64,000 nt of DNA from Raillietiella orientalis (GCA_036172245.1 JAYWIR010000030.1:2232001-2296000), one strand, 5' to 3'. Positions 1 to 64,000 are shown, counted from the first letter of the stretch. Notes: generated by a model not told the origin, from the sequence alone. Program-made: numbers and translations.

Positions 1-724
1 TAGTTAATCCCTGGAAGATGTGTTCGCACTGAATTGCACGCATTATCCAGGTAAATTGGTTCTGAAGGTCGTTAGGAATCCATGTGCTGTGGTAGTTTAA
101 CGGCAGTGGTGACTTGTGGACTCACAAATGACTGCTGGCTCTTTCCACGTGCTGATGCTGATTGGCAATAACAGTTTGCAATCCGGGATCGAGGTTCATT
201 TGTCGGGGAGATCATCAGTGACAAGTGAGTGAACATGAAGGACTGGTGGGTTGGAAGGGATAATGATGTTTATCTTGGATTACAAAGGCTTTGTTATTTA
301 CAGGATATCTTGGTGTTTTCCGTTCTGGTAACTGTTTACAGTTGAAAACACATTAAGTGAAAGAAGATTGGTGAGCTGATTCGTATTAGAATGGCGATGT
401 TAGTAATAAGAGCCATAGCTCTGAGTGTTACTTTTGGGTTGGAACGTGTTGAGAATTCTTTCTGGTTGATATTCAAATTCGGCATTTTAGTGGAACGATT
501 GTGTGTCCTCGCATCGGAGGATGTTGTTTCTGAGTGGGAAATGTTTGCTCGTAAGAGATTCTTGGATTGAATATTGATGTGCATTGGCACTTGAAACTTT
601 CGGACGACTATTGTGAATAACTCAAAAAGCACAGTTTCCATGGAGTCCTTCTTTACCTGAGGCTACAGAAACATTCTCTTCAGTTTCGGCTTGAGTGCAT
701 TCATTTAGGCCGCCTACCGTCGGC

Positions 725-1500
725 TTTTTTTTTCTTCTTCTTCAAGAACTTATGCTTGGTAAAGGTCGTAGCTCGAGTGGGGCTGATAAATTTCGGCCTC
801 TTGGTGGGAATTGAGATCTACATCAAGGAGGATTCAGGATGAGGAGAGATTTTCCAAGTCATGGTATTGATGGATATGGTTAATAATGTGAATGAAGGAA
901 TCATAATTTATAGTGCTCTCGGATGGAAATATTTTATAGAGAATTTTGTGGACCATCATTCGAGTTAAGTTTCGATTCCATGTAGGAGACGTTCTAGAAT
1001 CCCTAGGGAATCAAATTGTGAATTATAAATCAATAAATAACTCTAGGAATAAACAAAGACGCGGGAAATAGGGGTAGGCCGTAGCTCACTGTGACCGTCA
1101 TTTAAATATGTCTTTGGCGAGCGAATATTGTTCGAATGGGACAATTCTAGTAAAAAAAAATTCACATCTGAATATTAGAATGAGCAAGAAGATCGGCGTT
1201 ATTAGAGAGGAAGGTGCAAGAAACGAGAGTGAGAAGGAGGATAAAGGTTTGGGTAGTTTGATCTCTGCTTTGATGTCAAAAGCAGCATGATAATATCAAC
1301 TGAAAAAACTGAACAGAAAAGAGGCAAGTCTGTTTTCGCTTAAGAATCGCTTCAACCCACATTCGAGAGGACTATAGCTGTGTATTAGACAGGGTTTGCG
1401 GATTGCGGTAAAGATTAGAAGATTGATGAAACAGAAGGTAGGAAGAACAGGAATAGTTAAAAGTAGTCACTTTCGTGTATTGCAAGTTTTTGATTACATC
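725..1500 (-). mobile_element. 3' fragment of a LINE with (GAA)n-A tail
   Basis: TTTTTTTTTCTTCTTCTTC at about 725-743 is a GAA/A tail on the minus strand; same G/T skew as the 29-34 kb LINE. No clean motif was recovered. Confidence 0.35.
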
Positions 1501-2034
1501 TCGACAAATTAATGAACAAGCAATGTTTCCACTCTGAGCTTCCTAGAGGATATTGCTTTCTTCTCTTGCGTAAGCGAAACATTGAAAATGCTTTTAAGGT
1601 ATAAAAGATAAAATCAGAGACATTTTTTGTGTGAGGAATGCCAGTAATTCAACTATAATTCGAATAACAAAGCGCCCGAGTGGAGGATTCGGTATCATTA
1701 ACCATAACATGCATAATCTTCAATTAATCATGAATTTTTCTTGAGATTTTTATGTTCGAGGAATGATATACTAGATGTATGCTGAGAAAATTACCCCCTA
1801 CTTCTGAACGGATGGAATTTACTTTTACTGCATGTGCTGACAGGTCTTGTTTACATGTACATAAATGTCAAAAGGAGTAGTCAAAAATCATCTACCAAGT
1901 GCCAGCATCATAAGTGGGTATGAAAGAGATTCTGAGAACCTTGGCCAGTGGTGAAGTTAAAGAAAGGGTGAGTCCATGACGCCGCCAGCAGTTACGTTGA
2001 AGTCCATGGAGTCCCATAAGTACATAGAATAGAG

Positions 2035-2100
2035 AAATTGGCAGAATTCTTTATGCCAGATTTCTATAGAAAATCTGAGCATGAAGAATTCTACCAATTT
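2035..2100. repeat. Imperfect 66-bp palindrome
   Basis: AAATTGGCAGAATTCTTTATGC-CAGATTTCTA / TAGAAAATCTG-A-GCATGAAGAATTCTACCAATTT, with two mismatches and two single-base indels. Confidence 0.85.
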
Positions 2101-3073
2101 GATGACGATGAATCCACCAAGCTGATCATGGTTTTCCTAACCATGGGAATCAATGCAGATCAAGAAGAAAAAAAATATTCTAAGGGAGTGGCAAACTCTG
2201 GATTCCGTAATAACTGAACAAAAAGCAGAAATGGATTAAGAAACGGTACTTTTGGCAGTGCACATGGTTAAAAAGAGTTCATTATTAGCCGTGCATTGAT
2301 TCTAAATCTAGCATGAAGAATGCTGAAAACACACGCCCACGCAGTGAAAGAAGGATTTTTGAAATGATAGATGCAATTACTGCGAGCCTAAATGTGCTGA
2401 TCTTACATAAAGGGCATCAGGGATGATGAAGAGAATGCAAGCCCTCGTTTCAAAATTTCGTTTCATGCATAGTCGAACATTTTCCTAACCACTTTCTGGA
2501 TGTCGACCACCCACTCCCTGCGAGGACTAAGGAAGAATGTCATCTAAGAAGCATAAAAGCTGTGCACCCTGAACACATCCACGCAACCTTTCCTTGTACA
2601 AAGTGGTTGACCGCAAGGCACATTACAAATAGAGGCAAGCGAAGAAATGCAGGGAGAATAAAACCTACACATTAGTAGGGTACATGAAAAATAGGGAATA
2701 GAAGAGCAGAGAAGCTTATTTCTTGATTCATTTCACGAAAAGCAGTGCAGTGGAGGTCTTGGTGTTTTCTCAGGCGTTTGGACAAAATTCTGGAACGCTA
2801 AAATGTCTGCTGAGCAAATGGGAATTAAATTAAGACCATTATTCGATCAGATGAAAGTACGATATGAATATCTGCACCGACATGTGGCCACGTTCGCCCT
2901 TAATGCCTTTCATCTCTGCGACATCAGTGCATACAATTAAGATAAAATACAAAATTGTGAGATGATAAGAAGAGTTTTGTTTCAAGAAAGAGATTTACCA
3001 TTCTTCTTCACTGTATGGAGTCAGTCGATCATCTCGTGCTGACTAGGTAGCTAGTAATAGGCTGCTAGGCTCG

Positions 3074-5200
3074 CTAATCGCAATAAGAAAGAAGAAAACA
3101 GAAAATTCCAGGACAGAAAAAGAGAACCGAAGAAATCCTTTTCAGGGTCTCCAGGCAACCGTAACACTTTCCGCAGTCTCGGTGTAATAGGGAAAGCAAG
3201 AAACGGCATGCTATCCTCCAAGACTGCTTGGTGAGAGCGCTTAACGGGAGCACTAGGAGCGAATGGCAGAAATCTTTGAAAGATTCCTCGCTTTTGGAAA
3301 TTCGTGGTCCTGCTGATTGGATTCTGAGCACAGGCTGTTTTCGCGACTTTCCTCTTAGTGGACTTCCTCTTGCTTGAGTGAGAACATGAGCAGTCCTATT
3401 CTCGCCCAATTTTTGGAACCAGAGGCATTTCCGTTCAAGTGTTTCCGAAAGGACGGGCAATCTGCAAGATGAAACTCTCTCCACTACCCACCTAACCACC
3501 GTCAAACAGAAGCGGCGCCTCCTAAGCTCCTGTTCAGGAAACTACAAGCAGACTATATGCCTTTCCTCAAGTCCTACTAACGGAGCGATAGTGCACTCAA
3601 TACTCGCACAACAAGCACAGAAGCAGAACAAAACAAAGACCTTCCATTTAAATTCTATTTCTTGCCGCTGATAGAGGTCTTACGTAGAATGTGCCTCTCC
3701 TATCCTGAATAGGCTTCGCTTCCCTCACCTCTCTCCATTCTTGTGAGTTCTTTTCGTTACTTTTTTTTCTGGCTCGGTCTCCACCCGATGTGCCTGCTCA
3801 CTACGTCTCTGAGTAGCTCTTGATTTTTCCTCTCCATCCTTCACATCTAAGGTGCTCTCGGAAGCGCTTCATGGGCCCATTTTTATCAGGACACTTTGTA
3901 CCGTCTCTAAGCACCGCTCGTTTCTTCTACAAGACTTTTTCTGTTCCGCTGCCTCTCAAGCCTTGTTTTGGTTTCTTCGAGCCGTTGACCATTGACGACG
4001 TCTCTCTGTTCATGTTCATTCTGGGCGTTAAATGGTCAAGCATTTCCGGGTTGAAACTCAGTCTTTATTTGTTTCTCCGTTACGAGGGTTTTGTGCATCT
4101 CGCAGCTCCCTTTTCCCTCAATTAAAGGGGGAGAGCTGCACGTCGCTTGCATTCCTTACTTACCTCTTTCCCTCAGGCTGGAGGGAGAAGAACTTGCTTT
4201 TCAGCACTCGCCGATCTGGTGAGTGGCTCCCCCTTCATCTCCTGCCACCCTTTGAAATTTGCGTCAAATCTTTTCCTTGTGCCCTGCTCTCCATGAGTAA
4301 ATAGCACTCCTGGGTCTGGTAGCGAAGGTGTGCCAGATGTTCTGGCTTGGTGCATTTCAGGAAGTGGCCCTGCTGACATGCAGTGATCCCATGTTCAGGT
4401 GTCGCGCGCATCGCCAGCAGAAATCCTCCTGGTGCCTATAGATTTCTAGGACCTTTGAAGAGTTTCCACCTGGTCGCGCGGGAACATCTATTGCGAAATC
4501 TATTTTTGCATACAAACAGCCAATGCAAAACCAAGTTCACGTCTTCTCGGTAAAATGACAAAGCCCAACGCGTCGGTACCACTCTGGGAGGCGTTTCTGC
4601 TCGAAAGCAGATTGCCTGGCGAAATCCACGCGAGGAGAAAAAGAGAAGGAAGTGAGAAAACAAAAAACAAAAAAAAACGTCCTTGAAAACTACGTGGGTG
4701 GAAAGGTCAAAGGAAGGGATCTCAATAGCCTCCCTGGCGTACTCAGCATTTTCTCCAGAGTGCATTCAATTTCCTGCTTGTGGAGTAAGGGTTGCGGCCA
4801 TCTTGTTGTCATCCTCTGGAAACAGTACACGGGTATGGCATCTCTATTAAAGAAAGCGAAGATCCTCCATCGAGAGCTGATTCCAGTTCCATGGATTCTG
4901 TTGATAACCCCTTCGGAAGGTTATCTCCACAAAGTGTCAGAAGTGATCTGCTCTCTTCGGGGTTCTCTTCAGAGGGAGAAACAAGGAGATATTCCCTTGT
5001 AGCTGCCCTCCGGATAAGAAATTCAAGAGAGAATCCTTTCTGGGTTCCCTCCGAAGTGCGATGTGACCCCTTTTGTGAGTCCCTCCTGAAAGAATAAAGA
5101 AGAGGTTCCTTTTGGAGACAACTCGGAAGAGATTTCCCTACCATGCGTAGGAGAAATGGGTTGCGTCCTCCGGAATCTTACCGGATTTATAGGGTGGTCC
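3074..5200 (-). mobile_element. Second degenerate L1/Tx1-like ORF2 fragment, in tandem with the element above
   Basis: ORF 3074-3505 ends in a zinc-finger-like WRIACRFL...CGKCYGCLETLKRISSVLFFCP. Upstream remnants: SSMVNG...GLRG (about 3950-4000) and TPPRVVPTRWALSFY (about 4550-4600). Confidence 0.55.
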
Positions 5201-5229
5201 CAACAGGGTTTCTCCCTAACTAAAGAGTT

Positions 5230-8200
5230 ACACGCATCCTGGGGTGGCGTGGACGGTGTTTAAAGAGCTCTGCGAAGAGGTTCTCGAGTACTTGGGGATC
5301 AAAAAAAGAAAATCCGAAAAACAAAAAAAAGCTGGAAGGAAAGCAGCAAAAACAGAAGAATCTGATGGAAACCCATGATTTGGGTTCTTTCGGCGCAACA
5401 GCTCTCCGCTACTTCTATGGAGGAAGAACAGAGACTCAGTCGCCACTGCAAGCAACATTGTGCCATGCACAAAGAGGAGTTTTAGCACGTCTTTCGGGCT
5501 CTCCGTTGGGAAGTGCAGGGCATCAGCGAAACGCCCCGCATACTCTAGATGGAACCGCAGTGAATTAACAACTTGGACAGGTTTTCTCTTCACAGCACCT
5601 AAAACCCTTGAGGGGACGCATATCTCCTGGTTCCGCAGTGTCGACTTGCTTGGTGAAACTCCTTGCGGCTTCCGGAGTGACCTCGGGTCAAAGACACTCT
5701 CGATGCGCTGCTGCGGTGCTAATTCAAGCGGGACGGCCTTCGCCTGCTTCCCTGATCGCAATCCTGTATTGCGTCAGGAGGATCGCGGCGTCCTGGAGCA
5801 CTGAGAAGGCACGCCAGCAGGGTGGAAGAACCGCAGGCTTCAGTTCCGTAGTAACATGGAACGGGACGAAATGGTCTCTGAAGTACGCCAGAGTCAAGGA
5901 GGATGCCGTCTGCGTCGTACGCAAGTTACAGAAGACGCGAAAGAAGTGTGACAGTGACCCTTCGCCTTCCTCCCGGTTTACCTATTCATTTACTGTCTGT
6001 CCCTCTACTCTCCCTGCTTTTCTGTGTAACTCTCCCTTCTTTATGTCCGGTCTGCGAGTCGGTGGTTCTTGCTTTTCCTCTCCTCCGTTGAAATTTCAGA
6101 ATGGCGTAGTGGTTTGTTGCCTGATCATTTGAATTCTTTGGAATATAAACATCCTGAGGCGACAGGATGAAAATGGCACCGACTTGCGTTGCAATGGATA
6201 ACCCAGCTCAACAAAAGCAATACGCCGAGTCGTGGTGCCATTTCAGAGGTCAGATCCCCATCTGGACTTTTTTCTGAAGCCAGGTACTGCCGTTATTGGT
6301 CAGGCAGGAGATCCACGCATTGCTTTGCACCAAGGCAACCATCTGCCGGAGCTCACACCTGCAACGAGCCAAGCTTTGGTGGCTATTAACGAGGAAAGAG
6401 CTCAGCCCCTCGAAGCCGGCTGATTGCTCTGCAAAAAGACGTGCAACGACTCACTTGTGCGTCATCCAGTACTTGGCCACCGGGACCGGTTTTTGGAACT
6501 AAAGCAGCCGCTCTAACCAATCTAGCGTCAGGAGGCCAACTCCACCATCCCGACTACTCTTGGGGAGGAGGCGTGGGTGCGTGGATGCGTTTTCCTTGCA
6601 AGTTTCACCCTAATTGCTGCCATCCGGAAGAGACGAAATCTGCAACATCTCTTTGTCTGACACGTACAACCTTTTCAAGCTGGGAAAAAAAGGCTTATAC
6701 AGCTCCCGGAGACGTGAAGAAGCCAACACCAGCCGAGTAAGCAGCCGGCGCGTCGGTTTTCGGAAATTCCTCTGGAGAATTTCTCCAGTTGACCTCCAGC
6801 CCTTGGTCTGACGAAGTTCGTCTCCGCATTGCTTCCACGCTTGACTGACAACACTGAAAAGGTGAATCCACGATCCAATCGCATGCATGATTTTCTCGTT
6901 CCTCCTTACCCCGTTCCATCCGGTTCGTGACCCACGAAGACCCCTACGACGTGAATTTATGGTCTGGACGAAGTTCCAAGGGCGAACAGATGTCGCCTCT
7001 GTCCGACGATCATCATGGAACGAAGGTCTCTAGAGCACGCGTGCTCAGGGTGGAATCTGACCTCCTGAGTCACCCATGCAGCAGGCCATGCTGAGCTATA
7101 CACCTACGGACTGCAGGGTGACAATTGTGTCCCTCAAGCGCCTCTTTAATCACCGAGTGCGGCACGACAGACAAGATTGTCAGGCCGAAGTCATGGTCGG
7201 CCAGGCGGAAATGTCCCCGCTCAATTCACCGTGGGAACACGACCAATCTGAAGGCATCTATACGAAGATGAGTCTCAAAAGCAGTACAGCTACCCCAAGT
7301 GCAAGAAGAGACGAGACAAAGAAGCGTCCAAGGGACTCTTTCTTTCTTCCTTGAAACATCGCAAGGTTCAACTTTGAGAGGGCTTTTGTTCCTACCAATT
7401 GGTGAGACGAGCAAAGATCTCGGGATGACGTTCTTCCGAAAGCTACCGAGATCAGTATCGACAACCCGAAAATTTTTCAAAAGATAAACACTTTGAAGCT
7501 TCCAACGCGAACGGCGATGCCGCAAGCGAGGTCTTAACCGCTCCTCCAGCGACCGCTGGCACTTCCGTGGACTCCGCCGTCTTGCCGAGCAGCCGCGGAA
7601 CGAGGAGTCGTCAAAACAAAGCGGCTTCCGCACTAAGGAATTTTCTCGACCGGAACATTTTCGGGACACGGTCGTCACGAAAAGTCTCGATCGAGGCATT
7701 TTCGGAAAAGGAATGCTTGGAACATCAGAGGGAGCGAAGAAAAAAAAAAACAAATCGGAGTTCTTTTGAAAAACCCACTCAACCTCCTCCTCACACGCAA
7801 ACTCTATCCGTTCAGATTTATCCGAAGAACAGATTCGGAGGCACAAAAGCTGCAACGGTTGAACAAGAGTCTGGTGGTGAGAATGGTTCCGACATCAGAT
7901 GCAAAATGCCACCTGAATTCTGTGCAGCTGTTCGAAGAGGTGTAGTGGCCCCAAGTGCCTCCAAGCGCATCGCAGTCGGTCAGCACGACGTCATTTGGCC
8001 GAGGAACCTTTCGGGTTTCGCCACCAATGAGATCAAGGCCATCATCCTTGGGAGAGACCTCCTGATTCACGCGGAGTTTCGTATTCCGGATGGAAAGCTG
8101 GGGCATTGGAAGCGGAACTGCTGACTTCGGCCCCCGTTTCCAAATGAAGTCTCGCTCTGGTGTAAGGAGTGCAAAGCCACCTCTGACCCCGAAGTGCAAC

Positions 8201-11200
8201 TGACGAAAGGCAGTTTCCACAGGAGACGGTGCTTGTCGCGCACGCGCGCCAAAACCCTCTCTCGTAGGCTGAGGGGACTGGATCTTGGTCAGTTGCGTCA
8301 CCTGCCCGCAGCTAGAGGGAACTTTAGCAGTTCCGACGGAGTTCTGGAGCTGGAATTTTTCCCTGGAAGGTTGGGCATCACCAGACCTCGAAGAGTCTCC
8401 GCCTTGTCGACGTTTCGGGTGCATTTAGAACGGTGTCTCATGGGATGAGGAGGAACGAACAGCACTCAGAGGGGAAGACTTCTCGAGAACCACCGGTGAC
8501 CTCCACCAGAGTGCCGCAGTCACAGAGCTGACTAAAAATCGTGACTCCAGGAGCATTCAACATCAGCAGGGGCGAGAATCGGGCGTGCCAGCCCACCTCC
8601 CTGCTCTTCACGTTGCCAATTTTGTGTGGAGGTAGTGACTCGTTCGGCGTAGCTTTGCGTCTGGCTTACGTAGACGACCTTGGGATCACCACCGAGTAAG
8701 CAGAAAAGCGAAGCGAAACGACGCAGACTTTTCAAGATGTCCCATATGTCAGTCTTTCGATCAACCCAGGCGAGCGGGCAGCTCTGCAGATGCACCAAGA
8801 GTCTACGGTAGCATCTCCACACTTGAGATGAGCGATGCACACCGATGTCTAGGGAAGCTGTCTGGATTGCAATCGTCCCTAGCCGAGCCTGAGGAGCAGA
8901 TGCGTTGCTCCGGGGCCGCAGAATTCCCGCTCAACAAACGATCGATGATATTCTCATCACTTTTCTGCCTCCTGTCGAGTTCTCCATTTGCTTCGAAAGA
9001 CTGGAAGAGCGCTTCAGAAGAGACGGGACCTTGGTGAACGGCCATGAGAAGCTGCGAAGAGAAACATCAAGGAATCCAAGCACCTCCGAGCCAGGGCAGC
9101 CACGACGAGGGATCGAAAGGGGGCCTCGGCCCCACGAGCCCTGTCAGTTTCTTTTCTGACAGCCGTCTAGAGCTGCTGGCGTCCCTTAACTCATCGGTCA
9201 CGGAGTCTTTCCGTGCCGCGCTACGGCCTGTCGCGCCTCTGGACAAGGGTACGTTGGGAGGTCTTTCCGCAATAGTTTGCTCCCCGCGGTCATCGGGGAC
9301 ACGACCGTCGGTGCATCGATGGGGAAGAAGGTTCCCTCCAGGATGCGTGCATTCTGGAGCGACGACGCACGGCATTCTGACTGGGGAACATCCGTGCCCT
9401 TCTCAGCACGTCGCCGAAGCTTCAGCCAACTTCCCCACCAACAGAGATACGCGCGGTTCTCAGGCTATCGGTTCGTCTGCGAGGCGCGGTTGAATGTTTT
9501 TCCCATGCGCAGGCAAGCGGACCACTCTTGCAGAAGATGCAGCTGCTGCATGTGACACCTCCATCACCACTCCAAGCTACAGGTCGTAAGAACGAGTGCT
9601 GAAAGTCGCGGCAGGATTCTGAGAGACTCAACCAGTCGACACCGAGACTCGGAACTCCGCCAGTCCGGATGCGACTCTAAGGATGCTGTGCTGCCCCTTT
9701 GACAGCTCGCCGGCGGCGTTCTGATCTGCCCTAAAGAATAAAGAGGTGAGATACCCTTCATCGGAGCTGTCCCGGACTGGATCGCAGACGGTAGTACGCG
9801 CGATCGTGGTCGCATCTCTTGAATCCTGCGAGCGATGCCTTCCTCAAGGAACCAGTTGCTCCCATTGCCGGACGCGGATAAGATGAGGAGGCGCACAGTC
9901 TCCACGAGCATCCAGCACAGCAGGGGCACTTATGTTGGACTCGTTGCCTGGGACATCAGTCACACGAAAGGTCAGGGATTCTTCCTGAAGTGCAACTGCG
10001 GCCGTAGGAAAACCCGAACGCGGAAGGTGAACTTCACGAAGAGGAGGAAGAAGTTTGAGCTGGAAGACATTTGGCCACGGTGTCCGCTCGTGACATCTAG
10101 CGCCGCATGTTCGAATTTTGGTGAAAGATCAGTGCCGAGCTTGGATGCATCGTGGGTTCTGAGTTCATCCGGAAGATGACGCTCACATTTCGGATTTGCA
10201 CCGTCGGGATGCGCTCGCGTCCGCAGCCGTAGCCTCTTTGATTAGCCGGAAATTGGAAGTGGATCCTTCAGGATCCTTCCTAGGATTCAGGAACTCGTTC
10301 CCTAAGAGTTGCAGAATTGCGGACGGCATCTTCAAGACGCTCCAGTCGTCCAGCATGCAGACGGACCTATTGAGCACGATTATCAGGATAACTTTCTGAT
10401 ATCACGGATAGGTTTTAGAAGAGCATGCTGATTAGCACTTCCCTTCTCCAAGGGTTCTCATTCTTCATGGCTCACTCTAGCAAGGGATGATCTGAGAGAA
10501 ATGTCTGAGTATCCTGAAATTCTGCAGACGCTTGCCGGTGTCCTCGCTGAGCAGGATACGGTCGGATGGCTTCTGGTTCGCAGTCAACTGTTCCGTTCTG
10601 AATCCTTCAGACAGCTGCAGACACGCAGTCACCCCTCTTGCGCGCTCCTTCCTCGTGCTACCCTGGATGCTCGGTTCGGCCACCAAGATCACCACTCTAG
10701 AGAAGTCTCTGAAGAGGGGTTGCGCATTGTTTCTCATTATGGTGGGACACTGACTGAAGATCCGTCCTTCCCAAGCAGAGAGTGTTTCCAGGATGGAATC
10801 TGGCAACTCGTCCCTGACGATGATTGCCACTCCTTCCCTTTGCATGGACTCCCGCAGCTGATGGAAGGTTGAGCGTACAGTTTGTCTCGGACCTTCTTTC
10901 CGATGGCTCATCGGGTGGATTTCCCCAGGACCGTAGCACCATGCCTGATCATCGAAACGATTTAAACGAATCCAATTCATTAGATCTAAGCACACGTTGA
11001 TGTTCTAGGACACGATCCTGATGTTCTTCACCTTCGACAACAACAAGGCCATGAGACTTCATTCGGTGGACTTCTCTCGTTTACGAGGCTTTCCCTCCTC
11101 CTTGGAATAGCTGCTGCTCTGCTTCCTCATGGCTATCCAAGTCTTTGCAGTGCGTGCTTTCCCTGTGGTTGGTTCCTTTCTCGTAGTCTCGCTTGGTTTT

Positions 11201-11800
11201 AGGTGATGGTCCTGGCGTTTCCGATTGTGACCGTATTATTCAGCCACTGAATCCACAGCCGTGTGTTCGCGTTACTCGTTCTCGGTTACACGCCCTCGTT
11301 TGGACCCTCTGGGAGGTTTTCTCTACTGACCATGGACTCATCGCATGCTGTCGGGGATACGGATCCGTACTTCAGCAAGAATTTCGCATGACGGGCCAAT
11401 GATCTGACACCTTCTATCAGCTCCCGTGCTCTCTTGAAAGTACTCCCTGGGTTTCTTTGTTTCTTTTCTATGAGCTTTTACCTGCCTCAGTTCCACCCGT
11501 GTCACACTGGAAACTTTCTTCTTCCAGGTTGCAGACTCCTTTTCTTGTTTCTGATTTTTTATCTCGGGTTTCCTCCCAGAATACGAAAGTTTGTGGTTGG
11601 ATTTGCCGCTGTTTGATTTGTTGACTTCACACTGGGTCTGACTGCTCTCTTCAGAGGGAGCCACAGGTTTTCCCTGCATTTGAAACCTCCATTGGTGTTT
11701 CTTCTTGAGAGTTCAGCTCTTTGAGGAGGTGATACCTCACTAGTTAGGTGGTGCACAAGGCTTCTACATGCCCTTCCTGTCTGCCCATATTTGACACAGA
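5230..11800 (-). mobile_element. Highly degenerate, near full-length L1/Tx1-like non-LTR retrotransposon
   Basis: Minus-strand remnants in canonical order: endonuclease-like IIDRLL (about 8940), RKVPRPND (cf. KSPGPDG, about 8010), EFRWHFASDVGTILTTRLLFNR (cf. NWRPISLLNVDYKILAKILANR, about 7860-7920), LTRLVLASSRL and LPKSSRDGGVGL (cf. LPK..GGLGL, about 6530-6570). Boundaries are approximate. Confidence 0.6.
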
Positions 11801-12575
11801 ACACTTTCGTGAGTGCTGTCTCTCCCTATCCGATTTGTCTGCGCCTCCGACAAATAAAGAGGTTGCTTCTTGTAGATGATTATCATTTTCTGTGATTTAT
11901 AATTCTGGGAATTTGTATGCAGCCTTTCATTTTTATTTTCACAGTTCTTCTCCCGTGTTTGCACGCTTTTGACTATGCCAAACTTTGTGAAAAAATTCCA
12001 GATTGCCTTCTAGGACGTTTCAAAGCTAATGTCGAACAAGAATACGGTCGATATCACCCTTCACCTGTGCCAGAACTTCGCATTATGAGTAGGTGGAAGA
12101 TCCACATATGTGAGGCATGACTGCATCGATCTTCTTAAAATTGTCATTTTCCCCGTATAGTGAGACAGAAACTTTTCACATCACCCCTTTTCTGAGTGGA
12201 TCCCTTTGAGGGTGGATGGTTTCATACCCATCTCCACAATGAGTGTATGTATATTGGGGATCATACTGAAGCCGAAACAACCATAGGTGCTGTCATAGTC
12301 TTCATTAATCAGCATTAGGTGAGAACTATGCTCTCTTATTGGCCTTCGTCTCTACTGCAACGCTAAAGCACCATGCATCTATAAAAGTAAAGTTCCAAGG
12401 AGCTCCCATAACCAGCCATTCTTTCTCGAACAGCAAAATTTTGCTTCAAATACGAGTACTCAGATCCGCAATCATTGCAATAAATCATAATTCATGAAAA
12501 AAAATAACAAACAATAAGAACTAATCACCAATCCATGTTTTCCAAAGACACAGTTTACATTGCCTACATTATTAA

Positions 12576-13065
12576 CCCTTTAAGTGGTATGGACTCTTGG
12601 ACGCGATTAGCAAATGGTTTTACCTTGTATACGCGACATAAGCCAACGCTATCAATGCTCGAGATCGACGACGCATGCGCTTACGTTCCTACAATTTCCT
12701 TAGCAACGATAGTAAACAAAATTCTATGTATATCGGCTGACTATTGTCGGTTTTTCTCGGTGTCGTATAGAATTTATAATGTTGTTTTTCATCTTTGTGA
12801 TCTCTTAAAAATGTGAATCAAGACTGATTGATTCGAACTGTACTTTTTAAATAGATGATATATGCTTGGAACAAATGAAGATATTATATTTAAATGTGGT
12901 GTAAATAAACAATTACAATAGTAAACTGTAATCAGCAGTAAAGTCAATCAGTGCCTCGATCGAGCGCGCGGTACGCGAAAGGGCAGTCCATCCACAGGGA
13001 TGACCACTGCGACTCGCATGCCGTCAACACGGAAGGTTTCAATCTCGAGCTCCGCACCCAAAGGG
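12576..13065. mobile_element. piggyBac-type non-autonomous DNA transposon (MITE), copy 1
   Basis: TTAA|CCCTTTAAGTG ... CACCCAAAGGG|TCAA termini; the body aligns in reverse complement with 29093-29557. Confidence 0.8.
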
Positions 13066-13549
13066 TCAACATTATTCTAATATCTAATCCAAATCCAAAT
13101 ACTAAAAACCAAAAAATTTGTAATATTCGTCTGCCAGGCATAAATCAACACAAAAACAGACACTGTGAAGACCTATTCCATGATAACAAACATTCATAAT
13201 CTAAAATTTAACTCATTCAAACATTCCGAGATTATAAGTTAAGTAAACTACTAACCTTTAAAGTTAGAAATATAAAACCTATGAGCTTGAAATAAGGGAC
13301 TATCATTCCCCATTTCAAGCCTCTGGTTCTCATCAGTACTTACACAGTTACAAACGACCTTTCTCGATAAGTTTTGCATGATGCCCTATTCAAAATTATA
13401 ATAATGACCAACAAGAATACATATGAGAATCCAAGAATTCACCTATGATGCCAAAAACCACCATTCTTCTCAGACTATTGTAACATATAAAGCCATAATT
13501 AGTACACCCAACAGCCTAGCTAATAAATTCAAAATGATAACAAAAAAAG

Positions 13550-13614
13550 TACCTCTTATAATCATCCTATAAGTTGTATATAGGATGATTATAAGAGGTA
13601 ATTTACAACTTATA
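13550..13614. repeat. Perfect 22-bp inverted repeat with an overlapping second inverted pair
   Basis: TACCTCTTATAATCATCCTATA (13550-13571) / TATAGGATGATTATAAGAGGTA (13579-13600); TATAAGTTGTA (13568-13578) is mirrored by TACAACTTATA (13604-13614). Confidence 0.95.
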
Positions 13615-14433
13615 CAAGGTAGAGACATACGATTCGTTGGAATGTGTATATATAGAATGTATGGATCTACAAAGTGGAACCAGACATTCCATACCTACCT
13701 CCTAATAATATCCAGCAATACTTAAATGCAAAACTATGCATATTTGAATATCAAATAATCCTATATACATCGTGATTTTCCACATTATCCCAACTTCAGT
13801 AAAAATTACATGGAACATATGGAAAATCATGGCTCAACTTTCTCAATTATCAGTCTTTAATTTGGAGCATCACAGTTCAGAGCTAGACTGCCCCCATATA
13901 TATACGCAATGCCTTTAATTATGCATAAGTACAATCATCTGCTCACAAAAAGTACACGAGAACATGAATATCCATCAGACACCAAAAGTAAAACTCCTAC
14001 ATAATACGCATTTCTCCATTCACCAGGCTTCCATCGACAATGACTCTCACATTACTCACTGAAGAATGATCTATAATACCATGTCTGATCCGAATCGTAC
14101 TACTCTCCATTCATATCGAACATAACTATATCAACTAACACATATCTTTAGCTATGGAACAAACGTACCAAAATATATCCTCGCTCTATTTCGACATCTG
14201 AGCCCATCGAATCATTGTAACTTAATTCTAAGTGTGCTCTAAAAACAGCTACTCCATGTAACAGTAGCCTCACAAAAAACGATAAAAAAAAATCCTGATC
14301 ATGTATATATGATAAGATATTATATGTATTGATGTATACAAGAATAAACTAAGAACTGCTTAATTCAATGCAGAAATTCTAGCCATGAAGCTCTCACTCT
14401 GACATCCCAAAAATACCACAAGGATCTCTCACA

Positions 14434-14700
14434 CTACCCAAAAGATGAACTCAAATCTTTAGAGAGAACTTTCTTTTTAATCTCATTGCAAAGTTTGAGA
14501 ATCCTCTTAGACTGTTTCTTCACTACAAAAACAGTGGTATTCGATACCATGTAGTGGATTACCTTATTAGTTGGGATTATTTGATTAGCCTCTACTTTTA
14601 ATATCACTCTTGTATCTTTGTGCTCTTGCTCTACCCATCCTACCGTATCCCCATCTCCGTAAAAGCGAGCAAAGAATAGCAATTTGTTGCATACTAATTT
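14434..14700 (-). mobile_element. hAT transposase fragment
   Basis: ORF 14434-14682 FYGDGDT...LK...IHYMVSNTTVFVVKK resembles the hAT DGA...LK...HC..H...L..K block. Confidence 0.4.
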
Positions 14701-15861
14701 TCGAGTTTAAGCAACCTATTATGACTCTAAAACGAGTAAATCGGCTCTTTTGGGAACGATGAACCTTTAGATATGCAGCATTTGTTTTGTTTTCGTAGCT
14801 TACATGCTACGTGTTTAAAAACAAGGCACTTACTAGAATATCTATAATTAAGTTTCATTTTATTTTCGAAGTACTAAAATTTGTTCGGAGCATGTGAGAA
14901 TGCTTTAGTTTGAAAGCAAATTTTGGGATTCTGCAAACGTGTATTGTAATGAGACGATACTTGTATATCTAACTAATAACAGGGTTACCTAAAAATTTGA
15001 AAGAATGTTCATAACAACTTCAAGCATTGCTGAAAAAAAAACTTAGCAAGATGAGTGCTATGGATGCTGCCACATAATAAATGGAAGTGATGATTTGTTG
15101 CTTTCCACGCTAAACATAAAAAAATACTTGTCTCTCCTTTCAAAAGTATTGCATACAATTTAAAATGACTTTTGAAGAAATTAAATTATGTGTTGTGATT
15201 TTATGCATCTTCACACATGTGCATGAAAAGGATCTTTGTCTGTAATATGTGTGAGTCTAAATAAGTAGACCTAAAAATGTCTAAATTCTCTTAATCGTCT
15301 CATCTGGATTTCTCTGATTCAAAAGAATTGCAGCAATTACTTTAATGCGAGAAGTTTATTTTTATAAATGGCACATTTTATACTCGAATATTTTTAAACT
15401 TTCTCGATCCCAACTATGAAAGAGAACCGTTTCAGTTTTAAGATATGCACAATGGTATAACTGCTTTTGTACTCTAAGAAAAACTTTTTTCCGTGAAATA
15501 AGAGAACCACATTAAACACAAACAAATGTGTTTTGTGAAGTGAAGAAATCTAACGAATGGAATCGAATGAAGAATTGGGATGGTTTTGCATGTTTTACGT
15601 GTGCACGTAAATAGCGGACATATTCATTACCATTTCAAGCATGCACGTATTACATAACGAAAAATATGGGTATGTTATTTTGAATGCCATTTCTTATTGT
15701 TCCTTGTTGAGTAATTTTCCAGCTTTCGTAATGTTTTCTCAGCCATTCATGGCATTTTTCGTAAAGCTCTATTTCTTGACTAGACTTACGTTTAATTTGC
15801 ATAATGTTTTCCAACTGCCACTTTAAGATAAATTTTCATGAATCTTCATTTAGAATAAAAT

Positions 15862-18800
15862 ATGCCAAATTCATACAATGAATTTGAAATTATTGATTTG
15901 CTATTCATTTATGAAGCGCAAAATATTATTCCTCTATTAAACATCACAGTAGGAGAAGGTACAAGTGAAGATCTTGAAAAACACCTTAGTGAAATTTTAT
16001 TGGAACGAGGGAAAGAAAATTCTAAAACGAGTAGTTATGAAACTGAAGATAATAGTGGCAAAACTAGTGAAACTGATAATAAATCTTCGAATTCCATGTT
16101 TGAGGACACTGAGAGCATAAATGATATAGTTGTATTGAATAATTCTCCAAATGCTTCTACAGGTAAGATTATGATGGCAAAATTGACATACAAGTGTGAC
16201 AACATTGATTAGATTGTTTATTTTATTTATGTTTTAAGTCCACGGAATGTGCTTCTTTTGTTTCAAATCCAATTTCGTTAGCATATTTATTGTTCCCATT
16301 TTTGTCAGCAGTTTTTAGAACGTTATATTCTTGAGAACATTCGTTTAATTTTAACAGATGGTCTAATAACTTGGTCAAATGATTGAAAATTCAGTCATCA
16401 GAATAATTATTTTGTGTCTAAGTAAAGCTAACGTGAGCATTTGCATTTAAATATCACTAGTCATTAACCCTCTATTTTATACTTTTATTTAAAAATATGT
16501 ATGGATCAAATGATTATGGATGAAATGTACTGTGTTGATTGTGTAAATGTGGTCAAGCGTTATGATATATGTGACTTTTTTTTGTTTTCTTTGATGCATT
16601 TCTTTTGTTGATTTCAGACAATCATGATTTATTGAATCATGAAGTTTTTATCCCTGAAAGTGGTGCCTGTTTTCATCAGATCTATTATTTGGGAGCTGTA
16701 AGTGTTGTTTCATCCAAGTCAGAAACTGAAATACAAATGCATATGGCAGATTTAAATCAAGCAATTATCAGAGAACAAGCAATGGAAGTAACCATACATA
16801 TCCCTGATGTTTTTGAAGGATCAATATGGTAGTGTTTTATAAATTTGATGCATCAATAAAGTCTTGATAGTATTTATGAAGAAAATACAACAAGAAAGCT
16901 TGCCTCATTTTTAATTCATCACATAGCCTACTGTTCCTATGGCATGTCAGATAGTTCCCAAAGTTGTTGCTTTGCCCTAAACTGTTTTCATTGCAATACT
17001 GCTGAAAGTTCCGTAGTTCAATGCCACGTTTTCCGCTGTACGAATCCTGATGTGGTTAGTTACTAAAGGGAGCAATTTTCATTTTCATTACTTTCCCCAT
17101 AGCCTGGAAAAGTAATTTCTATGCTTGCCGGAATCTTCCAACAGTGTGCAAAAGAAAAAGAACATTCTGGAGAAGAGAGTAATGAAAGCGTCATGATTTC
17201 ACAAGAAAGGATGCATGTGTTTAAAGTAACTCTAGATATACTTGAGGAAGATGGCAAGGTAAGCTTTTAATCTGCATGAGATGTTAAACATATTTGTCAT
17301 CATGTTAGGGTCGGCATACCTCAGTGCCCCGTGATAAAAATGGATTTAAAATTCGTGCCAATGTTGACAAGAAGGTATTCGTTTCTGTAGAACAGCCTAA
17401 TGATTCAGTTTTATTGGTGGAACGCTGCTTTGGATTATTATTAAGTCCAGGTCATAACATTCGACAGGCTGACATGCACCTGTTGGATATGGTTTGTTAC
17501 AAACTGTACCCACTGTTATTCAGTTTTATCAAACAGGAATCACGGCCTCATTATTCATCTCAGGAACGAAAGACGCTTTTTGTTTGTGCTAATTGGGATT
17601 CACATGAAAAAGCATTCCATCTGTTTAATGAAGAAACTGCTAAAGACAAATGGCTGTTGCTGACTGTAGCTATTGATTTGGTTATTCAAGGAATCACAGA
17701 TCCTGTGCGATTCATTATTGAGACCAAGGCAAAGATCTGTACTGCCTCTGAACGTTTCTGGTCTTTTTCTCGACGGCATTTGGAGCAAGAATTTCATTTG
17801 AAACTTAAACAGGTATAATGATAATGTGTTCTTAATCATGTGGAGTGGTCAAGCTGGATAGCATATCTGCTTGTTATGAAGTCATTAGTATTGAGTCAGG
17901 GTTGCAGCAAGAAACAGCAGCCACAGGTTTTACATTTCCTTCCCTAAATATGTTGAGTGCTCTCACAGGAACTGGACGCTTATTGCACTCATCTTCTCAA
18001 TTCCTAGATGAGAATGATGAAGGTGAGTACTGATTTTGAAAATTTCTTCATACAGGACAGTTTCCATTCATAGATGATAATGACGAACCACTTATGAGTG
18101 GAACTGGCATTGTATCTAAGGACTGTTCTGAAAGTGAACTGACACTTTGGGGTGAAGTGCTCAATGAGTGGGCTCAGGACCTAGGTCAACGTCCAAAGAA
18201 ACTAGAGTCTTTAGTGAGAAGAGGGATTCCAGAAGCCCTAAGAGGGGAAGTATGGGAACGATTGACTGGAGCCCAAAAAGATCCGCAACTTATGGATTCA
18301 TTTCGATTACTTATTTCTCAGGTATGTGATCATGTTGTAAGTGGTTGATTACATACTCTTAGGATTGTGTCTCTGATGAAGCTATTGCAAGGGACCTCAA
18401 TCGCACTTTCCCAGCTCACGAATATTTCCGAGAGACAGGAGGTGTTGGACAAGATTCTCTCTTCAAACTATCCAAGGCATATGCAGTGTTTGATCAGGAA
18501 GTAGGCTATTGCCAAGGACTAAGTTTCCTAGCTGCAGCTTTGCTGCTTCATGTAAGTTTTGTATTCCAAATACATATGTAACTTTTAGATTTTCAGATGC
18601 CTGAAGAGCAGTCTTTTTGTGTTCTTGTGCGCATCATGTATGACTATGGAATCCGGGAACTGTTTCTGAAAAACTTCCGCATGCTTCATATGCGGCTATA
18701 TCAACTCAACTGTTTGATTCAGGTCGGCTCCACCATCTACAGCTTGGCTACCTGACCTCTGCCTCAGGAACATCTGCCAGATGTATGGGTACACTTTAAG

Positions 18801-20125
18801 CATCTGGGAGTGGAGCCTCACATGTTCGCCTCCCAATGGTTCCTCACTGTCTTCACAGCGAAATTTTCTCTCTTCCTGGCCTTCCATGTGTTGGATGTGT
18901 TCTTACTACATGGAATCAATGTATTATTTCAAATTAGCTTAACTTTGCTATTGGTAACTAGTTAAAAGAGTCCATTCCGATTTTTTGATGTTTTTCTATA
19001 TGCAGATGAGTAGAAAGGAATTGTTGTCTCTGGACTTTGAAGGTGTGCTCAAATTTTTTAGAGTGCATCTTGCCAAACGTTTTTGTACTCAAGATGCTGC
19101 TAGTACGCTTATGAATACAGCCCTTTCATTTAGAATCAAGAAGTTGAAAAAGTATGGCCATCAGTACAGACTGTCCATGCGTATGTACTGAAAAAGATCT
19201 TGTATAACTACTGAGATAAATTGGTTGTGACACTGGGGATGACCCAGGATTGATTTAAAGCTTGCCTAATACATCTTTCATTTGCTTCAGACCAGACCAA
19301 GGACCAAAACCCTCTAGCATGTCTGGAAAATAGTAACAAGTTATTGATGAAGGAGAACATGCGACTTGATCAAGAAAATGATTCTCTGGCTAGGAATTTA
19401 GTAGGATATGAACTGAGAGACAAACAGCAGCGTGAACAAGTTTAGATTATTTACTAGTCCAGCTCAACTCTTCTGATTATTCCCCCAGATAGACAAATTG
19501 AGTTCTGAGCTGCATTCCGCACAGTTGCAACTTCAGGAATTGGAAGAAATGAAACGACAATTGGAAATGGAAATCTTGCAAGTGAAAGAGATATTAAAGC
19601 GAGAATTACAGAAAAGTGACAGTGAAAAGCAGTCTTGTACGTCTATCATTAATGATTACAAACAGGTTTGTAGCACCATTTGCCTCCACAAAAAGCTTGC
19701 CTACTAGATTTGCTCTCAACTGAGTCAACAGTTAGAACAGAGGAAAGCTGCTGACAAAAATAGGAGCACATGTCAAGTAAGCATTATTCCGTTGTTACAA
19801 GGGTTATTTTTTATTTGTTCTGCCAGAAATCACAGGCAACTGTTGAGGATGGTACTTTGGAACGAGATCTTGATTCTGAGGAAACCCATCAGCACATTAG
19901 AGAATTAGAACTGGAATTGGCACAAACAAAACTTGCATTAGTAGAAGCTCAGTGCAAAAATCAGGTTTCTAGTTCGCATTGCAAAACTCTGCATAATTAT
20001 TCGAATTCTAGGCCCTTAGTCATAATCTAGCATTTTTAAATAATGAGATTCATTCATTGCGAAATAGTTGGTTTCACAAAACATTAAGCTCCATACGAGA
20101 TACTGCGAAAGCAAAAGACTCATGA
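15862..20125 (+). CDS. RABGAP1: Rab GTPase-activating protein 1 (PTB + DUF3694-like region + TBC domain + coiled coil), about 1016 aa
   Basis: Hand-spliced GT-AG exons 15862-16162, 16618-16828, 16871-17054, 17103-17258, 17309-17491, 17537-17812, 17854-18022, 18074-18321, 18363-18551, 18597-18722, 18768-18953, 19006-19180, 19291-19439, 19489-19665, 19708-19776, 19827-19964 and 20012-20125 keep one open frame (3051 nt). TBC motifs GIPEALRGEVW, IARDLNRTFP (IxxDxxR), GYCQG (YxQ) and MFASQWFLTVF are present, as are the family-typical ERCFGLLLSPG, LMSGTGIVSKDC and RELELELAQTKLALVEAQCKNQ. The start codon is the least certain part. Confidence 0.95.
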
Positions 20126-20243
20126 GAAAATTAGCAATATTCTATCTACTTAATAACAAATACTCGCATTAAAACAAATCATGATGGCATGTCCATATGC
20201 CCCCTATTTTTCAAATTTTATTATTGTGATCAGTTATGTTGCA

Positions 20244-20249
20244 AATAAA
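20244..20249 (+). terminator. Candidate RABGAP1 poly(A) signal
   Basis: First AATAAA after the stop at 20125; an ATTAAA also occurs at about 20168. Confidence 0.45.
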
Positions 20250-20751
20250 AGTAATTGCGAAATTATAATTCTTTTTACAGTTGTGCACATTTACATCATC
20301 TAAAGGTTTCTCATGGATGACAAGGAAAGGAAGGATCATGATTTTGAATGTTGTGGATGCTTATGTTTGTTTACATGCACATTCGTTTTTACAACTATGC
20401 ACATATTTGCACCTGTGTATACTTAACACATAATGTGTACGTATTTATACAATGTTTGCTTTTTTCCGTTCTACTGTTCGATGGTGCTTGCCATGAAACG
20501 TTTGCTTTGCAAACACAATGCAAGACCATGCTGAATAATTGCTTCCATTCCCGAGAGATTTCTATGTGATTCTCCAGACTCCTTGTTTCCGATGTGGCGT
20601 TCGATTTGCTGGCATTTGTGCAAAGGGCACTTTTTAAAATCATGTCCTTTTTTTGTATATGCAAATAGTTTGCCCAAGTCCATTCATTTCTTCGTTTACA
20701 AAATGATGGAAACACTGTTCTTGACTGTTATAATTGCAACTGTTAATGTTA

Positions 20752-23568
20752 CCTTATTACTTGGTGCTAATACTTTTCTTAACATTGTCGCTAACTTTCA
20801 TTTTGAGTATTGTTTTTGGACTTCTGGTTTAGATATGAAGTAGTTTAATGTAAAACCATAAAATGTCTGTGCACAGCCGCCTTGACTGCTAACTTGTGAG
20901 CTACATTGAGTACATTTTGAATCAGCCAAAACTAATCTTTATCAATAGTGATCAAAATGTACTCTTCAACTCAACATTTTCCCCATTAAGATTCAGAGTG
21001 GGTTGGCTTCCATTTCTGCAGCCAACGTACTTATTAGCAAGATCTCACGAGGATAAATAGGAGAATAGCTACACATAGTGCATAGAATTGCCACATATCC
21101 TACATTACTTTTCATCTAAGCTATTTATTAAAATGAATCCTCTTTTCCCATTAAAGCACTCTCAATGAATGCATCTGGTTGTACAAACTAATCCAAAAAT
21201 AACCTTTTGGCTTTAGAAAACCATGTTGAGCACAAAAGTCTGTGGATATGAGGTCATGAGGTCATGTAAACTGCAATACACAGCCTTTAGCACTCAGCTG
21301 TCAAATGCAAAATGGCCAGGAAGTTTTTCTGTCAGTGTTCCAAATACACTCTGAAGGATTCCAAACACAGTCCTTACAGAAGAGAACTCTTAAGAAGTTT
21401 TCTAAACAAGCAACATATTTGGCTGCCCTTATGCTATGCATGAAAAGTAGCAGTTGCTATCTCCATCTAGAATTAAGCGTTCCTTTTCATTGCATCTTCA
21501 ACTTGCAACTCTGGGGGAAAATTGAATTACTAGATGTTTTGAAACAGTCCCACAAGGAATATCCACTGTTATATGAAAGGTAATTTGATGATTGACAGAA
21601 CATTGACATGCCTATAAGTAAGCACAAAATGCAAAGTGGCTGTTCAGAAAGCTGTTTTAATACAAATATTCTAAAACAAACTTCAGCAATGTTATGTCCA
21701 AATGGACATATTCACTACTCAACATGCGTATAATAGTTTGTGTATCTTGAAGTTTTGTTCTATTCACATATTTACTGTTTAATTATCCGTTATTCAGAAG
21801 TTTCTATTTGTTTGACGTGATCATTACATTAGGAAAAAAGGCATGATTCATAGCAGTCTTTACTTAGGAGAAATGAATATGATGTATTTTAACATGAAAA
21901 TGTTGTCCAAACAGTAGTGTGTGATTGTTGATCTTGACGGATAATTTTCTAATCGACTTGGAATGAAAAAAATTCAACATTTTTTTCTCTTTTCTTCTCC
22001 TTAGTTCTATTTCCCTGCGAATTGTATTCCCTAAGATCCGCACGAGGAGAGAGACATTTATAGCGAAACGAGTTTTGCCTACAATTACTCTCTCAACCAA
22101 GAATCTTCACAAAGAGTCAAAGTGTGATGTGAAATTGGTCCCACTACTTATCGAGTTTGCACTGCTTTCCTAGGCCGTCTTCACCTTTCTGAACACCTTT
22201 CCACTGTCTTGATCCCGAGAGAGAGTTGGCAAGTTGTCCAGTTTATGATTATATTGGAGCGACGTATTCAATTCGCCAACAGTCTTGTGATCATTCCTAA
22301 GCTTTCGTTCGAGTCATCATTGGACAATCTTATGCAAGCCCGATGGGCAAACTCAGGTTCGCCCTGGATGGATCCAATGCTCCTGGCGACTGCTTCTCCC
22401 AATGCCAAAGCGGTGTGTGATTTGGGGTGCGCGTGGACTGCACTTCAGAGTAATGTTGAACTCTGCACTTGCGGGTGACGCGCAGTACATGCGCAGGGTT
22501 TTGCCTCCGCAGGGTTTCACCCGTGCGTTGTACATGGCCGGGTGTGACGGTTCAGTGTTAGCCTTCGTGTGGTTTTGCACTCAGATTGGTATTCAGCATT
22601 TCCAACGTGCCAGCATCTCAGTATCCAACTTTCCTTGTATCGACAGTGTTGTACTCTCTACTTTTTTGTTTCTTTTGATGTGCTTCTTCCTCTTCAGCTG
22701 TTACGAACTCCGTTACGGACCTACGTCTGCACTTTACCTCGCTAGCGGACCATTTAAAATCTGACTTGTGTCCATATCTTGAGAAATGGCCTGTATTGGC
22801 ACCATCGAAGGATGGAAAGCTCAAAAATAATGCATACTAAACTTTTGCCATTTCCGTCATTTTTGTTTATGAAAACAAAAAAAAAATGCGACACTCTTAC
22901 GGAGTGATCCTATGCGACATATGCCAGCCCCATATCCTATCTGTCATACGTCATCTGTACTTATGATGCATCATCCTCCAGCTCAAATTTGTCAGCATTA
23001 CTCAACCATTCTCAAATAGACATTTTTCTCATTCCTTAAATACTTTTAACTGTAATCCAATGATTCACACGATTTGCTACTGTCTTCAGTCTTACTGTAG
23101 TTTCGGAGCTCATATTGCAGATACTCAACGCATCTCCATGTATCTCTCAAGTCATATCGGATAATATAATTTGAGATTGCTTCAGAAACGCTCAAGACTC
23201 GACTTTTACAAAAAAAAAAACATCCCTAAGTATGCTGGCATGAGTTTAAAACCAGTGTTACATTAGCGAAGCATTTTCTTTAAAATCTGTAGGATACCTG
23301 TGATGGAATGTTCGCTTAACGCTAAAGATTTGTTTCAACTTTTTCCTTATTATTTGGTGCTAATACTTTCCTTAACGTTGTCACTAACTTTCATTTCGAG
23401 TATTGTTTTTGGGCTCCTTGTTTTGATATGAGGTAGTTTAATGTAAAACCATAAAATAACTCTGCACAGCGCCTTGACTGCTAACTTGCGTTCTACATTG
23501 AATACGTTTTGAATCAGCCAAAACTAATCTTTATCAATGGTCATTAAAATCTGCTCTTCAGCTCGAGC
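20752..23568. repeat. Pair of diverged, roughly 220-bp direct repeats (20752-20975 and 23345-23568), possibly a hAT transposase C-terminal remnant on the minus strand
   Basis: Shared blocks include TTGGTGCTAATACTTT, GTAGTTTAATGTAAAACCATAAAAT, GCCTTGACTGCTAACTTG and TTTTGAATCAGCCAAAACTAATCTTTATCAAT. The hAT assignment is weak. Confidence 0.85.
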
Positions 23569-25429
23569 TTTCGGTACTGCTATGATTTTCCGACAATATC
23601 AATTTTATATGTGTCCTTCTATTTGTTTGTTTGCTTAAGTTATAACTTTCTCGTCTTTGTGCACATCGGATTCTCAACAGTTTTCCTCCCTTCACGGATT
23701 TGACATTTGGGGAGTTTTTTCGGCATAATTTTAAACATATTACTTTTGTACAATAATTTGTAAACGGGAAAAGCTCGTTTACAATAAAATTAAGCAAATT
23801 TTTACAATAAAATTTATTGTTACGTCATCGACTTCATCTTCTATCCGTCTCCGGAACTTATACCTTCAACCCCTTTGGAACACTTCCTCGGTATGCAATA
23901 CTGCCTAGTTATAATCCCTGCGTGTGCACCAGTTTTCAAGTATTTGGGTGTCTGCAGCAGCTTCGATGGCCTGAATCTTCACATTGCCTTATTGACTCAG
24001 TATGGATACTTTCGTAGAGCTCCGTTTCATGAAAACACTGAAAAGACTGTTGCACGCTTTTTCGATGGTTCCTTGTAATCAGTGCGAATTCAAATCTGCT
24101 TTTCATTTCGCCCTATTTCATAAGGATTTTCGAGAGTTGCTGTGGCAAACCTGCGCTTCCTTGCCGGAGGCACGGATCTAGCGCGCGTTTCTGACAGTCT
24201 GAGAAATGAACTAACAGCACGCTGGATTTTCTTTTCCACGTCGCAAACCCTGCGGAGACGCGCAGTTCTGAGATCACGTCTCAGAGCAAGCGTTTTGAAA
24301 GTTCTTTATTATGAAAATCGGAGCTTCCAGAGTTCACTTGGTTTTTGCACTTTCAAAGTATTGGGGAGAGCGATGTTTGGTATTTTTCACCCTCTTTGTT
24401 TCCTCATGCTAGATGTCAGTTCCAAACTGAGATTGAAAATTAGAAAAAAAAAAACAAAAAAAAAAAACAGCAAGTACTACGGAATCAAAGAAAAGTCCAA
24501 AATGAATGCAGAGTGTCAATGTGCCCCTTTCCAGGTATGACTGAATGCATCATTGGTGACTGGATCTAGCCGAGGGAGAATTCTCCGTAATCTGAGCATA
24601 ACTACAAGACTACAAAAGTCAGCAGTAACTGTGGCGACCGGTAACCCATGCAGATCGAGAAAGGCGAGCTGAAAACTAGAGAAGAAATGATCACGATCGA
24701 TTCTCTGATAATTTAACAGAAGTTCTAAAAGCTGCTGCTTTGGCAGAACTCATTACAGATCGCTGTACTGATTTGTTAATTTTTGTCAACTCTGATGGCA
24801 TCTTTTCGACTTTGCTTCAATGTTTGTGTGAAACTGCATTTTTCTTTCTCTGTGTGAAGCTTCATGCATCCAATTATTAGGAACAGGTTGCGTACCCTGT
24901 TCCTAATAATTCAAATGTCCTCTCCCCTCCCCCCCCTCCCCGAAGACATCGCTCTTTCCTTTAGGAAGAACGATGTCTTCGAGGCGCTTCGAATGGGTGA
25001 TTCTGAAACCATCACTCCCAAGTTTTGTGGTTTCTTATTCATTACACACAACAGAATTCTGAAGAATGCCAAACTGCATTCCGTCCAAGTAACTCTTCTC
25101 TGCTTCCTTTTCCCGTGATTGCTAATTTAGGAAGCTCTTCGGGAATTCTCACTGTCCAGCATCGGGTGAGTAGCGCAAGGATTAAATCTCAAGTTATGTT
25201 ATCGAAATTCACACAGAACATACATTCGAGATCTTCTGTACCTGCTCTTTCTTTCATACATGAAAATAAGTGAAACGGAAATTTTGAGGGACAACAAAAT
25301 AGCTACTTGTGTTAAGAAACAGCTAGGATGGAGCATTCTTCAGCTAGCGCGAACTGAAGATGAGATCTCGATAAAGAATTTCGGTCGCATTCCTAACAAT
25401 TTTTTTTTTCTCAAGTCCAATTCATATCA

Positions 25430-26066
25430 GAGATACAGAAGGATGGTGGTAAAATTAAAACCAGAAGTGAGATAATGCGTGGGATATTTCGGATTGTCTG
25501 CACTGGAGTCAGAAGTCAGTAATTGAGAACATCACCAAAAAGTTGTGACTGAAATGATTCCATCACAGTAAGAATCGGTCTTAACTAACAAAATCAACTG
25601 GCCATCCACTTCCATAAAGAAAATTCCGAAATTTATGGCTTCTTCGCGAGAATGCTTGAGAATCCAAAAAAAAACAAAAATCGAAATGATTGAGAATCGG
25701 GATCAATGATTTCTGATGCGTTTGCAAAGTGAATAAATGCGAAGATCATTTGTTCGGCAAAGTTGGGTCCTTCCCTGAACTGCAGTATCGAACAAGCTTT
25801 CTTTAATTCCACTCAAACTTACTGAGGGGAGACAGAATTATTACGAATTCTGAATTTAATCTATTAGTCTGGTTGTGCAAATAATCGTCATCATTGGTGA
25901 ATCGATTGGATAATCATTCCAAACAACAGAACTACATACTTAATGACTTAATTTCGGGAACACCAAGCCTCTTCAAACGACCCGACGATTGACGAAAATA
26001 ACGGCGCCAAGAACGACGCCAAGAACGACGCCTCCTCCTGAATCCAATAGTGACCCTCAAACCCAT
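25430..26066 (-). pseudogene. Decayed CRESS-virus capsid gene, divergent from Rep
   Basis: From the ATG at 26066 on the minus strand: MGLRVTIGFRRRRRSWRRSWRRYFRQSSGRLKRLGVPEIKSL, an Arg-rich N-terminus typical of CRESS capsids, placed head-to-head with Rep. The downstream part is frame-broken and the lower boundary is approximate. Confidence 0.6.
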
Positions 26067-26143
26067 AGTGACCCTAAGCTCCTTGGTTACTGCTTTGGTC
26101 ACACTGCTTACTGACGCGAGCAAACCTGATGAAAACCAAACAG

Positions 26144-26185
26144 GTCCATTAGCCGGACCTGCTATCGCAAGTCCGGCTAATGGAC
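26144..26185. promoter_or_regulatory. Putative rolling-circle replication origin stem-loop of the endogenous CRESS genome
   Basis: Perfect 15-bp inverted repeat GTCCATTAGCCGGAC (26144-26158) / GTCCGGCTAATGGAC (26171-26185) around a 12-nt loop CTGCTATCGCAA, lying between the Cap and Rep start codons. Confidence 0.65.
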
Positions 26186-26228
26186 ACGAGTAACACCGTG
26201 CGGTTGTCCTCCTGCGCTCAGCGCGACC

Positions 26229-27070
26229 ATGAGTGTCAAGAAGGAAGAGAGACACATGCAGATGAAACGATGGATGAGACGAAACTGCACGTAATTTCCA
26301 AGAAAACAGACCAGACAGGAACCCAACACCTCTAAGAATAGGGATGCAGCTGCACGAACATCGGACGTTACTGCAATTACTGAGGTCTTTATTCGACAGA
26401 AGCCGCAAAAGGAAGCTCCCAGTCAAATCCCACGTATTAGTAGCAAGCAGGACACTGATCTGTGGGCCTTGGAGGAAATCCTGACCGATAACTAGCAGAG
26501 CTACGAGAAAATGGTAAGTAAATATCAAAATATCCACAGACCCTCCGATCTATTGAGGATGGCGAAACAGAGCAATGGGCGATGGAAAACCACACAGAGT
26601 TTTAAGCAAGGCATTTGAATTTCGTCAAAGAATGCATTAGCATGACGGAAACCATAAATCACATCAACCCACTGGCTGGACTTCGATTGTGACCATAGCA
26701 ACTTGAGCTAATGGATATCCTTAAAGAACCACCACCCACAAGGTATGTACACTGGATCGAAGACCCAACGGGAAACGCCAGCAAAACTGCCTTTGCCAAA
26801 TACTCATAGGTTAATAGGTCGAAGCATCTACATGCAATCCTTTAAAAAAAACAGAAGCCGTTCATCTATATGATGAGAATCCACTGTATCCATGGACTCC
26901 ACTGTAGACAACGGAGAGTCCCATTCGATACGGATTCATTGAAAACATGGAAACGGGAATGCTGCTTGATCCCAAATATCAAGGAGGTGCAAAGTGCTTC
27001 AAAACACCCCACGTCATCGTCTTCGCCAAGTGGCCAACGTCTTAAAAAAAATGAGCAAGGAAAACGTTTG
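26229..27070 (+). pseudogene. Decayed CRESS-DNA virus Rep (HUH endonuclease + SF3 helicase), endogenous viral element
   Basis: In order: motif II TGTQHL* (26315-26335, cf. TGTPHLQ); motif III EAAKGSSQSNPTY[+1]CSKQDT (26399-26455); LRL*P*Q (cf. LRPWQ); RYVHWIEDPTGNASKT with Walker A at 26771-26788; YGFIENMETGMLLDPKYQGG; motif C PHVIVFAK (27007-27030). Multiple stops and frameshifts; motif I not found. Confidence 0.9.
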
Positions 27071-29092
27071 CTTCAGGAGGAATGCCTTGAAGATAAAACC
27101 CTTCGGGGATGTAAATTGTGCATAGTCTGTAGTTGTCCATATGTCTGTACTTGAATTTTTTGAGAAATTTCAGATATGATGAAGTAATGCTCCATTCTGC
27201 TTCCATAACAAACTATTTGATCTAAAATTCCCCTTCGTTCAGCAATTCGAATTGCATCAAACGTTTCATCTGAAAGCATGGGCAGGACAGAACCCTTCTG
27301 CAGCCGGGGGCTCTTTTCTTTAAAAACTGAAACGGGGACGCACTCTTTCCACAAAAGCATCTGGATCCTTCTTCACCCCAAACATGGGAAGGCTTTCCCT
27401 GAATTGCTGTGCCACTTTGTAGGAAAGAACACGAAGCCGTAGAGTTCCGGATCCTGCTGGAGGTGGTTACACTTCTCTCCTCAATAATTTCTTGAAAGCA
27501 AACGAAAAACTTCCGGGTTTTCATAAATTTTTTGCATCATTGTGATGTTTCACTGTATTTGATTTGGGAACTATTTAGCATCAAATTAATTTTCAACGAA
27601 CACATCGAGTGACGACGATGCACACGAATAGATCCCAATTTCTAATACCATGCTTTTGAGAGAATGGTTCCTGGATGTCATAAATGCATGACATTCCATG
27701 ACATGGTCAGGAAAACGGAAATACGAAAAGCAGCCACGGCTTGTCAGGATCATCAAAAATTGAATAAAGAGGATGAGGACATAAGTATTTATATGTACGT
27801 AGAATGTTAATTAAAATGCATAGACAGCCGGAATTGTGGAAGAAGCTCGAAAATTTTAAAATATTGTCTGATAAGTTTTTGATTCCTCGTACAAACATCG
27901 AAAATTGGTCTACCGGGAAAGATTCCGTTGCAGCGAGAGGGGAGGACTTCCTGATGTGTAACCAATATGGCAGACAAATTTAGGATTTCATTGTGCTTAG
28001 GCTTTAGGAATAATTTTCACACGTTTTGTCATCGGTCTTTTTTTGACGTGACCTGCATGAATTTTAAGGGAGTCCAGAAAGTAGAAGTATTTAGTTTTAA
28101 GCATAAGAATGAGTTGGTTAAGAAATTTTGCTAACTGTTTGTGAGGGTGTTGAGGGTGAACACGAGAGTTGAGTCAACGTTGGTATTCTCTAAGTGCGCT
28201 GGGAATCATAGGTTTTGTACGTAGAGGTAATTTGGAGGTGGTAAGAACTATTAGGAGAATTCGTTTCGTACTTGATAATCTGCGAAAGACTTTCTTTAGG
28301 GTTTGCATATCGCTGTTTATATCAAGTGGTAATGTGAGAGAGGGAAGAGTGAACTACGACCCGTTTAGTATGGACCTACGAATGTAACTTTATATTGGAA
28401 TAGGATTTAATTATAAGTTTCTTTGAGAATGGTAGATTGAATATTGCAGTCACTGAGCACTGACTCCTGTCTCTCACTGCTGTGGGACTGGGTATGTACA
28501 ATACATGTGTGGAAGAACCTTGTGTGTACGCAAGGGGGTGTTGTGAGAGGCACGTACAAATTTTGATACTGATGATAGTGGATTGTTTTTGCTATTTGAG
28601 AGTAAGAGGTTATTAGTAGATAGTTGACTGGATATCGATAGAAGATCAAAGAGTCAAAGAGGTAGGAAAAGAGTTGTAGTGCTAGAGGTAGATATTTTTT
28701 CTATTTGGGTGGAATTAAATGGAAAATGATATGTGATTACTGGGATGTAAATGAGTGCATGAGTAAGGGAAAGAGAATGTAGGTACATTCTGTGGCACGT
28801 TCTGTGGATCAATCGTTGCTAGTTGAAAAATACTGTGGCTCATATAATTTCTTATGAGGTATGTATGATGAGGGATTTAGTTTATATGGAAGGTGAGTTG
28901 GAGTTGAGGATTAGGTCAGTGTGATTGATGTTTCGTAGAACGGGGAGACTAGCAATGAAGGTGGCTGAGTTGGTCGTTTGCCTCATCATTTTTCCAAGAT
29001 TGAGTTTGAGTTCGTTTCGGGGTATCATGCAGAGTATTCACTACTTCATTTTTTTTTTATTTTGATGGGAATGTGGATTCACTGCTTATTAA

Positions 29093-29557
29093 CCCTTTGA
29101 GTGCGGAGCTCATCAGATTTAAACGTTCCGTGCTGGTGACACGCGGGTCACAGTGGCCATCTCTGTGGACGGAGTGCTTTTTCGGGTACCGCGTGCTCCA
29201 TCGAGGCAATGATTGACTTTATATAAAGTGCTGATTACAGTTACTATTGTAATTGTTTATTACACCACATTAATTAAAATACTTTCCCAAGCATATAAAA
29301 ATTATAATTCGAATCAGTCAGTCATGCATTCACATTTTTAAGACATACAAAGATGAAAAACAACATTATAAATTCTATACAACACCGAGGAAAACCGACA
29401 ACAGTCAGCCGATACACATAGAATTTTGTTTACTGTCGTTGCTAAGGGAATTGCAGGAAAGTGTTTGCGCCGTCCATCTCAAACATGGATAATGTTGACT
29501 TATCTCGCGTGTACAAGGTAAAAACATTTGCCAACCGCGTCCATACCACTCAAAGGG
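29093..29557. mobile_element. piggyBac-type MITE, copy 2 (inverted relative to copy 1)
   Basis: Perfect 11-bp TIRs CCCTTTGAGTG / CACTCAAAGGG flanked by TTAA (29089-29092) and TTAC (29558-29561). Confidence 0.85.
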
Positions 29558-29575
29558 TTACAGAGTAGCGGTTGT

Positions 29576-30381
29576 GGTTCACCCACAGGACCCACGAAGT
29601 GTGGAAAAACCACAACAACTTCGTGTGGTCCAGGGTAACAAAGAGAAACTTATGCCGACTAATAGTCGAAGAGGAAAAAGACACCAGTGCCCTCCAAGAA
29701 GCCGCCGATAGCCACGGGAGTGCTGGAATAAACCTGTTGGCGATCGGAACGACGCTCTGGAAGAGTGACTTGTCACCGGATACACAGGATAACCTCCTGA
29801 TGTTTTATCATGGAGGAATCCTGTGCGGGACAACCATGAAGCGAGTCACGGGAAGAAGAGAAGATGAGGACTGCAAAGCGTGTGGAGACAAGGATACAAG
29901 ACTCCACGTCTTCACCTGTCCCACTATGCAATAAGAGTGGCACACCCTCAAAAGGATAATCGGGTTGCCCACCACATCGACCATGGGAATTTCAGCAGGC
30001 ATGTTCCAAGGAAATGTGAACGTTCCCTGTTACAATCCCATGGTAAGGATGACCATCGCCCTCTTCATCACCGCTATCCACGTGAGGTGGTGGAAGATAA
30101 AGACCACCAGGACGCCGTATCTTCAATGGAAATCCTGAAAGGGCTTATCCAGAAGGAGATCGGCATAAGAAACTGTGGAAGAGCACAGGCCTGGTACTAC
30201 CGACATATCCTGAGAAGGATTGAGGACAACGTCCAGGTATAAACGACGCCCAGTGTAGTGAACCTCAGTGTTAATCCCAGGAGACATAAGTGAAATAATT
30301 GGAGAAAACGAATGCATGAATACCTAGAGTAAATGATCAAATAAAATAAATTCACCCCACCCCTTGTGAGACTTGAGGAAA
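29576..30381 (+). mobile_element. 5'-truncated L1/Tx1-like non-LTR retrotransposon (ORF2 C-terminus + 3' UTR) with 14-bp target-site duplication
   Basis: Zinc-knuckle CKACGDKDTRLHVFTCP in ORF 29572-29934, continuing past one stop and a frameshift to 30242. Exact flanking direct repeat AGAGTAGCGGTTGT at 29562-29575 and 30382-30395. Confidence 0.85.
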
Positions 30382-33300
30382 AGAGTAGCGGTTGTTTATG
30401 GGTGGGGACAAGGTATCACTATTGTGGACGTGTATGTGATGGCGGAAGGTGCTTTTTGGGTTCCGATAAATTGAGGTATATGGGTTGAAGGATTTCGTTA
30501 TGTTGTGTGTTTTCTTGCTTATTGTGGGATATGGAGGTATTAGGAGGTGGTCAAAGGATTGATTTTATAACAAGTGACTTTCGGATGCTGAAGGATTCTC
30601 CGTGATTTTGCACACGAAAGAGTACAAGAAGGAGCAGGTGAAATAGGGATTGTATCCATCGATTTTGTATTTACAAATCGATTTGCTTCATGAACTATCG
30701 AGGCTGGGGGACTTTCGCATGAGGACAGCATCAAGCATAATGGGATAGTAGAGATGTGGTTTCTCTGATGGGTAGTAGCAAAAATTTCAGTTCCCAGTCG
30801 TGTGAGCATTGAGAAGGATAAAGTACTCGAGGAGAGCAGGACTTTTTTTTTGTGGATGGCAGCATGCGAGGATGGGTTTGGAATTTCACGAAGAGGGATA
30901 TGGCTGCTCATGGTTCGCTGGCTCTTGATCGGACCACGGGGAGTCGTTTTGCACGGAAGTTTCCTTGGGTTTGAGGATAAGAAGTTTCCTTCCGATACGA
31001 ACATGGCTGAGAATGAGGCAGATGAGAGAGACGTAGGCGGATGGTAGGGAGCTTGTCAGATCTTTGATGATGAAGAGGCTGAAATGGGAGTGCACCTTGG
31101 TTCCCTTTGATTTCTAGGGGAGTAGTAGGGAAGTTTATGAGGAGAAAGTGTACTTGTGCTATGCTGACGACGACTATGAGTAATTGGTAGAATGAAGTGG
31201 ACGGAAAAGAATCGGTTGGAGTATGAGATCGGAAATGAGTTTTCTCATAAAAAAATAAAAAACGAAGAGGGTTATCCGACGAAGAGGGTTACGGAAAATG
31301 ACTCGGAATGATATTTGTTCTCAAGGTAGGACGCAGCTTAGAAATGATGTTATCAAGTGGGAAGTAATAAACCCAGCATTCAGGTCGAGGTGCTTTTGTA
31401 GGAAAAGCAGTGTAGGGTGCGGAAGATGTGGGAATGGGTTGCTAGGCAGCAAGGAGGCAGTCTTGGCGCGTACGTAGGGCAAAAAGTCGTTAGCGCTGTG
31501 AGTGAGTCTACTAGAGGGTATGTGAGAAGCGTGTAGTGCATGTGGATGATAACTTTAACTGGCTAATCGCGAGGGTTAATCCTAGGCTCCAGAACCATGG
31601 AATATTTGGAGGGGTGCTGCTTTTGTGGATGTTATTTTCCCTAGGGTTTGTCATTATTGGAAGAAGGAGGATGGAATCGCGTGTTTTGAGCTGGTGTGGC
31701 ATGATGATGAGTATTAACGTGAAACTTTTGATAGGAGCAGTATGGTTACAGGGATGTAAAATAATTATGGCTCATTCTTCAGTGAGTCGTGAGATCGATT
31801 GTAGGTGGGAAGCTGATAGATGCAGGGCTGAGGCGCGATGGGTGCGTCATGCTTACAGTGGCTCACAGATATTTGTCTGGACTAATTTTTTTAAAGAGAG
31901 TTAACGCATCAGTCAATGGCCGATGATTTTAAGAACTCGACTGGGTCTTGGGAGTTGAGGTATTACACTTGTCTGATATGTAGCGAGCGTTAGGTTCGAG
32001 TTCTGGTTCGGGAAATTATTATATATATGGGAACAGTGTGTGGTACATGAGTAGTTTGTTTGAGTATACTCACCTAGGCGGAGGGATGAGTATAGAATGT
32101 ACATGGTTATGCTAGCAGTTCATGGTTCCATGATTTTAGAAAGCGAGTATAGGGTGATAATGAATAATTTGCATGTCACTGTTTTACATGTAGTGGAGGG
32201 AGTAATGAGTATGATAATGCTTATGAGTCAGTGTATCAAAACAGCTTCATGAGAATGACAGTTTGTGGCACAGGTAGTCTCTGGTTTTGTTTTGTGCTTT
32301 GATGTTGGTTGGAAGGAATGATTTTCAATGCAGGGTTGTGGATATTTGTTTGGAGAAATCATCGATGATAGAATGCATGATTGTAAGGACGAAGGATTTG
32401 CATTGGTTTATGGAATTTATTTTCGGTTGTGCTTATTACTTATGAATTATGTTTTGGTACTTCTGTGTAGGGTGATAGTTCTATAGTTCAGAATATGATA
32501 AGTGAAGAAAGCTACGTTTTATGTTTTCTGCATTTTGGTTTGTAGTAAGGACAATGATGGTGTCAACGAAGCGGCGGACATCGAGTGCTTCTTTGGGATG
32601 GGATAGGCAGGAGATTACTTACTGATTGGTTATTTCTTAGATCAATTCTGGTTCAAAATATAGAAGGTATCATTACATTTTGTAAGCAACCGTTAGGTCG
32701 ATAGGGTTTTATTAATAGGTGCAGAATGATTTGTTGTTAGAGATTCCTGGAACTGTACATTTATATCTGTGAGTGCTTGATGTTTCTGGCATATTATGTT
32801 CATGAGAATGACTAAAATGGCACAGTTACTATTTAGTACTTATTTATATAAGGCCAGGCCGTTGTCAGGTTTGGTTTCTTCACTTGCGTTGGTTGCTGCA
32901 GGAGTTGACTTGATGATTCGGTCTAATGAGACTGAATATGTTGGGAAGAGTTTTCGTGCATATTGGTACAGAGACGTTCGAGTTTTCTGGGAAGAATTGC
33001 GGGTGACATGAAGAAGGTGATTGTTTAGTGTACATGAAAGCATTTGGGTATATGTTTACGGGACTAAAGGAGTGTTGGTTTATATCCCTTGTTGATTCAT
33101 GCTTTACTAAATCTCTGTGCTTTTGTGTGCGGAGGTGGAAGTTCATGAATGTCAAGGAAAGAGGGACCTATGTGATACGGGACAGTGAACTGGGTGGCAT
33201 GGATGTATTTACGTGGATTTTGTGTTCTATAGAAGGAAGAGCATGATATCTTCTTTGAGGGATGATTTATAATGTTAATGTTACAGTTTATTGGAATTTC

Positions 33301-35156
33301 CCTTTTTAATCGGTTATTGCAGGAAGGATTATTCGATGAATTGGGTGTGATATGAGTTTTGAGGTGGTGTGATAAGGTGATGATAGTTAATAGAATAATG
33401 AGGGCTGTTAATAGGTATCGGATGCTGGAGAAGTTGATGAGAAGCGAAAAGGGGTAAGGAGAAATGTGAATTGGAATTATTCCGTTGGTAATTATGAATT
33501 TTGATTAGGTAGTTAGTAGGTAACGACGTTACGCAGGAAAAATACTGAGAAACATGTGGTCATTGTTTGAGTGTGGTTGTTGCTTAAGTGGTGATTAAGG
33601 TGGTGAGTACGATGCTTAAAGGTGGGCTATGATGCTCTACCTATGAATCATAGGTGATAGGAGGTTAGAGGTTTAATGACAAGTAACTAATCAATGAGAC
33701 TAGTGATATTAAGGGAAGGATTAAGGGAAGTGGTAAATAAAAGGTAGAAGTGGTTTGATGGATGAAAGTGCTGTGGAGGAGGCTATGATATGATGAGATG
33801 GTTAGTTATATGAGAAAAGGGGGCAGATTTTTGATGTTTTAGAAAAGCAGTATTTTATGGTTTTATATTTTCCTACCTACACATCCTTTACCTCCTAGCA
33901 ACAACTATTCACCCTCCCTAACTGTCAAATCAATCGCTATGATTTGCTATCTGACTTAGATTATTATCTTTTATTTAGTGTCCTGACTTCTAAATCTACA
34001 GGGGAATAATTTTTAATTTTAAACTGATCAATGTTTTAGGATTGTTATGCAAAAAGGTTTGTTGGTGATAGAATGAGTGAGCATTGCGATAGGTATGCAT
34101 GGCATGTTATTTGGATCATGGGTGTGTAGTGTGCTTATTTCACATGGTTTGATGGTATCTGTTTTAATAATAATTACAGTTGAATGGATGGGCGAAAGCA
34201 GAGGAAGATGCTAGTTGTAGAGCGAGTATCGAGTTAATTTCAAATAGACTAGATATTGATGAATGATCACCATTTCTTTTTTCATAGTCTTGTACTCCAT
34301 CACCAATATTAAATATAAGCTTACTATTTTTCCTTTCATAAAAGGTTAAAATTCAAACATAGACATTGATTATTGCACGATTCATCACTAATTCGTAGTC
34401 GATGATTTACACGCTTGTTTCATATGAGAAAAGCTTTAAAAATGACTTTTATATGATAAAATTACTTGATGATTTGCGATATTTTATTTACTCATGTTTC
34501 ATAATGATTGAAGGAAATAAATGTTCTTGCTAAATTATCAACTGGTAAATTTCTCTCAAGAATGGTGAGGAAAACTGATTTTGGATTACTAGATAATAAT
34601 ACGATCTGATAAATCCATTTGAATTTTGCTTATTCTGCTGCACAAATAATTATCCTTTTCTGTCTCTTCTGAATCTGTGTTTAGCGGCAATAAACAAGAT
34701 AGGCATCTCCTCTAAGATTTTACAAATGGTGAGAATGGCTTCTTGGTTACCTATTTCAATGTATTTGAGGTTAATTTATCTTTAGTTAACAGAAGCTGAG
34801 CATTTATTTATTTCTCTGCTTATATCTATATATTAGTGTTCTACTTTTTCATCGAATTTTTCATCTCCATTTTCTGGAATTATGGTGCAAACTTCAATAT
34901 GATTCTAAAAGTGGAATTAACACAATAGATTTTCTTTTTGTTTGTGAAAGGCACAGAGACTTATATATGTAAATCTGCTTTTTTTTGAATGATTTTATTT
35001 TAAATATTCGTGCTAACTTTGATCATAATAATGTGTAATTGGCGAGACTGTCTCAGGAGTTACGAGTGGTTCTGGAAGGAAGAGAAGATTCGGTAAAAGT
35101 AATTTTCATAAATTGATATAACCGTTTAGAAATGTCCGAAGTGAATTCGCTTCGAA

Positions 35157-36251
35157 ATGGGGAAAATAAGATGTAGACATACGTATCATATTCCAGCAGT
35201 CAAAGTGAATGATTCTCACAAAAGTTCAGAAAGCACCAACAAAACTTTTGGTGAATGCAAAGAGGATGAAACTGTTAACCCAACAGCTGGACCCATTGGT
35301 GTCCCCTTGTTCCCTTCGGAGGCAATGTTTTCAAAAAAAAATAAAGAACAGTCTCATCTCAGTAAAAAAGAAAGAAGGAAACGAAAACATCAAACTTTTA
35401 TTGAAAGTATGTAATGTTTATTTATCTTTGTGAGTAGTTAATGATTCTAGGAACTGTAGTAGTTATTTGAAGAGTTAGCCGTTTTTATTGGTTACATGGC
35501 CTTGAATCAGATTTGCATTATTTTCAAGAATATTTTTTACATATTTAAACTAAGTTGTACTTTTTTTCTGTGTTGCTTAGTTTGTCTCATTGATATTAAT
35601 CAAAATGAAATATAGGAGCCTATGAGACTTTAATAATATAATAGTGGTTCACAGCCAACAAAACGTTTAAAGCATAAATATGAAGTTTTGTTTTGAGCCT
35701 TTACATTCCAAAGTGAGATCAGATGTATGAAATCCTCTGTTTGCATTCATTGGTGCATTGTGTGATAATAATTACTGTTTGTAGTGATTTGCCTCTTATG
35801 AGAGGCATAATAGACACATCCATGAAGTATATTAATTGCCTCTCATTTTAAACGCAGAAGTTCATAATCTTGCAAATACTAAAAGGCCTTCCAAAACCAA
35901 ATCAGCACTTACTACTCCAGTAAGTGGTCTTGCAAATGCCCTTCCTAATTTAGAAAGTTCTTCACCAAACGACAGGAAGCTGCAAAATAGTACCACAGTA
36001 AAAAAAATTCGACAAAATCAGTTGTAAGTTATTCATAATACTTGTATTAGAAATTACATTTCTGTTCCATAAATTATTTCTGTTTAAATGAAGTATATGT
36101 TTTATTATGCCTTTCTTGTTAGTTCCCTTTTTTTTCTAGCCAACAACATCTTGGTATCTATCATGAGATTTTGGAAAGTGATGTCTTTGCATCCAAATCC
36201 TTCAATAATTTGTGTGAATTAATCAAAAAACAAGGAACACATTCTGTTTGA
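35157..36251 (+). CDS. SLX9: Ribosome biogenesis protein SLX9 / FAM207A homolog, about 175 aa
   Basis: Exons 35157-35406, 35858-36023 and 36140-36251 splice in frame (528 nt). The protein MGKIRCRHTYHIPAV...LSKKERRKRKHQTFIEKVH...VSGLANALPNL...YHEILESDVFASKSFNNLCELIKKQ follows the FAM207A/SLX9 pattern as recalled (N-terminal MGK, basic KK..K.R block, L..ALP.L, C-terminal helix). Confidence 0.8.
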
Positions 36252-36533
36252 AGCTACTATTGTGATTGAGGCCTTGGTATGGGGGAGTGAAATGAAACTA
36301 ATATGACTAAACTGTGAAGGGAAAAACCAATGCATAAGCATTCAAGTGATTTTTCTTCTTTATAAAATATTTTGGTGTTGATATCACTGTGCAGATGAAT
36401 TGAAGCGTGTATCATATTATTTTCTTACTTTCAGTTTTTTATGCATTTGTGTATTTTCATACCCATTTAAAGACATATATGTTGTAGTGTATATCCTTTT
36501 TAATGAACTAGTGAGAATTGTGATTGCTAGCAC

Positions 36534-39500
36534 ATGTCTGTTGACATTAGTCTAGCCAAATTAAGACCTATTTCTAACTTGGAATCTAATCTTGAAGTTC
36601 CTTTGCTGGTTACCCCCGGAGATGTTATTACAAATGATTCAGGTTTTATGAGGTAAGGAACTTCATATTTCTTGTTAGATATTGCATTAGAACTGCTAGT
36701 GAGACAAAACAGATTCAAATACAAAGGCTTCATTTCCTTCCTTATTCATTTCACAAATACAATGCAATGTCTAAACGTTGTTTCAAAGTATGACTTATGT
36801 TTATTGCTTAATGAGTATGTTGATTTAAATAAACATCAGCATGATGTGTGACCGAGTATATGTATTTGTAAAACAGATGATAACACTTAGTTTTTCACTT
36901 TGGAATGGTTTTCGGCAGCTTTTGTAAATTCCATTTTTTAAGGTGTTTTTGTTTTTTTTTGTGAATGTGAATTAAAGAGAAGTTGAGCTTTGGGATACTT
37001 TATGGTAAAATAGCTTGCTAATAAATTTCAAGGAAAGGGAGGTTTGTTTTATTGTTTACCTCAATAAGCTTTTTTAATAAGATTAATGTTTGTAAACTTA
37101 TGTATGCGTTTATTTTCTTCATTTAAAGTACAGATAGTGGCATAATACCGTGTTCTTATTGTAATCATGTGAATTATGTGTCAGGATTGATCTTCAAGTG
37201 CATCCCTGAATACATATCCAAGGGATATCATCTGATTAGAGATTTGTTTTAAATAGCATAAATACATCATCCCAGGAACTTTGTGCTAGAATAACCAATT
37301 CAGTTATGATATGCACCTGCTATCAGAAACTTCTCACAACACAGTGTGTATGTTTTAAGGGAAATCTTCCTCAGATTGTTTTCAGTCAGTGATTCGCAAC
37401 ATCGTTTGCTTATTAGTTCCTCGTACATGGACAATAATTTTCATTTTTCATACTATAGCTTTGCAGTGGCAGTTTGATTATATTGCTATTGTGATATGTA
37501 AAAAGGAAAGGGAGAGGATTGGTTAGGTTTGCATCAGGAAAACTCCTGGAATGGTTAAACTTTTGCTGGGAATGGACAGATAGGCCATTAGATGGAAATA
37601 ACAAAAATAAAAAGATATGAAGTGTAAATAAACTGTTGGTGACCCATAAGGTCTACGTTACAAAGAATGTGGATGACTTAGGATTTCAAAATTTCATTTT
37701 TGGAAATTTGCTATTATTATGGAAAAATTAATGCAATTTGTCCTGCATGATTCTTGCAAAGTGTATTTATTGTTTTCCTAATGTTTTTCAACATTCAGAA
37801 TTGCTAATCTTATCCAGTTTGCTGTCAAGATTAGGCATTTCAGTGCATTTTTGAAAAAAAATTTCAGTGTGGTATTTTGGCTTTTTCGTCCGTAACTAAG
37901 ATTTCATTGCATAATTTGGCTGAGTTGGTGAACTTTACGTTGTAGGATGGTAATGTTTCGTTATTGCGAAGTTTTTCCATGTGCTTCCCATAAATGTCGC
38001 AAGAACTTTGGGATCGTGCACGAATGCAGAACTTCCAGTAACATAAAGACTTCGGGCCGTATGTCCTTAAATGTTTGAATGGTCAGTGTCAGTGGTCACG
38101 TGAGTTATTGAGTCAGTTTTCCCATTTGTTGCTGATTGAGTGCGTGTGCTTTTTCAGCTGAAAATATATCTGCTGTGAAAGATTCCTTGAAGTTTTTCGA
38201 GTGGATGCTAGAGGAAAACATTGCATGGCATGCTTTCATTTCTCCCATGATACTTTCACATGTTTCGAGTGTGTAAAGAGGTTGGAGTTTGCAGTGCATA
38301 TGCCTTTTCGATCTGCATGTATGTTTGCCGTGCAGCCCCGTTGAAATATCCCGTGTTTGGCTTGCAAATAGTCAAAGTAGTACTGAGAGAGGGAGTGAGT
38401 TTTCACCTTGCGAAATTGAGTTTCTCATGTGTTTTCATTTTTCACGTGCCAGTTTCCCTGTTTCCAATCGCGCTTTTCCTTGTGAAACTGTTGTTTACCA
38501 GGGCCAAAGGAACCTACTTTTCAATCTTGTGCTGCTCGAATCGAATGCGGCACCACACACTATGGATGGAGATTGCTTTCTCCATGTTTTCACGTTCATT
38601 TCCGGCGCCCATTTCAGTCTCTTGACCGTAGGATTTGGAAGCATCTGACACGGCAGAGACCTTGCAGAGGTCTCATGGCTGCTGCTGCTCTTGTGTCACT
38701 GCTGCTGCCAATGAACAACTCCTACGGCAGAGGAAAGCATGTTGGTATCTATCATGAGATTTTGGACTGAACTCACAAAGGCTTTTTGTTGGCTTGCATG
38801 TAAAACATTACACAATTCAAGTGCCTTTTAAGGTGTTAAATATTGGAAAGAGTGTGGAATACTTTGCACCCTTACAAAATTATTTTAGAGATCTCGATCG
38901 GCATTCCTAGTGAATGCACTCTCTGCTTACCTTTATGATTTTAAATTCAGGAATTTCAGCCCTTTTTAAAGTGGGATCTGACCGACTGCCAGTTTAATTA
39001 ATCGGTATTCAGAAATTAACAATTTTTGTACAGAATTGCTGCTAATTTTCGGATGCATTGGCGTTCTGCAGGGGGACTCGTTTTCCTTCCATCATTCTTT
39101 CATGCTCATTTTATTCAGCGTGCCTTGTGGTGGTGTCAGTGTACTTGAAAGCTGTATTATGTTCATGGAAGATGAAAGCTTCCTTTGTATCCGTTTTTGC
39201 AAGTTCGATACGTCTTGTTTCAATCATTGCATTGAGCACCAGTGCGTTTTTCTCTAAAATTTCTTCGGGACACGCAAATCGTGATGTTAATGTGTAAACA
39301 AATGTTGTTTAGCTCCATCCGCTTCAGATGAATTTCAAGCACCGTGGATCTGAACTCAGTAGGTGACCTTTTGTGCATTCGCTGTTTAATGATGCTTTCA
39401 TACCTAATTCCAATTCTGAAGGCGTGTTAATCTAATCTCATACTTCTTTTTGTTCTGTTTAATTGCCTTGTTGTGATTAATACTTGGTAGCAGCCAAAAA

Positions 39501-42500
39501 AAAAAAAACTAACAAACTTTTGTTCCCAGAGGTCATGGCACATTTACTAATGAAGATCGTTTGTTCGCATCAGTTTCCGGAGTGGTCGAGCGGGTCAACA
39601 AATTAATCTATGTGAGACCTTTAAAATCAAGGTAGGATATTTTGTTTCTTTTTAATATTTTTCGACCAATTTATTAATCGCGCGGAGTAAACTGTGAAAC
39701 ACGTATTAGATTTTTAGAGTTTTAATTGTTTCGTATTGAAATAAAGGGTTTGCATATCCATAGCGTTTTGGTTACCCAGTTGTATGCGTGATTTTACCAC
39801 CAGCAACGAGAATGTGGTTCATGTTCCCCGAGCTCCCGAATTTTCCGTGGTATCCTCTGCGAATGCAGCGGAATAACTTTTAGGGCAGGGCCAACGGGCA
39901 GAAATCGGCAAACGAGAAAGGAACGCCTCCCATGACATTAGAGAGTCAATACTCCCTGATGACATTTTGCGGGCGAACCTCTTTGCTTCCTTCTCGAGCA
40001 GACAGTGTAAACATTCCCAAGCAAAACTCGGAATCTAATTTCGGAGTATGATTTTTGACTTTTCGATTGCAAACACCGTTTCGGTCGAAGCGTTGACGAC
40101 TTGCTCCGATGTAATGATGTGCTGCTGTACAAGCAGTAGAAAGATTACGTTCATCAGTATGCGACGAATGTAACCTTTCCATGTGTATGCCCCGTAAAAA
40201 AACGTGGTCTGCGGAATGGGTATGGCCATAAATGTGCTCCGTACTGTTTTGCATTCCCGAGCGCTTAACAACATGTTTATTATCATAAAATACTTTTGGG
40301 ACCAACAGTTTTGTTCTAACATTGCTGAAATGAGCCTGAAGACGTTTAAATTCTAAAAGTAGCGGGGAATGCAACGTATAAAGTGCATATGGAGAGAGCA
40401 GTGTGTTTCACGTGGAGAAAAAAAAAAAAAAATGCTCGCCAAGCTGTTTGTTCTGCTTAATCGCAACCGTCGCTGTTGTCCAATTCGTTCCGTACACAAC
40501 AACACGGGAAGCTGTGTATGTCCTTAGGGACGAACACTAAACAGCTGAAGCATGTTCGATCGCTAATTGCTCAATCTTTCAAAGGTACGTCGGAGAAGTG
40601 GGAGACGTCGTAGTAGGTAGAATAATTGATGTGCAGCAAAAACGATGGAAAGTTGACGTGAATTCTCGTTTGGACGCGATTCTGATGCTGTCATCTGTCA
40701 ACTTGCCTGGAGGAGAACTTGTAAGCCATTACTTTTTCTATTACTTCTGCTGCGAATTCGTTGTTGTTGTTGTTTTTTCCTCATGTGATATCATGTCATG
40801 ACGGAGGCACAGAGTGGTAGAGGGATTGGGGAAAGTTTCTTTGGCTTCATCAGTTCGGAAACTTTGGAAGTGCTCTCACCATCCTGAAGATGGGAAATGT
40901 TTCGTTTAGTCGTTCAAGAGTACGAGGAAACGTTGGTGGGCGGGATACGTTAGTTTCTTTCGTTTTCTTTTTCAAATATGTTGAGGCATTTTCTTCGAGT
41001 TGCTTCCTCTCCCCGGTCATGGTACTCCGAGGGCGCTCTCCTATCTCGATGCTCGTTCGGTGGAACCCGTCACCAGTGCACATCTCACCCAGGCTGTACA
41101 TGAGATGAGCGTTGTAATCTGGATGTTCCCGGTTCTGGATTTTCCTTATTTGGTTTGCGAACCCGTGATGCGCTTCGTTTTTGCGCTGTGAATTTCCTGT
41201 TCTGCGAATAGCAACGCAAATAAACGGGAGCATTCTTTTCAGTTTCTCAGATCTCCAAGGGATGATTTTTGCTTTGAGTGAAAAAAAAGTGTGCAGTTCC
41301 ACAGAACGATTGTAGACGGGCGGTGCCCGTCCATAGACCTGGGAATCGGGAGATCCGTGAGGAGTTCGTTTGGAAACTTTTTCCGCAGAGGCTGGTTTTG
41401 TACGTCGTTCAGCCCAAAGCACTCGTGGATCGAATTCAAGATGCAGCATCTCAATTGCAGCCAAGAACGGAGCGCCGAAGCAGAAATCGTTTCCGTGAGA
41501 TCTCCATGAAAGTCGTGTCCTCGCGGGAAGCACGCAGGACCGTGTATTGCAAGCGCATGTTTTTCCATTAAACTTCGGGATGTCCCATGTTTAGAGGTGT
41601 CCCATATGTTTCATGAATTTGAAATATGCACAACAGTAATATTGTTTATTAAAGGAACAATCTGCAACATGATGGTGTGGCTTTTGCCTTCCTACTGGAT
41701 CTCTTTTATCCTTATTGTGCCCAAGATTTGAATTCGAGGTTAGCATCTTTTCATTAAGTCGACCACCTGTGTGTAGATACGTGTTCCCCTTTGATGAGTA
41801 ATTTTTTTCTCTTTTTATCGAGGGGTCCGCTTGAGAGGTACGGTTTGAAACTTAAAAACGTTGTGTAAGGCGTTGGTGTTGAACTTTTTCCTCTGCAGAC
41901 TGAAACAGAGAGCAGGGCAATCTCACCGTATCTTCGTGTGTAAGGCTTTGATTTCCTTATGCGACCAAAGCATTCAGCAGTCGAAATGTTGGGGTCAGTT
42001 GGCTCCTGCTCTTCCATGTAGGTCCTTCGTTCTCTCCGTTCTGCATCCGAGGCAGCGACGAACGCAGTGTGCATGGACCTCGGAGGACGCCGGGAAGGCA
42101 CTGCGTTAGAGAAGCTGTGAACAGCAGGAACCTCAAGATGTTTTAAATATGGAGAAAAGCGAGTCAATTTAAGAATCGATTATCTATGTAGGAAATCTAT
42201 AACTGGCAGTGTGTGGCGAATCTTTGGGTGTTTGTGCTAAAGGTCGAAACTTTGGAAAGACCAGAAAGCTTCACGGTTGATTTCCGAATCAAAGTGTTAC
42301 GCCCACGTTTCTTACCCCAGCCGGGGCACTTTGGATTCTTCGTTGTAACTTGCAGCCGGATCGATCCAGGAGCTCGTGTTGCGCCTTTTCCGCGAACGGC
42401 AAAAGAGGTGTCATCAACATCTATACTCGCAGAGTTTATGACGTTGATGCAGATCGGCAGCAAAAGATAAGGAAAGGACTTGCAATTAGTTCCTTGTTGC

Positions 42501-43724
42501 AAACGATCTGACGTTTCCCTATGTGCCCAACTGTTTTACGTTTGGTACTGTTTATGATTGCGAGCGATCTTCTGTGAACGTGCGAGTGTAGTGATGCTCG
42601 TGGGATACGCGCGTGTTCCTTGTTCGGTTGTATCAAATGAGGGTGACATCCAAGGAAGTGATCCAAGGATCCAAGTCCATCCAAGGACCTTGTGTTTACT
42701 CCATGCTGTTTTTGTGCCCTCGGTTCAACAGGGGTGAAGTTTTCGGATGCCGCGCCAGCATAGTGAAAGTAACTTTCCAGGTTTGCATTTCTTTCCGTGA
42801 TTGAAAACAAAAGAGTGCAGCATCGAAACTTTCGAAATCGCTTCATATTTCACGATGTGGATGTTTCCGTGCTCCCTCTCGTCACTCCTCTAAAACAGGA
42901 CTTTTTGTGTTTTCTGGGCACATTCGCATCGCCATGTTACACCTTTGCACTGCTTTCTAAATAGGAAGTGGCACTTTCACCGCTAGAAAGCCTTCCTCAC
43001 TATTGATTTTTATTTGTCACGAAAGAACGAATGTGATTTTAGCGTCGTCGATCCGTAGAGGATGAGCTGACCATGCGCCAGTATTTACAAGAGGGAGATC
43101 TCATATCTGCGGAGGTCCAGTTGGTCCATTCCGACGGGTCGCTTGCTTTGCACACGCGTAGTTTGAAGTACGGCAGAGTAAGGGATTGATCAGTGTTCGC
43201 TCCTGTCACTATTGAATGGATCATTAAGCTCTCTCAGGGCATGCTCATCAAGGTGAATCCTTCTTTGATTCAAAGATGCAAGACGCATTTCCATAATCTG
43301 TCGTGTGGAGCCCAGCTCATCCTGGGCAACAACGGGTACATTTGGTTGGCCCCTCCAGCGAGCAAGACCAGTTCTTCGGAAGGCGGTTTCGTTCAGAATT
43401 TCGAGGTAGCCAAAGATCCCGCAGCTCCCGGTTTCCCTTAACGCCCAGATCTGTGACTTGGTGTAGCCCATACCTGATGAAGATCGCTCGACCCTTAGTC
43501 GCCTGAGGAACTGCATCTCCGCCTTGGTTGCCGCGCGGATGCCGCTGTTCGACACCAGCATATTCTACGCCTTCGAAGAATCTCAGAAATACGAGGTGAG
43601 AACCGGAAAGCCCAAAGGGTATCTGTGTGGACTCTCCCAATAGGTGAAGGAACTGTTGAAAGATGAACTGTCGCGGGAGATAGCAGCGGCTACCAAGAAC
43701 AGACTCACGACTGAGATGATCTGA
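36534..43724 (+). CDS. EXOSC2: Exosome complex component RRP4, about 292 aa
   Basis: Exons 36534-36652, 39530-39631, 40585-40720, 43043-43177, 43229-43405, 43467-43595 and 43644-43724 are in frame (879 nt). Diagnostic LVTPGDVIT...[45 protein letters not shown] and ILGNNGYIW. Confidence 0.96.
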
Positions 43725-43785
43725 CTTTCGGAGCTTCCATCTGCGGTTTCTTGTGCCCGTGGTGATTTTATCCTGATGAAAGAGA

Positions 43786-43860
43786 AATAAATATATTTTT
43801 TTTTTTTTGTAAAAAAAAAAAAAAAGAGAAAACTTTTCTTTTTTTTTGCTCGCTTTTATT
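43786..43860. terminator. Back-to-back polyadenylation signals of the convergent EXOSC2 and PAN-ZP genes
   Basis: AATAAA on + at 43786-43791 and on - at 43855-43860, separated by T-run / A-run / T-run sequence. Confidence 0.7.
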
Positions 43861-44158
43861 ACAAATGGATCGAATTACAGGTAGATGTCCGTCATTACGA
43901 ATGATCGGATATCACAGAGTGTTTATGGTAAGTTTTACCGACAACTCTATACTTTGTATTTGACGTGAAAAAACAGCACGATTTCGCTGTCATGCTACCG
44001 GTTTCTTTATCAATGTGCTAAGTTTGCTTGGGAACGGGTGCGCTTAGTTTTTTTTCTTTTTCATCCTTTCATGTAAAAAATAGAATACAAAAGAAGAGGA
44101 TTTTCGTGAGTGACTAGTCTTGGTTCTTTTTTTTTCTTTTTCGGTTGGCGGAGATCAG

Positions 44159-47100
44159 TTAATGTAGTAGCTTGTTCTTTGGTTTCAAGTATTTCCTCAT
44201 GACAAAGTGGAAGACGGTGCACAAGTAGATCAGAATCAGTAGGGCGCATGTTACGGATAACGCGAGCACGGACAGCTTGGTGGGGCACGTCTCGTATATG
44301 ATGGTACTCGGCTTTTCCAGTTCGCCCAATCCTGCAAAGGGAACACCGGATTGCAATCCGCATGGAGGCCTTCGGTTTCCCACTCACCTTTCTTCTGTCG
44401 CAAGTACTTGGACTGAGCTGTTTCGTCCATGTCGAAGACGATGATTTCCTGGCTCAGCGTCATGTCCTCGGAGTGCTTGACCGACCGTCTTCGCCTCCCC
44501 CAGGATTTGAAGTGCTGGATGTTCCATTTGCATTGGGCCTGTCGAAAGAAAGGTGTTTGCGATCCCCAGCGCCATCCGGAGGTGTGTGCTCGGTTCTCAC
44601 CGGCTCGCACGATCCCAGGCAGTAACGGACGGTGCACTGGAAGATCACACCGTAGGATTCCGTGAACCGGAACGCCTCGTAGGTGCTGTGCAGTGCTGAT
44701 CCTTCGGACGTGAACTGAGGAAAAATGGTTGGGTCCACCGGGCAGCTAGTCGGTCAAAAGAAAAAAAAGAGCACTTGGGAATTGTGCGATGGACTGATTC
44801 AGATTTTTGCTCCCTCTCTTCCTTCAATCCAATCACTCCAGCATCAGCACCATTCACAAAGAAAGTGATACGTCGATGGCAGATTTATGCTTTCGTGCAC
44901 TTCGTGGCCGTTCAGTGTTGTCCCCTGGACTCCCACGTGCTCCAGAGAAGAAAAAAAACAGCACCGAGGAGACGTGCGGTGTGTGCTCGTCTCTCACCAT
45001 CCGAGTGCAAAGAGTTCCATAACTCTCGGATCGTGAGAGGTGGTGTGTGGATTCACGCGGCAGCTGCCAGCGTGCTACTGTCAATGGCGAGGTCCGCCTC
45101 CAGCCCTTTTTTGACGGAGCAGCCGAAAACTTATCTCTGATAGAGAAGACCCACGTCTCGAGCGGGTCACTTCAGAGCTCCAAGCGCACAAGCGAACTCC
45201 CCACACGGCCCTCACTCCAACGAAGAACATCTTCCCTCCTGACCACCAGCCGTGGGCCAGCCCTCCATCAGAAACGGGGAATTGGGCAGGCCGAAGGAGC
45301 GGCGGATCTTTCCCTTGCTTCATGGAATCTCGAATTTTCTAACGGTAGATGTCAAGGCGAGAGTCACAGCAAGGGAAAGAGAACATCCAGGCCGAATCCA
45401 GAAAATGGGATGGCACTTGGAAGGAATTTAACATCGATCTGCGGAACAACCGACGGTTCCTCATGCGGAAGAGGTCGGATGAGATCTGAAGCACGCGTGC
45501 AGCCGGCTTACGAGTTCATTCAAAGTAATTGGAGGCAACGCTCTCTAGGATCAAATGAGCTCGTAAAGGTCGATTTAGAGATTTCGTGGACTGTGGAATG
45601 TGTCCGTGACTCTTCGGAATAGCCAGTCTACTTCCGGGAGCTACGGTCGGCTTGCTAGGCTACAATCCCACTCCAAGGAGCTGAGCTTGTAACGGCAGAT
45701 CTCCACAGTCGAACTGTAGGGCGATCTGCAAACTGGAAGCTTCCTCTTGATGGTTTTCTAATAAAGCGCGTGCAAGCTCAGCAGCCACGAGGTGCAATTT
45801 GGAAGAATACCAAGGTTTCGAAACAGCACGGGAAGTGAAAGACACGTTTCACCGACGAGAAAATTCAGCGACAGCAGCGCTTCCGTGTTCATCAAAATAT
45901 CTGTTATGAGCAGTGTGCTGCTGGCATGGAAAGGAACTTCTTTGTGCATAATGTTAATAAAGCGTAGCCCATGTTGATCATGACGGAGGATATTAAAGAT
46001 TGGACTCGGGCCTTCAACCGTGTTTCCAATTAGAATCTCCGACCAAGTTCAGCGAGAGCTGTCTTCCGTATCTGCAAGCCATGAGATGCCCAAGCGGGCA
46101 CTGTCGGAGAGGCCCTGCAGAGAGCACGAGAACGAAAGCATCGTGGAACCAAGTTCTTTAGAGGAAAGGGGAAAGCCCCTTGTCGATCGACAAGTCTCGG
46201 AATGGGCCGAGCGAAGTGAGCAGTGACCCTTGTATCCATGGCCGGTTTTATCCGTTCTTTGAACGGCGCAGACAGGCACTGATTTTGTATCGATGGTCGC
46301 CACGTCCTCTTAGTAACATGATCAGATGTACAGCAGACTGACTGCAACAACGGTTAATCCGTGGCTAATCACATGCATCGAACGTATGTATGTCTCTGTA
46401 TGGTAGGGGGGAACTAAATCCCTATGTGCGCTACGTGATTTTCGCTTTTTCATCTTTCTTCTTTACGGATGCAAACCGACTATAAACCAAAGTTAAAAGA
46501 ATGTTTTGCATCTTCCTTCCGAACAATCTACTTTATATGATTCGTTTTCGTATTCTGCTTTTTGTTAACCGGCCGCATAAGGTGGAGGTGAAATCCTCTC
46601 TCTAGATCACGGCCGAAGGACTTCGGCCATTTCGATCCGCAAAAAGAGGGGAGAGGGGAAAAGACGTCCAGCCGGTACGACAGTATGGGAGGCAAAAAGA
46701 TGCGTCTCGTTTGCTCTTCCTTGCGCCCGGATCCAAAACTCGAAGCCAAAGAATCAAGCGGCGCAATGAACTGTGGATTCGAGGTACTCCAAACTTAAAT
46801 GACACGATTCCGGAGGGCAGCTTTAACTGAGGAGCCCACTGATCGTACAGAAACACACTAATGTCTTTTCCCCCTTTATCCGAAGGCACACTTGATCCAC
46901 GTCAGGGAAACTTTCCTTGGAGTATTGCAACGTGAGGACGAGCTGAGTAAGAAACCCGACTTCCGAAAGCTGCATTTGTTTACCGACGCTGGAGTTGAAA
47001 CTTAAAGAACCGGAATCAGTTTGTTAACGGTAGCAATGGGGTTTCCAGCCTCCAGCGAAAAGAACTGCGTCTTTCAGCGAGGCCTCTTAAGGTAACCTAA

Positions 47101-50100
47101 CGATGACTTCGGTCGTTTCGTAAACTCGAGGCTGGCAATTGGATCACTTTGGGGAGCAGAGTTACCTCCTGTCCAAATGAGAAACCCACTGGGATCCCTC
47201 GTATCCTCAATAAAAGATTCAGCGGTAAAGGAGTGCGCTGTTAGGCTCGTGGAGCAGCAAGTCGATTCGGAATGAGAATGGTCAGCAGCATCGTGCGTGT
47301 AGAAATAAAAAGCTCAGTCTCGGGTCATTCACTCGAAACGCGGGACATGTTTACTCTTCGCGGAACACTTGATCGCAGCCGATCAAGTGTTTTCGTGTCT
47401 AGTTTAAACACGCAACGAAACGCAAAAATCACCTCACAAGATCCTCCCACACAGATGCGCTGCGCGAATCCATCGTCGTTGCGCGGAGCGATCTCACCCC
47501 GAGGAAGACGTTTTGTTTGCCTTTGGAGAAAGAAAGAAATGAAGAAGAAGAGTGAAGAACAATGATTTTCGGATCCTGCAGTGGTGCTGCAGAGTTCGCA
47601 GCGGATGCCTGTCGGGCAAGCTGGTGCGCGCGCTGCTAAGAAATCCATCGCCTTCCGAGTCGCTTCAAGCAACGTGTAAAGAAGGATGAAAGATCTGTCG
47701 AAATGGAGAGGTCTCGCTGAATGATGTTTCAGCCTCGCGATGGAGCACCCGCGATCGAAGGAGCAGACCGGAAAAAAAAAAAAAAGAAAAAAAAAAAGGC
47801 AAATAGGGAAGCAATGCTGACATCCAGGAGAATCTTTCGTCCAAGCGTACCCTCTGTTGTCGATCAGCTGGAACGTGCTTGAAGAGTCCTTGGCAAGCGC
47901 ATAGCAGTTTCTTGCGAATATTCCGTAAGGTGCTGCGAAAACTCAGTCCTCAGGAATTTCCCCGTAGCCCGATACATACTGTTGTCCGGGATGTCGATGC
48001 GAAGAGTCACTCTGTCGCCTACCCGGACGCTTTCCACTTCTTTGCCGGCTTGGTCCAGGAGTACGATTCTGGGCGCGGGCGACTCCGGCGCGGATGCGAC
48101 GCTTATCATATCCGGATCTCTGCAATGCACGGTTCGTTATTTCCCGACGCGAATCCTGTCTCAGGCAACGCGGCGGGGAAAACAGGACGGTTCGAAGGTG
48201 TCCCGTGGTCCCAGGGTTTCGCTCGACACGTACCTAATGGGCAGCATGCCGAAGGTCACATTTATGGGCGTGGTGTCGTAGACGCACTTGATCTTGTACA
48301 TCTTGTCTATTTTGGTCATCACCACGCTGTGGTGCTGTATGACCAGCACGTTGGAGTAGGAGCCGCTCTGGAGGAAACCCGAAACTCGCAGCTGCGGGAG
48401 GGTGGTGCGTGCTTACCGCGGACTGCGTGTTGCAGTCCTGCCCGAACAACGAGAGGTCGATCCTGAACTTGTCGCTGTTGATGACGTCCACGTTGCACGT
48501 CTCGGCACGTCCGAGGGCGTAGATGCGCCCGTTGAATGCGCGGTTGGTCTCGAAGTCCACCTGGATCTTCGTGTCCGTGCAGCTGACGATCACTGGAAAG
48601 AAAGAGACGGCCATCAAGAAGACCTGCATCCCGCAGAGCACAAAGTTCTGTGCTGGAAGGAGAGGGAGGAAGATAGAAGGGGAAAAGAAGTTGGGGAGCT
48701 CGGCTGGGAGCCCCCTGTCTAGTCCGCTTGCAGCCTCGGGGAACGGGCGATCGCTTACCGTTGTAGCAGATGCCGGCGGTGTCGCACTGCTGGGGGTCGA
48801 AGTTCCCGTTCTGCGTGTCCGACTGCGAGGCGTTCGGGTCGTGGGCAATCTGCGAAGTGGGGGGCGAAGTGGCAGGCGTGCGGGCCATCCCGGGGGTCGT
48901 CACCTCGTTCTCTCCTGGATCAGAAAAGCAAACAGTCCCGCCGCCCGTTGGCGGGGATTTCGGACCCGCGCCGCGCAAAGGTCACCCCGCCCCTATCGTC
49001 ACGATCTGCATGGTTTGCGACGTGCCGAGGATGCGGTGGACGGAACCGCCAAGGAACCGAGGAGGAAGGCGCACGTTCGGATGGGCGAACGGTGCAGTTG
49101 CTCCTCCCTTTCCTCCTTCCTCTTTCCCTCCACCCCTCCTGTACAGAGAGCCCCTTGTTTTTGACGGCATCGGAACTCTCGCAACTCTTCCCCTGGCGCT
49201 TGCTCGAAAGAAGAGGAAAAAAAAAAAGGAACCCAATTCCGGTCGCGGGATTCGCGGATCTCGCAACTCCTTGACCATTCCCTACTACATCCAGTGCTGA
49301 AGAGCTTGGATGATGCTCTTCGGCGAATCTCCGATCGGAAGGAACTGTCGCCGCGCGCCCAGGCGAGAGAATTCAGGCGCCGCCCAGCAGATCCTCGAAG
49401 CGCAGGTCAACCGTGTGAGCCGCTCGCCCCTGCCTTGGAGTCTGTCTGCCTGACGCGCGTGCGGACCTCCTCTTTCGTTTCCGCGTGCCTCTCTGCCTTG
49501 AGTTTCATCCGCCGAGCACGGCTGCGCGTCCCTCCTCCCCCTCCCTTCCTCGGGCAGAGTCTCCACTCGACATTCGGTATCGCGCTGTGACGGATGAAAG
49601 CGCCAACCGGGAGCCTCCTTGCAGCGCGCTGCGAAACCCCGCATTCCTTCGTCTACGGAGCATGGCCGCGGCATCACAGCCGAGGTCCATGCGCTCGCAC
49701 TCGGGGGATTCTTGCAAGTCGGGAGATCCCCATAGGGTCGAAGGCAGAGATCGGAGGAAGCCATCGCTGCGTGGTTCCCCTTCACCGCCACGTGACCAGG
49801 ATGGGCGAGGTCTCCACCGCAAGCGAACTCCCCGCAAACTTTGAGGGAATCTGCCCCCCTCCCTCCCCTTCCCCCCTTGGTTCAAGCCGTCCGCTTCCCC
49901 TCCGAGTCCTTGGCGTGGCGCGAACTCCTCCATGCGCATTTCAGGATCTGTTTGCTACCCGAGGAGCTTTCGTGACGGCGCTCCTCGGAAGCCCCTCGGC
50001 CGGAGCCCACGGACCACGAACTCGACGGGATGAACGCACCGCGCTCTGGAGGAAAATGTAGTGCTTTCTTCACGATTCGGCAAATTCAGCAACGGCGCTT

Positions 50101-53100
50101 CCTCCACAGTCGCAAGGGAAGGATGTGCGCCTTGTGGGTAGTCTCACTTTTGAGGAGCAGCCCTTCAGCCCTTCCCGAAGTCTTCCTTCTCTCCCTGAAA
50201 TGAAGTTTCCCCTCCGAGAAGAGTTTCCGGAGGCTTCGATGCCACGGCCAACTTCACTAGAGTACGGTCGAGAGAATGACGCCCTCTTCCAAGATCGATC
50301 AGATGCCTTGAAAGGGATTTTCAATTCGCATTTTACAAGATTCTTCGCTCTGCGCTTATTTCTGGATACATCCGCCTGCAGGAAGAGTCACCGAGTTACC
50401 ATCCATTTCCCGAAATCGAACGATTGGTATCTTAATCTCCTATAGTCCCCTCAACCCTTTCCATTCCCCAAAGTGCTTCCAGGGAATTTTCGTTGATTAC
50501 ATGGGAGTGGCTCTTCAAATTTCCGAGAGGAGCGTAATGGCGAGCTGAAAAAATTCCATCCCTCTTCATACGGTAGATCCCTGGAAACTGTCCACGTGTT
50601 CGCTTGAGCCGCGGGCACGAAGAGCGGCAAAGCCAGCGGGGCTCGTCAGCTCACTTGCGGACGTTTGTTCACGGCCTCACCTCCTTCGGATGCCGTGATC
50701 TCATATCCAGGGGAAAGACCGATCTTTTACTTTCAGAGTTCGGCAGCTGCGCGTAATTTTAAGTTCCCGAATTTCTTAATGGTACTCGTGAGGGGCCCTG
50801 GAATCTGAAGAATGCGGATATGGTCCGGAATAATGCATGTGGTCAGTCACTTCCTCTCACTTCTGTTCAACTCCCGACCGTCAGCGCGAGACAGCTTGAC
50901 GTGCATCCGCCTGTTCCTTGCACTAAATAATTCCTATTAAGACTCCGTTACTTAACCTTAATGCTGGCGGAGCAGAAATGAGCAGCTTCTCTGGACCGAA
51001 AAGCAAACGCTCATTTTCGCTTTCAGCGAACGGTTTTGCGGGAAAGGTGAAGTGCAGCCAGGAGTCAGGGAGTCCACCGTTTCGCACCAGTGGAAAGGGA
51101 AGTTTGGAGGGCCGGAAATATTTCGGCTTCCCACTCGTCGGAGCTCTCTTGTTCGGTGAGAAGCCGGCACTATCCAGCAGACCGGCGTCCCCGGAGCGGT
51201 GCAGTTTCTCGAGCTCACCCTCTCCGTCTCGCTCAGGACCGAGGACGATTCAGGGATGCGAACGAAGCAATCCGCTCAATGCAGCAAGCATTTGCGCGCA
51301 GCAACGGCTGGCAGCGAGCAGCGCAAGAACTTCCGGGGTACTCACGCAAACAGATGTTTTCGTAATACATTCCGCTTGTGCCTCCTGTGTCGATAAGAGG
51401 TCTTTCAACGTTCATGTAGGTGTTCGTGCTGTCGGGAAACATCTGGTGGTCTTGGTGAAACAGCTTGCAATTGTGAGAGCTGCTGTCCATGGGTCCTTTA
51501 AATAGATAGGAACGACACAGGAACTCTCCTTCCACCATGCAGGCACGTTCGCAAGCTATGTGGTTGCTCGCCTAGAAAAGAACCAAACAAAACAAAGAGG
51601 GTGATGGAGTTTCGCAGTGCGAAGTTCTCGGAGTTGAGGATGACGGCGCAAAAAGCACTTTTTCCTAAAGCATTCGTCGTTGTGTTCCAGAAAGGCTAAG
51701 GGGGTTACGCTTTCCATAGGTGAAGGATATGAGCCAACCGCAAACCATGTTGTGATGCAGAGTTTGCTTTTCTTGAAGAACGTGCGGCACGGAAAACAGA
51801 GGCGGTAGCAACAGATGAAGAAGAAGCAAGCAGTATCAGAAGTGGACACCTTGCAATTCATAGTGAACTGTGCTAAGCGTGCCTTCTAGCAGCACGTTGA
51901 TCAGCGAAGGTGCACGTTCATGCCTATGTACAAAGGAATCGTTCCCTTGGGAACCAGTTGCTGAGCGGAGGCGTCCGAACGAAAGCTCTCAGAATTCTTG
52001 CAGTAGCAAAGGAAGCAGGAAAGAGGTTCTTGATTCATCTTCAGGAGGTGGGAGCGAACTGTGATAAGCAAACGTACCAATAACTCTCTGTCGGCGTAGT
52101 AGTTCAAGATCACATACTGGCTTATCTTTGCTTCCGGGATGCCAAGTTGGGGGACGACAAATCTCCTCTGACCTTTGCATGCTTCATTTTCTGAAACAAA
52201 AGTGAAGATAAAAATTCTCGGTTTTTTGTCTTTTTTGGCTTCTGTTAACTCAAGTCTCTTTCAGCTGACCCAAAGCTTTTAGTCACTTGAAACGAAAGAC
52301 TTCCAAGAGCTTTGCGGACACCATCCGATCCGAATGGAGGTTCTAATCTGCAGCTCGAGAGAAGTGTCTACCGTGTGATTAACTATTCTTTGTGTTTCTT
52401 CGAAACCTAAGAACTTTTCTTGGACTGCATTCTTTTTTTTTAAAAAAAGAAAACGATCCTAAATTAAGTAATTTTTATAGGCCAAGCTTTGCTCTTGTTC
52501 CTATCTTGTTATTATACGGTATGCTTGAGCTGTGATGGCACCATAACAAAAAGAAAATTCTGTAACAAAAAAGGGAGCATTTTGTGATCTCTTTCGACCT
52601 TCAAGGATGGCTTTATTTATGTTTTTCCTGAATAGATTAGGAAGCCAATTTTAGAACTCGCGTATATGTTGTCAGTGACTCGTGTCGGCAAACTGCTAAA
52701 ACCCCGGATTTTGTTTTGCTTGTTTTCGCAGCGATGCATCCAAGGAAATTGGTCCAGATTCGTGTCTCTGTGTTTCAGTGTAGATTCCTTGCATTCGAAT
52801 CCAAACTCAAATAGTGTTTCGAATTCGGCTTGGGTCGCGAAGCTCTCATGACCCACGGAAGGGGCTGCTGCTTCGAAACCGAAACTTCCCCGCGAGGCTC
52901 CTCCAAACGTAAAAGAACGGAAAGCTCATGATAGAAGCAAGAGATTGGGAATCTCGCTTAACTGAAAGATAAACTGGGAGCTTGGAATCAAACGTCTTCC
53001 AGTCCGATTCATACTCGGGCACTGTGGAAACATGGATCGGACATGCCCCCCCAAATTGACGCAAAGGTAGAAATTTCTTTGACCTTGTGGGAGCTGGAAA

Positions 53101-56100
53101 AGCGCACTGTTCCCGCTTCTCAGAAACTTCGAGAACGCGTGGATGGAAAATCGAGTTCGAGCAAAGGGTTCGGCGAGCGCTGCTGGCATGGTGACGTTGC
53201 TGCGCGATCCAAACTACCGAAATCATCGTCATCAGTTAGGTCATTCGTACAGTGCGTAGGAAAAGGATCGCTTGCAGAGCGATCCCAAGAAAATTCAAAC
53301 TTTCTTCCTGGTGAAAAGAAAAAAAAAATTAACAAGTATGTGTTACTGGCACGCTATGTTGTAACCTCGTAGAATCCCTATGTGTACACACACGTATGTA
53401 CACTTCTGGTAACCCTATGCGACGAGGCTTATGGATGATAGAGAAACACATGTCCTGGTAAGATGCGCGGAACCAGATGTGGAGGAAGAAAGATGTTTGT
53501 CGCATCCCAAACCCAACGATCTTCCGAGAAAGCCTCGTTGTAGGAAATTTTGCGAACCTGGAGAAATCGCACAGATTGCTTAGGATTGAAAGCGATATGG
53601 GCGGAAAATGGATTCAGGTGATGACTGGGACCATTGACTGGAATCGGGATCACTCATGGAATGGAAAGCACAGTAGCTCTCTACAGGACCTACATTCTAA
53701 ATTGCCACCGCTCCAGCCTCACCGCCAAGAAACATGACCATCCGGACGACCATATCAAGAAAATGACGCGGGAAATATAAGAATTGGTGGCCTCCAGCCA
53801 GCCCGAGCTCGGGGGCCGACTCGACTCCGATAGAACCTGGGGCCACAAACTCGATGTCTCCCGTCCTGGTTCTCAACAGTATTGAGTGTGCCTCCCGTGT
53901 TCGCCTCCGGCAGAGTGCCAGATTTGGTGCGAGCACCCGTGCTAGGATCCCTGAAAGCCTCCGATTCAAGGAATGAACAGGTGTTCAGGGGACTCGACAT
54001 CCTCCGCGAGAAGGCAGAAAACACGAAAAACGGCGTGCGCCAGCGTCCAGCATGGCCGTCGCACTCTGGGTCGCCAGCCAGGATGAGCACTTGTCGGCAA
54101 GCCCTCGACAGCCCAACAAAAATGCGGAAATCGTGGGGACTCCCACCGGAGATTTATCGTGTGGCTTATTTGTGTGGTTATGATCGTACATGCCTCATGG
54201 AGTTTGCGCAAAGCGAGTCACTTTCAATTGCGACCTCGCTGCGTGACACTTCCAGAATGACGCCTAACTATGCGATCTAAAAATGCGAACGACCTCGAAC
54301 GGCCCTCCTCAAGTCTGACCTTGCGGAAAAACGTGACGAGGCACGGGGAGGGCGGGTTCGAAGTCGCTCACCCTGCGTTCATCTCTCTGCGTGTTCGATT
54401 TCCGAGTCTACGTACTGCATTACTGGAGTTTTTGTAGAGGTTTTTCCTCCTATGAGGACTCCTGGTTGGTAGAGAGGATGACGAGCGCGGAGAGTAAGCT
54501 GGAAAGTACGTTTCACGCTGTGTGTCTCTCGTGCAGTGGTCAATATCCCTGTTTCCAGGTGACTCAAATGAACCTGCTAACGAGTCAGCGGTCCTTACGT
54601 CAGCATTCTGTTCGGTGCTACCGAGCGGGACAAAAAAAGGCATAGCAGCTCACCTTTGAGGCAAAGATTCTCAAAGTAGTCCACCCCTGCAGAGTCGATG
54701 AAGTCCACATTCTCCTCGACCGACCTCCGGTCGTACTCTGACAAGTGGCACTTCAGCGTGGAGTACGTGTACTCGATCGAGCGACACACGAAGCGTTTCT
54801 GGAATCAGGGAAGACACAGATCGTCGGAAGGAGCGGCAAGGTGGGAAAAAGGAGGCCGGAGAGGGCCAGGTTTCTGAGGATCATGACTGCTTACCTCGTT
54901 CAGGCACGCGGCGAAGCAGGCTTCTTTGGTGGACGTGAAGATGAGGGCTTTGTCGAGACCACGAATCATTTTATTGGGCACTCTTTCAAAAATCCACGCT
55001 CTCGGGCAGACGTTGTCTGCTGGACAAAAAGTATCAAGTCAAGTGGACCCCTATTTCCTCCTGCTTGCAGGATCCCCTCCCATTTCCGTTTCCTTCTCAA
55101 GTCGTCTTCCGGAGACGGTCGGATCCAAGCAAACGTAAACGGAGGTAAGCGCGAGGGCGCGCGTAAGCATGCTGGAGTGGGACATCGTTCCGAATTACAT
55201 GCTCCGCAGTGGGCGTTCCTACTTTGCATTACCATCCCATCATTTATTGATGCCGATCACCATCAATCTATCGACCAACTGCAGCCCTTCAGCGAGGGTG
55301 CATTTCGTAAAAGATCGCGTTTTTTGGAACAGTTGCGAAAGACTTTCCAGAGGGAGCAGGGAAAGCATTAGGTCGCTTCTCCGCACTCCAATCGCAAGCA
55401 CCGGATACATTCTTAATGAGGATGACAGAGCATCTTCGATTTCATCTAAAATTCTGTTTCAGCTCGGGGAAAAATGAAAGACGTCATGGATCGGCTCCAC
55501 GAATCGCTCGTTGAGGCCCGTTTGTATTCATCGCTGGTAGCTCTCATGCATCGGGACTATGCGATTCGTACTGGAGAGCTCAAGGGATCACACCCGCTCA
55601 TGAGCGCTCTGAATAAAGAACTGTGAAGGTTTAATGTAGCGATGAAGATCAAGAAGATCAGGCAGGTCTTACAAGGACGGTGTGCTATAAATGAAAAAGG
55701 GTAAAGGACTCATCTCCAGAGATTAAAATCACTAAGCAGATGAGCGGATTCCGGAATGACGACGCATCTGCTCCTCCCTCGAGGTGAAGCTCAAGAAACC
55801 ACCAATTTCTTAAGAAGATGTTTGACCTGTGGGAAGGTATCAGCGCAGACGTCGAAAGAGAGCCGGGAAACGAATGGCAAGTCACGGTTTCAGAGGAAAT
55901 GGGGGGAGGTGACTCCGCTGACTCCCTGGGACGGGTGGAACTGAAACTGCTCGACCGAGTCGTCTGCATCATTCAGCCTCTTCGAACGAGTCTTCTTCGT
56001 CTGTGGAATTCTTTGTTCAGACGTGCAGGAAAAAGACAGGAAGCCGCGACGCAGCCCGGTCGCTTGCTGTTGGTTCCTTTTCGTCGGTTTTCCGGGTTCG

Positions 56101-59100
56101 CCATCGTGCCAGAAGCAACGGAAACCCGGAAATTTCTGCTGCCTCTTCCGGAGGAACGACGGGGAGGGCTAACAGATCAGACAGTGCGTGCTTCCCCGGG
56201 GATCCATCTCATTTCGTGCAGGATCCTGGTCTTGCGTTAGTCGTTCTGCTTGTTCTTCGCTGTATTTTCCGGTCTTCTTCGCGGAGGCTCTTCAGCCTTG
56301 CCAGTCTCCCCGCAGATCCTCCGCAAATGTTCCGCTAAACGCATCTGATGCTGCCCGATGCAGGAAAAAATCAAGAAGTTTCGTTTGGAAACAGGAGACA
56401 CGAAACACCGAAAATTTTCCTCGATGGCTTCCAATCGCACAGGCTATGTACACAAGAAGTACAATATGCGAAGTATGCACAATGTACAATCAGATTGCAT
56501 ATACAGAGCATGTGATACGCCTGCGCTTATGGGTGAAGGAAAGAAAAAAAAAACTTGCACCTTTGAATGGAGCCAAACTTCTATTAGAATAGAAGCACGA
56601 GTAGTTCTTGTGCTGTAGCGCATCAAGCGGTGCAGCACAGCACTTGCACCACGCGCACCGAAAGTGGAACTGACCGCGTACCATCCCTCGGCTTTTCTTG
56701 CCATCATTACATTTTGTCCTTCTGTCTGACGAAATGAAAGTCGCGACACCAGTAACCGAGCAGCCCCTTGGGCAGGGCGAACGTCACACACGTGGATGTT
56801 TTCGCCTGGTGGGAACTCAGATGGCTGTGGCTTCCGCCTCTTCTCGTTCCAGTCAGAAGGGGACACCGCGCATCGCGGAAGAGCACTCGAAAAGGGCGCG
56901 CCGTCGGCTGTCGAGGGGGTGCCGTGGGAGTGGTAGGGGGGAGCGGACCGATCGACGGAATCCACGGGAGGGAATCTGCGGAAAATCTCTTTGCATCACA
57001 TGTCGCGCGCTCCCACGAAAGGGGTAGCGCTCCGAGTGAGCTCCTGCAGTGAAACCGAGGACCAACGAAGACGTCAGACGGCAATGGTGGGAGTAAAGCA
57101 GGCGCAGCTGCAGCACAGCGCTCAACGTACCAGGTGCACAAAGACACCGCAATGCGTTAAGAGCAAAGGAATAAGAGGAGGACGACGCGGAAGCACTCGA
57201 GGGACTTGAAAAAAGGCTAAGAAATCGATTCTTTCAACAGTGTTTCCCACTGAACGATGCCCTGGGTAGGAGTGGTCAACTCACCGCTTCTTATCCTCAG
57301 CTTCGTCATGTAATAGGTGTTCTGCACTCTGTGAGGGGTAGAAGTTGGGTTGTTGGCGAACGTCTCGTTGTGCAAAAGACAGATGGTTTGTTGTATGGGA
57401 ACCAGAGGATTCACCAGAAAGCTACAAGAGAAATATTCTTGGTGAAGAATTGCTGACCAACCAAGAGGCGGCGAATTCTTTTCAGAATGCATTGAATAGC
57501 GAATGAAACAAAAGGAAGCACAGTTATAACTCTGCGAAACCTCCATCCGCGGTGGTCATCCAATCCCATCGATGTCTCACGGATTTTAGGACGACGAATC
57601 CATGGCAATAGGGGAAATCTATTACTGAGACGTGGGCAAGAAAAATGACTTTGGAAAATCATTGACATCCAGAGAGAGTTGTGTCTCTGGGCTCGATCCT
57701 GCTTTGGTTTGCATGGTGGGTCGCTTGCGCTTTTCTGTCTCATATGGACAGCGCTCGCCAAAAGAGGTGAAGATCGCGGCGTGAGGAAAATTCATGGTGT
57801 GGGATGGGACTCTTCGGCACACACCGCGAACCCCTGCGTGAGGCAGTCAGAACTCCGTCTCCAAGCGGTGATCTCGTGAACCAAGTAGGGGGGAGGCAGT
57901 GCGGAGGCAAGCACGCCCATCGTGGAGCGCGCGTGTGGGTCCCTGACCTTCGTCACATTCGGTAAACGTGAATTTCACTACCTCGTGCCCCCCCCCCCCC
58001 CACGCACACAAAACAAGTGCCAACTGATCTTTCAGGGAAACAAAGAGAAAGTAATGCGACCATCCAGGAGAAAAATCTTAGCAGTCTGGCTGGCCAACAG
58101 AGACCGGTGGACCCATAAGTTACCTCGAAACGAGTCAGCTCTAATGATAAGAAGGAAAGCACCAAGACCCCCAAATTTCCGCTTACGTAGGCCATGATTC
58201 GATGACGCACCATTCTAGTAACAGGAGTCAGAAGGAACACAGTGTTTTTTGAAACGAATGTGGGAGCATGAATCCCCAGGGGATTTTCTTCGCAAAAGAT
58301 CTGACCCTTGGAGCAACATGTACATGGGAGCATTGAAACTGAAACTGAGCGACTCTGGTTTGCCACGGCAGTGAAGCCATTCTGTACATAGGAGAACATT
58401 CTTTCTTCTGCAGACACCTGGCTTGCAATGCTGCCTTTGCAGAAGGAAAAAAAAAAAAAAAAAACAGCGGATTTTTTTTTTTTTTCTGAGCACCAATTCA
58501 ACTCATTTAGTAGAATGCACACCTACAGCTCTACCTCCATGTACTTTTTCGATCTCAAGAGAGAAAAGCTCTGATACATACCAGATGTTGTTTGAAATAA
58601 AAACATTTCATCCCAGCAATCGTTCAGAAAACTTTGTGCAAAAGCACTTTTCCTGCCGTCACAGAGGCAACTCCTGCATTCACTGCCGCTACAAAGACAT
58701 CAGCATGTATGTTTGTCAATATTCATGATATGTACTCGATCATATTTGTCAATTCAGCTGTCCATATTGGGGGGACACATCAATTCTATGACTATGCACA
58801 AGCACTACATCATCTTGGAGTAATGTTTGGGCTGGTGAATAAAAAGCTTTCTCCAAGATTCGGATGGCATAGACTTAGCGGTTTCTCCTCCTATTTGAAT
58901 CTTCTGCGGTAACAAAAGCCTCTTTAGAATCACATTTTACTGGCAGGAAACACTTGGTCATGTGACCATGGCCTTGGAATGATTTCGTTGTGTGGCCTGG
59001 CTGTTCATGATCATGCGCCTTCCGTTGCTTGTCCTTCCAGGGGAAGCAGCTTCCATGAGTTTTTTCAGAATCGCATCTTGCAATCCTCTCACTTTCCTTA

Positions 59101-61114
59101 TACATTGCCAGGTATGGGGAGAGTTCCTTCGTCTTCCTTTGTCAACTGAAAATCCTTTTCGGTGAAATTGACAGTTTTGAATATGTGTCGGCTCATTTCT
59201 CCAAAAGCATCAACGATGTCATTCCTGGCTTGAACGAAGATTTCCAATGACGACCAGCGGATGCAGTGTTCTTGCAAAAAGCTATCCAGATTCAAATATG
59301 CAATGGCCATTCTTAGGTTTACGTATCAAGTTCACGTTGGGACTATCACCAGACACTTCGGAAAGATGATGATGGAAATTCTTCAGGCGCACTTTGCATT
59401 CGTGTATTTACACTACGTGGTTGTTCTTGAATCTGAAACGGTCATCAAGTTCAAATATACCGTTTGAACTGAGAACCTATTCGCACGCTTGAAGAAATAG
59501 GCGAATCCTCGGATCCAGCGCGCGTGGGTGGATGTTGCACTCCAAACACAGCTCTCAATTTCAAGAGAACACTGAACTCGCTGGTTGGGTATCCTCGAAC
59601 GCAACGGAGATAAATAAAGAATGGCTTCGTGTTTCGAATGAGTGAGTGTTTTCCTGCATCGTTGATTCCCTGCACGTAAACTCGACCAAGAACCTTCGAA
59701 GTCTGGAAGACGTTACGCAGCTGTGTTCAGGAATCGAACACCCCAAGCACTGTTCTGGAAGCTTCAATGGTGATTTCACAAAGAAAGCAGGGGAAAGGTT
59801 CGGGCGCAGCAAAACAGAAAAGAATTCCTCAACTCCTTATTAATACGTGCGGTGTTTATTTTGCTAACGTACGGTTCTCCAGAGAGGGAAACGAGCGACG
59901 GTCCATCAGTGCACCAGCAAACTGACTGTAACAAAAACAAGCTAGCCGTCGATCCACTGACACATTCCCCTGGAAGAGCACCTAGCGAGGGGAAAGCACG
60001 AACTGATCTCTAAGTGAAACGATCAGTTGAGGTGCACTTATTCACCACTTTGACCACGGCCTCACATAAAACCTTCAGTTCCTTTGCCCACCAGGATTGT
60101 TTCCAGCATTGTTCCCAATTTTCCGACGATACGATTTCCTGGATATCCCCCTGATCGGATATGCGTGGATCGCCGAGGTGAAATAATCCGGGAAGTAGGA
60201 TGATAGCGGAGTGTTTTCTGAAGTTTCGCCTCATTCGAGTGCACATCTGGTGTGTCGAACACAGCTAGCTACCCAGGGAAACTTCAGGGAGGTCACATCC
60301 GCTTCGTTGATGCAGTCGAGCGGGAGTCGATCAAGCAAGAAAATACTCGTGTGTAGCCACTGCACAGGATGCCCCACGTTCCAAGTGGCGGGAAATTCCC
60401 ATGGCCGCCGACGGTAAGAAGGAAGACAGGGAAATCTCCTCCTTCGCTTGGGCGCCGCCCAACAAGCACCACACTTTGCAAAGAGTCTACGCCCACCCGA
60501 CGAAGGACTCAAACACATCTGCTTGAGGGATTTCCGCGAACTTTAGGGTCCCCTCCTCCAGAACAATTGGCAGGGTCGGAGATTTCAAGAACAGCGACTC
60601 TGGAAATCCAGGAAGTGTGGCCGCTACACCGCGATGTTTTAGAAAGAAAAGGGAAACACGCATTGCATAATCTCATTAGGCATCCTACAGCTCTCGTTTC
60701 GAAGTTCACCGGAACATGCAATAAATGAAACTGCACTGGACCTGAAAGTGGCGGCTTGGCATTCGGCCTCCTCCCTGCACCATCCTTGGCAGTCGTGCAG
60801 GGAAAGGTTCTTGATGGTGAAATATGGGTTTCCTCGGTATTCGTATTCAGTTAGTTTCTCGAAGCCCACCACACCTGTTGGGAGAAATTCCTTAATCAGT
60901 ACACGACCCCTTGACGACCTTTCGCTCATAGTAGTGAGAAAGGGGTAATCATCCTCCCTCGGCAGTCCACCTGCCACAGGACGGAGGCAGTAGCGAGGAA
61001 GGTCGACAGATCGTGGAGAGAAGAGATGCGAAAACAAGTCCACTTACTTTGTGCGTGGATTCTCGGCGCGAAGATGACCAGGAACATCACTCCAAACATG
61101 TTCATGGGAACCAT
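44159..61114 (-). CDS. Membrane-anchored PAN/apple x3 + ZP-domain apical extracellular matrix protein (neyo/nyobe/morpheyus-like), about 699 aa
   Basis: Minus-strand exons 61114-61048, 60874-60742, 57421-57285, 55016-54895, 54798-54654, 52190-52078, 51571-51346, 48914-48759, 48592-48417, 48367-48234, 48119-47980, 47932-47851, 44745-44601, 44538-44388 and 44331-44159 are in frame (2100 nt). Signal peptide MVPMNMFGVMFLVIFAPRIHA; PAN domains (NLSLHDCQGWCREEAEC; EACFAACLNEKRFVCRS; ACERACMVEGEFLCRS); ZP domain (FNGRIYALGRAETC, GCPVDPTIFP, YEAFRFTESYGVIFQCTVRYCLGSCEP); furin site RRRR; C-terminal TM helix. The exon 1/2 junction may be missing a micro-exon. Confidence 0.9.
58560..59500 (-). mobile_element. 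Decayed hAT transposase inside intron 2 of the PAN-ZP gene
   Basis: AT-richer island. The minus strand gives CIRWSSL (cf. TRWNS) and downstream NIHADVFVAAVNAGVASVTAGKVL (cf. the dimerisation motif IPATSVASER.FS.AG.VL). Confidence 0.45.
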
Positions 61115-61299
61115 TCTGAAAGGCACGCGTGAGACAAACGTTCCGAGGATATAAAAGTCGGAAGGAAGGCATGCGAGGAGGGACTGCGCTTAAAGGGGAA
61201 GCGAATATCGGGAAGTGTGGATTCGCGAGCAAGCTTTATCTGCATGCAAGAACGAGAGGTTGAGGCCCACGCTGAAGCGATGGGTTATGCGTGATTCCC

Positions 61300-64000
61300 A
61301 CCTTCGTAGTCACCCACTTCAAAGGGCAGAATCGAAGGCATCGCGGTTTGTTCCGACGAAGTGCCACTCACAAATCATCGCACAGTTCTCTGTCGATCAG
61401 CGAAAAGTTTTTCTCCTCTCCCCTTTTGCACTGGGGTGGAGGAGATCCGGGGCAGCGCGGCCGAATTTGAAGAGGATTCTGAAAGCGGATTCCAGTTCGA
61501 TCGGGATGGAAATTTTGGTTGCGTTCCGTTCCACAAAGCGCATGGTGCAAAACCGTTGCAGACGGTGAAGAGTTTCCTGATTGTTCCTGCTCTCCCTCGG
61601 AACTTCCGAGCGGGAAACCATGACTCGGCGCCCGTCGGAGTGTGTTGCTGATCGCAACGGTGCTCGCGCGCTTGGGCGCAAGCGCACTGTGGCCGTGGAC
61701 GGTGAAGCGGGCGCAAGAAACCTCCGGGCACCAAACGAGAATCCAACTTTCATGGTTACTTCGATTGGCATCCCTGTGCCAGATGAAAGACCAAGATGAG
61801 CTTCTGACGAGGATGAAACCAAACGGAGTCCCCGAAGGCGAAGGGGTTGCAGAGAACAAGCACGGGCGATGGCTCCGCTGGTGGAGCTGTAGCAGAAGGG
61901 GTAAGGATTTCTGCGAGGAGGTTCATGAAGAAACGAGATCCTATTCGCCGCATTCTTTCAGATCGAGTGAAGCTGAGTGCAAGCGGTGATATCCTAAAGA
62001 GTAGCATCCGAACGCGTGACAGCGCGAGGGATGAAACACCAGATGTCATTCGGTACACCAATCCGAAGGTGCTGAACGCCAATGTGTCTCACGAGAGATT
62101 CATCAGCGGAAGATGAGGGTGTCCAGTCTTTTGCTTGAAAAATTGCAGTGGTAGTGCGCGCGTCGATGAAGTCAACGGGATTCCTGGAGATGAGCTCTGT
62201 GTGAGACGATGGATGTTTGTAGTTGCAAGACATCTTCCGTGATTTCCGAGTTTAAAATCTTCAAGTGTGGACGTCCCAGGTTCCCAGTTGTGGCCGCATT
62301 CTCAGAAATGCCATTCCCTCACTCAGCAATGCTTTAAGGTGTTCTAGGTCCATGGAACTGGATACGGGATTTTCTTGATCATTCTTATGGCATTACACTT
62401 TGCTTAATAACGAACATTTCTTGACATGTCATTCATTATCATTTTGTTTTCTCTCTAGATGTGAACGTCTAGGGTCTCCTTCAGTTGAAGCTGAGTGTCC
62501 CGAGTAAAGGGTATCCCGGCTGATTTACTTTCAATCGGCTTCGAACGAGTGGCAGAGAAACAACGAGGATTCTGGATCATCCTCGAAGGCAGTTGTGTTT
62601 CGGGAGAACTCATTGTTGTTCCCTCTTGCAAAGTGGAAGATTCCAGTGCGTGTTCCTCCTGGGTATGAAGAAGCAGCACCGCGGTTTGCAACCCTCCAGG
62701 AACGCTGACGGATGCTGCAAGCGTCCAATCCTTCAAATGGTGAAGACAAACGATTTGATGTCATTCGAAGACGCGCCGGAATGGCTGAGATCTAGGTCGG
62801 TGCGAGATGACATGCTGTAATGAACAGATGCGCGTCGTGGTCACCGAGAAGGGGAAACATTTCTTAGCCAAAAATACCGGAGCTAAAGAACCTGCTGTTG
62901 GCTCTTCCACCACAAGCGAGCAATCCTCACTGCTACTAGTTATTCAGCCTTAAGATGGCAACATCCATCCTTGATTATGGCATCCATTTGCGGCACTAGC
63001 TCTAATGCTTGTTTTGACAGTGGCACCAAACTTCGTTCATTAATGCAGATTAAAGTTTTCAAAGAGGAAAATATTTTCACTTGATACGGAGAGGGCCCTC
63101 CGTGTTGTAAACTGTTCGAGCTCAACAGATAAATGATGTTTTAGATTACATAACAACCGTTGAGGATTGCATGCGCCACGGCGCGTCCGAGAAAAAGAAC
63201 AGGGCAATTAAATTCATGCTCGTGAAGCTTAAATTCTGCGAGCTGCACCCGATAACAAACATCCACACAAAGGCCTCTTCGTCAAAGCCGACGGACGAAA
63301 CAGTACTTGTAAGAAGGGACAAGTCTTGCGACGAGATGAAAAACTACCGTGTTTGAGAACAGAAAGCGATGGAGCCCTCCGAGGATGGAGCGAAATGCGT
63401 GCTCAAGAGCAGAAACGACAGTTCTCCGCTTGTTCCTTGTTATCGAAACCTCGTGTTTACCGAGCTCCATGGAAAGCTATGCAAGGGTTAAAAGCAAACA
63501 TGAATTCCGCGCGGAGACCTGGAAGCGTCGAGATGACCTTCGGCGTCGACGATGATGATGATGATGATGATGCGAAGTGCAGATCTCAGCTGTCGGAAAT
63601 GCGACTCTCGCCGAGGCAGCTCGTTCAGAAGAAAGCAAAGGTAGGAAGGCTAACGGCTCACGGAAGATGCGACCCTCGCTTGCGAATCAAAGAAGCATCA
63701 GGAAACGGATATGCAAAAACAAGAAAATGCGGTTCAAGGAACGGAAGTGGCGAGCTAAAGTCTTGCAAACTCCTGGAGATTTTGCAAACACAAATGTTAC
63801 GAAGGCTGCCGAGATGTGGAAACTAGAACGGGTGTTGCAAGCATCTCTCAAGTTTGGGCTTGCGAAGGCTTCTTGTCTAAACTCTCTCCAGGAGCCCTTG
63901 CGGCGAGCATTCTCCAGAATACTTCACAGGTGACTTGGATTTGCAGCCTCCGGACTGGCTTCCTTTTTAGAAACCAACATCCTGAATGGAGAGGCGGCTG
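61300..64000 (+). mobile_element. Degenerate L1/Tx1-like ORF2 running off the window end
   Basis: Plus-strand remnants in order: PSRNADG (about 62695), WHQTSFINAD (cf. WRPISLLNAD, about 63021-63050), FGVDD (cf. YADD, about 63539-63553) and KLLEI (cf. KYLGI, about 63770). The 5' boundary is a guess. Confidence 0.55.

What the first reader, a model, noticed from the sequence alone, without database searches (positions are those of the whole stretch)
25430..27070. Near-complete ambisense endogenous CRESS-DNA virus genome fossil
Seen: Rep motifs II and III, Walker A, B' and motif C in order on +; an Arg-rich capsid-like N-terminus starting divergently on -; a perfect stem-loop between them; about 1.6 kb in total. 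Known: this is the layout of circovirus-like ssDNA genomes, and the helicase wording (LRPWQ, HW..DP.GN.GKT, PKY.GG, PHVIVF) resembles nanovirus/alphasatellite-related and unclassified invertebrate CRESS Reps. Inference: an old germline integration of a whole genome rather than of rep alone, which would tie an unclassified CRESS lineage to this animal host. It is invisible in the ORF track because of stops and frameshifts, including a CGA>TGA change consistent with CpG decay.
Basis: partly seen in the sequence, partly recalled or inferred. Interest (0 to 1): 0.8.

Follow-up and report, generated by a model that had tools for sequence, protein, structure and literature searches.

The report
Decayed CRESS-virus Rep fossil with hairpin
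A dead, partial copy of a small circular single-stranded DNA virus (its replication gene, a replication-origin-like hairpin and the first ~45 codons of a capsid-like gene) sits in non-coding DNA of an invertebrate, probably nematode-like, genome; such viral fossils are a known kind, so this is a new example rather than a new phenomenon.

Summary
The core observation holds. Pfam found nothing, but an exhaustive phmmer search with one read-through frame gave 12 hits at E<=1e-3, ten of them CRESS Rep proteins. A profile of 65 such Reps matches the six-frame window at only two places: 26270-26821 (63.7 bits, 5e-21) and 26821-27051 (37.1 bits, 6e-13); the next best hit has E 0.37. 125 of 129 Rep proteins hit only this spot. 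The gene is dead: 14 in-frame stops, at least one frame change, no motif I, no C-terminal tail, and only 22 of 36 strongly conserved columns kept. The hairpin (15-bp perfect stem, z -6.4) and a divergent Arg-rich ORF start (26066 down to 25932) are real and each rare in the window. "Near-complete genome" is not supported. No capsid body was found on either side, the hairpin loop lacks the canonical nonamer, and recognisable viral sequence spans about 1.1 kb, not 1.6 kb. Lineage is unresolved. Read-level support for the junctions could not be obtained. This is a new member of a known kind.

The parts
26270..26821 (+). Rep fossil, segment A: from just before HUH motif II through motif III and the linker to the Walker-A-like site. 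One reading frame with 12 in-frame stops, at 26333, 26339, 26381, 26438, 26441, 26456, 26489, 26519, 26603, 26690, 26696 and 26807.
   Evidence: Profile of 65 Reps, positions 42-222, 63.7 bits, i-E 5e-21. phmmer against 1.84 billion proteins gave 10 Rep hits among 12 at E<=1e-3. Stops listed.
26821..27051 (+). Rep fossil, segment B, in a different frame from segment A (frame change near 26805-26835). It covers the decayed Walker B region, PKYQGG and PHVIVFAK (motif C region). Two in-frame stops, at 26905 and 27043. Homology ends at an A-run near 27044-27052.
   Evidence: Profile positions 222-299, 37.1 bits, i-E 6e-13. tblastn HSPs at 26821-27042. The C-terminal tail was not found in any frame after 27051.
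26229..26273 (+). Possible remnant of the Rep N-terminal leader (ATG ... KRW), in a third frame. Motif I, which should follow, is absent.
   Evidence: An N-terminal sub-profile aligns only 'QMKRW', E 0.17, which is not significant. This is inference only.
26144..26185 (.). Origin-like hairpin: 15-bp perfect stem (GTCCATTAGCCGGAC and its complement) with the 12-nt loop CTGCTATCGCAA. It lies between the divergent starts of the two ORFs. No canonical nonanucleotide.
   Evidence: (z -6.4). The loop was compared with relatives.
25932..26066 (-). Start of a capsid-like ORF: ATG at 26066, 44 codons with a basic Arg-rich arm, then a stop at 25932-25934.
   Evidence: Of 85 candidate non-Rep ORFs in relatives, 43 have 10 or more R+K in their first 40 residues; this ORF has 15.
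25997..26072 (.). Short direct repeats inside the capsid-like ORF start: a 12-nt unit x3 (25997-26032) and an 18-nt unit x2 (26037-26072). They may be iteron-like or slippage after insertion; this is unresolved.
   Evidence: families D2 and D6.
25430..25931 (-). It is unverified: no homology, and no frame is poor in stops. Its composition is closer to the flanks than to the core.
   Evidence: no hits; GC 0.36-0.38 here against 0.42-0.52 in the core.

Best explanation
This is an endogenous viral element: a dead, partial copy of the double-stranded replicative form of an unclassified CRESS-DNA virus (Cressdnaviricota-type Rep, HUH nuclease plus SF3 helicase). It was inserted by illegitimate recombination into non-coding DNA about 7 kb downstream of a RabGAP-like host gene. 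What is retained, about 1.1 kb (25932-27051), is the central part of an ambisense genome: the first ~44 codons of the capsid-like gene on the - strand, the intergenic region with the origin-type hairpin, and most of rep on the + strand. Both outer ends are missing or unrecognisable (the capsid body and the Rep C-terminal tail). Because the hairpin is internal and whole, the circle was not opened by Rep nicking at the origin but broken elsewhere (inference). Since insertion it has drifted as a pseudogene: stops, at least one frame change, loss of motif I and loss of more than a third of the residues conserved in relatives. It has no present function (inference). SHOWN: Rep homology, the hairpin, the basic ORF start, their order and orientation, and the breaks. 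INFERRED: germline insertion, mechanism of insertion, and absence of function.
For: Rep homology is strong and unique in the window. In one search, 125 of 129 Rep proteins hit at E<1e-3 and 0 HSPs fell outside 26100-27150. The relatives are true CRESS Reps. Of the 12 proteins found, 9 list Pfam Viral_Rep at E<=0.01, 8 of them at or above the curated cut-off. Their profile matches PCV2 Rep 7lar (2.3e-24) and a nanovirus Rep nuclease, 6h8o (1e-20). They come from contigs of about 0.9-6.3 kb, and 46 of 78 related IMG/VR loci carry a hairpin with TATTAC/GTAATA in the loop. Hairpin and Arg-rich ORF start are each rare in the 64 kb (3 each), yet they lie within 125 nt of each other and of the Rep start, in the orientation of ambisense CRESS genomes. 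A basic N-terminus is common in relatives' second ORF (43 of 85). Decay argues against a live contaminant: 14 in-frame stops in 261 codons (random expectation from composition is 14.5), and only 22 of 36 columns conserved in at least 80% of Reps are kept, against 78-100% for real Reps. In the assembly the element has 25 kb and 37 kb of flanking sequence that carries animal exons: PID, DUF3694 and RabGAP-TBC at 16.9-19.0 kb; a cuticlin-type ZP exon; and a PAN exon. No second copy exists in the window. Rep-derived fossils of this kind are documented widely in animals, including some nematodes (PMC3198968, passages; PMC6069186, passages).
Against: Pfam itself reports no Viral_Rep or RNA_helicase hit on any read-through frame or fragment. 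Direct phmmer of the two segments against solved structures finds no Rep. Motif I and the C-terminal tail are absent. The loop has no canonical nonamer: best 6 of 9 to a relatives' nonamer, P about 0.08 for one reference over 8 placements, and five references were tried. Homology of the hairpin to a viral origin therefore rests on position and geometry alone. A perfect 30-base stem is hard to reconcile with the decay of rep: under a uniform neutral model, P is about 3e-3 or less at the divergence implied by the lost conserved residues. The junctions with host DNA rest on the assembly alone. The whole genome was not available, so copy number and orthologous sites are unknown.
Confidence: 0.8

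Rival explanations
1. One reading: a near-complete genome of about 1.6 kb or more was inserted. The capsid body is present at about 25430-25931 (or further left) but has decayed or diverged beyond recognition.
For: The capsid-like ORF start is present and correctly placed. AT skew on the + strand stays positive from about 25300 to 27100 and turns negative on both sides. CRESS capsids are very diverse, and cap-derived fossils are rarely detectable (3 of 305 in PMC3198968; none new in PMC6069186). A negative search is therefore weak evidence.
Against: No hit to 25200-25931 came from 532 non-Rep ORFs of 78 related genomes (best there E 0.051), from 21 capsid-cluster profiles or from Pfam. GC content of 25430-25930 (0.37) matches the flanks (0.385), not the core (0.44-0.51). 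Rep itself is truncated at its C-terminus and lacks motif I, so 'near-complete' fails on the rep side anyway. At 1.64 kb the element would be shorter than every related contig fetched (minimum 1914 bases).
Confidence: 0.15
2. A rep-only fossil. The hairpin and the Arg-rich stretch are unrelated host features (a palindrome and a short tandem repeat) that lie next to it by chance.
For: Two other long perfect hairpins occur in the window (13550-13600 and 24872-24911). The loop lacks the viral nonamer. Part of the Arg run is made by a 12-nt x3 tandem repeat.
Against: With 3 such hairpins and 3 such Arg-rich stretches in 64 kb, finding both within about 125 nt upstream of the Rep start, with the basic ORF divergent and starting at an ATG, has a chance of order 1e-4 (my arithmetic from the counts). 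Stem length (15 bp) and loop length (12 nt) fall within the range of relatives (stems 9-16 bp; loops mostly 10-12 nt). GC content rises as one block over 25900-26600, across all three features.
Confidence: 0.05
3. An assembly chimera or contaminant: viral reads wrongly joined to host DNA.
For: Junction reads could not be examined: none was listed and no genome is held.
Against: A replicating virus would not carry 14 in-frame stops, a frame change, a missing motif I and 14 of 36 conserved residues lost. The sequence runs on without a break in a 64-kb window that has no N.
Confidence: 0.03
4. The gene is intact but read in a genetic code where TAA, TAG and TGA are sense codons.
For: The density of stops in the reading frame equals the random expectation (14 against 14.5).
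Against: In the profile alignment the stops fall at columns holding different residues in relatives, with no consistent meaning per codon (read by eye). Residues conserved in at least 80% of Reps are also lost at ordinary sense codons, and a frame change is still needed. The neighbouring host exons are open under the standard reading.
Confidence: 0.01

Closest known systems
Endogenous circovirus-like / CRESS Rep elements in animal genomes (Liu et al. 2011, PMC3198968; Dennis et al. 2018, PMC6069186; passages read)
   Same: A Rep-derived sequence flanked by kilobases of host DNA and degraded by stops and frameshifts. Invertebrate examples sit on long branches with poor support among divergent CRESS viruses, as this one does. 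Circovirus-like fossils are reported for some nematodes.
   Different: Those surveys report almost only rep (302 Rep against 3 capsid; no new cap). Here the origin-like hairpin and the 5' end of the divergent basic ORF came along with rep. Whether this exact locus is already catalogued could not be checked.
Exogenous ambisense CRESS-DNA viruses (Cressdnaviricota; circovirus-type layout, as described in the introduction of PMC6069186)
   Same: The order capsid start (-), hairpin, rep (+). HUH motifs II and III followed by an SF3 helicase. Stem and loop lengths as in relatives, and a basic capsid N-terminus.
   Different: Not intact: no motif I, no C-terminal tail, 14 stops, no detectable capsid body, and no NANTATTAC-type nonamer in the loop.
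Uncultivated CRESS genomes from metagenomes (P0009, P0004, P0011; IMG/VR loci L065, L024, L070 and others)
   Same: These are the best sequence relatives: 27-43% identity over the helicase half, summed tblastn E down to 7e-18.
   Different: They are unnamed and of unknown host. Some are unisense (L001), and many carry the nonamer on the strand opposite rep (for example L065). None is close enough to name a lineage.
Nanoviridae / Alphasatellitidae Rep
   Same: From my recollection only, the helicase-half wording of this group of Reps resembles nanovirus Rep. The relatives' profile does match the solved nuclease domain 6h8o/2hwt (1e-20), which I recall, not from any call, as a nanovirus Rep.
   Different: Not tested: no named nanovirus or alphasatellite full-length Rep was available to the tools. 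Nanovirus components are unisense (recalled), unlike this layout.

Membership tests
CRESS-DNA virus Rep (HUH nuclease + SF3 helicase) | Significant profile-level homology across both domains | tested here: met
   63.7 and 37.1 bits to a 65-Rep profile, covering positions 42-299 of 333. 125 of 129 Reps hit by tblastn.
CRESS-DNA virus Rep (HUH nuclease + SF3 helicase) | Pfam Viral_Rep (PF02407) / RNA_helicase (PF00910) at the curated threshold | tested here: not met
   0 relevant families on 3 read-through frames and 6 fragments, even at E<=10. The fossil is too decayed for these models.
CRESS-DNA virus Rep (HUH nuclease + SF3 helicase) | Motif I (FTLNN-type) | tested here: not met
   The N-terminal sub-profile finds only 'QMKRW', E 0.17. 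There is no room for motif I between that and segment A.
CRESS-DNA virus Rep (HUH nuclease + SF3 helicase) | Motif II (HUH/HLQ) and motif III (YxxK) | tested here: inconclusive
   GTQHL is present, followed by a stop. The motif III Tyr is present, followed by two stops, with Q at the Lys column. Recognisable but broken.
CRESS-DNA virus Rep (HUH nuclease + SF3 helicase) | Walker A, Walker B and motif C of the SF3 helicase | tested here: inconclusive
   Walker A reads GNASKT, with a conserved Gly lost. Walker B is not recognisable. The motif C region reads PHVIVFAK, with the conserved Asn lost.
CRESS-DNA virus genome | Origin hairpin with conserved nonanucleotide (NANTATTAC type) in the loop | tested here: not met
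   The stem is present (15 bp). The loop CTGCTATCGCAA has no TATTAC/GTAATA and matches at best 6 of 9, which is not significant. 46 of 78 related loci do have the motif in a hairpin loop.
CRESS-DNA virus genome | Capsid gene (jelly-roll protein with a basic N-terminal arm) | tested here: inconclusive
   The basic arm is present. The capsid body was not found. Capsids are too diverse for a negative result to count.
Endogenous viral element | Continuous with host sequence on both sides | tested here: met
   In the assembly only: there are flanks of 25 kb and 37 kb with animal exons. There is no read-level check.
Endogenous viral element | Orthologous or empty site in related genomes; copy number in the host | not testable with these tools
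   No whole genome is held. No look-alike was found in other scanned windows.
Nanoviridae / Alphasatellitidae | Rep groups with named nanovirus or alphasatellite Reps in a phylogeny | not tested
   No named references were available. Cluster names could not be fetched, and the homologue table carried no informative names.
Circoviridae | Rep groups with circovirus or cyclovirus Rep | tested here: inconclusive
   Direct phmmer of both segments against PDB, which holds PCV2 Rep 7lar, gave no Rep hit. The relatives' profile matches 7lar only over the nuclease half (residues 14-159).

The most novel reading that the evidence does not exclude
The hairpin is not a passive remnant. A 30-base perfect palindrome has been kept intact inside an otherwise heavily decayed viral fossil. 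Either it is maintained by a palindrome-specific correction process (the arms templating each other while the loop drifts), or the host or a still-circulating related virus uses it, for example as a Rep-recognised origin that could be nicked in trans. Together with the retained capsid start, the locus would then be a rare multi-feature CRESS fossil tying an unsampled virus lineage to a nematode-like host.
Probability: 0.1. Interest if true: 0.6.

Novelty: new member of a known kind. Interest (0 to 1): 0.3.

Why it matters
CRESS-DNA viruses are found mostly in metagenomes, with no known host. A chromosomal fossil is one of the few direct host links. If the junctions are confirmed, this locus shows that a CRESS lineage, only 27-43% identical in Rep to anything fetched here, once reached the germline of this invertebrate. 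It also shows that a standard Pfam screen misses such fossils. Carrying the intergenic hairpin and the capsid start is unusual among reported fossils, which are almost all rep-only. These features say where the circular genome was broken on insertion: not at the origin. Beyond that it is an ordinary pseudogenised insertion.

Tried and rejected
Searches that found nothing useful:
- Pfam on read-through frames and fragments of rep: nothing relevant. One fragment and the query were in the wrong frame by my slip.
- Word-indexed homologue search with the C-terminal piece: 1 candidate, none scored.
- Direct PDB search with both Rep segments: no Rep. A repeated 20-residue match to actinohivin (E 1.4e-5) is a chance match to a three-fold repeat.
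- Capsid: tblastn of 532 non-Rep ORFs, 21 cluster profiles, and Pfam on six minus-strand frames left and right of rep all found nothing. The only low E-values were ORFs antisense to relatives' rep genes.
- C-terminal Rep tail after 27051: not found in any frame.

Readings tested and dropped:
- Mitochondrial insertion next to the fossil, suggested by a weak NADHdh hit at 28969-29097 (E 4e-4, below cut-off): not supported with the invertebrate mitochondrial code (0 of 12 frames).
- Hypermutation as the source of the many stops: composition is extreme but within or near the range of relatives (A 0.353, with 3 of 57 relatives at 0.35 or more; AT skew 0.27 against a maximum of 0.24). This is no clear signal.
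- Variant genetic code: rejected (see rivals).

Resources that were unavailable or blank:
- Sequencing runs: none was listed, and no RNA holder was listed.
- Earlier findings of the scan: nothing to show.

Full report
WHAT IS THERE. On the + strand between about 26270 and 27051 the window carries a broken copy of a CRESS-DNA-virus replication gene. Pfam did not see it. Three read-through frames (stops as X) and six shorter fragments gave no relevant family even at E<=10. A word-indexed homologue search also failed.

An exhaustive phmmer search settled the question. The query was the single frame 26252-26806 (185 residues, stops as X), run against 1.84 billion representative proteins. It returned 12 proteins at E<=1e-3, the best at 1.9e-5 and 41 bits.
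- Nine of the 12 list Pfam Viral_Rep at E<=0.01, eight of them at or above the curated cut-off, and five also list RNA_helicase.
- One (P0010) is a helicase-half fragment that aligns with the others.
- Two (P0005, P0008) are low-complexity repeat proteins and spurious.

I then fetched 78 related IMG/VR loci; 239 of 270 pattern matches were confirmed and the best 80 kept. I built a profile from 65 Reps: the ten above plus 55 ORFs of 250-400 residues. Against the six-frame translation of the whole window it finds exactly two matches:
- 26270-26821: profile positions 42-222, 63.7 bits, i-E 5e-21.
- 26821-27051: profile positions 222-299, 37.1 bits, i-E 6e-13.
The next best hit in 127,996 residues has E 0.37.

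After a further homologue search, 125 of 129 Rep proteins hit the window by tblastn at E<1e-3. No HSP fell outside 26100-27150. Identity is 27-43%. The relatives' profile matches solved Reps: PCV2 7lar at 2.3e-24, and the nuclease domains 6h8o/2hwt (which I recall as nanovirus Rep) at 1e-20.

HOW BROKEN IT IS.
- Segment A is one frame with 12 in-frame stops. Segment B is another frame with 2. The random expectation from base composition is 14.5, and the other two frames hold 7 and 13.
- There is one frame change near 26805-26835.
- Upstream, only 'QMKRW' in a third frame resembles the leader before motif I (E 0.17). Motif I itself has no room.
- Downstream, the conserved tail after PHVIVFA- is not found in any frame.
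- At the 36 alignment columns where at least 80% of the 65 Reps agree, the fossil keeps 22. Real Reps keep 78-100%, median 97%. Losses include residues of motif II, motif III, Walker A and the motif C region.

THE REST OF THE GENOME.
- Hairpin 26144-26185. It has a 15-bp perfect stem and a 12-nt loop. The DNA fold has z -6.4, and no shuffle of 200 folded as well.
- Capsid-like ORF start. 78 nt to the left of the hairpin, on the - strand, an ATG at 26066 opens a 44-codon ORF with 13 Arg in its first 40 residues. It ends at a stop at 25932-25934.
- Rarity. Long perfect hairpins of complex sequence and such Arg-rich stretches are each rare in the window, 3 of each. 1 of 20 shuffled windows had any such hairpin. 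Their meeting at the Rep start in the divergent orientation is therefore unlikely to be chance.
- Fit to relatives. The geometry matches: stems of 9-16 bp among the 46 of 78 loci whose hairpin loop holds TATTAC/GTAATA, and loops mostly 10-12 nt. In relatives, 43 of 85 candidate second ORFs have 10 or more R+K in the first 40 residues, and the fossil has 15.
- Caveat 1: the loop CTGCTATCGCAA has no canonical nonamer. The best match is 6 of 9, which is not significant.
- Caveat 2: the Arg run is partly made by a 12-nt x3 tandem repeat, and the ATG sits in an 18-nt x2 repeat.

WHAT IS NOT THERE. No capsid body was found.
- tblastn of 532 non-Rep ORFs from the 78 loci gave nothing: the best hit inside 25200-25931 has E 0.051.
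- Profiles of 21 clusters of candidate capsids gave nothing. The only low E-values are ORFs antisense to rep.
- Pfam on three minus-strand frames on each side of rep gave nothing.
- GC content of 25430-25930 (0.37) is that of the flanks, while the core 25931-27050 has 0.44-0.51.
Recognisable viral sequence is therefore about 1.1 kb, shorter than the 1.9-4.7 kb contigs of relatives. 'Near-complete genome' is not supported, although capsid diversity makes the negative weak.

CONTEXT. No whole genome is held. The window looks like animal DNA with short-intron exons.
- PID, DUF3694 and RabGAP-TBC exons lie at 16860-18962 on the + strand.
- A cuticlin-type ZP exon lies at 48237-48899 on the - strand. 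Its nearest Atlas clusters are most often nematode (a lead only).
- A PAN exon lies at 60642-61043 on the - strand.
- The fossil lies about 7 kb downstream of the RabGAP-like gene, in a stretch without detected coding sequence.
- There is no other copy in the window.

MOST LIKELY HISTORY. A double-stranded replicative form, or a fragment of it, was broken outside the origin and joined into a chromosome break. Only the central part survives: capsid start, intergenic region and most of rep. It has since drifted without function. The insertion mechanism and the lack of function are inferences.

UNEXPLAINED. The retention of conserved residues (0.61) implies roughly 0.2-0.25 substitutions per site, although alignment bias may make this an underestimate. 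At that divergence a uniform neutral model expects 5-6.5 stops, so P(>=14) is about 0.003-0.01. It also gives about 3e-3 or less for 30 untouched stem bases. Only one frame change lies within 780 bases. GC-to-AT-biased mutation could raise the number of stops, and mutual correction of palindrome arms could keep the stem. Neither idea was tested.

LINEAGE. In a quick maximum-likelihood tree of 66 rows (312 columns kept) the fossil has an end branch of 2.55 against a median of 0.36. It joins no starred clade and sits in a weakly supported group of 23 rows (SH-aLRT 85) of unnamed metagenomic Reps. No named references could be brought in, so the nanovirus/alphasatellite suggestion is untested.

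COMPARISON WITH PRINT (passages read).
- Liu et al. 2011 (PMC3198968) found 305 such sequences in eukaryote genomes, 302 Rep and 3 capsid. They state that circovirus-like sequences occur in some nematodes.
- Dennis et al. [quoted passage not shown] About 60 are likely endogenous, all from rep, on long and poorly supported branches.
This locus is the same kind of thing. The retained hairpin and capsid start are an uncommon extra. I did not search for whether this exact locus has been published.

VERDICT. The finding is real, but it is smaller and more ordinary than proposed. It is a new member of a known kind, of modest interest.

Noticed in passing
window 24872-24911 and 24941-24981: Two further palindromes about 1 kb left of the capsid-like ORF start. 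One has a 16-bp perfect stem with an 8-nt loop; the other has an 11-bp stem with a 19-nt loop. Whether they relate to the fossil is unknown.
   Followed up: no
window 13550-13600: A 22-bp perfect hairpin with a 7-nt loop, the longest in the window. Its nature is unknown.
   Followed up: no
window 16860-18962 (+): Exons of a RabGAP-type gene with short introns: PID/PTB (16860-17063), DUF3694 (17309-17815) and RabGAP-TBC in three pieces (18363-18962). The DUF3694 exon is therefore probably part of a RabGAP gene, not a kinesin.
   Followed up: partly
window 48237-48899 (-) and 60642-61043 (-): A cuticlin-type ZP-N/CUT_N exon (27 bits, at the cut-off; nearest Atlas clusters most often nematode) and a PAN-domain exon. 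Both are hints to the host lineage.
   Followed up: partly
window 27600-33000: A long stretch with a strong excess of G over C on the + strand (G 0.272, C 0.146; GC skew up to 0.43), starting just right of the fossil. A mitochondrial-insertion idea, prompted by a weak NADHdh hit at 28969-29097, found no support with the mitochondrial code.
   Followed up: partly
window 47800-50100: A GC-rich block in which many long ORFs are open in several frames on both strands. It is probably compositional, lying around the cuticlin-like exon.
   Followed up: no
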